64,000 nucleotides of DNA, taken from assembly GCA_035651035.1 (NCBI GenBank), contig DASRGM010000056.1, positions 2,877 to 66,876 on the forward strand, read 5' to 3'. Position 1 is the stretch's first letter, and every line of letters begins with the position of its first letter. Below are positions 1-64,000 of this stretch, in pieces. A model generated the notes under the pieces. That model was given only the letters and a program-made list of their open reading frames with translations. It was not told where the DNA came from and made no database searches. A program made the position numbers and the translations under genes. Origin of the DNA: Terriglobales bacterium (GTDB taxonomy: Bacteria; Acidobacteriota; Terriglobia; Terriglobales; Acidobacteriaceae).

Positions 1-93
1 CGAGAAGCCATCGCAGGAGCTGTCGTCGGCGATCCGCTTCGACCACCGTCCGCGAGAGACGCGAGCACGGCCCGCCGTCGCCGCCGCTGCTGA

Positions 94-912
94 TTAAGCC
101 AACATCTCGTTGATCTCCCGCGGGCTGGCGGCGTTTTTCGCAAAGTCAAACGTGCCGTGCTCGCGCATCTCGCGTGCAGCCCGCAGGAAAGCGCCCAGGG
201 CGGTCCTGGCAAGTGCGCTGCCCACGCTCACGCGTTTCACCCCCATGGCCGAGAGTTCAGCCAGGCTGAGTTGAACGCCACGCAAGCCCATCACCACGTT
301 TACCGGCCGATCGACCGAACTGACCACGGCGGCAATATCTTCTTTGCTCGTCAGCCCAGGCGCGTAGAGCACGTCCGCCCCGGCCTCCTGATAAAGCTGC
401 AAGCGGGCAATGGTGTCGCTCAGGTTGAGCCGGCCGTGAAGGTAGTTTTCGGCGCGCGCGGTCAGGGTGAAGGGTAGCGAACGCGCCGCTTCCGCCGCTG
501 CGCGAACCCTGTCGGCTGCGAGCTCCAGGTCGTATATTGGATTGTCCTCATGCTCTGTCGCATCCTCGATGGACCCGCCCACCACGCCCGCGGCGGCGGC
601 CAGCCGGATGGTTTCCGCCGCCGTCTCCGGATCGTCGCCGAATCCGTTTTCCAGGTCGGCGCTGACCGGGAGGTCCGTCGCCGCCGCGATCATTGCGATG
701 TGCTCGATGACGGCTTCGCGGCCCACGGTATTGTCGCGCTTGCCGGCGGAGAAGGCGAAACCCATGCTGGTAGTGGCCAGGGCCTCGAAACCAAGATGGA
801 CCAGGATCATGGCGCTCCCGATGTCCCACGGATTCGGGATGATGAAGGCGTGGTCGCGGTGATGGAGCGAACGGAAGAGCTGAGCTTTTTCGGCTTGGGT
901 GGGCATAGACAT
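94..912 (-). CDS. isocitrate lyase / PEP mutase superfamily enzyme (2-methylisocitrate lyase or carboxyPEP mutase-like)
   Basis: 272-aa ORF. Motifs FIIPNPWDIGSA, TTSMGFAFS, ADLENGFG and GGSIED fit the ICL/PEP-mutase TIM-barrel family. The exact activity cannot be assigned by eye. Confidence 0.85.
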   Translation of the reverse strand: MSMPTQAEKAQLFRSLHHRDHAFIIPNPWDIGSAMILVHLGFEALATTSMGFAFSAGKRDNTVGREAVIEHIAMIAAATDLPVSADLENGFGDDPETAAETIRLAAAAGVVGGSIEDATEHEDNPIYDLELAADRVRAAAEAARSLPFTLTARAENYLHGRLNLSDTIARLQLYQEAGADVLYAPGLTSKEDIAAVVSSVDRPVNVVMGLRGVQLSLAELSAMGVKRVSVGSALARTALGAFLRAAREMREHGTFDFAKNAASPREINEMLA

Positions 913-1125
913 TGGAGTGGTGCGCCCGGCTGGCGGATTCGGAGGTCCACCCTCAGACTTCGCGGGCTCGGCTGCGCGAACAGTTAGATTAAGCGGCCTT
1001 GGGTAAATAGGGGTCCTTCGACTCCGCGATCGGCAACTGTCGTGCCAACCGCAAACAGCGCGGTTGGCACAAAAGTTGCGCGATCGCTCCGCTCAGGATG
1101 GACAGCCCTACCCCTGCTACAGGGT

Positions 1126-1157
1126 CAAACATAAAACGCGGACCGAAGTCCGCGTTT
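1126..1157 (-). terminator. rho-independent terminator after sqdB
   Basis: Minus-strand hairpin AAACGCGGAC-UUCG-GUCCGCGUUU followed by UAUGUUUG, 35 nt downstream of the sqdB stop (1192-1194). Confidence 0.75.
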
Positions 1158-1191
1158 CATTTCCCCATGAATTGTCTCTGGCCGGGAGCGG

Positions 1192-4571
<3,380 letters not shown>

Positions 4572-6681
4572 TGCGTGGCTGAAGCGGGCTTCGGCGCCCG
4601 CACTTTCCACTTTTTCATCCACAACAATAGAACCATCAATCCCCATAGGTGATAGCCAATATTGACTCGCCTTTCCAAATGATCTTGCAGGTGGCCTTCA
4701 ATCACATCCCCGCAGAAGATGTCGGGGTATTCCGCGGTCCCAGAGCGCAGAGTGTCGATCAGCAGGGAGCGCAGCGGCCCCCGCAGCCAGTCATGTGCCG
4801 GGATATCGAAACCAATTTTCGGGCGCCGCAGCACCGCTTGCGGCAGTTTGTCCTTCATCAGGTGCTGGAGCACCAATTTCTGCCGTGAGCCCCGGATCTT
4901 CAGCGAACCCGGCAGGCGATTCGCGAACTCGATGATGCGATGGTCGAGGAACGGCGGCCGCACCTCCAGCGAATGCGCCATGCTGATCCGGTCTGACTTC
5001 ACCAGAATGTCGTCTGTCAGGTAGTACTTCTGGTCGAACCATAGGTAGGCATTCAGGTCGGCAGCGTTGCCGTTGCGGTTCAGCTGCGCGCGAAGGTCGC
5101 CGAGGACCTCGTTCAGCGCGCCGGGCAGTGCGTCGGGCACAAGCCGGCGTTTCTCTGAGTCGGAGAAGGTGCCGTTCCAAAAGACGTGGCTGCGGTCGGC
5201 CGGCATCAGGCTGCCCGCCAGCAGCCGCTTGATCTTGTATTCCAAGCCAATCTTGTCGTCGGAAACCGGCCAGAGCTTCATCATCTGCTGGCCGAAGCGA
5301 AGTACCGGGGCCGGCAAGCGGCGCACATTGGCTGCTATGCGGCTCGCGCGATAGGTCAAATATCCGCCAAATAGCTCATCAGCGCCTTCGCCGCTCAGCG
5401 CGACTTCGGTTTTTTCGCGGCTCAGCTTGGCCAGGAACCATAGCGGCAGTGCGCCGGCGTCGGCGCTGGGCTCGTCCGAGTAGTATGCGAACTCTTGGAT
5501 CGCACCCTCCAGGTCCTGCTCCGGATTCAGGTCCAGCTCTTCATGTTCTGTGCCGTACTCCCGCACCATGCTGCGGATGTAATCGCTCTCGTCAAAGCTG
5601 CGCCCGCGGAAGGAGATCGAGAAGGTCTTGATCTTCGAAGAAGACGCCTGCGAGGCGTAGTGCAGGATGGTGGACGAATCCAGCCCGCCGCTAAGCCATA
5701 CGCTCAGAGGAACGTCGGAGATCAGGTGCTCGCGTACCGACTGCTGCAGCAGCCCGTCCAACTCCTCGCATGCCGATTCCAAACTGCACGACTCGGCATG
5801 AGGTTCGGGGAGTTGCCAGTACGTCCCGGTGTGCGTTGCGCCGTTGCGCCATTCCAGCCATGTTCCCGGCGTCAGCTTCTGGATACCTTCCATCATTGTC
5901 CAGGGCGCGGGGATATAGTTCAGTGCAAGATAACAATCGAGCGCGGGCAGGCTGATCTGACGTTCAATCTCGCTATGGCTGAGGATGGCCTTCAGCTCGG
6001 AGCCGAAGTAAAGCTCTTCGCCGCGCCGCGCGATGTACAACGGCTTGATGCCAATGCGGTCTCGGGCCAGCACCAGCCGCCGGGTGGAGCTAGTCCAGAT
6101 GGCGATGGCAAACATGCCTCGCAGTTTTTCGAAACAGCCGGTATCCCACTCGAGGAAGGCGTGCAGTACAGTTTCCGTATCGCAATGGGATTGGAAGGAG
6201 TGGCCGGACTTCTCCAGCTCTTGGCGGAGCTCCAAATGGTTGTAGATCTCGCCGTTGAAGACGATGACGCTGTCACCGTCGGGAGATAGAATCGGCTGGT
6301 CGCCGGATTCCAAGTCGAGGATTTTCAACCGAGTAGCGCCCAGCGAGCAGGTGGCGCACTCCCACGTGCCCTGCTGGTCCGGTCCACGGTGCACCAGGGT
6401 AGCGGTGGCGGCCGCAATCCTCTCTGGACGCGGCAATCCATCCTTATGTGTGAATCCGGCTATTCCGCACACGATCTTTAAGGCCTGGGTTCCAAGAAAC
6501 CGTTGTAACTAAACTATCACACAGCAGCTTAGAATCGGCTCGGAAACGAGCTAGTCAGACCGCTTGGCTTGTCAACAACTGCACCTGTATTGCGGAGAGA
6601 TTCATAGCTGGCAAATCGGCGCCGGCGCGTGAACGGCACCTATGTTGACTGTCCGGCTAAGCACGTCAAAAGGTATGCATC

Positions 6682-7128
6682 GTGTACGATGATCGAGTGC
6701 CGCACGTCGAGAGCGCCCCTCCTCACCAGCATCTGAAAACCTACGTTCTCATTGCCATCATGGTGATAGCGGGGCCGGTCGGCAATTTGCTGATTGCTAA
6801 AGGTATGCGCCAGGCTGGGCAGATTCCGCTTTGGCCTCCTTCGGCCCTGGTGCCCGCTTTCCTGCGGGTCTTTGGGTCGCCGACGATCTGGGTCGGAATC
6901 GCCTCCCTGATCACCTTCATCGTGGCCTACATGCTGGCGCTGTCGCTTGCCGATTACAGCTTTGTGCAGCCCGCGGCAGCGCTTGGGTACGGAGTGGTCG
7001 CCGTACTCGGCTACTTCATCCTGCACGAATCGGTTTCCCCGCTGCGCTGGGCCGGCATCGCGGTGATCTGCTTCGGCGTTGCCTTCATCCGCAACACTCC
7101 CCCTCGCACCACCGAGACTGCCGGCTGA
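6682..7128 (+). CDS. half-size EamA/DMT-type membrane protein (4 TM)
   Basis: 148-aa ORF with a GTG start (6697 is an alternative). It has four hydrophobic helices and EamA-like composition. Confidence 0.7.
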   Translation: MYDDRVPHVESAPPHQHLKTYVLIAIMVIAGPVGNLLIAKGMRQAGQIPLWPPSALVPAFLRVFGSPTIWVGIASLITFIVAYMLALSLADYSFVQPAAALGYGVVAVLGYFILHESVSPLRWAGIAVICFGVAFIRNTPPRTTETAG

Positions 7129-7499
7129 TGCTGGAATTCGTCCTATTTGTGTTGATCATCGTGGTCGGCACCGGAGGCGAGCTTTGCCTGGGCCGCGCCA
7201 TGCGAGAAACCGGAGAGCTGGAGCGCTTCCGGGCGGGCGCGGCGGCCAGGCTGATCTGGCGTGCGCTGCGCGTGAAGTGGATCTGGATCGGCGTCTCCAT
7301 GATGACACTTGCCTTCTTTTCCCTGCTCCTGCTGCTCTCGTTCGAGCAGGTCAGCTTTGTGGTTCCGGTAACCGCGTTAAGCTATGTCGTAGGCGCCCTG
7401 GGAGGGATATTCTTCCTCCGGGAAAGAGTCGCGGCGCAGCGTTGGATCGGGATTGGGCTGGTGTGTGTTGGGGTGACGCTGGTGCTGCTGGCCCAGTGA
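7128..7499 (+). CDS. half-size EamA/DMT-type membrane protein (4 TM), partner of the previous gene
   Basis: 123 aa, read from MLEFVLFVLII within ORF 6831..7499. The ATG overlaps the previous stop (TGATG). Four TM helices. Confidence 0.7.
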   Translation: MLEFVLFVLIIVVGTGGELCLGRAMRETGELERFRAGAAARLIWRALRVKWIWIGVSMMTLAFFSLLLLLSFEQVSFVVPVTALSYVVGALGGIFFLRERVAAQRWIGIGLVCVGVTLVLLAQ

Positions 7500-7509
7500 G
7501 ATCGGAAGC

Positions 7510-8808
7510 ATGGACTTACGGGAAGTAACCGAGACGCGAAGCCGGGCGATCCCCCAGGCGATGGCTCGCCAGGCTATCGCCCGTTTGCACCTGCCACGCA
7601 CCGCGGGATTCCGCGAGATCCTTGCCATGGGTGTGGACTCCTTGCGTGCCGACAAAATTCGCGCCGCCATGACCGCCCTCGGGATGGCAGTCGGGACGGC
7701 AGCCCTGATTCTTGTCGTCACCGTGGCGCTCACCGGCAAGCGCTATGTCCTGGCACAGATCGATGCCGTCGGCACCAATGTCATCTGGGCGGAGTACCAA
7801 GGGGTGTCCTCTGCCGGGACCAACGTAGCGGCAGCGGACTACCTGACCGTCAACGATATGGAAGCCGCGCAGCGGCAGATACCCGGCATCAAAGAAGCCT
7901 CGCCCGTGCTGAACATGCATCAGCGCATCACGGTGGGCTCGGGGAAAGAGCAGGAGATCCTGGTGCTGGGCGTCAATCCGCAATATCAGACAGTGCGGCG
8001 GATGATCGTCGGGGCAGGCAGATTTTTCGACCAGCAGGATTCGCAATCCGGCAACAAAGTAGCGCTCATCACCGAAAGCCTCGCGCGGCGTGTCTTCGGC
8101 TCGCTCGATCAGGCGCTCGGTCAGACCATCAAGATCCAGGAGGTCCCGTTTGTGATCATCGGGACCTTCCGCGAAAGCGTCGACACGCTTGGCCGTTCGG
8201 AGATTGAAGACGACACAGTCCTGATTCCCTACACTGTCGCGCGGGCCATGACCGGCACGCCCTACGTCAATCAGATTTATTTTTCCATGTCCAGCTCTGC
8301 CGGAATACCGGCGGCGACCGAAGATATCCAAAAGCTCATTGCGTCGCGGCATCGTCCCGAATCCGTTTACAACGTCAATAACATGACCGAAGTGCTGCGG
8401 CTGGCGAACAAGACTGCCGCGGCCTTTACCGCAGTGCTGCTGTTGTTCGCGGCGGTAACCCTGATTGCTGCCGGGGTCGGCATTATGAACATCATGTTGG
8501 CTACGGTTCAGTCGCGGATTCACGAGATCGGGGTGCGAATGGCGATTGGGGCGACGCGTAGGGCCATCCTGCTGCAATTCCTCTCGGAGGCCGTGCTGAT
8601 CGCCTTGCTGGGCGGCGCGGTGGGAACGATCGTTGGCTTAGGTATACCGATTTCGCTCGAGACTTTCGCCAACATGCATCTGACGATTTCGGGGATGGCA
8701 GCCGTGGTCGCGCTGTTCGTTTCCTGCGTGGTCGGAGTTGCGTTTGGTATTACGCCGGCCAATAATGCGTCGCGGCTGGATCCGGTGGAATGCCTGCGCC
8801 ACGAGTAG
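7510..8808 (+). CDS. ABC transporter permease, MacB/FtsX family (no adjacent ATPase)
   Basis: 432-aa ORF. Layout is an N-terminal TM (LRADKIRAAMTALGMAVG), a large periplasmic domain, and a C-terminal FtsX 3-TM bundle. The start could be 7561. Confidence 0.85.
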   Translation: MDLREVTETRSRAIPQAMARQAIARLHLPRTAGFREILAMGVDSLRADKIRAAMTALGMAVGTAALILVVTVALTGKRYVLAQIDAVGTNVIWAEYQGVSSAGTNVAAADYLTVNDMEAAQRQIPGIKEASPVLNMHQRITVGSGKEQEILVLGVNPQYQTVRRMIVGAGRFFDQQDSQSGNKVALITESLARRVFGSLDQALGQTIKIQEVPFVIIGTFRESVDTLGRSEIEDDTVLIPYTVARAMTGTPYVNQIYFSMSSSAGIPAATEDIQKLIASRHRPESVYNVNNMTEVLRLANKTAAAFTAVLLLFAAVTLIAAGVGIMNIMLATVQSRIHEIGVRMAIGATRRAILLQFLSEAVLIALLGGAVGTIVGLGIPISLETFANMHLTISGMAAVVALFVSCVVGVAFGITPANNASRLDPVECLRHE

Positions 8809-8846
8809 CCGCCAGGAATCTCTCTCTTTCACCACAGGGGCCCTGT

Positions 8847-10367
8847 TTACCGCTCGTAGGTCGTGGCCCAGTCCCTTAGTCGAGCTGCGATGGCGGGCGC
8901 CAGGACTCCTTCACGGAAGCGCCAGCGCCAGTTGCCGGAGGAACTGCCGGGAAGGTTCATGCGTCCTTCGCTGCCGACGCCGAGCACATCCTGCAGCGGA
9001 AACAGCACGGTGTCAGCTACCGACGCATTCAGGGTACGGATCATGACGAAGTTGATATCGCTGCCGTCGCTGTTGAGATAACGGCGCGCGTAGGCCATCT
9101 CCTTCTCGACATCTTCAGCGGTGCGCACGCTGCCCGCACCCGGTCTGCTGCTCCACCAGCCAAGGACCGTGTCATTGTCGTGCGTGCCTGTGTAGGCGAC
9201 GAGGTGGTGCGGGTAGTTGTGCGGCTTGAAATCAGGGGCCTGCGGGTCATTGCCGAAGGCGAATTGCAAGATCGCCATGCCGGGAAAACCGAACTGCTCG
9301 CGCAAGGCTTCCACTTCGGGCGTAATCACGCCAAGGTTTTCGGCTACGATGGGCAGGTCGCCGAGGGCACTTTTCAAGGCCGCGAACAAGGCCGCTCCCG
9401 GTCCTTTGACCCAGGCGCCATTCACTGCGGTGACTTCTCCGGCAGGAATCTCGTAGTAGGCCTCGAAGCCACGGAAGTGGTCGAGCCGGATCATGTCGAC
9501 CAGTTCCAGCGCCCGCCGGAAGCGCGCGATCCACCACGCGTACCCGTTCTTGGCGTGCGTTTCCCAGCGATAGATCGGGTTACCCCAAAGCTGCCCGGTG
9601 GCGCTGAAATAATCGGGCGGGACGCCGGCTACGACGTGCGGCTTGCCGTCCTCCTGCAATTCAAATAGATCGCGGTTGGCCCACACGTCCGCGCTGTCGA
9701 GCGCCACATAGATCGGCAAGTCGCCCATGATGCGAATGTCGTCGCGCGTGCAATGCGCTTTTAACTCGCACCATTGGCGCTCGAATTCAAACTGGATGAA
9801 CTTGTTGCATTCGATTTCCTCGCGCAGCTCGTGGCGGGCACGCTCCAATGCCGCAGGATCGCGCAGCGCCAGCTCGGGCTGCCATTCCATCCAAGCCACG
9901 AAATTGTGTACGTCCTTTAGCGCCATGAAGAGCGCGAAATCATCAAGCCACGAGGCATGCCGCTGACAAAATGCCTCGAACTCCTGGCGATCCTTTCCTG
10001 AGTTGTGCTGGAAATTCGCAAATGCTTTGCGCAGCAGCGGCAGCTTCCAGGCGATGACCGTTCCGAAGTCAACAATCTCGAGGGAAAAGTCCGGCCGTTC
10101 GGTGAGGTCGCTTGCCGACAAATAGCCGCGGTCCAGCAGACTATCCATGCTGATCAGCAGAGGATTGCCGGCAAAGGCGGAGAAGCACTGATACGGCGAG
10201 TCACCGTAACCGGTGGGACCGAGCGGCAGCACCTGCCAGATGCGCTGTCCCGAATCGCGCAGGAAGTCGGCAAAGGCATGCGCCTCCGCCCCCAGTTCGC
10301 CGATGCCGTAAATGCCGGGCAACGATGTGGGGTGCAGCAGAATGCCGCTGGATCGGGGGAATTTCAC
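8847..10367 (-). CDS. malQ: 4-alpha-glucanotransferase (amylomaltase, GH77)
   Basis: 506-aa ORF. SGILLHPTSLPG, WQVLPLGPTGYGDSPY and DHFRGF motifs match MalQ. GTG start. Confidence 0.92.
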   Translation of the reverse strand: MKFPRSSGILLHPTSLPGIYGIGELGAEAHAFADFLRDSGQRIWQVLPLGPTGYGDSPYQCFSAFAGNPLLISMDSLLDRGYLSASDLTERPDFSLEIVDFGTVIAWKLPLLRKAFANFQHNSGKDRQEFEAFCQRHASWLDDFALFMALKDVHNFVAWMEWQPELALRDPAALERARHELREEIECNKFIQFEFERQWCELKAHCTRDDIRIMGDLPIYVALDSADVWANRDLFELQEDGKPHVVAGVPPDYFSATGQLWGNPIYRWETHAKNGYAWWIARFRRALELVDMIRLDHFRGFEAYYEIPAGEVTAVNGAWVKGPGAALFAALKSALGDLPIVAENLGVITPEVEALREQFGFPGMAILQFAFGNDPQAPDFKPHNYPHHLVAYTGTHDNDTVLGWWSSRPGAGSVRTAEDVEKEMAYARRYLNSDGSDINFVMIRTLNASVADTVLFPLQDVLGVGSEGRMNLPGSSSGNWRWRFREGVLAPAIAARLRDWATTYER

Positions 10368-10390
10368 GACTCAGGGATGGTAACAAATGG

Positions 10391-10425
10391 CGCAAAGAAA
10401 ACGAGGAGGGCAGGAGCCCTCCTCG
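10391..10425 (-). terminator. rho-independent terminator after TIGR03118 paralogue 1
   Basis: Minus-strand 10-bp GC-rich stem (CGAGGAGGGC-UCCU-GCCCUCCUCG) followed by UUUUCUUUG. Confidence 0.8.
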
Positions 10426-10446
10426 GCGCCGAAAGCTGTTGGCGCA

Positions 10447-11526
10447 CTAGAACCCGGGGTGCGGCGTAATCATGCCGAACAGGCCATGGTTTTCGCCGAA
10501 CGGGCCGGCGGTGAAGAACAGCGTGTTGGTTGGACCGCCCGAGCCGCCGTTGCCAAAAAATATGCCCCACAGGCCATTGATCTCCACCGGCAGGCTGGCC
10601 ACGTTCTGCATGTTGCCAATCCAGGTGCCGTTGGAGGCATTGAATGCCGTGATCAGCCCGCTGCCGAAGTTGCCGATGAGCAGGTCGCCGGAAAAGCCGG
10701 AGAAGTTCTGCGGCGCCACCGCGATCCCCCACGGCGAGTTGAGATAAAGGACGTGGGCAGTGCGGAACAGCAGGTTTCCCTGCGAATCGTAGACATCGAC
10801 ATAGCCGTTGCCGGGGCCCGGCACGTCATCGTGTTTGTCGGCGTCCTGCTTGGCATAGGTGACCACCAGCCGGTTGTTGCCGATGTTCTGGATGCCGAAG
10901 GGTGCGAAGCCTGCCGGGATGGTCGTGTCAACGAAGGCGTTCGGGCCGAAGGAGTGAGAGGCGAAAACGTGGTCGTAGACCTCGACCGTTCCCGCATGGA
11001 AATTGGTCGCGTAGAGGAAGTTGCTTCCGTTCGCGGAGGCAAGAGCCAGGCCCTTGTAGACGGCATTGTTGATGCCGTTATTGACGGCGATAAAGGCGCT
11101 GGTCCCTCCATACCAGCCGGAGATGGTGCCGTCCTCGGTCGAGAACAGGAACTGCGCCACCTGGCCGTTAATCTTGAAATCGGTGGTGCCGTTGAAGACT
11201 GTACCGGTTGGCGTTCCCGTACCCGAACCGTTGGCGGTGGGGATGGTGACGATCAGTCCCTGGTTTTGTCCACTCGCGTTGTACAGAGTGGATAGCCCGG
11301 TGCCATTGTCCGAGATCCACCATGGGCCGCCCGGGCTGATGGACATGCCCCAGGGATTTACCAGATCATTGTCGGCAACTGTGGCGGCGTTGGGTATATC
11401 GGAGGTCAAATAGGTGATGTTCACTTTTTGCGCCGAAGCGGGCAAGGCCAGGAGTGCAGCAGTTAAGAACAACAGCACCGGCCTCCAGGCGCTTCGCAGG
11501 GTGGGTGTTTGGGCGTTCGTGAGCAT
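10447..11526 (-). CDS. TIGR03118-family secreted beta-propeller-like protein (paralogue 1)
   Basis: 359-aa ORF with a signal peptide (...ALPASAQ). Motifs NPWGMSISPGGPWWISDNGTG, FSTEDGTISGW, LYATNFHAGTVEVYD, VTYAKQD..HDDV.GPGNGYVDVYD, LLIGNFGSG and GLWGI.FGNG. AAGGAGGA lies upstream of the ATG. Confidence 0.85.
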   Translation of the reverse strand: MLTNAQTPTLRSAWRPVLLFLTAALLALPASAQKVNITYLTSDIPNAATVADNDLVNPWGMSISPGGPWWISDNGTGLSTLYNASGQNQGLIVTIPTANGSGTGTPTGTVFNGTTDFKINGQVAQFLFSTEDGTISGWYGGTSAFIAVNNGINNAVYKGLALASANGSNFLYATNFHAGTVEVYDHVFASHSFGPNAFVDTTIPAGFAPFGIQNIGNNRLVVTYAKQDADKHDDVPGPGNGYVDVYDSQGNLLFRTAHVLYLNSPWGIAVAPQNFSGFSGDLLIGNFGSGLITAFNASNGTWIGNMQNVASLPVEINGLWGIFFGNGGSGGPTNTLFFTAGPFGENHGLFGMITPHPGF

Positions 11527-11678
11527 ATTCCTCCTTGTTGCTGGTTGGTACCGCGATGATTTAACAGTCTTGGGCGGGTGTTACCGGGGACTCTGGGCAA
11601 TGTAGCGGCAGCCATCAGCAGAGTTGTCGAAATCCAGTCAGCATCTTGTCAAATTTTGTTCACAGTGTGACTCCGGCA

Positions 11679-11706
11679 AGAAAAAAGGGAGAGCCGACGC
11701 CCTCCC
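11679..11706 (-). terminator. rho-independent terminator after TIGR03118 paralogue 2
   Basis: Minus-strand stem GGGAGGGCG..CGGCUCUCCC followed by UUUUUU, 20 nt after the stop at 11727. Confidence 0.8.
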
Positions 11707-11726
11707 TGATCAAGCAATCACCTCTG

Positions 11727-12857
11727 CTATTTTTGCCTGCGCAGCCTGCTTAAATGTTGCATATAGGTAGCCGTTCCCTGCCCGGGCAGAGGTACGATCA
11801 TGCCGAAGTTGCCATAGGCCTCGCCGAAGGTCCCGGCGGTGTAATAGAGAGTTGTGGTGGGGCCGGCGGAGCCGCCGTTTCCGAACTCCAGCGCCCACAG
11901 TCCGTCGATCCTCATCTGCAGATCGGCTTCATCCTGCATCAGTCCGATGAAGGCGCCGGTGTTGGCGTCGAAAGCCATGATGGCGCCGCTGCCGAAGTTG
12001 CCGATCAGCAGGTCATTGCTGAAGGCGCCGAAAGCCGAAGGGGCCAGCACAATCGCCCAGGGCGAGTTCATCTGAAGGATGTGCGGCAGCCGCCGAATTA
12101 AGTTGCCCTCGGTGTCGTAGACATCAACATAGCCGTTGCCGGGCCCAGCCACGTCGTCGTGCCTCTCCGCGTCCTGTTTGGCATAGGTGACGATCAGGTT
12201 GCCGTTGATCAACTGAATGTTGAAGGGGGCAAAGCCCATAGGAATGGTCGAGTCGACGAAGGCATTTGCGCCGAAAGAATGCGGCGCGAAGTTCGCGTCG
12301 AAGACGTCCACCGTGCCGGCGTGAAAATTTGTCGCATAGAGGTAATTCGCGCCGCCCGCCGAGGCCAGCGCCATTCCCTTGTAAACGGCATTGGCATTGT
12401 TTACCTCGATCACCGCGCTGGTCGGGTTGACGTTATGGTTCCAGCCTTGCACCGTGCCGTCTTCCGTCACAAAGAGGAAGGTTGCGGGATTACCGGTTGA
12501 CAGCTGGAAGTCGTTTGTACTGTTAAAGGCGATCCCGGTCGGCACGCCCGTGCCGCTGCCGTCCGCCGACGGGATGGTGACGACGAGGGGCTGCGGAACC
12601 CCCATGCCGTCATAAAGTGTCGACAAGCCCGTGCCATTGTCGGAGACCCACCACGGTCCCGAACTGCTGGCAACAAGTCCCCATGGGTTCTCCAGGTTGG
12701 CATCGGTGTTGTTGCTGATGTTGGCGATGTCGGAGGTAAGTCGCGTGGCCTGGTAGCTCTGGGCGTAAGCTGGCAGGCCTGCAAACGCGAGCCCCACTAC
12801 CGCGAGCGTCAAAATCAATACTTGCCACGGAGCGGTTTGTGCGCGATTCCCTTGCAT
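11727..12857 (-). CDS. TIGR03118-family secreted beta-propeller-like protein (paralogue 2)
   Basis: Start moved to MQGNRAQ (12857), which is preceded by AAGGAGAG. Signal peptide ends ...LPAYAQ. It carries the same motif set as paralogue 1 (NPWGLVASSSGPWWVSDNGTG, LYATNFHAGTVDVFD, LLIGNFGSG). Confidence 0.85.
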   Translation of the reverse strand: MQGNRAQTAPWQVLILTLAVVGLAFAGLPAYAQSYQATRLTSDIANISNNTDANLENPWGLVASSSGPWWVSDNGTGLSTLYDGMGVPQPLVVTIPSADGSGTGVPTGIAFNSTNDFQLSTGNPATFLFVTEDGTVQGWNHNVNPTSAVIEVNNANAVYKGMALASAGGANYLYATNFHAGTVDVFDANFAPHSFGANAFVDSTIPMGFAPFNIQLINGNLIVTYAKQDAERHDDVAGPGNGYVDVYDTEGNLIRRLPHILQMNSPWAIVLAPSAFGAFSNDLLIGNFGSGAIMAFDANTGAFIGLMQDEADLQMRIDGLWALEFGNGGSAGPTTTLYYTAGTFGEAYGNFGMIVPLPGQGTATYMQHLSRLRRQK

Positions 12858-13026
12858 AAAGCTCTCCTTGTTTTTGTGAGTCGGTTGCGGCGAGTCGCCC
12901 AATGGCTGCGCCGCAATTTACCCCGTTAGTTGCCGGCGTAAAACTTCTGGTGCGTCAACAGGATGTCAAAGATTCGACACAATTCGTTCACAGCGTGGAA
13001 GTGCAGGTTTGCCGGAAGTGTGTCGA

Positions 13027-13079
13027 TTGTCACAGATTTGTCAACACTCGATTGACTGCGCATTTTCGTCTGGTATTAG
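13027..13079 (+). promoter_or_regulatory. candidate promoter of the two-component operon with upstream TTGTCA direct repeats
   Basis: TTGTCA at 13027 and 13038 (11-bp register). TTGACT (13052-13057), 16-nt spacer, TATTAG (13074-13079), about 30 nt before the ATG at 13108. Confidence 0.4.
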
Positions 13080-13107
13080 CTGTAATCAGCAAAGCTGGAC
13101 AGGTGTT

Positions 13108-13788
13108 ATGGAAAAGATATTGGTGATCGAAGACGACCCGGCGGTGCAGCGCGCCCTTCGGCGGACTTTCGAAAGCGCTGGGTTCGATGTGTCAGTCGCC
13201 GCCGATGGCGCCGTTGCCATGGAAACTTTTCGCGCGGCGGTGCCTCGCATTGTCGTTCTGGATCTGCGATTGCCGGGCAAGTCCGGCCAGGACATCTGCC
13301 GTGAGATCAAGCGGGAGTCCGCCAACACGCCGATTCTTGTGCTGAGCGCCGCCAGCGACGTTCTGGACAAGGTGCTGCTGCTGGAGCTGGGCGCAGATGA
13401 CTATGTGACCAAGCCCTTCAGCCCGCGCGAACTTCTGGCCCGCGTGCGTGCCGCCGTACGACGGCTGAACCAGGCGACCGACAAGGTGGAGATCTTCAGC
13501 TTCGATGACGTTGAGGTGAACTTCTCCAAGATGGAATTACATCGCAGCGGCCAGCTGGTTCCCTTGACCCCGCAGGAATTCAAGACGCTGCGCTTCTTCC
13601 TCAACAATCCCGAGCGCGTAATCTCGCGAACCGAGCTGCTGAACGAAGTGTGGGGCTATAACAACTATCCCACCACGCGCACCATCGACACCCACATCCT
13701 GCGATTGCGACAGAAATTGGAAAAGGACCCCACCGATCCGGTACATTTCCGTACCGTCCATGGCACCGGGTATAAATTCGTCAGGTGA
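13108..13788 (+). CDS. OmpR/PhoB-family response regulator
   Basis: Start moved to MEKILVIEDDP. It has a receiver domain (VVLDLRLPG, KPF) and a winged-helix output domain (RTVHGTGYKF). Confidence 0.92.
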   Translation: MEKILVIEDDPAVQRALRRTFESAGFDVSVAADGAVAMETFRAAVPRIVVLDLRLPGKSGQDICREIKRESANTPILVLSAASDVLDKVLLLELGADDYVTKPFSPRELLARVRAAVRRLNQATDKVEIFSFDDVEVNFSKMELHRSGQLVPLTPQEFKTLRFFLNNPERVISRTELLNEVWGYNNYPTTRTIDTHILRLRQKLEKDPTDPVHFRTVHGTGYKFVR

Positions 13789-13807
13789 GCGGGCATAGGA
13801 GAGGGCG

Positions 13808-15589
13808 ATGAGTCGATGGCGGTTGCGCACGAAATTTCTCATCGCCATGCTGCTGACCTCGGCAGGCCTGACGGCGGTTTCCCTGCTCATCGTGCAGCGC
13901 ACGGTGGCCAGCCATGTGCGGCGCGGCCTGAGCAGCGATCTCGCCGATTCGGTCGAGACCTTTCGCGATCTGCAGGCCGAGCGGGAAACCGACTTAGCGC
14001 GCCTTGCCGAACTTATGGCCGACCTGCCGAGCCTTAAAGCGCTCATGACCTCGCAGCACGCGCCTACCATCCAGGACGGGTCGCGGGAGATGTTCCACGT
14101 GGCCGGCGGAGACCTCTTCGCACTCATCGATCCTTCAGGCAAGCTGATGGGATTTCACACCAAGTCGCCTGGCATCTCGCCTGAGCAGGCACAGCAGTTG
14201 CTGGACGCGCGCGGCCCAAGCGGGCCCGCGCTGCAATGGTGGTTTGCCGGCGGTCATTTGTACGAAGTGGAATTTGCGCCGATCTACTTTGGACCCAGCT
14301 CACAGAACGCGGTGCTGGGAATGGTGGGCGTCGGCTACGAGATGAATGCAGCCGTGGCCCGCCAGGTCAGCCAGATTGCGGGCAGCGAGGTGGCCATCGT
14401 GTGCGGCGACGCAGTCGTGGTGAGCACGCTGAACCCCGCTCAAAGCGACGCTTTGGCCTCGCATATCGCGCAAGGACCCATACCGGCGGGGCCCGCAAAC
14501 TGGAAGCTGGGACAGGAAACCTTCATGCTTTCCTCGCTGCCGTTGAATCCCGAGAAGTCGCCGGCGGTGAACATGGTGGTGCTGAAGTCTTATGACGAAG
14601 GGGCTGCGTTCCTCACCCATCTTCGCCAGTTGCTGCTGGCTGTCGGCCTGGGTGCGGTGCTGGGAGGCACAGTTCTGGTGTATTTCATTGCCGGCACATT
14701 TACGCGCCCCCTCGATCGTCTGGTGGATGGCGTGCGAGCGCTGGGCGGCGGCGACTATCGCTATCCGGTGCATGCGCCTGCGGCCAGCGAAGTTGCCGAA
14801 CTGACGGAGGCGTTCACGCGAATGCGCGAAAGTCTTCGCCAGGCGCAGCAGCGGGTGCTGGAGGCGGAGCGCCTCGCCACCATTGGACGAATGGCCAGTT
14901 CCATCTCCCATGATCTACGCCACCCGCTCACGGCCGTGCTGGCAAACGCCGAGTTCCTCGCCGATGCCGAATTGACGGCGGCGCAGCGTGAGGAGCTGTA
15001 CCTGGAAATTCGCGTCGCGGTCAACCGGCTCACCGACCTGGTAGATTCGCTGCTCGAATTGTCGCGGCCGGTGGAATCACTGAACCTGATCGAGATCCCG
15101 GTCGAGCGCACCATCAGCCGCGCCATCGAGCTGGTGCGCGCTCACCGCGAGTTCCAACGCATCGCATTGTCGATTGAGTCTGCAGGCGTTCATACGGCGC
15201 AGTTCGATCCTCGAAAGATGGAACGCGTCTTCTATAACCTGCTGCTGAACGGCTGCCAGGCTGCGCAGCTGTCGGGCGGCCATGTCGGAGTAAGTGTGGC
15301 GGAGCGCAACGGCGACATTGCAATCCGGATTACCGATGATGGCCCGGGCGTGGAGTCCTCGATCCGCGACAAACTGTTTCAGCCCTTCGTCAGCTACGGC
15401 AAGGAAAATGGTACCGGACTTGGCCTGACCATCGCGCAGAAAATCGTGCAGGACCATCATGGCAGCCTGCAATTGGAAAGTTCGGCTCCCGGGCGGACGG
15501 TGATGCAGATCATATTGCCGCGCGCGGTGGAGGCAGCCGCGCCGGAAGACGCCCGCTCTGCCAAGGCTTCGCAATGGTTCAAGACCTGA
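13808..15589 (+). CDS. sensor histidine kinase (two TM, extracytoplasmic sensor, HAMP, HisKA, HATPase_c)
   Basis: 593-aa ORF. H-box SISHDLRHPL, N and G boxes (NLLLNG, DDGPGV, GTGLGLTIA). A sensor segment of ~250 aa lies between the two TM helices. Confidence 0.9.
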   Translation: MSRWRLRTKFLIAMLLTSAGLTAVSLLIVQRTVASHVRRGLSSDLADSVETFRDLQAERETDLARLAELMADLPSLKALMTSQHAPTIQDGSREMFHVAGGDLFALIDPSGKLMGFHTKSPGISPEQAQQLLDARGPSGPALQWWFAGGHLYEVEFAPIYFGPSSQNAVLGMVGVGYEMNAAVARQVSQIAGSEVAIVCGDAVVVSTLNPAQSDALASHIAQGPIPAGPANWKLGQETFMLSSLPLNPEKSPAVNMVVLKSYDEGAAFLTHLRQLLLAVGLGAVLGGTVLVYFIAGTFTRPLDRLVDGVRALGGGDYRYPVHAPAASEVAELTEAFTRMRESLRQAQQRVLEAERLATIGRMASSISHDLRHPLTAVLANAEFLADAELTAAQREELYLEIRVAVNRLTDLVDSLLELSRPVESLNLIEIPVERTISRAIELVRAHREFQRIALSIESAGVHTAQFDPRKMERVFYNLLLNGCQAAQLSGGHVGVSVAERNGDIAIRITDDGPGVESSIRDKLFQPFVSYGKENGTGLGLTIAQKIVQDHHGSLQLESSAPGRTVMQIILPRAVEAAAPEDARSAKASQWFKT

Positions 15590-15639
15590 ACCTTCGCCGC
15601 TTTCGGTCCCAGACTGGCCCGCCAGCAATGAGGTGTGAC

Positions 15640-17268
15640 ATGCAACTTGCCAACTGTCTCCGGCTCTTTCACAGTTACCGCTGCCGAAGCGCGAACCCTC
15701 GTTTCCCGGCGGTCAATCGCGCCTCAGAGATACGGAATCCGGCAACGGTGTTCACGCTGGTAACGATCCTGTGCGTCGGGGCCGTGGCCCAGTCGCCGAA
15801 CGCTGTCTCAGCCGCCAACGCCGAGGACCAAAGCACCAAGGCTGCCCTGCAGGAGCTGCAGTCCGAGATCCATGAACTGAAGGACCTGATCGTGCAGTTG
15901 CAGCAGCAGACCGTCTCCAGCCGGACCGAGATCACGCGCTTGCGCGAGGAACTCGCCGGTCAGCGCAGCAACAACGCCGGAAGTGTCATCGACGAAGCGT
16001 CGCCCGCGTACTCCTCCAACGTGCCGCTGCAACAGCGGGTGGAGCAGCTTGAGGAAGGTCAGCAACTGCTCTCAAGTGAGCTCGACACGCAATACCAGAC
16101 CAAGGTTGAAAGCGCGTCGAAGTACCGGATTCGCCTATCCGGTATCGTGCTCTTCAACCTTTTCGGCAACAGCGGATCGGTAGAAAACCAGGATGTGCCC
16201 ACTTGGGCAACGCCCCCGAATCCTCCCGGCTCGTCAGGCTCCGTAGGGGCCACAATGCGGCAGTCCATCATCGGACTGGAGGCCTTTGGCCCGGACTTCC
16301 TCGGAGCACACACCAGCGCCAACATTAACTTCGATTTCGGCGGCGGCTTCCCTGCGGTTTATAACGGCGTCAACTCGGGGCTCGTCCGCCTGCGCACCGC
16401 CGCCGTTCGTCTGGACTGGGACAACACGTCGCTGATCGCCGGCCAGGATGAACTGTTCGTTTCGCCTCTGCAACCTACTTCGTTCGCATCGGTCATTGTG
16501 CCGCCCTTGTCGTATTCGGGGAACCTCTGGGCTTGGACGCCGCAGCTGCGAGTCGAGCACCGATTCGAACTGGCAGACAATGCAAAGGTGACTATCCAAG
16601 GGGGAATACTGGATCCGCTCACCGGGCAGCCTCCGGACAACACCGACTACACCTACTATCGTAGTCCGGGCGCGGGCGAACTGACGCGGCAGCCCGCGTT
16701 TGCCGCTCGCGTCGCGTATTCGCGCCCCCTGTTGGGCCAGACCTTCACCGTCGGTGTTGCCGGTTATTACAGCCGGCAGGATTGGGGCTTTGACCGCACC
16801 GTCAACGGCTGGGCGGGAATCATGGACGCAAACCTGCCGCTGAGCAAGAAATTCAGCCTGAGCGGCTCGTTTTATCGAGGTGCGGCCATCGGCGCCCTGG
16901 GTGGCGCGCTGGGACGCAGCGTGGTCTATAACGGGCCGCTGTTCGATCCCGGCACTCAAATTGAAGCCCTGAATACGTTGGGAGGATGGGCGCAGCTCAA
17001 ATATCGCGCCACTCCCAAGCTGGAATTCAACGGCGCCTTCGGCCAGGACAGCCCCTTCGCCTCTAACGTCCGCTACTTCGGCGACCAGGCGGTGAGTTAC
17101 GCCCCGGCGTTCTTTACCGCTAATCGCAGCGCCTTCGGCAACGTGATTTACCGGCCGCGTTCGGACTTGCTCTTCGCGGCGGAGTATCGCCGGCTGCGTA
17201 CGTTTACCATATACGACAACAGCTACGAGGCCGGACAGGTCAACATGTCGGTGGGGGTGTTGTTCTGA
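15640..17268 (+). CDS. outer-membrane beta-barrel (porin-like) protein with N-terminal coiled coil
   Basis: ORF 15574..17268. The start is uncertain (15628, 15640 or GTG 15748). Signal-like VTILCVGAVAQS, then heptad-rich LQELQSEIHELKDLIVQLQQQ, then alternating beta-strand pattern, with a terminal ...VGVLF aromatic residue. Confidence 0.7.
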   Translation: MQLANCLRLFHSYRCRSANPRFPAVNRASEIRNPATVFTLVTILCVGAVAQSPNAVSAANAEDQSTKAALQELQSEIHELKDLIVQLQQQTVSSRTEITRLREELAGQRSNNAGSVIDEASPAYSSNVPLQQRVEQLEEGQQLLSSELDTQYQTKVESASKYRIRLSGIVLFNLFGNSGSVENQDVPTWATPPNPPGSSGSVGATMRQSIIGLEAFGPDFLGAHTSANINFDFGGGFPAVYNGVNSGLVRLRTAAVRLDWDNTSLIAGQDELFVSPLQPTSFASVIVPPLSYSGNLWAWTPQLRVEHRFELADNAKVTIQGGILDPLTGQPPDNTDYTYYRSPGAGELTRQPAFAARVAYSRPLLGQTFTVGVAGYYSRQDWGFDRTVNGWAGIMDANLPLSKKFSLSGSFYRGAAIGALGGALGRSVVYNGPLFDPGTQIEALNTLGGWAQLKYRATPKLEFNGAFGQDSPFASNVRYFGDQAVSYAPAFFTANRSAFGNVIYRPRSDLLFAAEYRRLRTFTIYDNSYEAGQVNMSVGVLF

Positions 17269-17294
17269 GTTTCCGCAAAACAGGGTTTTACGTT

Positions 17295-17978
17295 TTGGGC
17301 ATAGCCTGTTGGCTCGCCACCCTCGGCGCGGCGCAGGATGTCAACGTAACCGGCAAGGTCTTGCCGCAAGGCGTCGCATCTTCCAATGCGCCGGAGACGG
17401 TGGTGTGGCTGTCGCCACTAGGCGCTGCCGCTGATGCCACGCCCGTCACGCCGATGCACGCCGTCCTCGCGCAGAAGAACAAAATGTTCGTGCCGCACCT
17501 GGTCGTGGTCACCCGCGGCTCGGTCATCGACTTCCCTAACCGCGATCCTTGGTTCCACAACGTTTTCTCGCTGTTTAACGGCAAGCGGTTCGACCTTGGG
17601 CTTTACGAGGCGGGCAGCTCGCGCACCGTTCACTTTGATCGCGAAGGGGTTTCGTTCATCTTCTGCAATATCCATCCGGAGATGAGCGCAATTGTGGTCG
17701 TGCTGAGCAGTCCGTATTTCGGCGTGACGGGCAAAGACGGCGACTTCGAGATCGCCGCGGTGCCTCCCGGCCGTTACATGCTGCACCTGTGGAATGAAAG
17801 CGCGATGCCGGCAACGTTGCAAGCGCTCACTCGTGAGGTGCAGATTGGCGAAGCGGAGCGCTCGCTTGGAACACTTCGCCTGCCGGTAACCAAGGGCACG
17901 ACGCTGGCGCACAAGAACAAGTACGGTCAGAGCTACGAGCCGCCTTCGCCCAACAACCCGGTTTATGCTCAGCCGTAA
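17295..17978 (+). CDS. secreted cupredoxin-like protein with type-1 copper ligand set plus a CarboxypepD_reg-like domain
   Basis: 227-aa ORF (TTG start) with a signal peptide. Candidate copper ligands are His in PWFHNVFS and Cys-x2-His-x2-Met in FCNIHPEM, which is amicyanin-like spacing. A GKDGDFEIAAVPPGRY beta-sandwich follows. Confidence 0.7.
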   Translation: MGIACWLATLGAAQDVNVTGKVLPQGVASSNAPETVVWLSPLGAAADATPVTPMHAVLAQKNKMFVPHLVVVTRGSVIDFPNRDPWFHNVFSLFNGKRFDLGLYEAGSSRTVHFDREGVSFIFCNIHPEMSAIVVVLSSPYFGVTGKDGDFEIAAVPPGRYMLHLWNESAMPATLQALTREVQIGEAERSLGTLRLPVTKGTTLAHKNKYGQSYEPPSPNNPVYAQP

Positions 17979-18123
17979 CACCTGACACCGCCGAAACGCG
18001 GATCCCCCCATCTTTTCGCCTTCGTTTGGCAAAATGGTGGGAGCGACCGTCATCGGGTGGGCCATAGCATTCTGGCGACGCCGGGCCTTGCGCGATCATC
18101 TTGTTAGCAGAGGAGAAAGCGCA

Positions 18124-19572
18124 ATGTCCTCCGCCTCCCACTCGCAAACCCGCCGCGAGAAAGACTCGCTCGGCGAAAAAGAAATCCCCGCGCATGCGTA
18201 TTACGGTATCCAGACGGCGCGCGCAGTCGAGAACTATCCCATCAGCGGATTGAACGCGCACTCCACGTTGATTGTGGCCATTGCGATGGTGAAAGAGGCG
18301 GCCGCGCTGGCCAATCGCGAGCTGGGGCTCATCGACGCCAAGACCGCAGACGCCATCGTCCAGGCCGCGCAGGAGATCCAGCAAGGCAAGCTGCGCGATC
18401 AGTTTGTCGTTGATGTCTTCCAGGCCGGCGCGGGCGTCAGCTTCCACATGAACAGCAATGAAGTAATCGCCAATCGCGCCTCAGAGCTTCTGGGCGGCGC
18501 GCGCGGCGAATACAAGCACGTCCATCCCAACGATCACGTTAACTATGGGCAGTCGACGAACGATGTTTTTCCGACGGCTATGCGCCTGTCGGCGCTGCTG
18601 GAGCTCAACCGGCTTTACCCCGTGCTCGATGGCCTGATCGCAGCCTTCGAAGACCAAGGCAAACAGTTCCACCACATCCTGAAGTCAGGCCGCACGCACA
18701 TGCAGGACGCCGTGCCGATGCGGCTGGGACAGGAGTTCACCGCCTATTCGGGCGCGCTCCAGCGCGCGAAAAAGGCTATCGAGGAGCAGTCGCACTGGTT
18801 GCGCGAGGTCGGACTCGGCGGCTCCGCCGTGGGCACCGGGATCAATACCCATCCCGACTACCGGCACAAAGCCATCGCCGAGCTGGCGCGCATCTCAGGC
18901 CAGAAATTACATGCGGTCGACGACATGCGTTACGCCATGCAGTCGAACCTGGCGATGTCGAGCGTCAGCGGCGCGCTGCGCAACCTGGCGCTGGAAGTCA
19001 TCCGCATCTCGAACGATCTGCGGCTGCTCGCCTCCGGCCCGAACACCGGGCTGGCCGAGATCAACCTGCCTGCGCTCCAGCCGGGCTCATCGATCATGCC
19101 CGGCAAGATCAATCCCGTAATGCCGGAGCTGGCCGCGATGGTCTCCTTCCAGGTCGTCGGATATGACACCGCCGTCGCGCTCGCGGTGCAGGCCGGGCAG
19201 CTGGAGCTCAACGTCATGATGCCGACCATGGCGTACAGCGTGCTCATGTCCATCACCATCATGACCAATATGTTGCGCCAGTTCACGGATTTCTGCGTGA
19301 AGGGAATTACCGTGAACGAGCAGCGCACCAGCTACTACGTCCAGAGCACCGTGTCGCTGGCGACGGCGCTGAATCCTTACATCGGCTACTCCAAAGCCGC
19401 GGAGATTGCCAAGGAGTCGGTGAAGACGGGCAAGTCGATCATCGAGATCGCGCGCGAACGCGGCGACCTGAACGAGGCGCAGATTAAGGAAATCCTCGAT
19501 CCGGCGCGCATGACCGAGCCGGTATCGCCGCTGGAGGTCGCGAAAGAGCGGGAGAAGATCAAAGCGAAGTAG
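18124..19572 (+). CDS. aspA: aspartate ammonia-lyase
   Basis: Start moved to MSSASHS, preceded by GGAG. Fumarate-lyase signature GSSIMPGKINPVMPE and HPNDHVNYGQSTNDVFPTA favour aspartase over fumarase. Confidence 0.88.
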   Translation: MSSASHSQTRREKDSLGEKEIPAHAYYGIQTARAVENYPISGLNAHSTLIVAIAMVKEAAALANRELGLIDAKTADAIVQAAQEIQQGKLRDQFVVDVFQAGAGVSFHMNSNEVIANRASELLGGARGEYKHVHPNDHVNYGQSTNDVFPTAMRLSALLELNRLYPVLDGLIAAFEDQGKQFHHILKSGRTHMQDAVPMRLGQEFTAYSGALQRAKKAIEEQSHWLREVGLGGSAVGTGINTHPDYRHKAIAELARISGQKLHAVDDMRYAMQSNLAMSSVSGALRNLALEVIRISNDLRLLASGPNTGLAEINLPALQPGSSIMPGKINPVMPELAAMVSFQVVGYDTAVALAVQAGQLELNVMMPTMAYSVLMSITIMTNMLRQFTDFCVKGITVNEQRTSYYVQSTVSLATALNPYIGYSKAAEIAKESVKTGKSIIEIARERGDLNEAQIKEILDPARMTEPVSPLEVAKEREKIKAK

Positions 19573-19975
19573 CCGCCGGCGCAGCAACCTCGATGGCGAC
19601 GTCAATCTTCGGCGGATGCAGCAGCGTGTTGTGAATCAGGCAGCGGTGCACCGCCTCCTCTAAACCCTTGACGTGCTCCGGCGCGATCTCTCCGGGCACG
19701 TTCACTTCGACGCGAAAGTTGTCCAGGCGCAATGGCCCTTTGACCTTTTCCGCCATGACCCGCGCGTTCACACCGTCCGGCAGAATGCGGTTTCGCTTCA
19801 GATAATCCACCGCATAATACGCCGCACACGATCCCAGCGCAGCCAGCAGCAGCTCCGGCGGCGTCATGCCCTCGTCGTAGCCGTTGCTCTCGACCGGCTG
19901 ATCGCTGACGATTTCATGCTGCCGCGCCCGGATCGCGAACTGGAGCGCTCCGAGATGCTCAACCTGCACTTCCAT
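19559..19975 (-). CDS. OsmC/Ohr-family peroxiredoxin-like protein
   Basis: 138-aa ORF with two conserved Cys contexts (LGSCAAYY, HRCLIHNTL). It overlaps aspA convergently by 14 nt. Confidence 0.85.
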   Translation of the reverse strand: MEVQVEHLGALQFAIRARQHEIVSDQPVESNGYDEGMTPPELLLAALGSCAAYYAVDYLKRNRILPDGVNARVMAEKVKGPLRLDNFRVEVNVPGEIAPEHVKGLEEAVHRCLIHNTLLHPPKIDVAIEVAAPAATSL

Positions 19976-20147
19976 AGCTGCGCCTCAGCGGACCCGGCTT
20001 GAACGCAGTGCGGCGACGCAAAAACCCGGTACCTGCATCATTCTGGCATCGGCATCAACCGTGCACGCGTGATAGCGGACACCTGTCGTTGTGACAAATA
20101 ATTGACCGAGGGCCGTGGTGTAGTTGCCCTGGCAGATCGCAGATGGC

Positions 20148-21470
20148 TTATTGCTTGTAGATGACCTTGCCGTCGCGAATCGTGTAGTCCACCTTGGCAA
20201 AATTGCGGACATCGCCGGCGGGATCGCCGCTGAGCACTACCAGGCTGGCATCGTCACCGGCGCCCAGCTCTCCACTGCCTGCTTTGAAGAACGTTGCGGG
20301 ATTCGTCGTCAGCGACGCAAGAATGTTGCGCCAGGTCATCCCGCTCTTCGCCATCAGGACATATTCTTCCGTGGTGTCGTAGTGCTGGGTGTAGCCGACG
20401 TCTGTCCCGAACAGCACCGTGCCGCCCTGGTCGAAGAAAGCTTTCAGTTCGTTGACGCCGCGCTGCTCGAAGGCCTGGATGTCCGGCTGTGAAGCATGGT
20501 CCTTTTCCAGCTCAACCTCCCACAATGTGAGAGTTGGCTCGAGCGCCGTATGCTGGCGCTTCATTCGCTGCAACTCTTCGTTCGTGTAGCTTTGCTCGAT
20601 GGGAATGGTGTGGGCGAGAACGTCGACGCCGGCAGCTAAAGCGTTGTCGGCACCGACGTGGTTGGAGGGATGGGCGAATACCGGCTTCCCGTCCGCATGG
20701 GCCACTTCGACGGCGGCGCGAGCCACATCGGCAGGCATGGGCGTGATCTTACCGTGGCCCATGATCGAGCCGGTGAACAGCTTGATGCCGTCACCACCTA
20801 ACGCCAGCTCCTGTTTTGCCAGACGCGCCGCGTCGGCCGGGGTGGCCGCCTCGAATTGCTTCAGTACCGGCACAAGCTCCCTGGGAACGTACACCGGTAT
20901 GCCATCTTCCGGCAGAATATTGCCCGCGGTCGTATAGATTCGCGGGCCCGGTACCTCGCCGCTATTAACGCGCTTGCGCAGCGGCAGGGTGTCGCGCGGG
21001 TCGGAGCCGAGATCGAAAACCGCGGTGAAGCCCCAGCGCGTCAGCATCTCCCGCATGTGCTGCTCCAGGCCGCTCGCCGGCGCGTTCGCCGCATTCTTCC
21101 ACGCGTCTTCTGTGAAGTGGACGTGGCTGTTCCAAAAGCCCGCGACGATCACCTTGTTCTTGCAGTCGATGACCTCGGCCGACTTCGGAACCTTGACTTC
21201 ACTGCGCTTTCCGATGGCGACGATTTTGCCGTCGTGCACCAGCACAACGCCGTCTTCGATTGCGGCCGCTGTGGGCGAGGGATAGATCCTGCCGCCGGCC
21301 AGCGCCAGCTCGGGTGAAGATCCGCGATCTTCACACCAGCAGCCGCTCATGGCGCCGAAGATCATGAAGATCGCCAATATCAAATAACAAGCAGAGAACT
21401 GCGAGCGCAATCGCCGATCGAATCGCTCTGCGACAGGAAATATGGGTGCCCTACTCCAGATGGCTCTCAT
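20148..21470 (-). CDS. amidohydrolase-family metallohydrolase (secreted or lipoprotein)
   Basis: 440-aa ORF. HxH metal motif (WNSHVHF), later His/Asp ligands (VFAHPSNH, VLAHT, FGTDVGY). The N-terminus is hydrophobic with an AMSGC lipobox-like site. The start is uncertain. Confidence 0.85.
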   Translation of the reverse strand: MRAIWSRAPIFPVAERFDRRLRSQFSACYLILAIFMIFGAMSGCWCEDRGSSPELALAGGRIYPSPTAAAIEDGVVLVHDGKIVAIGKRSEVKVPKSAEVIDCKNKVIVAGFWNSHVHFTEDAWKNAANAPASGLEQHMREMLTRWGFTAVFDLGSDPRDTLPLRKRVNSGEVPGPRIYTTAGNILPEDGIPVYVPRELVPVLKQFEAATPADAARLAKQELALGGDGIKLFTGSIMGHGKITPMPADVARAAVEVAHADGKPVFAHPSNHVGADNALAAGVDVLAHTIPIEQSYTNEELQRMKRQHTALEPTLTLWEVELEKDHASQPDIQAFEQRGVNELKAFFDQGGTVLFGTDVGYTQHYDTTEEYVLMAKSGMTWRNILASLTTNPATFFKAGSGELGAGDDASLVVLSGDPAGDVRNFAKVDYTIRDGKVIYKQ

Positions 21471-21502
21471 TTGTTGGGTATTCTCCGGCCGAATGCCGAT
21501 TT

Positions 21503-22498
21503 TTAGAACGACCAGCGAAGCAGCGTCGCGCCCGACGTAAATCCCGCCCCCACTGCTGCCAGCAGCACCAGGTCGCCCTTCTTCAGCTTGCCTTCGTCGA
21601 CAGCCGTTTGCATGGCCAGCGGGATGGTGCCCGCCGTGGTGTTGCCGTAGCGGTCGATGTTGATAATGACTTTCTCCATCGGCATCTTTAGGCGCTCGGC
21701 GGTGGCTACAATGATGCGCTTATTCGCCTGGTGAGCGATGAAGCAGTCCAGGTCCTTGCCGCAGAGACCATTCTTCTGCAGCACGCGCTCGGTCATCTCC
21801 GCCATCTTCTTCACCGCGTACTTGAAAACCTGCTGGCCATCCTGGTGGATGTAGTGCATCTTCTTGTCGACGGTTTCGTGGGAGGCCGGGTTCAGGCTGC
21901 CCCCCGCGGGCATTCTAAGGTACTGTCCGCCGCTGCCTTCGATCTGCGCGACCATATCGATGATGCCGTCCTCGCCGTCGTCGGCGGGCTCCAGCAGCAC
22001 CGCGCCGGCCCCGTCGCCGAAGATGATGCAGACAGCGCGATCGTCATAATTCACCATCGACGAGTTCACGTCGGAGCCGATGACCAGCACTTTCTTGTAA
22101 CGCCCGGATTCGATGAACTCGGCGCCGGTGTTTAGCGCATAGACGAAGCCCGAGCAGCCGGCCGAGACGTCAAAGCCCCAGGTGCGCGCGATGCCCAGCT
22201 TGTCCTGCACCAGGCACGCGGTCGAGGGATACATCATGTCGGGCGTCACCGTTCCGACAATGATCAGGTCGACCGTCTGCAGATCGAACGGATGCGACTT
22301 GAGCAGGTTCTTGACCGCCTCGATCGCCAGATCGCTGGCCGCCACCCCCTTGTCCGCCAGGTGCCGCTCGCGAATGCCGGTGCGCTCCAGGATCCACTGG
22401 TCGGTGGTTTCCACGATCTTTTCGAGGTCCGAATTAGTCAGGATGCGTGGCGGGACGTAGGTGCCGAGAGCGGTGATCTTCGCGCGAATAGCAGGCAA
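21503..22498 (-). CDS. fabH: 3-oxoacyl-ACP synthase III
   Basis: 331-aa ORF (TTG start, GGAG 8 nt upstream). Active-site Cys in [11 protein letters not shown] and the FabH His/Asn contexts (AHQAN, GNTTAG). Confidence 0.93.
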
Positions 22499-22516
22499 TA
22501 GGAAGCTCCGATGATC

Positions 22517-22639
22517 GCTTTTCGCCTTTCGCTGTTCGCCAGAGGCGCGGCCATGCCGAGAAGTAATAGAAGAAAGAAGCCGCTCGCCAAAGTTACGTCA
22601 GGACCTTAACCGCATGGCGAAAAGCTAACGGCGAAAAGC
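22517..22639. repeat. GGCGAAAAGC repeats (two direct, one inverted) between SRP RNA and fabH
   Basis: GCTTTTCGCC at 22517-22526, and GGCGAAAAGC at 22616-22625 and 22630-22639. A related GCGAA-rich block lies at 58311-58348. Confidence 0.7.
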
Positions 22640-22645
22640 GGTCTT

Positions 22646-22755
22646 TATGCCAGGCGCCAGTTGACCGCTGCACACGCACTGGCCTGCTACCGTTGCTTCC
22701 TTCCGGACCTGGCGGGATTCACAAGATTGCGTTGCGCGGGACCAGCGCCCGACTT
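22646..22755 (-). ncRNA. ffs: signal recognition particle RNA (4.5S / small SRP RNA)
   Basis: The minus strand reads ...GGGCGCUGGUCCCGCGCAACGC...CCAGGUCCGGAAGGAAGCAACGG...GUGCGUGUGC...GGCGCCUGGC. It contains the universally conserved domain-IV motif AGGUCCGGAAGGAAGCA. The 5' and 3' ends can pair. The ends are approximate. Confidence 0.85.
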
Positions 22756-22767
22756 CTCAATATAGCA

Positions 22768-23036
22768 TCAGTTTTTGATGGTGTGGCCTGTGTCCAGGCA
22801 GGATGGCACCGGCGTAGCCCGATCGACGATGAAGCCTTCAGTCCAGTGATCTTGGTTTAGCTCGTATGGATAAATACGAAAGCCCTCTTGGAACTCTGCA
22901 AAGCCCTTCTGGTCCTTGAGCCGCTTGATCGCGGCTGTGCTTCGAGTTCGCTTGAATACACGCCAATGAGGAGTTCGCAGTCCTCGCAATCTTCGCGTTC
23001 CTGCTCAAACCAAAGCATGTAAACGGTGTTGTCCAT
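22768..23036 (-). pseudogene. small (~89 codon) conserved-looking gene interrupted by a 1-nt frameshift
   Basis: ATG at 23036 (GGGAGCCGAGG upstream) gives MDNTVYMLWFEQEREDCEDCELLIGVYSSELEAQ in one frame, which stops at 22857. The text continues as AAIKRLKDQKGFAEFQEGFRIYPYELNQDHWTEGF... in the frame of ORF 22768..22989. The junction is near 22932-22938. Confidence 0.55.
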
Positions 23037-23080
23037 CCTCGGCTCCCATCTGTGTCGTAATGATAAAATAATGAGATTCC

Positions 23081-24598
23081 ATGCCTCTAAAGACCGATTC
23101 TGTAGCCCTGCTGGAGGATGTTGCTCAACCCGCGGCTACTCCCAAGAAAATTGGATTTGTGAGCCTGGGCTGCCCCAAGAACCTCGTCGACAGCGAGGTC
23201 ATGATGGGGCTGCTCGCGCAGGGCGGCGCCGAGATCACGCCGCGCGCCGAGGACGCTGACATTATCGTCGTGAATACCTGCTCGTTCATCGACACGGCCA
23301 AGCAGGAGTCGGTGGACACCATTCTGGAGATGGCGCAGCACAAGACAAGCGGCCGCGCCCAAAAGCTCATCGTGGCAGGCTGCCTGGTCGAGCGCTATCG
23401 CAACGAAATCCAGAAGAACATTCCGGAAGTGGATGCGGTGGTCGGCACGGGCGAGTTGGAGCAGATTCTTGCCGCCGCGGGAATGGTGCCGTCGAATGCG
23501 GCCGAATCGCCGTTTGTAATTCTGGGTGGCCCACTCATCCCTTCGGTTGGGATGAGTGGGACCTCGCGTCCTGAAGGCGACGCGCGAGAGAGTGCGGGTC
23601 GCTTTTCGAAACAGGCCTGGGACGGCGCCCTCGCCGACCTTCCTAACTATCTCTATGACGACACCACGCCGCGCCTGCTGGCCACGCCAAAATCGTCGGC
23701 GTACATCAAGATTGCCGAAGGCTGCGACCATCCCTGCGCGTTCTGTATCATCCCGCAGCTGCGCGGCAAGTTCCGCTCGCGGCGCTTCGAATCGGTCGTC
23801 GCTGAGGCAAGACGGTTGGCGCAACAGGGCGTGCGTGAAGTCACGCTCATCGGCCAGGACACGACCTGTTACGGCGAAGACTTCGGCCTGAAGGACGGCT
23901 TGGCGCTGCTGCTGGATCGGCTGGCGCAGATCGACGAACTGCGCTGGGTGCGCTTCCTTTACGCCTACCCCAACAAGATTACCGGCAAGCTGCTGGAGAC
24001 CATCGCCGCCAACGACAAGGTTTGCTCGTACATCGATGTGCCGCTGCAGCACGCTTCGCCCGATGTGCTGAAGCGCATGAAACGTGGCGCGGGCGCGGAG
24101 ATTTTCCTGCGTTCCATCGAGAAGATGCGCCGCGAGATTCCCGGCCTGACGCTTCGCACCTCGTTCATCGTCGGCTTTCCCGGCGAGCAAGAGCGCGATT
24201 TCGAGCAGCTCTGCGACTTCGTGCGCGAGGCGCAGTTCGACTGGCTCGGAGTCTTCGGCTACTCCGATGAGGAGGGCGCGAAGGCGTTCGAGCTTGGGGA
24301 CAAAGTCCCGCCGCGCGAGATCGAGCGCCGCCGCAGGAAGCTGATGTCGATCCAGAAGCAAATCAGCCGCAAGAGGAAGCGCGCGCTGGTTGGCCAGCAA
24401 TTTGACTTGCTGCTCGAAGGTCCGTCATCCGAAACCGACTTGCTATGGGAAGGCCGCACCGAGATGCACGCGCCCGAGATCGACGGCAAGGTGTTCGTCA
24501 ATGATTTCGGCGAGCGCGCAGACATTTGCGAAGGCGAATTCTACCGCTGCGAAATTACGGAAGCGCACGAGTACGATCTTGTGGCTAGAATTGTTTAG
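23081..24598 (+). CDS. rimO: ribosomal protein S12 methylthiotransferase
   Basis: 505-aa ORF. N-terminal IGFVSLGCPKNLVDSE, radical-SAM CxxxCxxC (CDHPCAFC), C-terminal TRAM domain. It has an insert of ~60 aa compared with typical RimO. Confidence 0.9.
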   Translation: MPLKTDSVALLEDVAQPAATPKKIGFVSLGCPKNLVDSEVMMGLLAQGGAEITPRAEDADIIVVNTCSFIDTAKQESVDTILEMAQHKTSGRAQKLIVAGCLVERYRNEIQKNIPEVDAVVGTGELEQILAAAGMVPSNAAESPFVILGGPLIPSVGMSGTSRPEGDARESAGRFSKQAWDGALADLPNYLYDDTTPRLLATPKSSAYIKIAEGCDHPCAFCIIPQLRGKFRSRRFESVVAEARRLAQQGVREVTLIGQDTTCYGEDFGLKDGLALLLDRLAQIDELRWVRFLYAYPNKITGKLLETIAANDKVCSYIDVPLQHASPDVLKRMKRGAGAEIFLRSIEKMRREIPGLTLRTSFIVGFPGEQERDFEQLCDFVREAQFDWLGVFGYSDEEGAKAFELGDKVPPREIERRRRKLMSIQKQISRKRKRALVGQQFDLLLEGPSSETDLLWEGRTEMHAPEIDGKVFVNDFGERADICEGEFYRCEITEAHEYDLVARIV

Positions 24599-24952
24599 AT
24601 GCGAAGCGTGACTGACGCGGATCGAAAAGCCGTTCTAAAGGAGCGAGATAGGCGTCGGCTTTTGCGCGGCGGAATAGGTTTGTACACCTATCAGCAGGAA
24701 CGGAACACAACCCCATTTCAATTCGCTGCGCAGATCGTCGTCGGACTTATCGTCGCGCTTATCGGCCTACTTCTCGTGTGGGGAGTCTGGCAAACAAGGC
24801 GTCAGGAGATTTCAGCTTACGGACGAGCAGATTCTCATTTCGGCAGCTTTGCCTTTAGCGTTGCGTTGGTTATGGTGGGCGTCTTCATGGGTCATGCAGG
24901 CATCATTTTCTATTGGAAGCGGTTCAAGGCGCGTCAAAGCGAGCCGAAATAG
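24599..24952 (+). CDS. small two-TM membrane protein (hypothetical)
   Basis: 117-aa ORF. Its ATG directly abuts the rimO TAG. Two hydrophobic helices. GC and GC3 are lower than in neighbouring genes. Confidence 0.5.
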   Translation: MRSVTDADRKAVLKERDRRRLLRGGIGLYTYQQERNTTPFQFAAQIVVGLIVALIGLLLVWGVWQTRRQEISAYGRADSHFGSFAFSVALVMVGVFMGHAGIIFYWKRFKARQSEPK

Positions 24953-24955
24953 CCA

Positions 24956-25107
24956 TGATTCGTATCAGGGCACGACTTCAGTCGTGCCGATGAGGGCGTC
25001 ACCAACTTCCGGGCTTCACCCTTGCCGGAACGGCGACAGGGCTAAAGCCCAAGCAAGCCGAAGAGCTTATTGCCGGCACGTCTAAAGACGTATCCTGATA
25101 CGAATCA
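24956..25107. repeat. MITE-like element: 14-bp perfect terminal inverted repeats enclosing three internal hairpins
   Basis: TGATTCGTATCAGG (24956-24969) and CCTGATACGAATCA (25094-25107). Internal hairpins: GGCACGAC-TTCA-GTCGTGCC (24969-24988), GGGCT-AA-AGCCC (25039-25050), ACGTCT-AA-AGACGT (25078-25091). Confidence 0.6.
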
Positions 25108-25154
25108 CCCCCAAGAGTTAGAAGGAGCCTTTTCCTCCGACATCGAATTGGCAC

Positions 25155-25367
25155 ATGTCACGAAAATCAGTTCGCAGTCTTCGTTGTCCCACCTGCCGCA
25201 AGATCGTGTTGCGCTCCGATGCGGAGTTTCCGTTCTGCAGCGAGCGCTGCCGCATCATCGATCTCGGCAAGTGGGCGAGCGGTGCTTACGTCATCTCAAG
25301 TCCGCTGAGCGATCCGGAGACGGACGATTCCAGCTACCCTAATCCCGATGTCAAGAAGCCCCACTGA
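25155..25367 (+). CDS. yacG: DNA gyrase inhibitor YacG (zinc-finger protein)
   Basis: 70-aa ORF. CPTC...FPFCSERCRIIDLGKWASGAYVI matches the YacG zinc-ribbon pattern. Confidence 0.85.
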   Translation: MSRKSVRSLRCPTCRKIVLRSDAEFPFCSERCRIIDLGKWASGAYVISSPLSDPETDDSSYPNPDVKKPH

Positions 25368-25875
25368 GCCGAAGTCAGTTGAGCCGGCGTTGACTACAAC
25401 GCCCGCCCCGCGCTGGGCCACGCTGGTTGCGACCTTCTTCGGCATCGGGCGTTTACGTCCCGGCCCCGGCACATGGGGCTCATTGGCGACCGCCCTGCTG
25501 TGGTGGCTGATCGCATCGCACCTGCCTCCCGCCGCACGCTTGCCCGGCATTCTTCTGCTGATCGCAGCCGCGGTGGCGATCGGTATCCCTGCTGCGACGC
25601 TGGAAGCGCGCGGCTGCGGCAAGAAAGATCCCTCGCACGTCGTCATCGACGAAGTTGCCGGACAACTGCTCACGCTGGTCGCGTGTCCCGTCATCTGGCA
25701 GGCGCTGCTCGCCGGCTTTATACTTTTTCGTGCATTCGACATTCTGAAGCCGCCCCCGATTCGCCGCCTGGAGCGCCTGCCGGAAGGCACCGGCATCGTA
25801 GTCGACGACCTCGGCGCGGGCATTTACGCTCTGATCGTGTTACAACTGCTGCTGCATTTTGGGGTTCTTCACTAA
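25348..25875 (+). CDS. pgpA: phosphatidylglycerophosphatase A
   Basis: 175-aa ORF. FFGIGRLRPGPGTWGS, VIDEVAGQ, FRAFDILKPPPI and VVDDLGAGIYA motifs. It overlaps yacG by 20 nt. Confidence 0.9.
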   Translation: MSRSPTEPKSVEPALTTTPAPRWATLVATFFGIGRLRPGPGTWGSLATALLWWLIASHLPPAARLPGILLLIAAAVAIGIPAATLEARGCGKKDPSHVVIDEVAGQLLTLVACPVIWQALLAGFILFRAFDILKPPPIRRLERLPEGTGIVVDDLGAGIYALIVLQLLLHFGVLH

Positions 25876-25897
25876 GGCACGCGCGCTCACCACTCGC

Positions 25898-26953
25898 ATG
25901 ATGGACCGCAAGGCGGGAACGAAGAACGTTAACGGCAAGCCGCACATCGATGCCATCGATCCGCCCTGTGCTATGCCGGGAGGCGAGGTGCGCATCCTGG
26001 GCAGCGGCCTGGGAATGCACGAGCTGCGCCGGCCGCGCGTCAGCTTCGGCGACGTCGACGGCTCGGTCATCATCAGCTCGGAGCAATTCATCGTGGCGCG
26101 CGTGCCTGAAGGCGCGGCATCGGGCCAGGTCGTGGTGGCAGCCGATGGATCGCGCAGCAATCCGCGCGAGGTGCGCCTGGCCGTGCCCATCGCCGAAAAC
26201 CTTCACCCCGTCGCCAATCCCGCTATCGACTCCCATGGGAACATCTACGCCACCTTCTCCGGCTCGCGCGGACAGAAAGTTCCCGTCGCCATTTACCGCA
26301 TCGACACCAGTCACAACGTGAAGCCGTTCCTGCACGAGATGATGAATGCCACCGGGCTGGCCTTCGATCGCTCCGGCAGCCTGTACGTTTCGTCGCGTTA
26401 CGACGGCACCGTGTATCGCGTCGCGCAGAACGGGACTATGACCTCCTATGCCGAAGGCATGGGGGTTGCGACGGGAATCGCCTTCGATCGCGAGGGCAAT
26501 CTTTACGTGGGCGATCGCAGCGGCACCATTTTCAAGATCAGCGGCGACCGGCAGATTTTCGTCTTTGCGACGATGGAGCCCAGCATCTCCGCCTATCACC
26601 TCGCCTTCGGCAACAACGGCAATCTGTACGTGACCGGGCCTACCACGTCGAGCTTCGATGCTGTCTACCAGGTCGATCCCCACGGCACCGTCTCCGAGTT
26701 CTATCGCGGACTGGGGCGGCCGCAGGGCATTGCGGTAGACGTGGACGACAATCTCTACGTCGCCGCATCGCTGAATGGACGGCGCGGCATCGTCAGAATC
26801 ACTCCCGATCGCAGGTCCTCGCTGGTGGTCGCAGGGTATAACCTGATAGGACTGGCCTTCGCCCCTGGAGGCGCGGCGGTGCTGGCCACCACCAGCGGTG
26901 TGCATCATCTCTCGTGGGGTATCGAGGGACGCTCGTTACTTCCGCGGAATTAG
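25898..26953 (+). CDS. IPT/TIG domain plus NHL/SMP-30-like six-bladed beta-propeller protein
   Basis: Start placed at MMDRKAG, after the pgpA stop. IPT-like IDAIDPPCAMPGGEVRILGSGL...VVVAA, followed by repeated G.AFD..GNLYV blades. No signal peptide is visible. Confidence 0.75.
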   Translation: MMDRKAGTKNVNGKPHIDAIDPPCAMPGGEVRILGSGLGMHELRRPRVSFGDVDGSVIISSEQFIVARVPEGAASGQVVVAADGSRSNPREVRLAVPIAENLHPVANPAIDSHGNIYATFSGSRGQKVPVAIYRIDTSHNVKPFLHEMMNATGLAFDRSGSLYVSSRYDGTVYRVAQNGTMTSYAEGMGVATGIAFDREGNLYVGDRSGTIFKISGDRQIFVFATMEPSISAYHLAFGNNGNLYVTGPTTSSFDAVYQVDPHGTVSEFYRGLGRPQGIAVDVDDNLYVAASLNGRRGIVRITPDRRSSLVVAGYNLIGLAFAPGGAAVLATTSGVHHLSWGIEGRSLLPRN

Positions 26954-27106
26954 TGCTTAGCAAGTGGCAATTAGCTCCAGGCCCGGCGTGGCGACCTGGG
27001 CTGGTACGCATCCTGACCGCTGTGCAGAAGTTCGCTTGTTCACCAATCGGCGTGTATCCTGCCAGTTAACCTGATTGCTAATCGCTAGTTGCTGATTGCT
27101 GCCTTT

Positions 27107-28351
27107 ATGATTGCGGAGATCATCGCCATCGGCTCGGAGATGCTGACTCCGTTCCGCCAGGACACAAACTCCCTCTTCCTCGCCGAGCGGCTCAACGAAT
27201 TGGGCATCGGCGTCGCCTTCAAGACCGTGGTCGGCGACAACCTCGAACACCTCACGTCCGCAGCGCGCACCGCGATCGCGCGTGTCGACCTCGCCATTTT
27301 CATGGGCGGCCTGGGTCCCACCAAAGACGACCTGACGCGCGAGGCTGTCGCCGCCGCGCTGGGAGTTGAGTTGAAGCGCGACAACGAGCTCCTTACCGAA
27401 CTCTACAAGCGCTTCGCCGAGCGGCGTCTGCAGATGCCCGAGAACAACGCGCAGCAATGCGACGTGCTGCGGGGCGCAGTCGTGTTGCCCAACACCAAGG
27501 GTACGGCGCCTGGCCAATGGCTGGAGACGGAATTTGAAGGCAAGGCGCGGAGGATCGCGCTGCTGCCCGGGCCGCCGCACGAGCTTCACACAATGTGGGA
27601 CACGGAGATCATGCCTCGGCTGCGTGAGAAGGCGCCGCCGGCGGCAATCGCCGCTCGCGTGCTGAAAGTCGCCATGATGGGCGAGTCGGCCGTCGATCTC
27701 CGTGCCGCGCCGATCTACAAGAAATACCAGAATATTGAAACTACGGTGTTGGCCGGGCAGGGGCAAGTGGAGTTTCACCTGCGCGGCACGGCTGCCACGC
27801 GCGAAGCCGCCCAGGCCGAGGTCGATTGCCTGGCCGGAGAGCTGGAAGACGAGCTCGGCGACGCCGTCTTTTCGTCTAACGGCGAGTCGCTGGAAGAGAT
27901 CGTCGGCTATTACCTGCAGATGCGCAATGCGAAGCTCGCCGTAGCGGAATCGTGCACCGGCGGCATGGTGGCGGAACGCATCACGTCGGTCGCCGGCAGC
28001 TCGCGCTTTTTTCTAGGCGGCGTGGTCGTGTACTCCAACGACCTGAAGACCTTGTTTGCCGATATTCCGCCGCTGATGATCGAGGCGCACGGCGCCGTGA
28101 GCCGCGAAGTTGCCGTGGCCCTGGCCGAGAACATTCGCGAGCTGTGTAATGCCGACATCGGCGTGGGCGTCACGGGGATCGCCGGGCCGGGCGGCGGTAC
28201 TGAGGACAAGCCCGTTGGGCTGGTGTTTGTCGCAGTGTCCAACGGCCATAAGAGCGATGTCGTGCAGCGGCGTTTTTTTGGCGACCGCGAGCGCGTGCGG
28301 CGATGGGCCAGCCAGTTGGCGCTCGACATGGTCAGGAAGATGCTGATGTGA
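27107..28351 (+). CDS. cinA: CinA-family protein (MoCF-binding domain plus nicotinamide-nucleotide amidase)
   Basis: Start moved to MIAEIIAIGSEML. GGLGPTKDD is present. C-terminal PncC domain (AESCTGG, VGVTGIAGPGGG). Confidence 0.9.
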   Translation: MIAEIIAIGSEMLTPFRQDTNSLFLAERLNELGIGVAFKTVVGDNLEHLTSAARTAIARVDLAIFMGGLGPTKDDLTREAVAAALGVELKRDNELLTELYKRFAERRLQMPENNAQQCDVLRGAVVLPNTKGTAPGQWLETEFEGKARRIALLPGPPHELHTMWDTEIMPRLREKAPPAAIAARVLKVAMMGESAVDLRAAPIYKKYQNIETTVLAGQGQVEFHLRGTAATREAAQAEVDCLAGELEDELGDAVFSSNGESLEEIVGYYLQMRNAKLAVAESCTGGMVAERITSVAGSSRFFLGGVVVYSNDLKTLFADIPPLMIEAHGAVSREVAVALAENIRELCNADIGVGVTGIAGPGGGTEDKPVGLVFVAVSNGHKSDVVQRRFFGDRERVRRWASQLALDMVRKMLM

Positions 28352-28365
28352 AAGAGGCAGCAATT

Positions 28366-28397
28366 AGCACTTGGTATTTGGCACTTGGTGCTCGGCC
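28366..28397 (+). repeat. GCACTTGG-type short repeat block upstream of thpR
   Basis: AGCACTTGGTATTTGGCACTTGGTGCTCGGCC. It is related to 38060-38084. Confidence 0.7.
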
Positions 28398-28432
28398 ATT
28401 CGGAATGTCTGACGCAGTTTTCAGCATCGACT

Positions 28433-29008
28433 ATGCGTCTGTTTATAGCCCTCGACATCGATCCGGAAATCCGCAAGCGCATTGCCGGCTTTCGCGAGCA
28501 GATGCGCGCTTACGCGCCCGACGTGCGCTGGGTTGGCCCGGAAAGCTTTCACATCACACTGCAATTTCTGGGCGAGACCGAAAAGCTGGAAGCCATTAAG
28601 GCTGCGTTGCAGCAGGTGCACGGCGCCCCCATCGGTCTGCGATTCGGGGGCACGGGATTCTTTCCGACCCCGCGATCGCCACGTGTTTTCTGGGTCGGCA
28701 TGGAAGCTGACAATAACCTGCAAGCTCTCATAGACGCTATCGGGGAGTCGCTGCGGCCGCTCGGCTTCAGGCGCGACGCGGGGCCTTTCAAACCGCACCT
28801 CACGCTGGCGCGCGTCGGCAGTGGACGACCCAGGCCGGTGCGTGGCGAGCATTCTTCGGCGGGCCTGCGCGCCCTGGCGATCAAGCTGGAGACTCTTGCA
28901 CCGCCCGACTTCGGTACAATGACGGCGCGCGAATTCTGCCTCTACCAGAGCACGCTATCGTCGAGCGGAGCGAAGTACACTAAGCTGGCGAGTTTTCCGT
29001 TGGCATAG
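28433..29008 (+). CDS. thpR: RNA 2',3'-cyclic phosphodiesterase (2H phosphoesterase, LigT/ThpR)
   Basis: Start moved to MRLFIALD. Two HxT motifs (FHITLQF, PHLTLAR). Confidence 0.88.
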   Translation: MRLFIALDIDPEIRKRIAGFREQMRAYAPDVRWVGPESFHITLQFLGETEKLEAIKAALQQVHGAPIGLRFGGTGFFPTPRSPRVFWVGMEADNNLQALIDAIGESLRPLGFRRDAGPFKPHLTLARVGSGRPRPVRGEHSSAGLRALAIKLETLAPPDFGTMTAREFCLYQSTLSSSGAKYTKLASFPLA

Positions 29009-29023
29009 CGGCGCGCCCTATCT

Positions 29024-29677
29024 GTGGGAAGACTCTTACTCACCGTCGCCGTAGTTTCTTATCTGCTGGGATCCATCCCCTTCGGCTATTTGCTGATGCG
29101 CATTTTTCGCGGAGTGGACGTGCGCACCAGGGGCAGCGGCAACATTGGCGCAACCAATGTCGCGCGTACAGGGTCTAAGGGCCTGGCGATCGCCACCCTT
29201 CTGCTCGATGGCTGCAAAGGTTATTGCGCCGTGCTGCTGGCCAAATTTCTCTTAAACATGGAGCCCTCGGACTTGGACACCGTTCTGTTGGCGGGCCGCA
29301 TCTCGGCGGCGGTCTGTGCTCTGGCAGCGTTCTTCGCAATCCTTGGGCATGTCTTCACGGTCTGGCTGCGCTTCAAGGGCGGGAAGGGAGTCGCCGTGGC
29401 AGCAGGCGCATTTGCCGCGCTGGCCCCGCGTGCTTTTCTGTTCGCGCTCGCAGCATTCGTGGTGGTGGTCGCGGTGACGCGCTATGTATCGCTGGGCAGC
29501 ATCGTCGCTGCGGTCTCATTCCCCATTTTCTTTTATGTAACAGCGCCGCCGGTGCGCACCAACTACGCAGTTATATTCTTCACCACGGTCTCTGCTCTGC
29601 TCATTATCATTCGCCATAAGGACAACATTCGCCGCCTTCTGGCGGGCACAGAGAACCGCTTAGGGAAACCTGCGTGA
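29024..29677 (+). CDS. plsY: glycerol-3-phosphate acyltransferase PlsY
   Basis: 217-aa ORF (GTG start). GSIPFGYL, GSGNIGATNV, DGCKG and KGGKGVA motifs. Confidence 0.92.
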   Translation: MGRLLLTVAVVSYLLGSIPFGYLLMRIFRGVDVRTRGSGNIGATNVARTGSKGLAIATLLLDGCKGYCAVLLAKFLLNMEPSDLDTVLLAGRISAAVCALAAFFAILGHVFTVWLRFKGGKGVAVAAGAFAALAPRAFLFALAAFVVVVAVTRYVSLGSIVAAVSFPIFFYVTAPPVRTNYAVIFFTTVSALLIIIRHKDNIRRLLAGTENRLGKPA

Positions 29678-30699
29678 GTGAGATTGCGGTCATCGGCGCG
29701 GGAGCTTGGGGCACGGCGATCTCGGTTGTGCTGGGCCGCAAAGGCACGCACAGCGTGCGGCTGTGGGCGCATGAACACGAAGTGCGTGCCAGCATCGAGG
29801 CGCGCCATATCAATCAACTCTTCCTTCCCGGGCAGCTCATCCCCGAATCCGTGCGCTGCACCAATAATTTTTCCGATGCGCTTGCCGGCGCCGACATCGT
29901 GGTCAGCGTGATGCCTTCGCATCACACCCGCCGCGTCTTCGAATCGATATTGCCCTATGCGCGCGCGGAGATGCTTTTTGTCAGCGCGACGAAAGGCATC
30001 GAGAATGACTCGCTGCTCCGAATGACGGAGGTCATTACCGAAGTCCTGCGCGATCGGGATCACGGGTTTATTCCGCGGGTCGGTGCACTCAGCGGCCCCA
30101 GCTTCGCCAAGGAAGTCGCCAAGGGCGACCCCACCGCCATTACGATTGCCTCGGCCGACGCCGACCTCGCCTCCTGCGTGCAGCAGCAGTTCAGCGACCT
30201 GCGCTTTCGCGTGTACACCAACGACGACGTGATCGGCGTGGAACTCGGCGGAGCTCTGAAGAACATCATCGCCATTGCGGCGGGCATTCTCTTCGGTCAG
30301 GAGCTGGGACACAACACCGTCGCCGCGCTGATCACGCGTGGGCTGGCGGAAATCACGCGGCTGGTGGTGGCTTGCGGGGGCAAAGCGGCGACCATGTCCG
30401 GACTGGCCGGCCTGGGCGATCTGGTGCTCACCTGCACCGGCGGGCTCTCGCGCAATCGCAGTGTAGGCGTGGAGCTTGGTAGCGGCCGCAAGCTGGACGA
30501 GATCATCGCCGGCATGCACGGCATGGTGGCAGAAGGCGTATTGACTACCAACGCGGCGATTGGTCTGGCGCGTAAAGTCGATGTCGAGATGCCCATCACC
30601 GAGCAGATGCACGCCATTTTGCAGCACGGCAAGCCGGTTGCCGACGCGATTCGCGACTTGATGCGGCGGCCATCGACGCGCGAAGTAACGTTGATGTAA
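29674..30699 (+). CDS. gpsA: NAD(P)H-dependent glycerol-3-phosphate dehydrogenase
   Basis: 341-aa ORF. GTGA overlap with plsY. VIGAGAWGTA Rossmann fold, GALKNIIAIAAG, NRSVG. Confidence 0.92.
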   Translation: MSEIAVIGAGAWGTAISVVLGRKGTHSVRLWAHEHEVRASIEARHINQLFLPGQLIPESVRCTNNFSDALAGADIVVSVMPSHHTRRVFESILPYARAEMLFVSATKGIENDSLLRMTEVITEVLRDRDHGFIPRVGALSGPSFAKEVAKGDPTAITIASADADLASCVQQQFSDLRFRVYTNDDVIGVELGGALKNIIAIAAGILFGQELGHNTVAALITRGLAEITRLVVACGGKAATMSGLAGLGDLVLTCTGGLSRNRSVGVELGSGRKLDEIIAGMHGMVAEGVLTTNAAIGLARKVDVEMPITEQMHAILQHGKPVADAIRDLMRRPSTREVTLM

Positions 30700-30897
30700 G
30701 TCTTTCGCCCGAACGAGCTCCGCAGGCACAATAGGAAACGGCGCAGCATCAGGAACGCACGCCACGGAGTTCATTCAAGCCAACCGCAGGAGAGAGCTCC
30801 TTTTCGCAACCGCTGATTCCGCAACGCGAGCCTCTGTTGTCACATCTAAGTTGCGACGAGAAAACGCGATGCGTATTCGCGAGCTGCTAAAGACAGA

Positions 30898-32496
30898 ATG
30901 GAACTGAAAGCCAGAAATGTCCGCCGTTACCCATCGCGAAGATATCGGGTAACGCTGGCAACGGCGGCGGTTTTGTGCTTTGGCTGCGTGGCTCTGGCGC
31001 AAACCCAGTCGCCGGGGCTCACCTCGCTGCCCACGGCGGAACAGATTTTTCAGCGTTCGCAGAACCCGTTTTCCGGTTCCATTCCGCAAGGCCAGGCGAC
31101 GCCCGAGGTCCTCGACCTCACGGTGCAGGACGCACTCGACCGCGCCTTGAAGTTCAACCTTGGTCTCTATTTGAGCGATCGCGCAACCGAACAAGCGCGG
31201 GCGGCGAGACTACGCGCGCTCAGCGAGCTGCTGCCCGACATCAACGCCGGGGTCACGGAAGAAGAACAGAAAGTGAACCTGAAGGCCTTCGGGTTTGCCA
31301 ACTTCCCCGGGTTCCCCAGCTCGGTGGGACCCTTCGGATTGTTTGAACTTCAGGCCACAGGAAGCTGGAAGCCGCTGGACCTGCACTACATCACCGGCGT
31401 GCGCTCGGCCGACCAGAATGTGAAGGCTTCGCAGTTTACCTATCGCGACGCGCGCGACACCGTGGTGCTGGCCGTGGGGGCGAATTATCTGCTCACCATT
31501 GCCAACGAATCCCGTGTCGCCGCCGCCGACGCTGAGTTGAAGGCGGCGCAGGCGCTTTATCAGCTGGCGGTCGACCAGGAGAAAGCTGGTATCGCTCCTA
31601 ACATCGATACGTTGCGCGCGCGGGTGCAATTGCAAACGCAAACGTCGATTCTGATTCGGGCGCAGAACGATCTTGAAAAACAGCGCATCGCGCTGGCCCG
31701 CGTGATGGGCCTCCCGGTCTCGCAGAAGTTTCGTTTAGTCGACCGGGTTCCCTATCATCCGCTGCCCGAGGCTGATGCGGCAAACGCCTTCGAACGGGCC
31801 TTGCGGACCCGGCCCGATTACCAGGCCGCCCTCGCCTCATTGCGCGCGGCGCAGTACAACCTGGATGCGGCGCGGCAGCAGCGCCTGCCGTCCATCGGAT
31901 TCTCGGGGAACTACGGCGTTCTGGGATTTACCCCGAGCTCGCTGGGGCCGAGTTGGACTGCGGCGGCGACCTTGGCCATTCCGATTTTTCAGGGCGGAAA
32001 AATCGAGTCGGACATCGAGCAGGCGAGATCCGTGCTCAAGCAGCGCCAGGCGCAGGTCGATAATCTGCGCGGCGCGATCGAGCAGGACATCGACAACGCT
32101 CTGCTCGATTTGAAGGCCGCGGCGCAACAGGTCGAGGTCGGCAAAATCGGACTGGACTACGCCCAACAGGCGTTGCAGCAGTCGCAAGACCGGTTCTCGG
32201 CCGGCGTAACCAACAACGTTGAGGTGATCCAGGCGCAGCAGCAGCTGGCCTCAGCCAACGAGCAGTACATCGACAGCCTCTATGGATACAACATCGCAAA
32301 GGTGCTGCTGGCACGCGCCATCGGCAATGCGGAGCAGGCGGTGACACAATATCTTTCCGAGCCCGGCAATGTGACTCCCACGCCGCCGCCAGCTCCGAAT
32401 GGGCCGGCCGCGTCGCCGCCCGCCACCGCACCCGCACCGGCGTCGCCGCAGTCTAACTTTAGTACTGGCCAGCCAGCACAGGTGAACACACAATGA
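30898..32496 (+). CDS. TolC-family outer-membrane efflux protein
   Basis: 532-aa ORF with a signal peptide. Two tandem OEP repeats with long helical segments. It has a Pro/Ala-rich C-terminal tail. Confidence 0.88.
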   Translation: MELKARNVRRYPSRRYRVTLATAAVLCFGCVALAQTQSPGLTSLPTAEQIFQRSQNPFSGSIPQGQATPEVLDLTVQDALDRALKFNLGLYLSDRATEQARAARLRALSELLPDINAGVTEEEQKVNLKAFGFANFPGFPSSVGPFGLFELQATGSWKPLDLHYITGVRSADQNVKASQFTYRDARDTVVLAVGANYLLTIANESRVAAADAELKAAQALYQLAVDQEKAGIAPNIDTLRARVQLQTQTSILIRAQNDLEKQRIALARVMGLPVSQKFRLVDRVPYHPLPEADAANAFERALRTRPDYQAALASLRAAQYNLDAARQQRLPSIGFSGNYGVLGFTPSSLGPSWTAAATLAIPIFQGGKIESDIEQARSVLKQRQAQVDNLRGAIEQDIDNALLDLKAAAQQVEVGKIGLDYAQQALQQSQDRFSAGVTNNVEVIQAQQQLASANEQYIDSLYGYNIAKVLLARAIGNAEQAVTQYLSEPGNVTPTPPPAPNGPAASPPATAPAPASPQSNFSTGQPAQVNTQ

Positions 32497-33791
32497 GCCC
32501 TACGACAGCAGAGCCAAACGAAGCCGAGCGCGCCGAGGTACAGGGCGAACGACAACCGGAGCATCACGATCCCGAAGTACGTGACCGGGAAGAAGAGCGC
32601 CGCGGTTTTTTTCAGCGCCATCCGGCTGCGAAACCGATCGTCTTCCTGGTGGCGATTGTCGCAGTGGTCCTGGTGGGCTGGTTCTGGTGGGAGAGCCGGC
32701 ACTGGGAGGATACCGACGACGCTCAGGTGGACGGCCACATTTATCCCGTCAGCGCGCGAGTGAACGGCCACGTCATCAAGGTGAACTACGATGATGGCGA
32801 TTTTGTGAAGAAGGGTGACGTGCTGGTGGTGGTCGATCCTACCGACTACCAGGTTGCGCTGGAGCGGGCGCGCGCCGACTATGCCGATGCTCAGGCGCAG
32901 GCGGACGCGGCGCGCTATGGCGTGCCGGTGTCCAGCGTAGGATCACTGGCGCAGATTCGCTCCGCCAGTGCCGATATGGCCTCAGCCCAAGCCTCGGTGG
33001 CCGCCGCACAGAAGCAGGCCGAAGCTGCGCAGGCGGACGTAATACAGGCGCAGGCCGACGCGTTAAAACTCAATACTGATGTGGAACGTTATCGCCAGCT
33101 TCTGGACAAGCGTGAGATCTCGCAACAGCAATTCGACGCTGCCACGGCTGCCGCAACCGCCGCCAACGCCACGGTGCAATCGCGGCAGGCCGCGGTGCTG
33201 GCCGCGCAGGCGCAAATCCGGGTGGCACAATCGCGCATCGAGCAGGCCAATTCGGAGCTGCGCAATGCTCAGGTCACTCCCAAGATGGTGGCCGCAACCC
33301 AGGCCAAAGCGCAATCGGCCGACGCGCAGGCGCAGCGCTCGAAGGCCGCCCTCGATCAGGCACAGCTCAACCTGTCTTACACCACCATCGTTGCGCCGGT
33401 CGATGGCGTGGTGGGCAAGCGATCGGTCCAGGTCGGCTCCAATGTCGCGATCGGGCAGGACCTCATGGCGGTTGTGCCCCTCAATGACGTCTGGGTGACA
33501 GCGAACTTCAAGGAGACGCAGCTCGCGTATATGCGCCCCGGCCAGTACGTGAAGGTAAAGGTGGACACCTATGGGGGCAAGACTTGGGACGCGCATGTCA
33601 CCGATGTGGGCGGCGCCACCGGCGCACGATTCAGCCTCCTGCCCCCGGAAAACGCCACCGGAAATTACGTGAAGGTGGTGCAGCGCATTCCCGTACGCAT
33701 CGACTTTGACGGCCACGGAAAGCCCGATTTCAACAAAGATGGCAGGCTGCGGCCCGGCATGTCAGTTGAACCCGATGTAAAGGTCCGATAA
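32493..33791 (+). CDS. HlyD/EmrA-family periplasmic adaptor (membrane fusion protein)
   Basis: 432-aa ORF. ATGA overlap with the TolC gene. One TM, a lipoyl-like VKKGDVLVVVDP, a long Ala/Gln coiled coil, and a beta-barrel C-terminus. Confidence 0.88.
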   Translation: MSPTTAEPNEAERAEVQGERQPEHHDPEVRDREEERRGFFQRHPAAKPIVFLVAIVAVVLVGWFWWESRHWEDTDDAQVDGHIYPVSARVNGHVIKVNYDDGDFVKKGDVLVVVDPTDYQVALERARADYADAQAQADAARYGVPVSSVGSLAQIRSASADMASAQASVAAAQKQAEAAQADVIQAQADALKLNTDVERYRQLLDKREISQQQFDAATAAATAANATVQSRQAAVLAAQAQIRVAQSRIEQANSELRNAQVTPKMVAATQAKAQSADAQAQRSKAALDQAQLNLSYTTIVAPVDGVVGKRSVQVGSNVAIGQDLMAVVPLNDVWVTANFKETQLAYMRPGQYVKVKVDTYGGKTWDAHVTDVGGATGARFSLLPPENATGNYVKVVQRIPVRIDFDGHGKPDFNKDGRLRPGMSVEPDVKVR

Positions 33792-33967
33792 GTTAGCCTC
33801 TTGCTCCGCCGGAGGTGTCTTTCGTAACCCACTTTCCAGCCGAAGCCCGCCCTTTAGTAAGTAGTTCCACCGACCCGCCTCCACCCGCCTCGAAAGATCT
33901 TCTAAGAAGCACTTTTTGGTAGTAATTCATCGGCAACCTGTCATACTCTGTTGCTGCCAAAACCCGC

Positions 33968-35251
33968 ATGAACTTCACGATCCTACCTAACCTGATCGCG
34001 CTTGCCGTTCTTGTGGTAGTTTTCTGGGCCGTTTCGCGCAAGACGATCACGGAACGCCTCTCCCTCTGGCTCGCCGGATGGGTTCTGGTTCTGCTGCACT
34101 TCACTGCGAAATTTCTATCGGGCGGCGGAGCGGTTCGGAGCATGCTGGCAGAGATGGTAGCGGTTGATCTGCTGCTGCTTGCAGGGGCCACGTTTCTGAT
34201 CTCGGTTAGCGCTGTGGCATCGAGCGCAAAACGGCAGCTGACCCTTGCGCTGTGCATCGCCGTTCCTGCCATGGCCTACGCTTCAGGAGCCGTTGCAGGG
34301 GTCACCAGCAAGAACTATTACTACGTTTTTCTCGCGGCTGAATTTCTGGTCCTGGTGGTTGCCTGCCGGCGTTTGGCGCTGCAAAGCAAGCTCCCGATGG
34401 TCGGCGTGCTGGCGGCTGCGAGTTTCGCGATCGGTGTCACGGTCTCCGCCGTCTCCTACGGCAACGCGAAATTCGGTATCGGAATTATTCTGGCCATGCT
34501 GAACTTCGCGGTCGCCGTCCTGTATGCGAGCTGCTATCGCCGCACCACCGCCGGCGTGGTTATAACGGTCACGGGCTTTGCCCTCTGGGGCGCCGCATTT
34601 CCGCTGGCCATCCGCTTGCGAATGCTTGCCGAAGGATTCCGCCCGGAGTCGGAGGCATGGAACATTCCCATTTACCTGGTCGCGGTGGGAATGATGCTCA
34701 CGCTCTTCGAAGACCAGATCGAAATTAGCAAGTATCATGCGTATCACGACGAGCTCACGGGTCTGCCGAACCGCCGGCTGCTGGAAGACCGCCTGGGTTT
34801 GGCTCTGGCGTATGCCCGCAGATCCAAAGCCAAGCTTGCGGTCCTGCAGCTCGATCTGGACCGCTTCAAAGAAGTGAACGACACTCACGGTCACAGGTTC
34901 GGAGATCTGGTGCTGCAGGAGGTCGCCACGCGACTGGCTGCCTGCATTCGTTCGGGCGACACCCTGGCACGCTCCGGCGGCGACGAATTCACCGTCATCA
35001 CTCCTGTCGCCGATCGCCAGGCGGCCGAGCCCCTCATTCGCGCCCTGATGGGAACTCTCACCGCTTCCATCGTGGTCGATGGCAGGGAAGTGCAAACCGG
35101 GCTCAGCATTGGCATCGCTCTATATCCCGATGATGGCATCAATGCCGATCAATTACACGCCGCCGCCGATCATGCCATGTACGCGGTCAAACGCGCGGGA
35201 CGCGGCGTGCAATCCGACGCCTTGTTAACCCAGGCGACGTGGGGAGACTGA
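33968..35251 (+). CDS. membrane-bound diguanylate cyclase (multi-TM N-terminus plus GGDEF)
   Basis: 427-aa ORF. About 8 TM helices, followed by HDELTGLPNRR and RSGGDEF active-site motifs. Confidence 0.9.
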   Translation: MNFTILPNLIALAVLVVVFWAVSRKTITERLSLWLAGWVLVLLHFTAKFLSGGGAVRSMLAEMVAVDLLLLAGATFLISVSAVASSAKRQLTLALCIAVPAMAYASGAVAGVTSKNYYYVFLAAEFLVLVVACRRLALQSKLPMVGVLAAASFAIGVTVSAVSYGNAKFGIGIILAMLNFAVAVLYASCYRRTTAGVVITVTGFALWGAAFPLAIRLRMLAEGFRPESEAWNIPIYLVAVGMMLTLFEDQIEISKYHAYHDELTGLPNRRLLEDRLGLALAYARRSKAKLAVLQLDLDRFKEVNDTHGHRFGDLVLQEVATRLAACIRSGDTLARSGGDEFTVITPVADRQAAEPLIRALMGTLTASIVVDGREVQTGLSIGIALYPDDGINADQLHAAADHAMYAVKRAGRGVQSDALLTQATWGD

Positions 35252-35496
35252 CCTCTCGCCATGGCACGGCGGTCCGAACGGCCGCGTAGCATCAAAGTGC
35301 CGGTAGTAAGTGACTTCCTCAGATGTGCAATAGTTTTCGCTGCCAGGATGGGGATATCGGAAAGCTGCTGAGTCTCAAAGCACTTACAAAGAGGCGATCT
35401 GGAAGGGCAAATGCACTAACGATGTGAGATCAAGCTGCCGTGTCTTTAGTATGGCTGGCGCAGCGGTCGCTAACTTCGCGGGATTGAGAGGCCACT

Positions 35497-36195
35497 ATGA
35501 AGAGTGTGGTAATTGCGCTTTCGTTGGTTCTGGCGTGCACTGTGGGAGCGTTTGCCAGCTCCTGTCCAACCACCACGTATGACCAGTATCTGGGAAGTGG
35601 TTTTAGCTGCACGATCCAGGACCAAACATACTCGAATTTCGCTTACACGGGAACCTCGAATCCCCCAGGTTTTCAGATTCCAGCCGGCTCCGTAGGCGTG
35701 ACGCCGATCAACACACCAGGTAACCCTGGCCTTCAGTTCAGCGCTGGATGGCTCGCCTCGACCGCCACCGGCATCATGGAGCAGGACTCGCTGTTCCAGT
35801 TCACGGTTAATTCCAATACGCCCATCACCGATCTGACCCTGGCCATCGGCGGGGCCTCCTTCATCGGAACCGGTGAAGTGATTGTGGCCGAAACCGCCTG
35901 CCTGGGCGCCCTGCTGCCCAGCTGCACCGGCGGACAGCTCATTACCCTCACGGTGTTTGACGATTCGCAAGGACAGCAGCTGGTTGACACGGCCAACTTT
36001 GCCGGTGTCACCGAGATCTCGGTCTCCAAGGACCTCACGGTTGCTGCCGGTACTAACGGCGAAGCCACCGTTTCGGTCCTGACCGACCAGTTCTCCGAAG
36101 GCACCCAGACCGTTCCCGAGCCCAGCACCCTGAGCATGATCGGACTCGGCGGCCTAGGACTTCTCGGCTTCGCTCGCCGCAAGCTGAATCTCTAA
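35497..36195 (+). CDS. PEP-CTERM sorting-signal protein (secreted)
   Basis: 232-aa ORF with a signal peptide. The C-terminus VPEPSTLSMIGLGGLGLLGFARRK is the PEP motif plus a TM plus a basic tail. Confidence 0.88.
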   Translation: MKSVVIALSLVLACTVGAFASSCPTTTYDQYLGSGFSCTIQDQTYSNFAYTGTSNPPGFQIPAGSVGVTPINTPGNPGLQFSAGWLASTATGIMEQDSLFQFTVNSNTPITDLTLAIGGASFIGTGEVIVAETACLGALLPSCTGGQLITLTVFDDSQGQQLVDTANFAGVTEISVSKDLTVAAGTNGEATVSVLTDQFSEGTQTVPEPSTLSMIGLGGLGLLGFARRKLNL

Positions 36196-36220
36196 CTCGG
36201 CCATCTCGCGAAGGATTACC

Positions 36221-36250
36221 AAAGCCGGAATCTCTGATTCCGGCTTTTTA
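36221..36250 (+). terminator. rho-independent terminator after the PEP-CTERM gene
   Basis: AGCCGGAAT-CTCTG-ATTCCGGCT (9-bp stem) followed by TTTTT. Confidence 0.85.
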
Positions 36251-36311
36251 CTTTGCCAGCGCGCTCTTGGCGTCCGCATGTGTTAGTGTGATGCTGTTGC
36301 CCAGAGCTGTC

Positions 36312-37154
36312 ATGAGCCCGCGCAATTCCGGAATTCCGCTTGTCTTCTTCTGCGTTGCCATCCTTCTTGTCCCTGCATTCCTCCACGCCCAGAACGCTAG
36401 CTTTGCGCAGAAGCTCTACGGTAGGTGGTACACGTATCCGCTGGGAAACCCGAATACCGACCCCGTCCGGCACGAGTTCCGCCACAATAGTGAAAACGGC
36501 AGCGACGAGATGATCGTGACACGCGTCTGTCCCGGCGATCCCGGTCAGAAAGTTGCCCGGGCGGTTTCGCCCATCGAGGTCTCCGAAGACACGATTCGCG
36601 TCCTCAAGAATGCCTCGGACAACGTGCCCGGCCGCGGCACTGCTGTCTGCCAGGCCGGCATTACCGCCGGAAGCCTGGCGTACAGCTTTTCGGAGGACGG
36701 CCAGCACCTCATCCTCACCGACCCGGGCGGCAATCCCGATATCCTCGAACTCGCGCCCGAAGCGACGGCCCAGGACAAGCTAGTGCCGAAAAGACTCTAC
36801 GGGACCTGGATCCTGCCGCCCGCTGATGGTAAAGAGTTCCGCATGCTGGTTCGGCTGGTCTTCTATACGACCGCCGATCGCCAGGACAGAGTGCGCAAGA
36901 TCGCCGTCTGCTCCAAGGGAACCGACAGCCTGGTGGCGCATGTCGATTCCGAGATCGCGCTGGAGAAGGACCGCATCACGGTGCCGGAGTCGGCAACCCA
37001 CCAGGAACAGCAAGGCACCTTCACCTGTACCGCCAGTATTGCTGCCGGGGCGTATCGCTATGAGGTCGCTCCGAGCGGAATGACCATGACCCTAAGCGCC
37101 GCGGGCAGCAAGCCGCTCACGCTCACCCGCGACCAGAATAGCGGTCTAAACTAG
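36312..37154 (+). CDS. secreted hypothetical protein with internal two-fold duplication
   Basis: Start placed at MSPRNSG. Signal peptide ends ...AFLHAQ. Two related halves begin KLYGRWYTYP and RLYGTWILPP, each with two Cys. Confidence 0.6.
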   Translation: MSPRNSGIPLVFFCVAILLVPAFLHAQNASFAQKLYGRWYTYPLGNPNTDPVRHEFRHNSENGSDEMIVTRVCPGDPGQKVARAVSPIEVSEDTIRVLKNASDNVPGRGTAVCQAGITAGSLAYSFSEDGQHLILTDPGGNPDILELAPEATAQDKLVPKRLYGTWILPPADGKEFRMLVRLVFYTTADRQDRVRKIAVCSKGTDSLVAHVDSEIALEKDRITVPESATHQEQQGTFTCTASIAAGAYRYEVAPSGMTMTLSAAGSKPLTLTRDQNSGLN

Positions 37155-37158
37155 AGTC

Positions 37159-38061
37159 ATGCCTCTCCGGTTGCTGCGCTGCGCCCTCATGTTGATGGCG
37201 GCAACGGCCTTGCTTTGGCCCATTCCTGCTGCGCACGCGCAGCAGCGCAACCAGCGCCTCATCCTTAAGGACGGCACGTTTCAGTCGGTCAGCCAATATG
37301 AGGTGCAGGGAGACCGCGTTCATTACATGAGCGCCGAACGCTTCGAGTGGGAGGACATTCCGGCAGCGCTTATCGATTGGGATGCCACCAACAAGTACAA
37401 CAAAGAGCTGAGCAGCGGTAAGCTGACGATCAGGACGGTCGAGACTCCCGAGGAAAAAGAAGCGCGCGCAAAGGAGGAGGCGAACTCACCTGAGATTGCT
37501 CCTGGCGTGCGTCTGCCCGGCACCGGTGGCGTCTTCCTGTTTGACCAGTTCGCGGGCAAGCCGGAGGCGGCGGAGATTGTGCAGAACGGCAGCGAGGTCG
37601 AGAAAACCTCGCGCAAGAAAGGCGTTTTACGCTCGGCCATCAACCCCCTGGCTGCCAGCAAGCAGGGCTTTTCCATTAAAGGGGAGCACGCCCCGGTCCA
37701 GTCGCACGTCCCGCGTCCCACCATCTACATCGACATCGACGAAGGGCCGCAGCCCGATGCGTCCCTCGGCGATCGCTTCCGAATCGTGCGCGCCACGCCC
37801 AGGAACGGCACACGAGTCATCGGCGATGTGAAGGTTACCGTCACCGGCAAGGTCTCGGAAGAGACTTCCAGTCTGCCCGCTACGCTGGAGAAGCTGGGCA
37901 AAGGACAGTGGCTGAAGCTCACCCCGGCTCGGGACCTGGCGCCCGGTGAGTACGCCATCGTGGAGATGCTCACGCCGCAAGAGATGAACCTCTACGTCTG
38001 GGACTTCGGAGTGAACCCCAACGCGCCCGCCAATCCGAATACGTGGCAGCCGGCGAAATAG
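37159..38061 (+). CDS. secreted hypothetical protein
   Basis: 300-aa ORF, 4 nt after the previous stop. Signal peptide ends ...PAAHAQ. I recognise no family. Confidence 0.6.
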   Translation: MPLRLLRCALMLMAATALLWPIPAAHAQQRNQRLILKDGTFQSVSQYEVQGDRVHYMSAERFEWEDIPAALIDWDATNKYNKELSSGKLTIRTVETPEEKEARAKEEANSPEIAPGVRLPGTGGVFLFDQFAGKPEAAEIVQNGSEVEKTSRKKGVLRSAINPLAASKQGFSIKGEHAPVQSHVPRPTIYIDIDEGPQPDASLGDRFRIVRATPRNGTRVIGDVKVTVTGKVSEETSSLPATLEKLGKGQWLKLTPARDLAPGEYAIVEMLTPQEMNLYVWDFGVNPNAPANPNTWQPAK

Positions 38062-38155
38062 CACTTGGCACTCGGCACTTGGCCGTTGCGCGTTGTCGGT
38101 GGGCTAATCCTGCATACCTAACTTTCAATTGCCAACTGCCGAATGCCAACTGCCC
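38060..38155 (+). repeat. imperfect inverted pair of GCACTTGGCA / TGCCAACTGCC repeats upstream of rodZ
   Basis: AGCACTTGGCACTCGGCACTTGGCC (38060-38084) and TTGCCAACTGCCGAATGCCAACTGCCC (38129-38155). Confidence 0.7.
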
Positions 38156-38180
38156 ATTTGCAGGTGCTATCATTCCGACC

Positions 38181-39083
38181 GTGAGCTCCTTTGGTGAGCG
38201 TCTGCGGCGCCAACGCGAGATGCGAGGCATCTCCCTGGAAGAAATCGTCGCCACCACCAAGATCAGCCGTCGCCAGCTACAAGCTCTCGAAGACGAGCAG
38301 TTCGACCTGCTGCCCGGAGGGATCTTCAACAAGTCCTACGTGCGCGCCTACGCCAAGTGTGTCGGAATCAACGAAGAGGAAGCGGTTGCCGAGTACCTGG
38401 AGGCGGCGCAGGAAGTCCCGCCCAATACCAAGGTCATCGCCCACCAGCATGCCTCCATTCATACCGACCGGCGTCCGGAGCGCACCGGCTTTCCGCTTGT
38501 CCCGGTACTCGTGCTTGTGGTGGTTGTCGTCGGGGCCGTGGCCGGATGGAACCTGTACCAGGAGCACCAGCGCGAGCGGCCGCAACACATCGCACAGACA
38601 GCTCCGGTTGAGGCGCCTGCCCCTTCAGCAGCAACCACACCTGCCAACAGCACAAAGACCGCTGAGAACGGCCCGGCCCCTGCCGCCGAGCATGGGGTAG
38701 TCCAAGGAGTATCGGTCAACTCCACCGTGGAAGATCCTGGAAGGCCGTCGCGCGAGACTCCAGCCGGGAGCCCTGCCGGGACGACAGCGGCCGGTGCGCT
38801 CGATGCCGCCTCCGCTTCCGAATTAGAGGTCACCGTTCGTCCGAAGGACCGGGCCTGGGTTGCGATCAAGGCTGACGGCGACTACGTGGTTCGCGGCATC
38901 GTCAGGCCCGGCGCGGTGAGGACCATACACGCTCACAATCAGGTCATCTTCTACACCACGAATGCCGGCGCAGTCGACCTCGCCTTCAACGGCCAGGACG
39001 TTCCCGACACTGGCCGCCTGCATGAAGAACAGACGCTGGTCTTCAACTCGCATGGGCTGCTGCCCAAGGCTGCCAAACCATGA
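38181..39083 (+). CDS. rodZ: RodZ-like cytoskeleton protein (HTH, TM, DUF4115-type C-terminus)
   Basis: GTG start chosen at VSSFGERLRRQRE. XRE-type HTH, one TM (LVPVLVLVVVVVGAVAGW), a Pro/Ala linker, and a C-terminal beta domain. Confidence 0.8.
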   Translation: MSSFGERLRRQREMRGISLEEIVATTKISRRQLQALEDEQFDLLPGGIFNKSYVRAYAKCVGINEEEAVAEYLEAAQEVPPNTKVIAHQHASIHTDRRPERTGFPLVPVLVLVVVVVGAVAGWNLYQEHQRERPQHIAQTAPVEAPAPSAATTPANSTKTAENGPAPAAEHGVVQGVSVNSTVEDPGRPSRETPAGSPAGTTAAGALDAASASELEVTVRPKDRAWVAIKADGDYVVRGIVRPGAVRTIHAHNQVIFYTTNAGAVDLAFNGQDVPDTGRLHEEQTLVFNSHGLLPKAAKP

Positions 39084-40108
39084 GCGCGCCTCGACGCGAC
39101 ACCCAGCAGTCCCTAGCCGGCCATACCGGCGAGAACGTTGTCCGGATCGAAGCGGAGGCGCTACGCGCCCTGGCTGATCGCCTGGCGGGCCCCATGGCGG
39201 AGCCCTTCGATCGCGCGCTAGACCTGCTGCACGGCTGCGCAGGGAGGATCGTGGTCAGCGGAATGGGGAAGAGCGGGCTGATCGCACGCAAAATCGCCGC
39301 CACGCTGGCTTCGACCGGCAGCCCGGCTCTCTATTTGCATCCTGCCGAAGCCTTGCACGGCGACCTGGGGATGGTGGTGCGCGGCGATGTCGTGCTGGCG
39401 CTTTCCGCCAGCGGCGAAACCGACGAGGTGCTGCAACTGCTGGCCAGCGTCAAGCGTTTGGGCATTCCGCTGATCGCCATGACCTGCGACGAGCTGCACG
39501 GACCGGAGGAGCCGCGTAACGCGTCTAGGCTGGCGCAGGCGGCCGACGTTGCCTTGGATTGTTCTGTGGCCCACGAGGCCTGCTCGCTCGGCCTGGCGCC
39601 CACCGCCAGCACCACCACCATGCTTGCGCTTGGCGACGCCCTGGCCGTCGCCCTGTCGGAGCGCCGGGGTTTTGCCGAGGAAGATTTCGCCAATCTCCAT
39701 CCCGGCGGCAAGCTGGGCAAGCGTTTTGCCCGCGTCTCGTCACTGATGCACAGCGGCAACGCTGTCCCGCGCGTGGAGCCCGGTACGCCGATGACGGAAG
39801 CTATCTACGAAATGTCGCGCAAAGGCCTCGGCATGACGACGGTGGTGGACGGCGGCAAACTGGTCGGGCTGATCAGCGACGGCGATCTGCGCCGCCTGCT
39901 TGAGCGCCACGGCAAGCACGTGCTCGATCTTGCGGCCAGTGCCTGCATGACGCGCTCGCCGCATGTCATCGGGCCGCAGGTCTTTGCTATCGCAGCGCTG
40001 GACATCATGGAGCAGAAGAAGATCACATCGCTCCCGGTTGTCGATGACGGCGGCAGCCTGCTCGGCATTCTGCATCTGCACGACCTGTGGGGAACACAGA
40101 TGCTGTAG
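39080..40108 (+). CDS. kpsF: arabinose-5-phosphate isomerase (SIS plus tandem CBS)
   Basis: 342-aa ORF. ATGA overlap with rodZ. GMGKSG, SASGET, and a CBS pair at the C-terminus. Confidence 0.88.
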   Translation: MSAPRRDTQQSLAGHTGENVVRIEAEALRALADRLAGPMAEPFDRALDLLHGCAGRIVVSGMGKSGLIARKIAATLASTGSPALYLHPAEALHGDLGMVVRGDVVLALSASGETDEVLQLLASVKRLGIPLIAMTCDELHGPEEPRNASRLAQAADVALDCSVAHEACSLGLAPTASTTTMLALGDALAVALSERRGFAEEDFANLHPGGKLGKRFARVSSLMHSGNAVPRVEPGTPMTEAIYEMSRKGLGMTTVVDGGKLVGLISDGDLRRLLERHGKHVLDLAASACMTRSPHVIGPQVFAIAALDIMEQKKITSLPVVDDGGSLLGILHLHDLWGTQML

Positions 40109-40169
40109 CCGCTGGTTGCTTTGGAAGTTGGGTAAGCACGCGTCGAGGGATGCGTGCCGGCAGCCCGCT

Positions 40170-41903
40170 TTATCCGCCGGCCCGGCCCAGCGATGCTTGC
40201 TCTTCCGCGTTCGCGAAGGCGTCAACCGCATCGTGCAGACGGTCGAAGATCCGGTTGCTTCCTACCGCTTCGGTTACATGATGCCGGTTGAAGTCCGCCT
40301 GCAAGGGCTCGGGCAGCCGTGCAAATCCCAAGGTCACACCTGCCTGTGTCAGCTCCTGATTAAGCTCGCGTACCACGCGCGCCGCCGTGTAGTCGATGTT
40401 GGTGATGGCCTCGGCATCGACCACCACCCAGCGCACCGGCGATGGCTCAGCGCCCACGATCATGCGAATCTGGTCCGAAAACCGGCCCGCGTTTGCGTAG
40501 AACAGAGGAGCGCCGAAGCTATAGATCGTCAGCCCCGCATGAGTCGTCGCGCCGGGCGTTGGCGGAACATGCTTCCAGTGCACCCCGTCCACCACCAGCA
40601 CGCCGGTATGCGGATGATAGCTGTGCCGCACGATGCGCAGCAGCGACAGCACCATGGCCAGAATGATTCCCTGTTCGACGCCAACCGCGACCACCACTAC
40701 CGCGGTCAACACCGCCAGAACGTACTCGCCCGGGCTCTCCTTGCGCATCCGCGCCAGCTTGGGGAAGTCGGGCAGCCGCGTGGCAATCACAAAAACGATA
40801 GCGCCCAGCACGCAGCGCGGCAGATATTGCAGCGGCCAGGTGAAGAACATCAGGACCACGGCCACCACGGTCGCAGTGGAAATCTGCGCCAGCTGGCTGG
40901 CAGCTCCCGAACTTTCCACCATGGCGGTTTGCGTTGGGCTGCCATTGACCACAAACGTCCCGCTCACGCCCGCCAGTGCGTTGGCCGCCGACAGGCCGAG
41001 CAAATCGGAGTTCTCGTTGAGCTCCATGTGATGGCGCTCGGCGTACAGACGCGCCGTGGCCGCGCTCTGCGCCAGGATCATCACAAAGCACGAGGCGGCG
41101 ATTGGAATCAGCGCCTGGAAGTCCTTCCCGCTGATCGCCGGCAATCCAAGATGGGGCAGCCCGCCTGCGATCGATCCGATGACGGCAATCTTGTGCCCGC
41201 CGAAGTCCAGGAACTTGCTGGCCACGATTCCCGCAATCACCGCAATCAGCGAAACAGGTATCTTGGGCGCTACCCGCTTCACCACCAGAATGAAGGTCAC
41301 CACCGTCACTGAGATGGCCAGCGTCGCCCAATGCAGCGTGGGCAGCTTTCGTATCACCTCTGCCAGTTGTCCCAGCGTTCGGTGCGAAGCAATGTCGAGT
41401 CCCAGCATGCCGCCCAGGACCGCGATGCCCACCTGAAAACCCACGCCCGTCAGAAAGCCGACCAGCACGGTGCGCGAGAGAAAGTCGGCGAGAAACCCCA
41501 GCTTCAGCAGGCGCGCCAGCAGCAGAAGGGCAGCTGTGAGCAGCGCCACCATAGTCGCCAGCTCGACATAACGCGGGCTTGCGATCGGCGCCATGGAAGA
41601 CAGACCGCTGAAGATGATTGCTGCTGTCGCCGAGTCCGCAGCCACCACCAGATAGCGCGAGGAGCCGAACGCCGCAAATCCCACCGGCGGCAGCAACAGC
41701 GTGTACAGACCTGTTACCACCGGCATGCCCGCAATCTTGGTGTAGCCGAGCGCTTGCGGGATATTCATCGCCGCCAGCTGCACGCCGGCCAGGATGTCGC
41801 GAATCGCCTGTTGCCGCCGAAGCGGCCGCAGGCTCTGGAACAGGCCCCGCGCTTTGGGGCTCCCGTTCGTCGGTCTAGCGGGTTGGGTTGCCGGGCTCGA
41901 CAA
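40170..41903 (-). CDS. SulP-family anion transporter with C-terminal STAS domain
   Basis: 577-aa ORF. It has the SulP N-terminal motif (DILAGVQLAAMNIPQALGY), about 11 TM helices and a STAS domain. Confidence 0.9.
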   Translation of the reverse strand: MSSPATQPARPTNGSPKARGLFQSLRPLRRQQAIRDILAGVQLAAMNIPQALGYTKIAGMPVVTGLYTLLLPPVGFAAFGSSRYLVVAADSATAAIIFSGLSSMAPIASPRYVELATMVALLTAALLLLARLLKLGFLADFLSRTVLVGFLTGVGFQVGIAVLGGMLGLDIASHRTLGQLAEVIRKLPTLHWATLAISVTVVTFILVVKRVAPKIPVSLIAVIAGIVASKFLDFGGHKIAVIGSIAGGLPHLGLPAISGKDFQALIPIAASCFVMILAQSAATARLYAERHHMELNENSDLLGLSAANALAGVSGTFVVNGSPTQTAMVESSGAASQLAQISTATVVAVVLMFFTWPLQYLPRCVLGAIVFVIATRLPDFPKLARMRKESPGEYVLAVLTAVVVVAVGVEQGIILAMVLSLLRIVRHSYHPHTGVLVVDGVHWKHVPPTPGATTHAGLTIYSFGAPLFYANAGRFSDQIRMIVGAEPSPVRWVVVDAEAITNIDYTAARVVRELNQELTQAGVTLGFARLPEPLQADFNRHHVTEAVGSNRIFDRLHDAVDAFANAEEQASLGRAGG

Positions 41904-42137
41904 GGATGTTAATGTCCGGTTAATTCGTTAGCAGAGAATGTACCACCTAAGGAAACTCTGGGTAAGCTGGTTGCTGCCTGTGGAGTCAAAACGAGCTGCG
42001 AAGCAGCGGCTGCGCGCTTAGGCCCGGTTGCAAGCCTGGGGGTAACGGCTGGGAAGGATCAAGCCTCTCTAGCGGCGTCCACGCCGTCAAAGCCCGATGT
42101 TATCCTTATCCCGCTATCCTCAGGGGCTCACCACGCG

Positions 42138-43817
42138 ATGTCCGACCGGGATTTACAACCATCTCAAGACGAATCCACCGAATCCTTCGGCGATCTGCTC
42201 TCGCAATATGAACGCAGTCACGCGCGGCGCTCCGAGGAGGGCAGCCGCCAACTCGAAGGAACAGTCGTCGCTCTCACCGAAGACTCTGTCCTGCTCGACA
42301 TCGGATACAAGAGTGAGGGCATTCTGCCGCTGGCCGCGTTTCAGAGCGCCGGCGAGACGCCCCATGTAGGCGACAAGCTTCCCGTCACCGTGAAAGGCCG
42401 CGATCCGGAGGGCTACTACGAGCTGACACGCTTCCAGGTGGCGCGGCCCACGGACTGGCCCGCGCTGGAACGCGCCTTCGCCGAGAAGGCCACCATCGTC
42501 GGCACCGTGACCGCCATGGTGAAGGGCGGCTTCAGCATAGACGTTGGCGTCCGCGCTTTCATGCCCGCCTCGCGCAGCGGGGTGCGAGAAGCCTCCGAGA
42601 TGGAAGCCCTCGTCGGGCAGGAAATTCGCTGCCGCATCACCAAGCTCGACACCACGGAAGAAGACGTCGTTGTCGATCGCCGCGTGATCGCCGAAGAGGA
42701 AGAGCGCTCGGCCAAAGAGCGCCGCTACTCCGAGCTGCGCGAAGGCGAGATAGTGACCGGCGCCGTCCGCAACTTGACCGATTACGGGGCCTTCATCGAT
42801 CTGGGCGGCATCGACGGCCTGCTGCACGTGGCTGACATCGCCTGGAGCCGCGTCCAGAAGCCCGCAGATGTGCTCTCGCTTGGCCAGCAGATCGAAGCCA
42901 AGGTGCTCAAGATCGATCCCGGCAAGCAGCGCATTTCACTCGGCATGAAGCAGCTCCTGCCGCATCCCTGGGACTCGGTCGCCGAAAAATACCGCGTCGG
43001 CGAGCGGGCCCACGGCACCGTGTCGCGCCTCGCCGACTTCGGCGCCTTCGTCGAGCTCGAGCCCGGCGTCGAAGGCCTCATCCATATCTCGGAGATGTCG
43101 TGGACCCGCCGCGTGCGCAAGCCCGGCGACCTGGTCAACATCGGCGACACCGTCGAGGTCGTCATCCTCGGCGTCAACGTCGGCGAACAGCGTCTCTCGC
43201 TGGGACTCAAGCAGGCGCTCGGCGATCCCTGGGCCGACGCGACGCAGCGCTTCCCGGCAGGATCGACCGTCGAAGGCCCTGTCACCAGCATCACCAAGTT
43301 CGGTGCTTTTGTGCAGGTGACCGAAGGCGTCGAAGGCATGGTCCACGTCAGTGAAATTAGCGCCGAAAAGCGCATCAACCATCCCCAGGACGTGCTGAAG
43401 CCGGGGCAGGTAGTGAAGGCGCAGGTGCTCTCGCTTGACCCCGAGCGGCGCCTGATGCGGCTGAGCATGAAACAACTGGTGCCCACGGACCTCGACGAGT
43501 ACCTCGCCGAACACAACCCGGGCGACGTGGTGACCGGGCGCGTCAGCGAAGAATCCGGCGGCATCGCGCGCGTGGAACTCGGCGAAGGCGTCTATGCCAG
43601 ATGCCAGATTGCAGCCGCCCCTGCACCCGAAGCGGCAAAGCAGGCGGCCGCAACCGATCTCTCCTCGCTCACTTCCATGCTGCAGGCACGCTGGAAGGGC
43701 GGCACATCTTCCGCAGGAACGAAGACGCCGGCAGCTCTCCATACCGGGCAAGTCCGGAGCTTCCGAATTATCCGGCTGGACCGCGAGGCGAAGGCAATTG
43801 AGCTGGAATTAGCCTAA
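42138..43817 (+). CDS. rpsA: 30S ribosomal protein S1
   Basis: 559-aa ORF with six S1 (OB) repeats (G.VV.G.V......GA.VD.G..GLLH.S.). Confidence 0.93.
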   Translation: MSDRDLQPSQDESTESFGDLLSQYERSHARRSEEGSRQLEGTVVALTEDSVLLDIGYKSEGILPLAAFQSAGETPHVGDKLPVTVKGRDPEGYYELTRFQVARPTDWPALERAFAEKATIVGTVTAMVKGGFSIDVGVRAFMPASRSGVREASEMEALVGQEIRCRITKLDTTEEDVVVDRRVIAEEEERSAKERRYSELREGEIVTGAVRNLTDYGAFIDLGGIDGLLHVADIAWSRVQKPADVLSLGQQIEAKVLKIDPGKQRISLGMKQLLPHPWDSVAEKYRVGERAHGTVSRLADFGAFVELEPGVEGLIHISEMSWTRRVRKPGDLVNIGDTVEVVILGVNVGEQRLSLGLKQALGDPWADATQRFPAGSTVEGPVTSITKFGAFVQVTEGVEGMVHVSEISAEKRINHPQDVLKPGQVVKAQVLSLDPERRLMRLSMKQLVPTDLDEYLAEHNPGDVVTGRVSEESGGIARVELGEGVYARCQIAAAPAPEAAKQAAATDLSSLTSMLQARWKGGTSSAGTKTPAALHTGQVRSFRIIRLDREAKAIELELA

Positions 43818-43947
43818 CCAGCAACAAAGACCGTTTTGTTTGCGCTTCGCATCCAATAAAAAGATCGGTTTTCTCTCCAGAATGCCCACACTGTGCCGCA
43901 GTTCTGCAACATTGGCACAAGTGTTGACATCCTAAGCTTGGCGGCCC

Positions 43948-44118
43948 ATGAAGTTGATGGTTATCAAGTCGGAACAAGATCAATTTCAAAGGGCCGAGCA
44001 GCTTTTGGAAAGAGACTTGACCCCTATAGAGCGGAAATGGCTTGTCTTAGCCGATGCTATGCTAAGAAAAGCCGAAATTCGACGCTCCATAACCCGCCTG
44101 GGATCAGGCGCAGCCTGA
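43948..44118 (+). CDS. possible 56-codon ORF upstream of imuA (hypothetical)
   Basis: ATG..TGA encodes MKLMVIKSEQDQFQRAEQLLERDLTPIERKWLVLADAMLRKAEIRRSITRLGSGAA. It lies in a low-GC stretch with A/T-ending codons unlike the neighbouring genes. I see no clear SD. Confidence 0.2.
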   Translation: MKLMVIKSEQDQFQRAEQLLERDLTPIERKWLVLADAMLRKAEIRRSITRLGSGAA

Positions 44119-44256
44119 GTTCCTGCCTTCTTTTCCCTTCGTAAGCGATTTTTTCCTGGGAGTTGTTGACAACCTGAATTCCCCGTAGCAGAATCTCCTT
44201 CTAGGCGAATAAAAAGCGAAAACGCTGCCGCAACTCCGCCCGCCTCTGAGGTTCCT

Positions 44257-45219
44257 ATGTCTTCCGTCGCCCTTCGCCCGCTCATGACTCCGGCTCTTGC
44301 GAAAGCTTCTGCCGATCGCCTCCGCGCCACCCTTGAATCCTCGCTGGGGGAGCAGCTCTCGTCCACCCTGCTGCTCCGCGAACGTGCCGCGCCGCTGACC
44401 GTCCCCTTCGGAATCGCTGCTTTAGATCGGCTGACGGGCGGCTTGCCTCGCGCTGCGCTTAGCGAAATCACCGGGCCGCCTTCGTCCGGTCGCACCGGCG
44501 TCATGCTGGCGGCCTTGGCCGGAGCCACACGCCGCCAGGAGATCTGCGCCCTGGTGGATGCCGGCGACAGCTTCGATCCCGCTTCGGCGGCCGCCGCAGG
44601 TCTCGATTTGGAGCGGCTGTTGTGGGTGCGGTGCGGCCCGGGATCGGCCCCTCCGGCGCGAAGCAACGCAGCCCGGCGCGGCAACTCCGCAGCGGGACCT
44701 GCACGCAGCGCCGGCTTTGCCTACGGTGGCGCGCTGGAGCAGGTGCTGAAAGTGACCGACCTGCTGCTGCAGGCCGGCGGCTTCGGCATGGTGGCGCTCG
44801 ATCTGGGCGATATTCCTGCGGAGAGCGCGCGGCGCGTGCCGCTCACTTCATGGTTTCGTTTTCGCCGTGCCGTGGAGCCCACGGCAACCGTGCTTTTGCT
44901 GATCGAGCAGGAGCCTTGTGCAAAGAGCTGTGCCTCGCTAGTGCTGCGAATGCAAGCCGAGGCGATCTGCGCGTCGGATACGGGCGGCGTTGCTGCCCAA
45001 GCTGCCAGCTCCGGGCTTCGAGCTACAAGCTCGCGGCTCGTAGCTCCGGGCCTCCGCCATCGCCCCGATGATGACCTGCGCATCCCCCCAACCCCTGCCG
45101 TGAGCCATGCCGCAGTGTTGCAGGGACTGCGCCTGCGCGCCGAGGTCACACGTTCCTGGGCGCAGCGCAGGCCGTCGCAATCGCAGGGCGCGCAGTTTGA
45201 ATTGCGCACTGCCGTTTGA
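44257..45219 (+). CDS. imuA: ImuA (RecA/SulA-fold component of the imuA-imuB-dnaE2 mutasome)
   Basis: 320-aa ORF. VPFGIAALDRLTGGLPRAALSEITGPPSSGRTGVMLAALA is the ImuA-type degenerate P-loop context. It is the first gene of the cassette. Confidence 0.8.
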   Translation: MSSVALRPLMTPALAKASADRLRATLESSLGEQLSSTLLLRERAAPLTVPFGIAALDRLTGGLPRAALSEITGPPSSGRTGVMLAALAGATRRQEICALVDAGDSFDPASAAAAGLDLERLLWVRCGPGSAPPARSNAARRGNSAAGPARSAGFAYGGALEQVLKVTDLLLQAGGFGMVALDLGDIPAESARRVPLTSWFRFRRAVEPTATVLLLIEQEPCAKSCASLVLRMQAEAICASDTGGVAAQAASSGLRATSSRLVAPGLRHRPDDDLRIPPTPAVSHAAVLQGLRLRAEVTRSWAQRRPSQSQGAQFELRTAV

Positions 45220-45220
45220 G

Positions 45221-45246
45221 ATAGAGCTGGCCTTCAGGCCAGCGTC
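45221..45246 (+). repeat. REP-like element (TAGAGC-hairpin-GCGTC family), copy 1
   Basis: ATAGAGCTGGCCTTCAGGCCAGCGTC, containing the hairpin CTGGCC-TTCA-GGCCAG. It begins 2 nt after the imuA stop. Confidence 0.8.
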
Positions 45247-45270
45247 TCAGGCTCTTTTTCTAACTTTCGA

Positions 45271-45286
45271 GCCGGCTTCAGCCGGC
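45271..45286 (+). repeat. perfect hairpin GCCGGC-TTCA-GCCGGC, 6 nt upstream of the imuB ATG
   Basis: Read directly from the sequence. Same C-TTCA-G loop as the REP-like family. Confidence 0.85.
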
Positions 45287-45292
45287 GACACC

Positions 45293-47029
45293 ATGTTTGC
45301 CTGCATCCATATCCCCGACTTTCCCGTCGAAGCCATCGTCCGCTCCGGGCCCCTGCTGCGCGAGCGGTCTGTCGCCGTTCTGGAAGGCAAGCCGCCGCTT
45401 ACCCGTGTCGTCGCCCTGAACGATAACGCCCGCCGGCTGGGAATGGAAGCCGGCATGACCAAACTGCAAGCCGCGGTCTTCGCCGAAAGCAATGTCCCAC
45501 AATCAGGTACTACAAACAGGCACACGGCAGTCCTGCGGCAACGCTCTCCGGAACAGGAAAATGCCGCCCACGCCGCGCTGCTCGATGTGGCGCACGCTTT
45601 TTCGCCGCGCGTGGAAGATGCCGCGGCCGACACGTTGTTGCTCGATCTCTCCGGCCTCGATCGACTCTACGGCCCCTCTTCACGGATGGGCAGCGACCTC
45701 AAATCGCGTGTGACCGCGGTGGGAATGGAAACCAACATTGCTGTGGCCGCCAATCCGGATGCTGCCTTGCACGCCGCCCTTGGATTTGAGGGGATTACGG
45801 TCATTCCCGCCGGACGGGAGGCCCAGCGCCTGGGCGTGCTGCCGGTGCAGGTGCTGCTGGATGGCTTGGCAATCTCCTGGCAGAAGGCAAGTAAAACTGT
45901 CTCGGAAGCCGATTGTGAGAAGCTGCGCGCACAGATGCTCGACACCCTTGAGCGCTGGGGGGTACGCGATTTCCGCAGCCTGGCGCTTCTGCCGGAGCAT
46001 GCTCTGGCTTCGCGCCTGGGACAGGCAGGAGCGCAGTTGCGGCGGCTGGCCCGCGGCGAAACCATGCGCACGCTGGTCTTATGCGAGCCGCCCGCGCAAT
46101 TTGAAGAGTCGATGGATTTGGAAGACCCGGTAGAAGCTATTGAGCCCTTGTCGTTCCTGCTGAACCGCCTCTTGGAGCAGCTCTGCGCCCGCCTCGAAAC
46201 CCGGGCCCTGGCGGCACAGGAGCTGTGCTTGCGCCTGCAGCTAGAGCCCCGGGTTGCCGACGAGCAAACTACCACCATTCAGGAGCTCAATGGTCCGACC
46301 ACTACATCTCACAATGTGGTACATAAGCCTATTGTGGAACGTGTACAGCGGCTGCCGGTTCCCATGCGCGATGGCAAGACGTTCCTGAAGCTGCTGCAAC
46401 TGGACCTGGCTGCCCATCCCCCCGGCGCCCCGGTGAGCAAACTTTGGATTTCGGCCCAGCCGGCACCACCGCGCGCTGGGCAACGGGGATTGTTTCTGCC
46501 TGTCAGCCCCGAGCCGGAAAAACTGGAAATCACGCTGGCGCGAATCAATGCCGTTGTCGGCGAACGGCGGGCCGGAATCGCGCGGCTGCTGGACAATCAT
46601 CGCCGCGACAGCCTCAAAATCGATCGCTTTATGGCAGCACCGGGCACCAACGCTTCTCCTCCGACAATGTCGGATACAGGCGATCGTGTGCTCGTGGCCA
46701 TGCGTCTCATCCGCCCCGCCCGCCGGCTGAAAGTTCGGATATCGGAAGAGGGTAGTCCTGTGGCTCTGGCCACTGACGCCAGACAATCGGAGCAAGCGGA
46801 ATTGGAGGGAAAGGTAATGTGGTCCTCCGGTCCCTGGCGCTCTTCGGGTGACTGGTGGACCGAGAGCGGCAGCGGAATGCAATCCGGCCCATGGGATCGC
46901 GAGGAGTGGGACATCGCTTTGGCCTGCAAAATCAATGGCGCAAGTGGGCCAGAGGAAAATGTCGCGCTATATCGCATTTATTGCGATATAGGCACAGGTC
47001 AATGGTTCGCCGACGCCAGCTATGACTGA
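45293..47029 (+). CDS. imuB: ImuB (Y-family DNA polymerase-like protein)
   Basis: Start moved to MFACIHIPDFPVEAI, the canonical ImuB/Y-family N-terminus. 578 aa. Confidence 0.85.
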   Translation: MFACIHIPDFPVEAIVRSGPLLRERSVAVLEGKPPLTRVVALNDNARRLGMEAGMTKLQAAVFAESNVPQSGTTNRHTAVLRQRSPEQENAAHAALLDVAHAFSPRVEDAAADTLLLDLSGLDRLYGPSSRMGSDLKSRVTAVGMETNIAVAANPDAALHAALGFEGITVIPAGREAQRLGVLPVQVLLDGLAISWQKASKTVSEADCEKLRAQMLDTLERWGVRDFRSLALLPEHALASRLGQAGAQLRRLARGETMRTLVLCEPPAQFEESMDLEDPVEAIEPLSFLLNRLLEQLCARLETRALAAQELCLRLQLEPRVADEQTTTIQELNGPTTTSHNVVHKPIVERVQRLPVPMRDGKTFLKLLQLDLAAHPPGAPVSKLWISAQPAPPRAGQRGLFLPVSPEPEKLEITLARINAVVGERRAGIARLLDNHRRDSLKIDRFMAAPGTNASPPTMSDTGDRVLVAMRLIRPARRLKVRISEEGSPVALATDARQSEQAELEGKVMWSSGPWRSSGDWWTESGSGMQSGPWDREEWDIALACKINGASGPEENVALYRIYCDIGTGQWFADASYD

Positions 47030-47071
47030 CTGTCGTAAATATTGATGAGGATGAGATTTGCTGTGTAACAG

Positions 47072-47091
47072 GGCACGGCTTCAACCGTGCC
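47072..47091 (+). repeat. GGCACGG-CTTCAA-CCGTGCC hairpin in the imuB-dnaE2 gap
   Basis: Same family as 24969-24988, 49781-49800 and 49908-49927. A T5 run follows 7 nt later. Confidence 0.8.
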
Positions 47092-47110
47092 GAACGTGTT
47101 TTTCCCCTGG

Positions 47111-47131
47111 CCACTGACCACTGACCACTGC
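47111..47131 (+). repeat. tandem heptamers CCACTGA CCACTGA CCACTGC, ending 1 nt before the dnaE2 start codon
   Basis: Read directly from the sequence. Confidence 0.85.
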
Positions 47132-47132
47132 T

Positions 47133-50100
47133 TTGTACATCGAACTCCACGCCCGCTCCGCCTTCAGCTTCCTCGAGGGAGCCTCCGTCCCCGAGGAGTT
47201 CGCCGAGGTCTGCTCCCAACACGAAATGCCGGCTATGGCACTGCTGGATCGCGACGGCGTCTATGGCGCACCGCGTTTTTATCTGGCAGCCCAAAAACTG
47301 AAGCTCAAAGCGCACATCGGCGCGGAGATCACCTCGCTATTTCCCGGCGGAGATCTCGCAAATCCTGCCGAACTGCCTCGCTTGTCTCTGCTATGCGCCT
47401 CTCGCGAGGGCTACCAGAACCTTTGCCGCCTGATTACCCGCACCAAACTGCGCGCCCCAAAATATCCCGCTTCACTCCCACGACGTAAGACAAAACTGCA
47501 CAACGATATACCACAATGTGAGGCTGAAGAACTGGTTCAATACCAATCGACGGCTACCCTCGCCGATCTCGCCGAATATTCTCCCGGCCTCATCTGTCTG
47601 ACCGGGGGCGACGAAGGTCCGCTGGCGCACGCACTGGAGCGCGGCGGTCTCAGTGAGGCGCGCGCGCAGCTCGAGCGGCTGGTCTCGCTTTACGGGGGAG
47701 AAAATGTTTATGTTGAGCTGCAGCGCCACTATAACCGCGCGCAGGAGGCCCGCAATCAGGCTGCAATCGAGCTGGCACGCAGTCTGCAACTTCCGCTGCT
47801 GGCAACCCAGGGCGCGCAATACGCTCGCCCGCAAGAGCGCCAGATCCTCGACGTCTTCACCTGCATCCGCAATCACCGCACGCTCGATACCGCCGGCCGG
47901 CTGCTGGCGCGCAACAGCGAACGCCACCTGAAAACGCCGCAGCAGATGATGCAGCTCTTCGCCGGCCTGCCCGAAGCGTCAGCGAATACGCTGGAGCTGT
48001 CCTCGCGCCTCGAATTCACGCTCCACGATCTCGGCTACGAATTCCCGCGCTACCCCGTGTCCGACGGCGAAACGATGGATTCCTTCCTGCGCGCCCGCAC
48101 CCTGGAAGGCGCGCGCAACCGCTATCTGCGTCCCGGGCAGGGTGAGCTGTGGCAACGCGCGCGGCGGCAAATCGAGCGCGAGCTCATGCTCATCGAGAAG
48201 CTGAAGCTCGCCGGTTACTTCTTGATCGTGTGGGATATCGTGCGCCACTGTCGCGAGCATGGCATCCTGGTGCAGGGCCGCGGCTCGGCCGCCAACAGTG
48301 CGGTCTGTTATTCGCTCGGCATTACTGCTGTCGATCCCGTCGGCATGGACCTGCTCTTCGAGCGCTTCCTCTCGGAGGAGCGTGGCGAGTGGCCTGACAT
48401 CGATCTCGACCTGCCTAGCGGCGACCAGCGCGAGCGCGCCATTCAATATGTCTATGAGCGCTACGGCAAGCTGGGCGCGGCCATGACCGCCAACGTCATC
48501 ACCTATCGTGGGCGGTCGGCGGCGCGCGAGGTAGGCAAGGCGCTCAGCTTCGACGGCGAGACCCTCGACCGGCTGGCCGGCCTGGTCAGCTCGTGGGAGT
48601 ACAAAGACCCGGGCGACACGCTGGAGCGGCAATTCCGCGATGCCGGTTTCGACCTGCGCCACCCGCGCATCCGCAAGTTTTTCGAGCTCTGCCTGGCGGT
48701 GCAGGACCTGCCGCGCCATTTGGGCCAACACTCCGGCGGCATGGTCATCTGCCAGGGACAACTGGATTCCATCGTGCCGCTGGAGCCCGCAACCATGCCC
48801 GGCCGCGTCGTGGTGCAGTGGGACAAGGAAGACTGCGCCGACATGGGCATTGTCAAAGTCGATCTTCTCGGCCTGGGTATGATGGCCGTGCTGGAAGATT
48901 CGATCACCCTCATCCGCAATCACTGCAGGGAAGAAGTGGATCTGGCCAAACTACCGGCTGACGATCCCACAGTGTATGACACGCTGCAGAAGGCCGATAC
49001 GGTGGGCATGTTTCAGATCGAGAGCCGGGCACAGATGTCGTGCCTGCCGCGGCTGCGTCCCACCCACTTCTACGACATTGTGGTACAGGTGGCGATCATT
49101 CGTCCCGGCCCGATTGTGGGCCAGATGGTCAACCCGTACCTGATGCGCCGGCAGGGCCGGCAGGCGGTGGTCTATCCGCATCCTTCGCTGGAACCGGTGT
49201 TGGAGCGCACCCTCGGCGTGCCGCTCTTCCAGGAGCAACTGCTGCGCGTGGCCATGATCACCGCCGGCTTCAGCGGCGGAGAGGCGGAAGAGCTGCGGCG
49301 CGCCTTCGGCTTCAAACGCAGCGAAAAGCGCATGCGCGATATCGAGGTCAAGCTGCGCGAAGGCATGACGCGCAATGGCATCCCGCCCGCGGCGCAGCAG
49401 GAGATCATTCAGTCCATCACCTCGTTTGCGCTGTACGGATTTCCCGAGTCGCACGCCGCCAGCTTCGCGCTGATCGCATATGCCAGCGCCTATTTGAAGT
49501 GCCACTATCTGGCGGCGTTCACTGCCGCGCTGCTGAACAATCAGCCGATGGGGTTCTATTCGCCGGCGACAATCGTGAAAGATGCGCAGCGGCACGGGCT
49601 GCGGGTGAAGCCGGTGGACATCACGCGCTCGGAGTGGCTGTGCACGCTGGAGGGCGAGAAAGATCTGGCTATGTGGAATGGAGCAGAGAGAAGGGAAGTA
49701 GACAGAAATCGCGCAGACAGAAACGGCGCCGAGAGCAATCGAGCCGAGAGAAATTGCGCCGAAGCAGATGGTTTTGAAGGGGCACGGCTTCAGCCGTTCC
49801 GTAAGCTGCCCGGAATGGGTTCGGCTTCAGCCGCTGAGGAGACTCGCAGTTCATACCAACCCGAAGCCCCTCGGCGGCTAAAGCCTGTCTCGAGTGATGA
49901 TAGGTACGGCACCGCTAAAGCCGTGCCCTTTCAAAATGACGAAGAGGCTTCAGGCGCGCCCTTCGACAAGCTCAGGGCAAGTTCTGAAGGCGCGCCGCTT
50001 CAAAGCCGGCGTTTCGCTTTGCGCATGGGGCTTCGTTATGCCAAGGGACTGCGCGAAGAAACAGCGCGGGCGATTCTTCGCGAGCGTGAAAAGCGGCCGT

Positions 50101-50924
50101 TCGAATCGATTGCCGACCTGGCGTATCGCGTTCCCCAACTCCGCCGCGATGAATTCGTGCTGCTGGCTTCGATCGGAGCGCTGAATTCGATTGGCTGCGT
50201 CGAGGGAGTCTCAGAACAAGGTAGAGCAGGCCTTCAGGCCCGCGTCCCGCAACGCCGTACGAAATCAGTTCAGGCGCTGAAGTCATCGGCCTCATCGCAT
50301 GAACTCCAGAATGTTATGTCTGGAGACGCGGGCCTGAAAGCCGGCCATGAGCTTGTCGAAGGGCCCCGCTCTACCCTCCATCGCCGCGATGCCCTATGGC
50401 AGGTGGAGCGTGCGGCGCGCTTCGCCGGGCCGCTGCTGGAGAGCATCCCCGAAAGCGACAGCGCATCGCCGCTGGCGCGCATGAGCGACGAAGAGCGTCT
50501 GGTCGCGGATTTTCATGGCACCGGGCTCACCGTCGGCCCACATCCAATGTCGTATCGCCGCGCGCAATTGCGGCGCGCGCGCGTTCTTTCGGCCGAGGAT
50601 TTGAAGCAGGCGATACATGGCCGGCGCGTGCGCACTGCCGGCTGCGTAATCGCCCGCCAGCGTCCGGGCACGGCCAAGGGCTTCGTCTTCCTCAGTCTGG
50701 AGGACGAGACCGGCATCAGCAATGCCATCATCACGCCCGATATCCTCGAGCAGAACCGGGTCCTGATTACGACGGAGAAATTTCTGCTGCTGGAGGGCGT
50801 GCTGCAGAAGCAGGAAGGCGTGATTTCGGTGAAGGTGGATCGCGTGCGGCCCATGCGCAAGGCCTACGCCGCCGATAATATCGACATCACCGACGCCGAC
50901 GTGCGCTCGCACGATTTTCATTAA
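47133..50924 (+). CDS. dnaE2: error-prone DNA polymerase DnaE2 (ImuC)
   Basis: 1263-aa ORF with a TTG start. N-terminal PHP domain (YIELHARSAFSFLEGAS), DnaE alpha core, and a C-terminal OB fold (GFVFLSLEDETG). It is the third gene after imuA-imuB. It contains two repeat-derived inserts (see findings). Confidence 0.92.
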   Translation: MYIELHARSAFSFLEGASVPEEFAEVCSQHEMPAMALLDRDGVYGAPRFYLAAQKLKLKAHIGAEITSLFPGGDLANPAELPRLSLLCASREGYQNLCRLITRTKLRAPKYPASLPRRKTKLHNDIPQCEAEELVQYQSTATLADLAEYSPGLICLTGGDEGPLAHALERGGLSEARAQLERLVSLYGGENVYVELQRHYNRAQEARNQAAIELARSLQLPLLATQGAQYARPQERQILDVFTCIRNHRTLDTAGRLLARNSERHLKTPQQMMQLFAGLPEASANTLELSSRLEFTLHDLGYEFPRYPVSDGETMDSFLRARTLEGARNRYLRPGQGELWQRARRQIERELMLIEKLKLAGYFLIVWDIVRHCREHGILVQGRGSAANSAVCYSLGITAVDPVGMDLLFERFLSEERGEWPDIDLDLPSGDQRERAIQYVYERYGKLGAAMTANVITYRGRSAAREVGKALSFDGETLDRLAGLVSSWEYKDPGDTLERQFRDAGFDLRHPRIRKFFELCLAVQDLPRHLGQHSGGMVICQGQLDSIVPLEPATMPGRVVVQWDKEDCADMGIVKVDLLGLGMMAVLEDSITLIRNHCREEVDLAKLPADDPTVYDTLQKADTVGMFQIESRAQMSCLPRLRPTHFYDIVVQVAIIRPGPIVGQMVNPYLMRRQGRQAVVYPHPSLEPVLERTLGVPLFQEQLLRVAMITAGFSGGEAEELRRAFGFKRSEKRMRDIEVKLREGMTRNGIPPAAQQEIIQSITSFALYGFPESHAASFALIAYASAYLKCHYLAAFTAALLNNQPMGFYSPATIVKDAQRHGLRVKPVDITRSEWLCTLEGEKDLAMWNGAERREVDRNRADRNGAESNRAERNCAEADGFEGARLQPFRKLPGMGSASAAEETRSSYQPEAPRRLKPVSSDDRYGTAKAVPFQNDEEASGAPFDKLRASSEGAPLQSRRFALRMGLRYAKGLREETARAILREREKRPFESIADLAYRVPQLRRDEFVLLASIGALNSIGCVEGVSEQGRAGLQARVPQRRTKSVQALKSSASSHELQNVMSGDAGLKAGHELVEGPRSTLHRRDALWQVERAARFAGPLLESIPESDSASPLARMSDEERLVADFHGTGLTVGPHPMSYRRAQLRRARVLSAEDLKQAIHGRRVRTAGCVIARQRPGTAKGFVFLSLEDETGISNAIITPDILEQNRVLITTEKFLLLEGVLQKQEGVISVKVDRVRPMRKAYAADNIDITDADVRSHDFH
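49686..49760 (+). repeat. 15-bp tandem repeat, about 5 units, in frame within dnaE2
   Basis: Units are GAGAGAAGGGAAGTA, GACAGAAATCGCGCA, GACAGAAACGGCGCC, GAGAGCAATCGAGCC and GAGAGAAATTGCGCC. They encode ([DE]-R/S-N-x-A)n. Confidence 0.8.
49781..49800 (+). repeat. GGCACGGC-TTCA-GCCGTTCC hairpin inside dnaE2
   Basis: Same family as the intergenic copies at 24969 and 47072. Confidence 0.8.
49908..49927 (+). repeat. GGCACCGC-TAAA-GCCGTGCC hairpin inside dnaE2
   Basis: Variant of the same hairpin family. Confidence 0.7.
50220..50246 (+). repeat. REP-like element, copy 2 (inside dnaE2)
   Basis: GGTAGAGCAGGCCTTCAGGCCCGCGTC. It is 25/27 identical to the copy at 57938-57964. Confidence 0.85.
50325..50375 (-). 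repeat. inverted, extended REP-like copy (partner of 50220-50246) inside dnaE2
   Basis: The reverse complement reads GGTAGAGCGGGGCCCTTCGACAAGCTCATGGCCGGCTTTCAGGCCCGCGTC. Confidence 0.75.
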
Positions 50925-50973
50925 CGAAATTGCATCCGGGCTGCGACAACAGTTCTCCTCGCCTGAAACAGTC

Positions 50974-50995
50974 GATATAATAAATCTGTTATATT
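50974..50995 (+). promoter_or_regulatory. candidate toxin-antitoxin promoter and operator
   Basis: AT-rich stretch containing TATAAT (50976-50981), an extended -10 TGtTATATT (50987-50995), and the inverted repeat GATATAA-N8-TTATATT. Confidence 0.4.
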
Positions 50996-51021
50996 CATTT
51001 TGATATCTGCTACTCTGAGGA

Positions 51022-51405
51022 GTGGACGAAGTCGATACACACCCTCTGGCGGAGATTCGCTGGGAAGGAGACTCCCGCGAGATTCTGGCAAGCTTTCCGG
51101 AAGAGGTTCGAGGCAGCTTGGGTTTTGCTCTTTACGAGCTTCAGCTTGGCAGGCCGCCGTCAATTTCGACGCGCCGCATGGAATCGATTGGGGCAGGCGT
51201 CTACGAGTTGAAGGAAAGCGACGCAAAGAGCTGGTACCGAGTCGTATACCTCTCGAAGATTAACGATCTGATCTACGTACTGCACTGCTTTGAAAAGCAG
51301 CATCGCAAGACCACTCGGCGGGACCTTGACGTTGCCAGGGAGAGGCTGTCACGTGTCCGGCAGCGAATACAGGAGTATAAAAAACATGCGAGGGGCAGAA
51401 AATAA
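51022..51405 (+). CDS. type II toxin, RelE/ParE superfamily (HigB / phage Gp49-like)
   Basis: 127-aa ORF (GTG start). W.G.S...L..FP..VR...G..L..LQ.G, G.GVYEL, YRVVY and VYVLHCFEKQHRKT are typical of Gp49/HigB-like toxins. Confidence 0.8.
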   Translation: MDEVDTHPLAEIRWEGDSREILASFPEEVRGSLGFALYELQLGRPPSISTRRMESIGAGVYELKESDAKSWYRVVYLSKINDLIYVLHCFEKQHRKTTRRDLDVARERLSRVRQRIQEYKKHARGRK

Positions 51406-51709
51406 GCCGGCCCATATTACTCGAGGCAATGTCTTCCTCGATCTGGGATTCCCGCCGGAGAAAGCTCTGGCCCTGAAGTTCAAGGCCAGGATTCTCATCG
51501 CCATACTCGATGAGGTGAAGCGCCGCAAGTACCGCCAGGCTCAACTCGTCAAGGTTCTTGTCGAGCACCAACCGGTTGTCAGCAATCTGCTGCGCGGCAA
51601 AGTCACTCAGATGAGTATTGAGAAGCTGCTGATTTATGCGGACCGCCTGGGACTACCCCTTGACGTTCAAAGGCCGCGAATTCACTCGCGCCGTCGCCAG
51701 GCTGCCTAG
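51386..51709 (+). CDS. XRE-family HTH antitoxin (HigA-like)
   Basis: Start at MRGAENK, overlapping the toxin gene by 20 nt. 107 aa. NVFLDLGF at the N-terminus and HTH (QAQLVKVLVEHQPVVSNLLRGK) are typical of partners of Gp49-type toxins. Confidence 0.8.
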   Translation: MRGAENKPAHITRGNVFLDLGFPPEKALALKFKARILIAILDEVKRRKYRQAQLVKVLVEHQPVVSNLLRGKVTQMSIEKLLIYADRLGLPLDVQRPRIHSRRRQAA

Positions 51710-51765
51710 CGACGTCAGCCGGACCGAGATCGTCACAGAACAACAATTTCGCTCGGGAGATGTCG

Positions 51766-52665
51766 TCAGGTCGCGGACTGCTTCTTCTCGGTCTCCCGCC
51801 CCGGCTCCTGCCCGGGATACTCATACACTCCGCGCCCCGACTTGCGCCCCAACCGCCCGGCCTTCACGTACTGCACCAGCAGCGGCGCGGGACGGAATTT
51901 CTCGCCCAGCGTCTTGTGCAGGTATTCGAGGATGTGCAGCCGCGTGTCGAGCCCAACCAGGTCGATCATCTCGAACGGCCCCATGGGATGGTTCAGCCCC
52001 AGCTTCAGCGCTTTGTCGATGTCCTGCGCCGATGCGATGCCCTCCTGCAGCATGTAAAACGCCTCGTTGCCGATCATGGCGTTGATTCGGCTGGTGATGA
52101 ACCCGGGCGATTCTTTGATCGCGACCACTTCCTTGCCCATGCACCTGCCGACTTCCACCGCCGCGGCCAGCGTATCCTCGCTAGTCTCCAGCCCGCGCAC
52201 AACCTCCAGCAGCTTCATCTTGTGCACGGGATTGAAGAAGTGCATGCCCACGCATTTCGGCGCGCGATACGTCACCGACGCAATCTCGGTGTTGCTCAGC
52301 GACGAGGTATTCGAGGCCAGAATCGTTGTCGGCCGGCAGACTTTGTCGAGCAGCGTGAAGATCTCGATCTTCGATTCCATCTCTTCGGGCACAGCCTCGA
52401 TCACCAGGTCGGCTTCGCGCGCCGCCTGCTCCACCGACGATGCGTACTCCAGCCGGCCAAAGGCGCTGTCGGCCTCCGGCTTCGTAACTTTGCCCAGCTC
52501 GACCGCCTTGTCGAGGTTGGAGCGGATTTCCGTCTCGGCCTTGCGCAACGCGGTGGGCAGAATGTCTTCCAGGATGGTGCGATAGCCGCCGAGCGCAGCC
52601 GCGTGCGCAATGCCGCGGCCCATAATGCCGGCGCCTATCACGGCGATAGTGCGGACTTCGGCCAT
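51766..52665 (-). CDS. hbd: 3-hydroxybutyryl-CoA / 3-hydroxyacyl-CoA dehydrogenase
   Basis: 299-aa ORF. IAVIGAGIMGRGIA Rossmann fold, SNTSSL, HFFNPV, and the 3HCDH C-terminal domain. Confidence 0.9.
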   Translation of the reverse strand: MAEVRTIAVIGAGIMGRGIAHAAALGGYRTILEDILPTALRKAETEIRSNLDKAVELGKVTKPEADSAFGRLEYASSVEQAAREADLVIEAVPEEMESKIEIFTLLDKVCRPTTILASNTSSLSNTEIASVTYRAPKCVGMHFFNPVHKMKLLEVVRGLETSEDTLAAAVEVGRCMGKEVVAIKESPGFITSRINAMIGNEAFYMLQEGIASAQDIDKALKLGLNHPMGPFEMIDLVGLDTRLHILEYLHKTLGEKFRPAPLLVQYVKAGRLGRKSGRGVYEYPGQEPGRETEKKQSAT

Positions 52666-52669
52666 CCGG

Positions 52670-52855
52670 CTACGCTCCCTTTTCCAGTTGCTCGACCACG
52701 CCGATGAAGTTCGGGTCCGACTTGCGCATGTACTCGGCCAGGCGGCGCTTCTCGTCGGGCGTAATCAGGTAGAGGCTGGCATTAATGCGCCGCAGGGTGG
52801 CGGCAATGTCGTCGACATAATTCATCATACGGATCAGTTCACCGGTGGCGGTCAT
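52670..52855 (-). CDS. small hypothetical protein (61 aa) upstream of hbd
   Basis: The ORF ends 4 nt before the hbd start. AGGA lies 5 nt upstream of its ATG. GC3 is coding-like. Confidence 0.5.
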   Translation of the reverse strand: MTATGELIRMMNYVDDIAATLRRINASLYLITPDEKRRLAEYMRKSDPNFIGVVEQLEKGA

Positions 52856-53144
52856 AAGGTCCTTTCACACGACGTAAGAATGCATTGAGCCTCTCCAGCC
52901 AAGCGAGCGGCCAATCCACTATTCTCTTCGTCGCTTGCGCTTTAGTAAAGCGCCGAGCGGCGCGTTGGGTCCGCTTCAAATTCGTTTCATCATCACGGCG
53001 AAGGGGAGTGCTCCACCCGCTTCAACAAACAGAAAACCAGAAGTGTTTGGCGGCATCCCCGGCCCGGGCAGCGGGGCCTGGCTCCGGCGCATCTAACTAC
53101 TCCGATTCGGTCCTACGCCGTAGTGTCTGTAAACCGGTCCGGCA

Positions 53145-56100
53145 ATGAGAACAGCCTCCAGCACCCTCATCGACGAAGCTACGGAGCTGTGCGCCTGCAT
53201 GGAAGAGCTGGCGCGCACCAAGCGCGACCGCATTCCGCTGTCGACCTACCGGCTGCAGTTCAATCGCGATTTCCGCTTTGAAGATGCGCGCCATCTAATC
53301 CCTTACCTCGCGCAACTCGGCATCACTCACTGTTACGCCTCGCCTATCCTGAAGGCCCGCGCCGGCAGCCCTCACGGTTACGACATCATCGACCACACGC
53401 AACTGAATCCCGAGATCGGCACAGAATTCGAGTTTCGCGAATTCGTCGGCGAGCTGAAGCGTCATGGCATGGGGCTGCTGCTTGATATCGTCCCCAACCA
53501 CATGGGAGTGGGACACGGTGACAATCCCTGGTGGCAGGACGTGCTGCAGAACGGCCGCGCTTCGGTCTACGCCGATTTTTTCGACATCGATTGGGAGCCG
53601 CTGAAGCCGGAGCTGTGGAACAAAGTGCTTATACCCGTCCTCGGCGATCCCTACGGCGAGGACCTCGAAGCCGGCAACATTAAACTGACCTGCGAGGACG
53701 GGCATTTCTGCGTGAATTATTTCGACAAGGTCCTTCCCGTCGACCCGCAGACTTTGCCTCTGATCTTCACGCCCTACAACCACGCCGGCCCTGTCGCGCA
53801 ACGCGGCGGCATACCGCCAGAGCTCGATTCGCTGCTGGCTGCCTTTGGGCGCTTGCCTGTAAACTGCAGCACCGATCCTGGAGAGGTACGCCGGCGCCAG
53901 CAGGAGATGCCGCGGCTGATCGAGCAGCTCGAGCGCCTGTATCGCACCTCGCAACCGGTGCGCGACAGCATCGCTGAACATCTTCGCCGCATGAACGGCA
54001 CGCCGGGCAACGCCGCCAGCTTCGATGCGCTGCACGAGCTGCTGGAGCGCCAGGCTTACCGGCTTGCCTTCTGGCGCGTCTCCGGAGAGGAAATCAATTA
54101 CCGGCGCTTCTTCGACATCAACGACCTGGTCGGACTTCGGATGGACAACCCGCGCGTCTTCGCCGAGACGCACAAGCTGATTCGCCGCCTGCTGGCCGAC
54201 GACCTGATCTCCGGCCTGCGCGTGGACCATCCCGATGGGCTGCTCAATCCGGCGGAGTATTTCATGCGGCTGCAGCGGCTCTATGCGGCCAGCCGCTGCC
54301 TGGGCGCAGAGCCCGCGTCCGCCACCGCGGGCGACGGAATCGAGCTCGAAATCCATAGCGCCTTCGCCGAGCGCCCGCCAGGGCAACAGCAAGCGCCGCT
54401 GTATCTGCTGATCGAGAAGATCCTGGAGCGCGGCGAGCATTTGCCTGCGCAGTGGCCGGCCGATGGCACGGTGGGATACGACTTCGCCAACCTGGTCAAT
54501 GGAGTGCTCATCGACGGGCGCCACGAGCGGTTCTTCACCAAGCTCTACCAGCGCGTGATCGAAGGCGCAACCCGCGTGGACCGCCTGATCTACGAGAGCA
54601 AGAAGCTGGTGATGCGGCGCGCGCTGGCCAGCGAAGTGAATGTGCTCACGCACATGTTGAACGAGATCTCCAATGGCGACCGCCGCGCGCGCGATTACAC
54701 TCGCGGCGTGCTGCGCGAGGCCATACGCGAAACTATCGCCTGCTTTCCCGTCTACCGCACCTACATCGACGAGCGCGGGAACGTCAGCGAAATGGATCGC
54801 GAGTACATTCAGCAGGCCACCGACTGCGCCAAGCGCTACAACGGCACCATCGCCCCGGCAGCCTTCGATTTCCTGCGGCGCATCCTGCTGGATGGCGGCA
54901 ACGGCGATGGCGCCATTTACGGATATCACCGGCGGCTGTACTTCACTTTGAAGTTCCAGCAGCTAACCGGACCGGTAATGGCCAAGGGGCTGGAGGACAC
55001 GGCCTGCTACATCTACGCGCGCTTCCTCTCGTGCAACGAAGTGGGAGGGACGCCGGCGGAATTCAGCTTGCCCGTGGCGGAGTTCCATCGCGGCAACCAG
55101 AAGCGGGCGGAGCACTGGCCGGCATCGATGCTGGCAACTTCCACCCACGATACCAAGCGCAGCGAAGATGTCCGGGCGCGGCTCGACGTCTTATCCGAGA
55201 TGCCCAACCTCTGGGCGGCGCAAGTGATGAAGTGGCGGCGCATCAACCGCAGCCGCAAACCTGAGCTGCCCGACGGCCGCGTTGTCCCCGACAATAACGA
55301 GGAATATTTCCTCTATCAGACGCTGGTGGGCGCATGGCCTCTAAACGTGCGAGGCGACGAAGAGCGCCAGGACTTCGTGCGCCGCATTCAGCAATACATG
55401 CAAAAGGCCCTCCACGAAGCCAAAGTCAACCTGAGCTGGCTCAATCCCAATAGCGAGTACGTTGCCGGCGTCGACCAGTTCATCGACAGAATTTTGTCGC
55501 CGCGCTACCGGGGCAAACCCAATTTGTTCTGGGACTCGCTGCAGAAATTTCTGCCGCCCGTTATGTTCTTCGGCGCCATCAATTCACTCACCCAGACGCT
55601 GCTGAAGCTGACCTGTCCGGGCGTGCCCGATGTCTACCAGGGACAGGAGATGTGGGACTTCAGCCTGGTGGATCCCGATAACCGGCGACCCGTCGACTTC
55701 GAGGTGCGCCAGAAGACCTTGGATGAGATTTGCGCGCTGGCGCGAGCGCAAGACCTCCGTACCGTCTGCCACGAACTGCTCCAGGATTACCGCGACGGCC
55801 GGCTGAAGTTATGGACCACCGCGCTCACGCTGCGCTTCCGCGGGCAAAATCGTGACCTGTTCCAGCTGGGAAGCTACGTGCCGCTGCATGTCGGCCGCAG
55901 TCGGGAAGAGCACGTGATCGCCTTCGCGCGCCTGCACCAGGAACAACTGGCGATCGTGGCCGCCCCGCGCCTGAGTTACACGCTGATGAAGGGGAAGGAA
56001 GAGCCGCCCTTGGGAGCGGCATGGGGCGATGCGGAACTCGTTCTGCCTCCCGAGGCGGCAGGCCGCCACTTGCGCAATGTTTTCACCGGTGAGAGATTTG

Positions 56101-56171
56101 CCGCCGGCCACTCGCTGTTATGCCGCGAAGTCTTCGCGACTTTCCCCATCGCTTTGCTGGCTCCGGAATGA
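53145..56171 (+). CDS. treY: malto-oligosyltrehalose synthase
   Basis: 1008-aa ORF. STYRLQFNRDFRF, LGITHCYASPILKARAGSPHGYD, and VDHPDGL catalytic region. Confidence 0.9.
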   Translation: MRTASSTLIDEATELCACMEELARTKRDRIPLSTYRLQFNRDFRFEDARHLIPYLAQLGITHCYASPILKARAGSPHGYDIIDHTQLNPEIGTEFEFREFVGELKRHGMGLLLDIVPNHMGVGHGDNPWWQDVLQNGRASVYADFFDIDWEPLKPELWNKVLIPVLGDPYGEDLEAGNIKLTCEDGHFCVNYFDKVLPVDPQTLPLIFTPYNHAGPVAQRGGIPPELDSLLAAFGRLPVNCSTDPGEVRRRQQEMPRLIEQLERLYRTSQPVRDSIAEHLRRMNGTPGNAASFDALHELLERQAYRLAFWRVSGEEINYRRFFDINDLVGLRMDNPRVFAETHKLIRRLLADDLISGLRVDHPDGLLNPAEYFMRLQRLYAASRCLGAEPASATAGDGIELEIHSAFAERPPGQQQAPLYLLIEKILERGEHLPAQWPADGTVGYDFANLVNGVLIDGRHERFFTKLYQRVIEGATRVDRLIYESKKLVMRRALASEVNVLTHMLNEISNGDRRARDYTRGVLREAIRETIACFPVYRTYIDERGNVSEMDREYIQQATDCAKRYNGTIAPAAFDFLRRILLDGGNGDGAIYGYHRRLYFTLKFQQLTGPVMAKGLEDTACYIYARFLSCNEVGGTPAEFSLPVAEFHRGNQKRAEHWPASMLATSTHDTKRSEDVRARLDVLSEMPNLWAAQVMKWRRINRSRKPELPDGRVVPDNNEEYFLYQTLVGAWPLNVRGDEERQDFVRRIQQYMQKALHEAKVNLSWLNPNSEYVAGVDQFIDRILSPRYRGKPNLFWDSLQKFLPPVMFFGAINSLTQTLLKLTCPGVPDVYQGQEMWDFSLVDPDNRRPVDFEVRQKTLDEICALARAQDLRTVCHELLQDYRDGRLKLWTTALTLRFRGQNRDLFQLGSYVPLHVGRSREEHVIAFARLHQEQLAIVAAPRLSYTLMKGKEEPPLGAAWGDAELVLPPEAAGRHLRNVFTGERFAAGHSLLCREVFATFPIALLAPE

Positions 56172-57680
56172 GGCTTGCTGTTCGCAGCTCTCGCGATCGG
56201 TGATTTCGACCAGGTGCGCCAGCTTCGCCGCCAGTTCGTCGGTGAGGACGTCGCGTTCCAGCCGCCACTTCCAGCTCCCGTCCGCCTCACTGGGAACATT
56301 CATCCTGGCTTCGCTGCCCAGGCCAAGCACATCCTGCATCGGTACCACGCACAATCTCGCTACCGAGGTCAGGATGGCGCGAATAAATGCCCAGTTGATC
56401 TCGTCATCGCCATCGCCGATGCCCAGGTAGGCGCCCGCATGCTGGCGCTCTTCCTCGCTGGCCGTTCGCCACCAGCCCAGCACCGTGTCATTGTCGTGCG
56501 TCCCGGTGTAGGCCACGCAGTTGGGCTTGTAGTTGTGCGGCAGGTAGATGTGCGCTCCCTTATTGCCGAAGCCGAACTGCAGGACTTTCATGCCCGGAAT
56601 CTTCAGCGCATCGCGCAGCTTATGCACCTCGGGGGTGATGTAGCCAAGGTCTTCGGCGATGAAGGGCAGCTTGCCCAGCGACTCCTGCAATGACTGGAAG
56701 AAGGTCTGGTTCGGGCCCAGCACCCAGCGCCCGTTCACTGCGGTGGGCTCGTCCGCCGGGATCTCCCAATAGGCCTCGAAGCCGCGGAAGTGGTCGATGC
56801 GGATGATGTCGCACGAGGCCAGCGCCCAGCGCAGCCGTTCCACCCACCAGCGATACCCGATCGAGTGCAGCGCCTCCCATTCGTACAGAGGATTTCCCCA
56901 GCGCTGCCCGGTCTCGCTGAACGCGTCCGGCGGGACGCCCGCGACCACCTCGGGCGTCAGGTCTTCTTTCAGGCGAAACAGTCCGGGATACGTCCACACG
57001 TCGGAGCTGTCGTAGCTGACGAAGATGGAGACGTCGCCGATGATGCGGATGCCCCGCTCGCTGCAGTAGGCGCGCAGCGCGCTCCATTGCTCGAAGAATG
57101 CGAATTGCAGGAATCGTTCGTGGTCGAGCTCGGGACGCAGCTGGGTGTGCAGCTTCTTCACTGCCTCTGGATCGCGCCGCGAAAAGTCCGGGGGCCAGGT
57201 GTTCCACGGCTGCTCGCCGAGATGCTCGCGCAGCACGCTGAACATCACGTAGTCGTCGAGCCAGGCGGAATTCTGCCGGCAGAACTCTTCGTAACGGGCG
57301 CGCGCGCTGCTGGCGGCGTTGCGCATGAATCGCGCGGCGGCCTTCTTCAGCAGCGGCATCTTGTAGGCGCGAACTGCCTCGTAATCGACGGGCGACTTGC
57401 CGTCCCAGCCGTCATGCAAGCGCGCCGCGTCTACCAGGCCGCGTTCTGCCAGGCGCTCCAGGCTGATCAGCAATACATTGCCGGCAAAAGCCGAGGTGCA
57501 GGAGTAGGGCGAGTTGCCGCAGCCCACTGGCTGCAAGGGCAGGATCTGCCACAATGTCTGACCCGCAGCGGCCAGCCAGTCGGCAAACTCATACGCCGCC
57601 GGCCCCAGGTCGCCAATGCCTCCGCGCGAGGGCAGCGAGCTGGGGTGCAGCAGGATTCCGGAGGCGCGCTCAGAAAGCAT
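56118..57680 (-). CDS. malQ: 4-alpha-glucanotransferase, second paralogue
   Basis: Start moved to MLSERASGILLHPSSLPS. GH77 motifs match those of the first copy. The C-terminal ~25 aa extend into the 3' end of treY, giving a 54-nt convergent overlap. Confidence 0.88.
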   Translation of the reverse strand: MLSERASGILLHPSSLPSRGGIGDLGPAAYEFADWLAAAGQTLWQILPLQPVGCGNSPYSCTSAFAGNVLLISLERLAERGLVDAARLHDGWDGKSPVDYEAVRAYKMPLLKKAAARFMRNAASSARARYEEFCRQNSAWLDDYVMFSVLREHLGEQPWNTWPPDFSRRDPEAVKKLHTQLRPELDHERFLQFAFFEQWSALRAYCSERGIRIIGDVSIFVSYDSSDVWTYPGLFRLKEDLTPEVVAGVPPDAFSETGQRWGNPLYEWEALHSIGYRWWVERLRWALASCDIIRIDHFRGFEAYWEIPADEPTAVNGRWVLGPNQTFFQSLQESLGKLPFIAEDLGYITPEVHKLRDALKIPGMKVLQFGFGNKGAHIYLPHNYKPNCVAYTGTHDNDTVLGWWRTASEEERQHAGAYLGIGDGDDEINWAFIRAILTSVARLCVVPMQDVLGLGSEARMNVPSEADGSWKWRLERDVLTDELAAKLAHLVEITDRESCEQQASFRSQQSDGESREDFAA

Positions 57681-57937
57681 AGGGGGATCGGATGCGTGCG
57701 TGCTGCAAGCTCGCATACATACTAGCGTAAGAAGGGTGGTAGTGCCGGGACGCCCCACCAGCTGTCATCCTGAGCGGAGCGACCGCGCAACTGCCCTGAC
57801 AAACGCGGCTTCTTCGCGTTTGGTGGCGCAGTTGTCCCGGTCGCGGAGTCGAAGGGCCCTACATCGCAGCGTCGTTTGCGGCGCACTCATCCGCGGGCTT
57901 CGGGGTGAGTGGGTGGCTCACCTGGAACGCTGGTGCG

Positions 57938-57964
57938 GGTAGAGTGGGCCTTCAGGCCCGCGTC
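57938..57964 (+). repeat. REP-like element, copy 3
   Basis: GGTAGAGTGGGCCTTCAGGCCCGCGTC. Confidence 0.85.
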
Positions 57965-57996
57965 TATGCCCTCGTCGATTGTTTACCATCGGGTGC

Positions 57997-58027
57997 CCCA
58001 TCCTTCCCACTTCAGCGGGAGGATGGG
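57997..58027 (+). repeat. imperfect TTCA-loop hairpin
   Basis: CCCATCCTTCCCAC-TTCA-GCGGGAGGATGGG. Confidence 0.7.
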
Positions 58028-58353
58028 CCCGCATCGAGACCACGAGTGAAAAGTGACCGCGACCAGCGTACGATTTCGGCCCGCGCTTGAACGATATGGT
58101 CCACAGTGAAGATGAGAACCCGCACCCGATCTTTATAGGTGAGATAGGAGGCTCGTCATGGTTGGAAGGGGTGGCCCAGCCGCAACCACCCAACAAGCGT
58201 TCGGCTGGTTGAGGGACTCAGTTCCTTCTGACTACGCCGGATGCCCCACGCATCCGCGGGTTCGGATCAGTGGGCCACCCGCACCGGTACCCGGCCCAAA
58301 TTCGCTAGATCGAAAAGCGAATGGCGAACAGAGAAGAGCGAACAGCGGCTCCT

Positions 58354-60330
58354 CTACGAACCCGCCAGGCTCGTCACCCGGTCCATCTCTTTCTTGTTGA
58401 TCTTGATCTTGCCTTGTTTTTCCAGCGTGCTGCGCAGGTTATCGACGTAGAGGTTTTCGAACTCCTGCCGCCGCTGCTCCACCAGCGCCTGCCGCGCCTT
58501 CTCCCAATCCTGTTTCGTTTGCGCTTCGGTGGGCGTCTCGACCTCGAGCACCTTCACTACCGCGCCGTTGCTTCCCGCTTGAATGGCGCCGCTGATCTCG
58601 CCCGGCTTCATGCCGAAGACAACCCCCAGAGGTCCGCTCATGGCGCCCAGCTCGGGCAGCTGCGCATTGCTGTCGACCAGGTCGCTGGTCTTGACGGTGG
58701 CCCCCGCTTCCTTCGCCGCCTTGTCCAGATCATGCTCGGAGTGGGCGCGATCGGCAAGCTCCTGCGTCTTCTGCGCCAGCAGTTGATCGGCGCGCTGCGA
58801 CTTGAACTGCTGCTCGATCTTGTCCTTCACTTGCTCGAATGTGGGCGTCTGCGGCGGCTGAATATCGGTCACCTGGTACACCACGTAGCCCGTCGGAGTC
58901 GCGGCGACCGCCGGCGGATCGTTCTTCTTGGCTCCCAGCAGCGCGGTCATCAGGTCCGGAGCGACCCCGACATCGGGCAATTGATCGCCTTGCGATACAA
59001 AGTCGGTGGTCGTGACCTTCAGGTTGCGCTCCTGCGCCGCTTTGTCGAGTCCCACAGTGTGGGCTAGCGCCTGGAGCGTATTGGCCACGCTCTGCGCCTG
59101 GGTTTGCGCCTTCTGCTTCTTCAGGATGGGCTCGATCTCCGGCTTCACTTCGTCGAGCGGCTTCAGCCGGGCCTCCTGCTTGGCCTCGACGTGAATGATG
59201 TGGAAGCCGTAGGTGGTGCGAATCACGCCGGTGGTCTGTCCGACCGGAGTGTTGAAGGCTGCCTGCTCGAACTCGGGCACGGTGCGGCCGCGCGTGATCG
59301 CCGGCAATAGGCCGCCGTCTTTCGCGGTGCTGGGGTCTTCAGAGTACTTCTTCGCCAGATCGGCGAAATTTGCGCCCGCCTTCAACTGCTTGGCGATGTC
59401 GTCGGCCTTGGCCTTGGCGGCGTCGACGGCTTTCTGGTCGACCTTGCCGCTGGCGTCCGGCGTGGGCGTCTTGATCAGGATGTGGCGCACCGTCACCGTC
59501 TCAGGGATGCGGAACTGGTCCTGGTTCTGCCGGTAATACTGCTGCAACTCGGCGGGCGTGACCGTCGCCTGCTGCTCCAGGCTGTTGGTGTCGATCACGA
59601 TGTACTTGGCCTTCACCTTCTCCGGAATCGAGTTCACATACTGCTGCTTGTTCTGGTTGTAGAAGGCCTTCAGTTCGGCGTCGGTGGGCTTGATCTGCTT
59701 CTTGATGTCGTCCAGCGAGAGCACGGCGTACTCGAACTTCACCTTCGTGTCCTGCCGCTTCAACTCCTCGCGAATGTCCTTCTCGCTGACCGTGACTGCC
59801 GAGCCGATGGCGGCCAGCAGCTTGTGCTGCGCGATTTCGGCCTTCACCTCCTGCTCGAACTGCTGCACTCCCATGCGAAACTCGGACTCGATCAGCTGTT
59901 CGTAACGGTCTTCGCCGATGAAGACGCCGTTGGGAAACAGCTGCTTGCCGAATTCGCCCTCATGGAGATAGTCGCGCAGCTCGTCGTCGGTGACACCCAG
60001 CCCCATCTTGTCGGCCTCATACACCACCGCTTTTTCGGTGATGACGTTCTCGGCAGCGCGCGACATCAGGTAGGGCATGAGCCCCTCGGGAACGTTGCCC
60101 CTAAACTGCTGCTGGCCGATGAGCCGCGCCTGCTGCGACACTTGCTGAATGCTGATTTCCTGGTCGCCGACTTTGGCGAGCACCCCTTGGGTCGTGAGGC
60201 TGCCGCCAAGATAGTCGCCGAAAATGCCGCCGGGAACGAGGGTGATGACCATCATCACGCAAACCACGACCAGAAGGCCGCCAAGGACAATCTTCTTTAT
60301 CGGTCCCGGCTGCTGCAAAAATCGAATCAT
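58354..60330 (-). CDS. ppiD: periplasmic chaperone / peptidyl-prolyl isomerase PpiD-like
   Basis: 658-aa ORF. N-terminal TM anchor, SurA_N-like domain, and a parvulin domain (VRHILIK...GFHIIHV). Confidence 0.88.
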   Translation of the reverse strand: MIRFLQQPGPIKKIVLGGLLVVVCVMMVITLVPGGIFGDYLGGSLTTQGVLAKVGDQEISIQQVSQQARLIGQQQFRGNVPEGLMPYLMSRAAENVITEKAVVYEADKMGLGVTDDELRDYLHEGEFGKQLFPNGVFIGEDRYEQLIESEFRMGVQQFEQEVKAEIAQHKLLAAIGSAVTVSEKDIREELKRQDTKVKFEYAVLSLDDIKKQIKPTDAELKAFYNQNKQQYVNSIPEKVKAKYIVIDTNSLEQQATVTPAELQQYYRQNQDQFRIPETVTVRHILIKTPTPDASGKVDQKAVDAAKAKADDIAKQLKAGANFADLAKKYSEDPSTAKDGGLLPAITRGRTVPEFEQAAFNTPVGQTTGVIRTTYGFHIIHVEAKQEARLKPLDEVKPEIEPILKKQKAQTQAQSVANTLQALAHTVGLDKAAQERNLKVTTTDFVSQGDQLPDVGVAPDLMTALLGAKKNDPPAVAATPTGYVVYQVTDIQPPQTPTFEQVKDKIEQQFKSQRADQLLAQKTQELADRAHSEHDLDKAAKEAGATVKTSDLVDSNAQLPELGAMSGPLGVVFGMKPGEISGAIQAGSNGAVVKVLEVETPTEAQTKQDWEKARQALVEQRRQEFENLYVDNLRSTLEKQGKIKINKKEMDRVTSLAGS

Positions 60331-60527
60331 GTGGTTGGATACTCCAGAAGAGTGGGCTGAAACACTGATTATAAACCAGGCTCAGCCCGTCTCGAAGAAA
60401 CAGACGATGCGCTTGGTCGGCGTCGATGTCGCAAGTAGAGCAGGTTGCTTCGACGCGCCGAACGCCTAGGGTTGCCGTTCATGGTCGTCGGCATATTCCT
60501 AATAAGCGGCGCATTTTCATGAGCTTG

Positions 60528-60553
60528 GAAATTGTTCTACGTAGAACATTTTC
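60528..60553. promoter_or_regulatory. 26-bp near-perfect palindrome (16-bp perfect core TGTTCTACGTAGAACA)
   Basis: GAAATTGTTCTAC|GTAGAACATTTTC has one mismatch in 13 pairs. It lies in the ppiD / radical-SAM divergent intergenic region. Confidence 0.7.
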
Positions 60554-60564
60554 GTAGGGGCTCG

Positions 60565-60657
60565 ATGTCGATTCGGATGCCAGCTACTGCCGCTCGCATC
60601 GCAAATGTCGCCGCTCAGGCGACACTCATTCCCGCCATCGAATCGCTTATGTTGTAA
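60565..60657 (+). CDS. possible 30-codon ORF immediately upstream of the radical-SAM gene
   Basis: Encodes MSIRMPATAARIANVAAQATLIPAIESLML. AGGGG lies 4 nt upstream. The ORF ends 18 nt before the radical-SAM ATG. It is not supported by any recognisable family. Confidence 0.2.
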   Translation: MSIRMPATAARIANVAAQATLIPAIESLML

Positions 60658-60675
60658 TAGAAATTGCTGAAAGCT

Positions 60676-61698
60676 ATGACGAAATCCTCCCAGCGCCGGC
60701 GCCTGCTCATTGCCAAACGGCGCATTCGTGAGTTGCGGGTCATCACCAGGGGGCTGCGCTCGACCGACCATCCCATCCTGGCGCACATCATCCCCATCCG
60801 CCGCTGCAATCTCTCCTGCGAGTATTGCAACGAGTACGATGACTTCTCCAAGCCCGTGCCGCTGGAGACGATGAAGACGCGCATCGATCATCTGGCGCGA
60901 CTGCGCACCTCGATCGTCACCCTCAGCGGCGGCGAGCCGCTGCTGCATCCCGACCTCGATGAGATCGTTCGGCACATTCGCCGGCAGCGCATGATTGCCG
61001 GCATGATCACTAACGGCTATCTGCTCACCGCCGATCGCATCCAGCGCCTCAACCACGCCGGCCTCGACCACCTGCAGATCTCCATCGACAACATCATGCC
61101 CGACGAGGTCTCGAAGAAGTCGCTGAAGGTGCTCGACAAGAAGCTGCAGCTGCTGGCCGAGCACGCCGAGTTTCACGTCAATATCAATTCGGTTGTCGGC
61201 GGCGGCATCCACAACCCGCAGGACGCGCTGGTCGTCGGACGCCGCGCCATCCAGCTCGGCTTCACCTCCACCATCGGCATCATTCACGACGGCGACGGCC
61301 AGCTTCGTCCGCTGGGCGAGCGCGAGCGCGAAGTCTTTTTGAAGATGAAGGAGCTCGACAAGCGCCACTATTCGCGCATGAACTGGTTCCAGAACAACAT
61401 CGCCAACGGCAAGCCCAACAACTGGCGATGCCGCGCCGGCGCACGCTATCTCTATATCTGCGAGGACGGCCTGGTGCACTATTGCTCACAGCAGCGCGGC
61501 TCGCCCGCCATTCCGCTGGAGAAGTACACCGTCGACGACATCCGCCGCGAGTTCCTCACCGAAAAAGGCTGCGCGCCGAACTGCACCGTCTCCTGCGTCC
61601 ATCAGGTGTCGTACATGGACCACTGGCGCGCCCCGCAAACCATCCGCACCACCCCGCAACCACCGGTCGCCGCCGAACAGCTCGTGCAGATCGAGTAA
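60676..61698 (+). CDS. radical SAM enzyme with Cys-rich C-terminal (auxiliary-cluster-like) region
   Basis: ORF opens at TTG 60664, and I prefer ATG 60676. CNLSCEYC (CxxxCxxC), SGGEPLL, and C-terminal CRAGARYLYICEDGLVHYC...GCAPNCTVSC. Confidence 0.85.
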   Translation: MTKSSQRRRLLIAKRRIRELRVITRGLRSTDHPILAHIIPIRRCNLSCEYCNEYDDFSKPVPLETMKTRIDHLARLRTSIVTLSGGEPLLHPDLDEIVRHIRRQRMIAGMITNGYLLTADRIQRLNHAGLDHLQISIDNIMPDEVSKKSLKVLDKKLQLLAEHAEFHVNINSVVGGGIHNPQDALVVGRRAIQLGFTSTIGIIHDGDGQLRPLGEREREVFLKMKELDKRHYSRMNWFQNNIANGKPNNWRCRAGARYLYICEDGLVHYCSQQRGSPAIPLEKYTVDDIRREFLTEKGCAPNCTVSCVHQVSYMDHWRAPQTIRTTPQPPVAAEQLVQIE

Positions 61699-61776
61699 GC
61701 GATGTGCCAATGATGCTTCGTGGTCGCCACGCTCATAACGTCGTGGCATAGCATCGAATCGCCACACACTCCTGTG

Positions 61777-61803
61777 GGTAGAGCGGCGCTTCAGCGCCGC
61801 GTC
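61777..61803 (+). repeat. REP-like element, copy 4
   Basis: GGTAGAGCGGCGCTTCAGCGCCGCGTC. The flanks and loop match the other copies. The stem is changed by compensatory substitutions. Confidence 0.8.
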
Positions 61804-61830
61804 ATACCGCACCCGTCCATCGCCCGGATA

Positions 61831-61852
61831 AATTATCGCTTCAGCGATAATT
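61831..61852 (+). repeat. perfect 9-bp TTCA-loop hairpin
   Basis: AATTATCGC-TTCA-GCGATAATT. Confidence 0.85.
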
Positions 61853-62192
61853 GAAACAATCGGTTCATCTATCGGTGCGCAGCTTCAACGGCTGGTACAC
61901 GGTGCGGGGCAGTTCAGCATATCGAACTCGATGCGCATTCTGGAGGCGCTGGCTGCGGCTGGCCTTGATTGTGCTGGTTGCGATGGTGTGGATCCTGGTT
62001 CGCCTCTTGCAGCGCAGGGCCCGCGCGTAGAAGCTCAACAATGCCGCACGCGCGCGAGGCCCTTCGGCGGCTCGAACGCCACGCAAACCCGGATCGGCCC
62101 AAACGAGCGGCTTCGCAAAAGGTATCGCGAGCACCGATCGAATTCCGCGCGTTTGGACCGCTGCCGGGATCGTAGATTCGCCGGGGGTACGT

Positions 62193-62198
62193 TATAAT
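62193..62198 (+). promoter_or_regulatory. consensus -10 box (TATAAT) upstream of tRNA-Lys
   Basis: Perfect TATAAT 35 nt before the tRNA 5' end. No good -35 is visible. Confidence 0.4.
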
Positions 62199-62232
62199 CG
62201 GGATGCCCTTCTGCAAGGCCTCCTGCAACAAA

Positions 62233-62308
<76 letters not shown>

Positions 62309-62391
62309 ACTCTCTTTGTTCCCAGCCCTATTTTTCCTTTGCAATCTATGACTCCCGCGGACGCCGGTCCGGCCATAGAATGGCGTTTTTC

Positions 62392-62434
62392 TATGTTGTC
62401 ACGGCAACATATGTTATGTTGTAATAGCAACATG
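62392..62434 (+). promoter_or_regulatory. two tandem 20-bp palindromic operators overlapping a candidate promoter
   Basis: O1 is TATGTTG-TCACGG-CAACATA (62392-62411). O2 is TATGTTG-TAATAG-CAACATG (62415-62434). -35 TTGTCA (62396-62401) and -10 TGTAAT (62420-62425) have an 18-nt spacer. Confidence 0.6.
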
Positions 62435-62443
62435 GAGGACGCC

Positions 62444-63154
62444 ATGAGTGACATTTTGGGCGCGATTGTTGGCCGGCGGGCTGTTAAGGTTTTTGAGCCA
62501 GTAGAAATATCTCCAGAGATGCGCGAGGAGATTCTCGACGCGGCGCGACATGCTCCCTCGAGTTTTAACGTGCAGCCCTACCGCTTCTATTGGGTGGGAT
62601 CGGCAACGAAGAAGGCGGCGGTGGCGAAACTGTGCATGGGGCAGAAACCTGCGGAAACCGCCTCGGCACTGGTCGTCGTGGTTGCGGATATCGGTTCGAT
62701 GAAGGCGACGAGCCGCGCCCAAGCGCAGTGGATGCGCGCGAGCAACTTCGCCGAAGAGAAGATCCGCGATTATGAGCGGACAGCCAAGATCGGCCGCATC
62801 TTGTTCATGCCGGGGCCATTCGGTATTTTCGCCGCCTTCAAAAGGGCGCTCTTTCGTTTGCTGAACCTGTGGATGACGTGCGGAATGCCGCCGCTCTCCC
62901 GGCAGGAAATATTCAAATGGGCGACGAAGAGCACGTCGCTGGCGTGCCAGAATCTGATGATCGCTGCCGAGGCGCTGGGCATGAACACCTGTCCCATGGA
63001 AGGCTTTGATGGCCGCAGGCTTTCTCGATATCTCGGACTGTCGCGGCGGCATCATGAAATCGTGATGGTGATCGCCATCGGAAAGAAAGCGCCTTCCTAC
63101 ATTGCGCAGCAGCAGTGGCGAAGGCCGCTTCACACAACGGTAACCGTCCTATGA
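62444..63154 (+). CDS. nitroreductase-family flavoprotein
   Basis: Start moved to MSDILGAI, preceded by GGAGGA. RRAVKVF, AARHAPSSFNVQPYRF and the C-terminal CPMEGFD motif are typical of this family. Confidence 0.85.
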   Translation: MSDILGAIVGRRAVKVFEPVEISPEMREEILDAARHAPSSFNVQPYRFYWVGSATKKAAVAKLCMGQKPAETASALVVVVADIGSMKATSRAQAQWMRASNFAEEKIRDYERTAKIGRILFMPGPFGIFAAFKRALFRLLNLWMTCGMPPLSRQEIFKWATKSTSLACQNLMIAAEALGMNTCPMEGFDGRRLSRYLGLSRRHHEIVMVIAIGKKAPSYIAQQQWRRPLHTTVTVL

Positions 63155-63591
63155 ACATGCTTCCGAAGAGTGAGATTCCCGAAGACATTCTGAAAGGCTC
63201 AGTTCTTGCACATATCGCGGCGGCGTATTTTTCGGTGGGTAGGAGGCTGGAGCGGAAGACCCAATGTTCGGCGACTCGCGGCTTTATCCTGTCGACGCTG
63301 CGCGACGGCGTGACACTGAACCAGAATCAGATCGCCACGCTGCTGGGATTCGACCGAACCGTGGTGCATCGGGCCATCAAGTCGATGAAGCAGGAAGGGC
63401 TGGTGACGGAGCGGAAGGCGAAATCAGGCAGAGCAATCCACGTCCGTGTGACGGCCAAGGGAACCGAGTACAGGAAACGCCTCATCCAGGCCAGGATGGC
63501 CGCCGACGAAATCGTCCGGCAACTAATGACGTCAGAGGAGCGGGAGACGTTGGTTCGGCTCTTGAGGCTCGTCGCAGAATGTGAGTTTTGA
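63151..63591 (+). CDS. MarR-family transcriptional regulator
   Basis: Start at MNMLPKS, with an ATGA overlap with the nitroreductase stop. Winged HTH (LNQNQIATLLGFDRTVVHRAIKSMKQEGLV). Confidence 0.85.
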   Translation: MNMLPKSEIPEDILKGSVLAHIAAAYFSVGRRLERKTQCSATRGFILSTLRDGVTLNQNQIATLLGFDRTVVHRAIKSMKQEGLVTERKAKSGRAIHVRVTAKGTEYRKRLIQARMAADEIVRQLMTSEERETLVRLLRLVAECEF

Positions 63592-63610
63592 GCCGAAGCA
63601 GAGTGTCTGT

Positions 63611-63637
63611 CGCCGGCTGAGCCGGCTCGAACTTTTA
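63611..63637 (+). terminator. possible terminator after marR
   Basis: GCCGGC-TGA-GCCGGC hairpin followed 6 nt later by TTTT. The stem is weak and short. Confidence 0.4.
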
Positions 63638-63860
63638 AATAGTGGCTCACACGCTGGCTTGAAGTGTGTGCGTGAGAACCCTGTCGTCCCTCCTTGATTT
63701 TGGCTCTCGTTCCCAGCTTACCCAGCGCTGAACGCGTTGGGCTAACCTCTTCCGCGCCTACGGCGCTGCATTCTGGCGGCAGAGCGATTCCTTTGTTCCA
63801 CCAAGTGATTGTGAATCGGGTTCTCACCCGCTCATTGAAGTCCTTCGCAGAGCTCTTTTT

Positions 63861-64000
63861 CTATGAGTGCGTCCGCTGTTTTTGCACCAGCGCCAGCAGC
63901 TGGTCTCCAGTCATCCGATGCGCGGCATTGTGGGGGCACTCGCGGACGCAGCGCGGGTCGGGATGCTCCTCGCGGCCGGCGGCATCGCACAAATCGCAGG
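63861..64000 (-). CDS. 3' end of a gene running off the window (Cys-rich C-terminus)
   Basis: The minus frame reads ...CDLCDAAGREEHPDPRCVRECPHNAAHRMTGDQLLALVQKQRTHS*, which is open to the window edge. An Fe-S-like Cys spacing is possible. I cannot assign a family. Confidence 0.35.
   Translation of the reverse strand, partial: CDLCDAAGREEHPDPRCVRECPHNAAHRMTGDQLLALVQKQRTHS

Follow-up and report, generated by a model that had tools for sequence, protein, structure and literature searches.

The error-prone DNA polymerase gene dnaE2 (imuC) in the window analyzed here (the whole 64-kb stretch of DNA) carries two blocks that very probably are usually intergenic, non-autonomous palindromic repeats inserted into the gene, the survivors being in frame and borne as disordered loops whose peptide sequence is not selected. 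The dnaE2 ORF (positions 47133 to 50924, + strand; 1263 aa) encodes PHP, Pol III alpha, fingers, helix-hairpin-helix (HhH), and OB domains, the architecture of dnaE2 members. It lies downstream of imuA (44257 to 45219, +), a RecA-like ORF with a partial Pfam RecA match (E = 6e-12) that opens the imuA-imuB-dnaE2 cassette, and of imuB (45293 to 47029, +), an ORF for an inactive Y-family polymerase with a Pfam IMS match (E = 1.9e-14). The protein is 100% identical to an NCBI entry named "error-prone DNA polymerase [Terriglobales bacterium]" (P0001) and exceeds the shortest common form among close orthologs (1101 aa) by 162 aa, in agreement with the excess of 150 to 250 aa proposed in a first-pass annotation of this DNA.

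Repeat content of the two blocks

Block A (49653 to 50009, +) is an in-frame insertion of 119 aa (aa 841 to 959) between EWLCTLE and RFALRMG that splits the Pfam HHH_6 domain, the match beginning at aa 956 and model position 18. It contains a 15-nt tandem array (49704 to 49762, +; 3.9 copies; TRF score, 69) encoding DRNRA/DRNGA/ESNRA/ERNCA and a palindromic, 167-nt four-hairpin element (49770 to 49936, +) that can be aligned over its full length to intergenic elements. The inverted termini of this element (49772 to 49803 and 49905 to 49936) are 32 nt long and 88% complementary, and the hairpins at 49781 to 49800, 49818 to 49837, and 49908 to 49927 form one direct-repeat family that also makes up these arms. 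Adjoining the element is an extra 72-nt hairpin segment (49937 to 50008, +; encoding ...GAPFDKLRASSEGAPLQS), which is not found in the closest relative, L081, although L081 has the rest of block A. The predicted RNA fold of 49766 to 50010 is highly stable (-119.5 kcal/mol, z = -6.3).

The block A family also occurs between genes. A four-hairpin member that aligned to the block A element lies between a MiaB-like gene and pgpA (24956 to 25107, +) and has 34-nt arms that are 85% complementary (fold z = -5.6), while the spacer between imuB and dnaE2 holds the hairpin GGCACGGCTTCAACCGTGCC (47072 to 47091, +). The kinship of the block A hairpins with intergenic copies at 24969 and 47072, proposed in the first-pass annotation, was thus recovered (24969 to 24988 and 47072 to 47091).

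Block B (50196 to 50378, +) is an in-frame insertion of 61 aa (aa 1022 to 1082) between GALNSIG and LHRRDALW. As the same annotation had claimed, it contains a doublet resembling a REPIN (50220 to 50375, +), in which a GTAG-tagged REP (50220 to 50246) is followed by an inverted partner (50325 to 50375). The inner arms (50226 to 50246 and 50325 to 50345) show 90% complementarity and are separated by 78 nt, the outer arms span 50220 to 50230 and 50365 to 50375, and the whole folds as one long hairpin (-76.4 kcal/mol, z = -5.35). The 27-mer at 50220 to 50246 recurs between the genes at 56118 to 57758 and 58354 to 60330 (57938 to 57964, +; 25/27 identical, as first noted) and, with 3 mismatches, directly after the imuA stop codon (45220 to 45246, +), whereas shuffled sequences are expected to yield no match. 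A further intergenic GTAG REP is GGTAGAGCGGCGCTTCAGCGCCGCGTC (61777 to 61803, +). The copies at 50220, 57938, and 61777 are short imperfect palindromes of 27 nt in which a 7-bp stem carries a TTCA loop; the end G-GTAG-A is shared by L081 and three window copies, and the 45220 copy reads GATAG. The GTAG REPs counted in the 64-kb window number four, of which three are intergenic, and other loci contain three more.

All of the elements that had been assigned to two repeat blocks within the 1263-codon ORF were present at the positions first given for them. The idea that such repeats fill the intergenic DNA was overstated, since about six intergenic copies occur in 64 kb, among them a second hairpin in the imuA-imuB spacer (GCCGGC-TTCA-GCCGGC; 45271 to 45286, +). 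The 15-mer CCTTCGACAAGCTCA is indeed shared by the blocks (49960, +; 50348, -), but it is weaker evidence than it had seemed, given that 0.15 matches are expected and at least two were found in 1 of 100 shuffles. An Rfam 15 covariance-model search of 49500 to 50500 returned only chance matches below the gathering score. An intein was also considered and rejected: Pfam gave no intein or Hint match, and the blocks are translations of hairpin repeats whose length varies among close relatives.

Insertion sites and the arrival of the elements

Comparison with orthologs and with a polymerase structure supports the earlier proposal that both blocks are lineage-specific loop insertions, the residues being absent from repeat-free orthologs. 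At site A, close orthologs read EWLCTLE-ED-FALRMG, and block A is missing from P0003, P0043, L003, and L082. At site B, orthologs have linkers of 3 to 22 aa (22 aa in close orthologs and ~3 to 7 aa in basal Acidobacteriota). The common 1101-aa form and many other orthologs have no insert. When aligned to Taq Pol III alpha (2HPI), block A coincides with a turn of two residues (887-888) and block B directly follows GALDAFG (948), placing both in tight turns, within surface loops, that flank the HhH domain. Both blocks were modeled as coil by AF2 (pLDDT, 24 to 45), although the model was poor overall (mean pLDDT, 50), so this test by itself only weakly suggests disorder.

Presence or absence of inserts, which had been raised as a possible polymorphism, differs at both sites between orthologs with 97% backbone identity. 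The clearest pair, P0042 (L203) and P0058 (L204), shares 97.4% backbone identity and differs by exactly 168 nt, inserted between CTGGAG and GACGGC and bounded by perfect 13-nt terminal inverted repeats (TTGAAGGGGCGCG and CGCGCCCCTTCAA). No target-site duplication was found at this insertion (CTGGAG|element|GACGGC in the filled site and CTGGAA|GACGAC in the empty L204 site). At a single site, one hairpin is read in different frames and orientations according to lineage (EGARLQP, GTAKAVP, GHGFSHA, and WKGTALAVP), so that the inserts share identity at the DNA rather than the protein level. For 74 loci, the insert DNA has matches in spacers outside dnaE2 as well.

Across ~200 acidobacterial DnaE2 sequences, indels are confined to three loops, namely, sites A and B and one more within the PHP domain, and these loops carry different repeat families in different lineages. 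Every indel among 120 homologs maps to three loops. DnaE2 lengths have an interquartile range of 1112 to 1189 aa, compared with 1006 to 1011 aa for treY, a control gene from the same window. Per 100 kb, dnaE2 has 11.4 matches to intergenic repeats and other, neighboring genes have ~0.8 (14-fold; binomial P = 4e-14). None of 127 perfect core-hairpin copies sampled from metagenomes lies in dnaE2, so the evidence for this enrichment comes from degenerate copies and from loci that were selected for the presence of dnaE2. Three of the perfect copies are convincingly intragenic, two of them in RecQ- and RecG-like helicases, and repeats also occur inside imuA and imuB.

We propose that dnaE2 received two kinds of element within its coding sequence, at two tight turns beside the HhH domain: a four-hairpin element of ~165 nt bounded by terminal inverted repeats and a GTAG-tagged REP in the form of an inverted doublet. 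A loop that has received one hairpin element would tend to lengthen by tandem slippage and by additional insertions next to the first, which would account for the hypervariable loops seen across Acidobacteriota. Given the GTAG tag, the lack of a target-site duplication, and the occurrence in Koribacter versatilis of tyrosine transposase genes together with TIR repeat families (Di Nocera, De Gregorio & Rocco 2013, BMC Genomics 14:522, PMC3733652), we infer that an IS200/IS605-type tyrosine (RAYT/TIRYT) transposase moved the elements, acting on single-stranded DNA.

Alternatively, hairpin-prone positions could have acquired the repeats as copies of intergenic ones without a transposase, through template switching, slipped-strand events, or gene conversion, in which case the loops would be hot spots because the hairpins already there stall replication. 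The 15-nt array and the 72-nt segment with repeated ends that adjoin the block A element would fit such copying, as would collapsed forms such as GRAGLKARST in some orthologs, which are expected from deletion between two REPs. No transposase gene was found in the 64-kb window, and no Pfam Y1 transposase domain was found in 43 of its 46 called genes; the missing target-site duplication at L203 points the same way. Nevertheless, in L203 a complete 168-nt element with perfect termini occupies a site that is otherwise empty and has no hairpins, which looks like the arrival of a discrete unit, and a GTAG tag at one end, which defines GTAG REPs, is typical of REPs mobilized by RAYTs (PMC3733652). 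We consider transposase-free arrival unlikely.

Reading frame, constraint, and possible function

Both block lengths are divisible by 3 (A, 351 nt; B, 183 nt), and the frame in use contains no stop codons, as the first-pass annotation had reported, whereas the other two sense frames contain 2 and 9 stops in block A and 2 and 3 in block B. In our model, selection would spare only insertions of this kind, which would then be translated as disordered surface loops on a polymerase that still functions. We counted differences between the window dnaE2 and L081 at codon positions 1/2/3. The counts were flat within the blocks (22/24/29 together; A, 12/17/18; B, 10/7/11) but mostly at third positions outside them (63/30/339; upstream, 40/22/248; HhH, 7/1/21; C terminus, 16/7/70), and this contrast was highly significant (chi-square P ~ 1e-13). 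The blocks thus appear to be translated but lack protein-level constraint, while the domains downstream of both (16/7/70) are under strong purifying selection. The inserts are most likely neutral selfish DNA, and they are presumably neutral for polymerase function as well. Neutral tolerance alone offers no obvious reason for an excess in dnaE2, imuA, imuB, and repair helicases relative to other nonessential genes.

An alternative, which we regard as quite improbable, is that the insertions have been kept for a function, with mRNA hairpins or flexible loops on the HhH side tuning the mutagenic polymerase or with an altered or disabled mutasome being selected, which is the mutator idea of Di Nocera et al. 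The dnaE2 enrichment, the repeats in imuA and imuB, the two helicase copies, and the very stable predicted RNA structures (z = -6.3 and -5.35) are all in its favor, as is the frequent occurrence of REP tags in genes for replication or repair (PMC3733652). However, the sites conserve neither length nor sequence, occupancy differs at 97% backbone identity, unrelated families are used in different lineages, many orthologs, including the common 1101-aa form, are insert-free, and the substitution pattern is flat. The variable-linker and mRNA-structure roles that had initially been suggested have no support.

It is also conceivable, though doubtful, that single-strand hairpin transposons have preferred targets, and not mere tolerant sinks, in imuA-imuB-dnaE2 (the SOS mutasome operon) and possibly in repair helicases such as recQ and recG. 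These genes might become single-stranded upon damage induction, just when the elements move, or insertions might be selected for modulating mutagenesis. In either case, the loops would be fast-evolving tuning knobs of stress-induced mutation throughout the phylum.

That the blocks are an ancestral DnaE2 linker or an assembly artifact, or that the gene is a pseudogene, is extremely improbable: although the source is a metagenome-assembled genome and 4 of 80 related loci are frameshifted, two of them (L035 and L002) at a repeat site, the residues are absent from basal and close orthologs, the same block architecture recurs in L081, an independent metagenome contig with 83 to 85% nt identity, which argues against an artifact, and the ORF is intact with strong purifying selection downstream.

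Relation to known palindromic repeats

The reading favored here, insertion of intergenic hairpin elements into tolerant loops, has a precedent, and repeats within dnaE2 are less unusual than first supposed. GTAG/CGTC REPs have been described inside genes for replication and repair, among them dnaE2 in Opitutus terrae (Oter_4053, aa 934 to 971) and Sphingomonas wittichii (Swit_1119, aa 166 to 246) and dnaE in Rickettsia conorii (aa 853 to 861) (PMC3733652). Like those repeats, the present ones are normally extragenic short palindromes found in frame within genes, the block B REP is GTAG tagged, and linkers or loops were likewise suggested by those authors as tolerated sites. They differ in that the host belongs to the Acidobacteriota (family Korobacteraceae), which are not among the phyla named for GTAG repeats in the available part of that paper, in the size of the inserts (119 and 61 aa versus 20 to 40 aa for typical dimers and up to 82 aa for clusters there), and in the inclusion of a 167-nt four-hairpin element. 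Compared with the available part of that paper, this case is further distinguished in that three loops have been hit repeatedly by varied families across the phylum, with polymorphism at 97% identity and no codon-level constraint.

The architecture of block B, two inverted REPs in one long hairpin, is the one that defines REPINs, which are described as populations located outside genes and associated with a single-copy RAYT (Bertels & Rainey 2011, PMC3116915); unlike described REPINs, this copy is intragenic, and it is recognized as REPIN-like from its doublet architecture alone.

The four-hairpin family that includes the block A element resembles MITEs in that its members are ~150 to 170 nt long, noncoding on their own, dispersed, and bounded by terminal inverted repeats (arms of 32 to 34 nt). 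A target-site duplication, which is left by most MITEs of DDE-transposon origin, is absent from the clean L203 insertion.

Rickettsia palindromic elements (RPEs) of ~100 to 150 nt were reportedly found in frame in many protein-coding genes by Ogata et al. (Science, 2000). RPEs are translated, lie at the surface of proteins whose function they do not prevent, and occupy many unrelated genes of a reduced, obligate intracellular genome. The present inserts are similar to RPEs by analogy, with no sequence relationship expected, in being translated palindromes that are read through in frame with flanking domains kept, and their surface-loop position (from the Taq alpha alignment, the HHH_6 split, and, weakly, AF2) is likewise RPE-like; they differ in being concentrated in mutasome genes of free-living soil bacteria.

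The dnaE2 blocks provide a clean, well-controlled case of selfish hairpin DNA absorbed as unconstrained protein loop sequence, in which the HhH side of a C-family polymerase takes more than 100 extra aa while the gene is under purifying selection. They extend the unexplained bias of REPs toward replication and repair genes to the Acidobacteriota, with three hot-spot loops, ~14-fold enrichment, and a stable control gene. Such loops inflate and diversify the lengths of DnaE2 entries in databases and could act as strain-level markers. ORF callers may also extend genes through REPs, as at imuB (45293 to 47029), where the longer ORF that begins at 45107 merely runs through REPs.

Insertions at the loops of DnaE2

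In the window, imuA (44257-45219, RecA-like), imuB (45293-47029, with an IMS domain) and dnaE2 (47133-50924) form one cassette. The 1263-aa DnaE2 protein, which has PHP, Pol III alpha, fingers, HhH and OB domains, is 100% identical to a protein that NCBI lists for a Terriglobales MAG, and its relatives carry the annotation Candidatus Korobacteraceae. Its 120 best homologues (71-100% identity) span 1086-1287 aa, with all of their indels falling at site A and site B (the positions of block A and block B, the two in-frame stretches of repeat DNA in the window's dnaE2), in a PHP-domain loop after aa 72-83 or at a minor spot at aa 121-129. At site A, the common 1101-aa form has the sequence EWLCTLE-ED-FALRMG; its linker at site B is 22 aa long, as against only about 3-7 aa in basal Acidobacteriota. 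Both sites are polymorphic for presence of the insert among orthologues with 97% backbone identity. When one such pair of loci (L203, filled; L204, empty) was compared at the DNA level, the insertion was exactly 168 nt long with inverted termini that were perfect over 13 nt, and no target-site duplication was found at this single clean pair. These comparisons show that blocks A and B are insertions.

Three other readings were ruled out. The blocks are not an intein, as no Hint domain was found; nor are they an assembly artefact, since L081, the closest relative of the window and an independent JGI contig, has both blocks (it lacks a 72-nt segment of block A). An ancestral linker was also rejected, because the block residues are missing from close and basal orthologues alike.

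The third indel hot spot, the PHP-domain loop (47346-47381, aa 72-83, between GAEITSLL and PLLCASREGY), carries no insert in the window's own dnaE2. In some orthologues (P0095, P0098, P0110 and P0116), the loop is occupied by peptides that derive from repeats and reach ~50 aa, e.g., GAKA..GLKPGAST and YGTPEGVPFQN.

Anatomy of the two blocks

The first-pass annotation had pointed out palindromic repeats inside dnaE2, and all the features that it listed there proved to be present. Block A (49653-50009) consists of a variable short stretch, the 15-nt tandem array described earlier (49704-49762), a 167-nt element and a 72-nt hairpin segment. The block A hairpins are likewise real and belong to a single direct-repeat family, while doubling as the ends of a 32-nt inverted repeat that is 88% complementary (49772-49803 and 49905-49936). 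The 167-nt element comprises four small hairpins that jointly fold as a single long one, with a predicted fold for this element and the 72-nt segment (49766-50010) of -119.5 kcal/mol (z = -6.3). Over its full length, the element aligns with an intergenic one in the window (24956-25107); it also aligns with an element immediately 5' of dnaE2 in a Terracidiphilus MAG. In the four-hairpin elements at 49770-49936, at 24956-25107 and at site A of L203, the left-half hairpins have mostly TTCA loops and the right-half hairpins mostly TAAA loops, so the two halves are not exact reverse complements; this asymmetry is seen again from copy to copy.

Block B (50196-50378; fold z = -5.35) holds two REPs in inverted orientation spaced 78 nt apart, each with a GTAG start, a 7-bp stem and a TTCA loop, a form identical to that of the intergenic copies at 57938 and 61777. 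The GTAG tag defines one of two large REP superfamilies, according to PMC3733652. The 27-mer at 50220, noted before for its intergenic copy at 57938 (2 mismatches), recurs at 45220 as well (3 mismatches); chance predicts neither copy, and its inverted partner was located at 50325-50375. A 15-mer said to be shared between the blocks is real but, taken alone, just mildly unlikely. An Rfam search returned no RNA family at block A or block B.

At the protein level, block A interrupts Pfam HHH_6, whose match begins at aa 956 with model position 18. When the protein is aligned to Taq Pol III alpha (2HPI/3E0D), its aa 701-843 correspond to residues 745-886 and aa 965-1021 to residues 889-948; block A therefore takes the place of a two-residue turn, and block B comes after GALDAFG. 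Both blocks were modeled as coil (pLDDT 24-45) in an AF2 model of aa 701-1263 that was poor overall (mean pLDDT 50; HhH and OB parts, 70-89), since the underlying alignment was shallow and consisted of close relatives.

Reading frame and constraint

The frame had been reported to stay open through the repeats, and this holds: the block lengths are divisible by three, and stop codons are absent only in the frame used. Between lineages, one hairpin at the same site is translated in different frames and orientations (EGARLQP, GTAKAVP, GHGFSHA and WKGTALAVP), and in more distant Acidobacteriota, the same loops hold unrelated repeat families, each characteristic of its own lineage (e.g., SKSKVQSPKSK...TLDIGHWTLD in Pyrinomonadaceae). 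The dnaE2 insert DNA also matches spacers elsewhere within the same loci. The likeness among inserts lies in DNA and not in protein.

Differences between the window and L081 at codon positions 1, 2 and 3 numbered 40, 22 and 248 upstream of the blocks (aa 1-842; 93% aa identity), 7, 1 and 21 in HhH (aa 960-1021; 87%) and 16, 7 and 70 in the C terminus (aa 1083-1263; 91%), versus 12, 17 and 18 in block A (67%) and 10, 7 and 11 in block B (69%). Since the pattern in the blocks differs from that in the rest of dnaE2 (chi-square P ~1e-13), the frame is read through both blocks into domains still under purifying selection. The block-encoded peptides, which are likely translated, are themselves unconstrained and free to drift. 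The reading frame changes in 4 of 80 dnaE2 loci (L035, 4699-4767; L002, 3201-3344; L054, about 12867-12886; and L074, about 4356-4363), within a repeat insertion at site B of L035 and in the PHP loop of L002. Either these frameshifts truly disrupt the gene or hairpin-rich DNA was misassembled there; sequencing error is conceivable because long reads may underlie many of those MAGs.

Origin of the inserts and their distribution among genes

The dnaE2 blocks are most likely selfish palindromic DNA. Such DNA would insert widely, and an insert in a gene would persist only when in frame, stop-free and inside a tolerant loop; a loop already holding a hairpin could then enlarge via slippage and further insertions. 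Given the GTAG tag, the absent target-site duplication and the tyrosine transposases and TIR repeats that PMC3733652 reports in Koribacter versatilis, the mobilizing enzyme would be a Y1 tyrosine transposase. Pfam detected no Y1/HUH transposase in 43 of the 46 called genes of the 64-kb window.

To compare dnaE2 with other genes, intergenic spacers were matched against gene interiors across 1.65 Mb, made up of the window and 80 genomic loci (crude codon-score gene calls). Only non-cassette spacers of ≤600 nt were used, since uncalled imuA and imuB genes matched their own homologues and confounded the count. In these loci, which were selected for containing dnaE2, 30 matching regions fell in 262 kb of dnaE2, compared with ~8, all short and repeat-like, in 980 kb of other genes (14-fold; P = 4e-14). 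Lengths had an interquartile range of 1112-1189 aa for DnaE2 versus 1006-1011 aa for the 120 best homologues of treY, a control gene of comparable length that also lies in the window. A strict count of perfect-stem hairpins over the loci gave 47 matches, too few and too family-specific for standalone use. None of the 127 perfect core-hairpin copies listed from metagenomes lay in dnaE2, in a scan that is biased to young, perfect copies and speaks neither for nor against dnaE2 enrichment. Three of those 127 were convincingly intragenic (L104, 4689; L167, 6705; L177, 8083), in genes named by eye from motifs as a RecQ-like helicase (between PTGGGKSLCFQ and LVVSPLISLM), a RecG-like helicase, both repair genes, and an HpnE-like oxidase.

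In-frame segments matching dnaE2 inserts or local repeats were also observed in imuA-like and imuB genes 5' of dnaE2 (L014, 1033-4130; L018, 267-3050; L043, 8081-9778; L016, 7895-9917; L047, 7375-9911; and others), including ...LEAAGLQPRRYAKQKPYGAPEGAPLQ... in ImuB of L043; the entire mutasome cassette, beyond dnaE2, seems to be affected. An orthologous minus-strand gene of ~1.06-1.2 kb may be a further recurrent site, as a short intergenic-repeat match recurs at nt 283-339 of the gene in four loci (L017, 5385-6569; L026, 5924-6985; L031, 5392-6456; L032, 3698-4759). No support emerged for the blocks having a functional role, although this account does not explain the enrichment in mutasome genes.

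The classic parallel for palindromic insertions in frame comes from the RPEs of Rickettsia. REP-tagged dnaE2 is already known, and the present case joins that kind: the available text of Di Nocera et al. 2013 (PMC3733652) describes REPs lying inside the dnaE2 genes of Opitutus terrae and Sphingomonas wittichii and inside Rickettsia conorii dnaE, with replication or repair genes often being a genome's sole REP-tagged genes. In contrast to the dnaE2 cases in that text, the present inserts are composite and far longer, and Acidobacteriota is not among the GTAG-repeat phyla that it names. Relative to the same text, our data add repeated hits on the same three loops, insert polymorphism at 97% identity and codon-position evidence that inserts escape constraint.

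Several minor features were observed around the cassette and elsewhere in the window. The longest imuB ORF begins 186 nt 5' of the conserved start (45107-45292) and runs through a pair of intergenic REP hairpins (…FEIELAFRPASQALFLTFEPASAGD…); annotating it as such would wrongly append a REP-encoded N terminus, a trap for annotation. A 7-nt tandem repeat, CTGACCA x 3.4 (47107-47130), ends 2 nt 5' of the dnaE2 TTG start and occupies the expected position of its ribosome-binding site. Between dnaE2 and a 3-hydroxyacyl-CoA dehydrogenase gene lie two small genes (51022-51709), an unannotated ORF and an HTH_37 protein gene, which resemble a toxin-antitoxin pair; they are absent from close relatives L081 and L082, in which the dehydrogenase gene directly adjoins dnaE2. 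The window has two full-length 4-alpha-glucanotransferase (GH77) paralogues (8847-10367 and 56118-57758), the second adjoining a malto-oligosyltrehalose synthase gene. A palindromic element of another type, with 29-nt arms that are 86% complementary, lies beside an SRP RNA gene (Rfam RF00169, minus strand), the two at 22513-22643 and 22651-22748. An Acido-Lenti-1 RNA (Rfam RF01687, 45.4 bits; gathering score, 37 bits) was found at 63721-63767, and a tRNA gene at 62234-62306.
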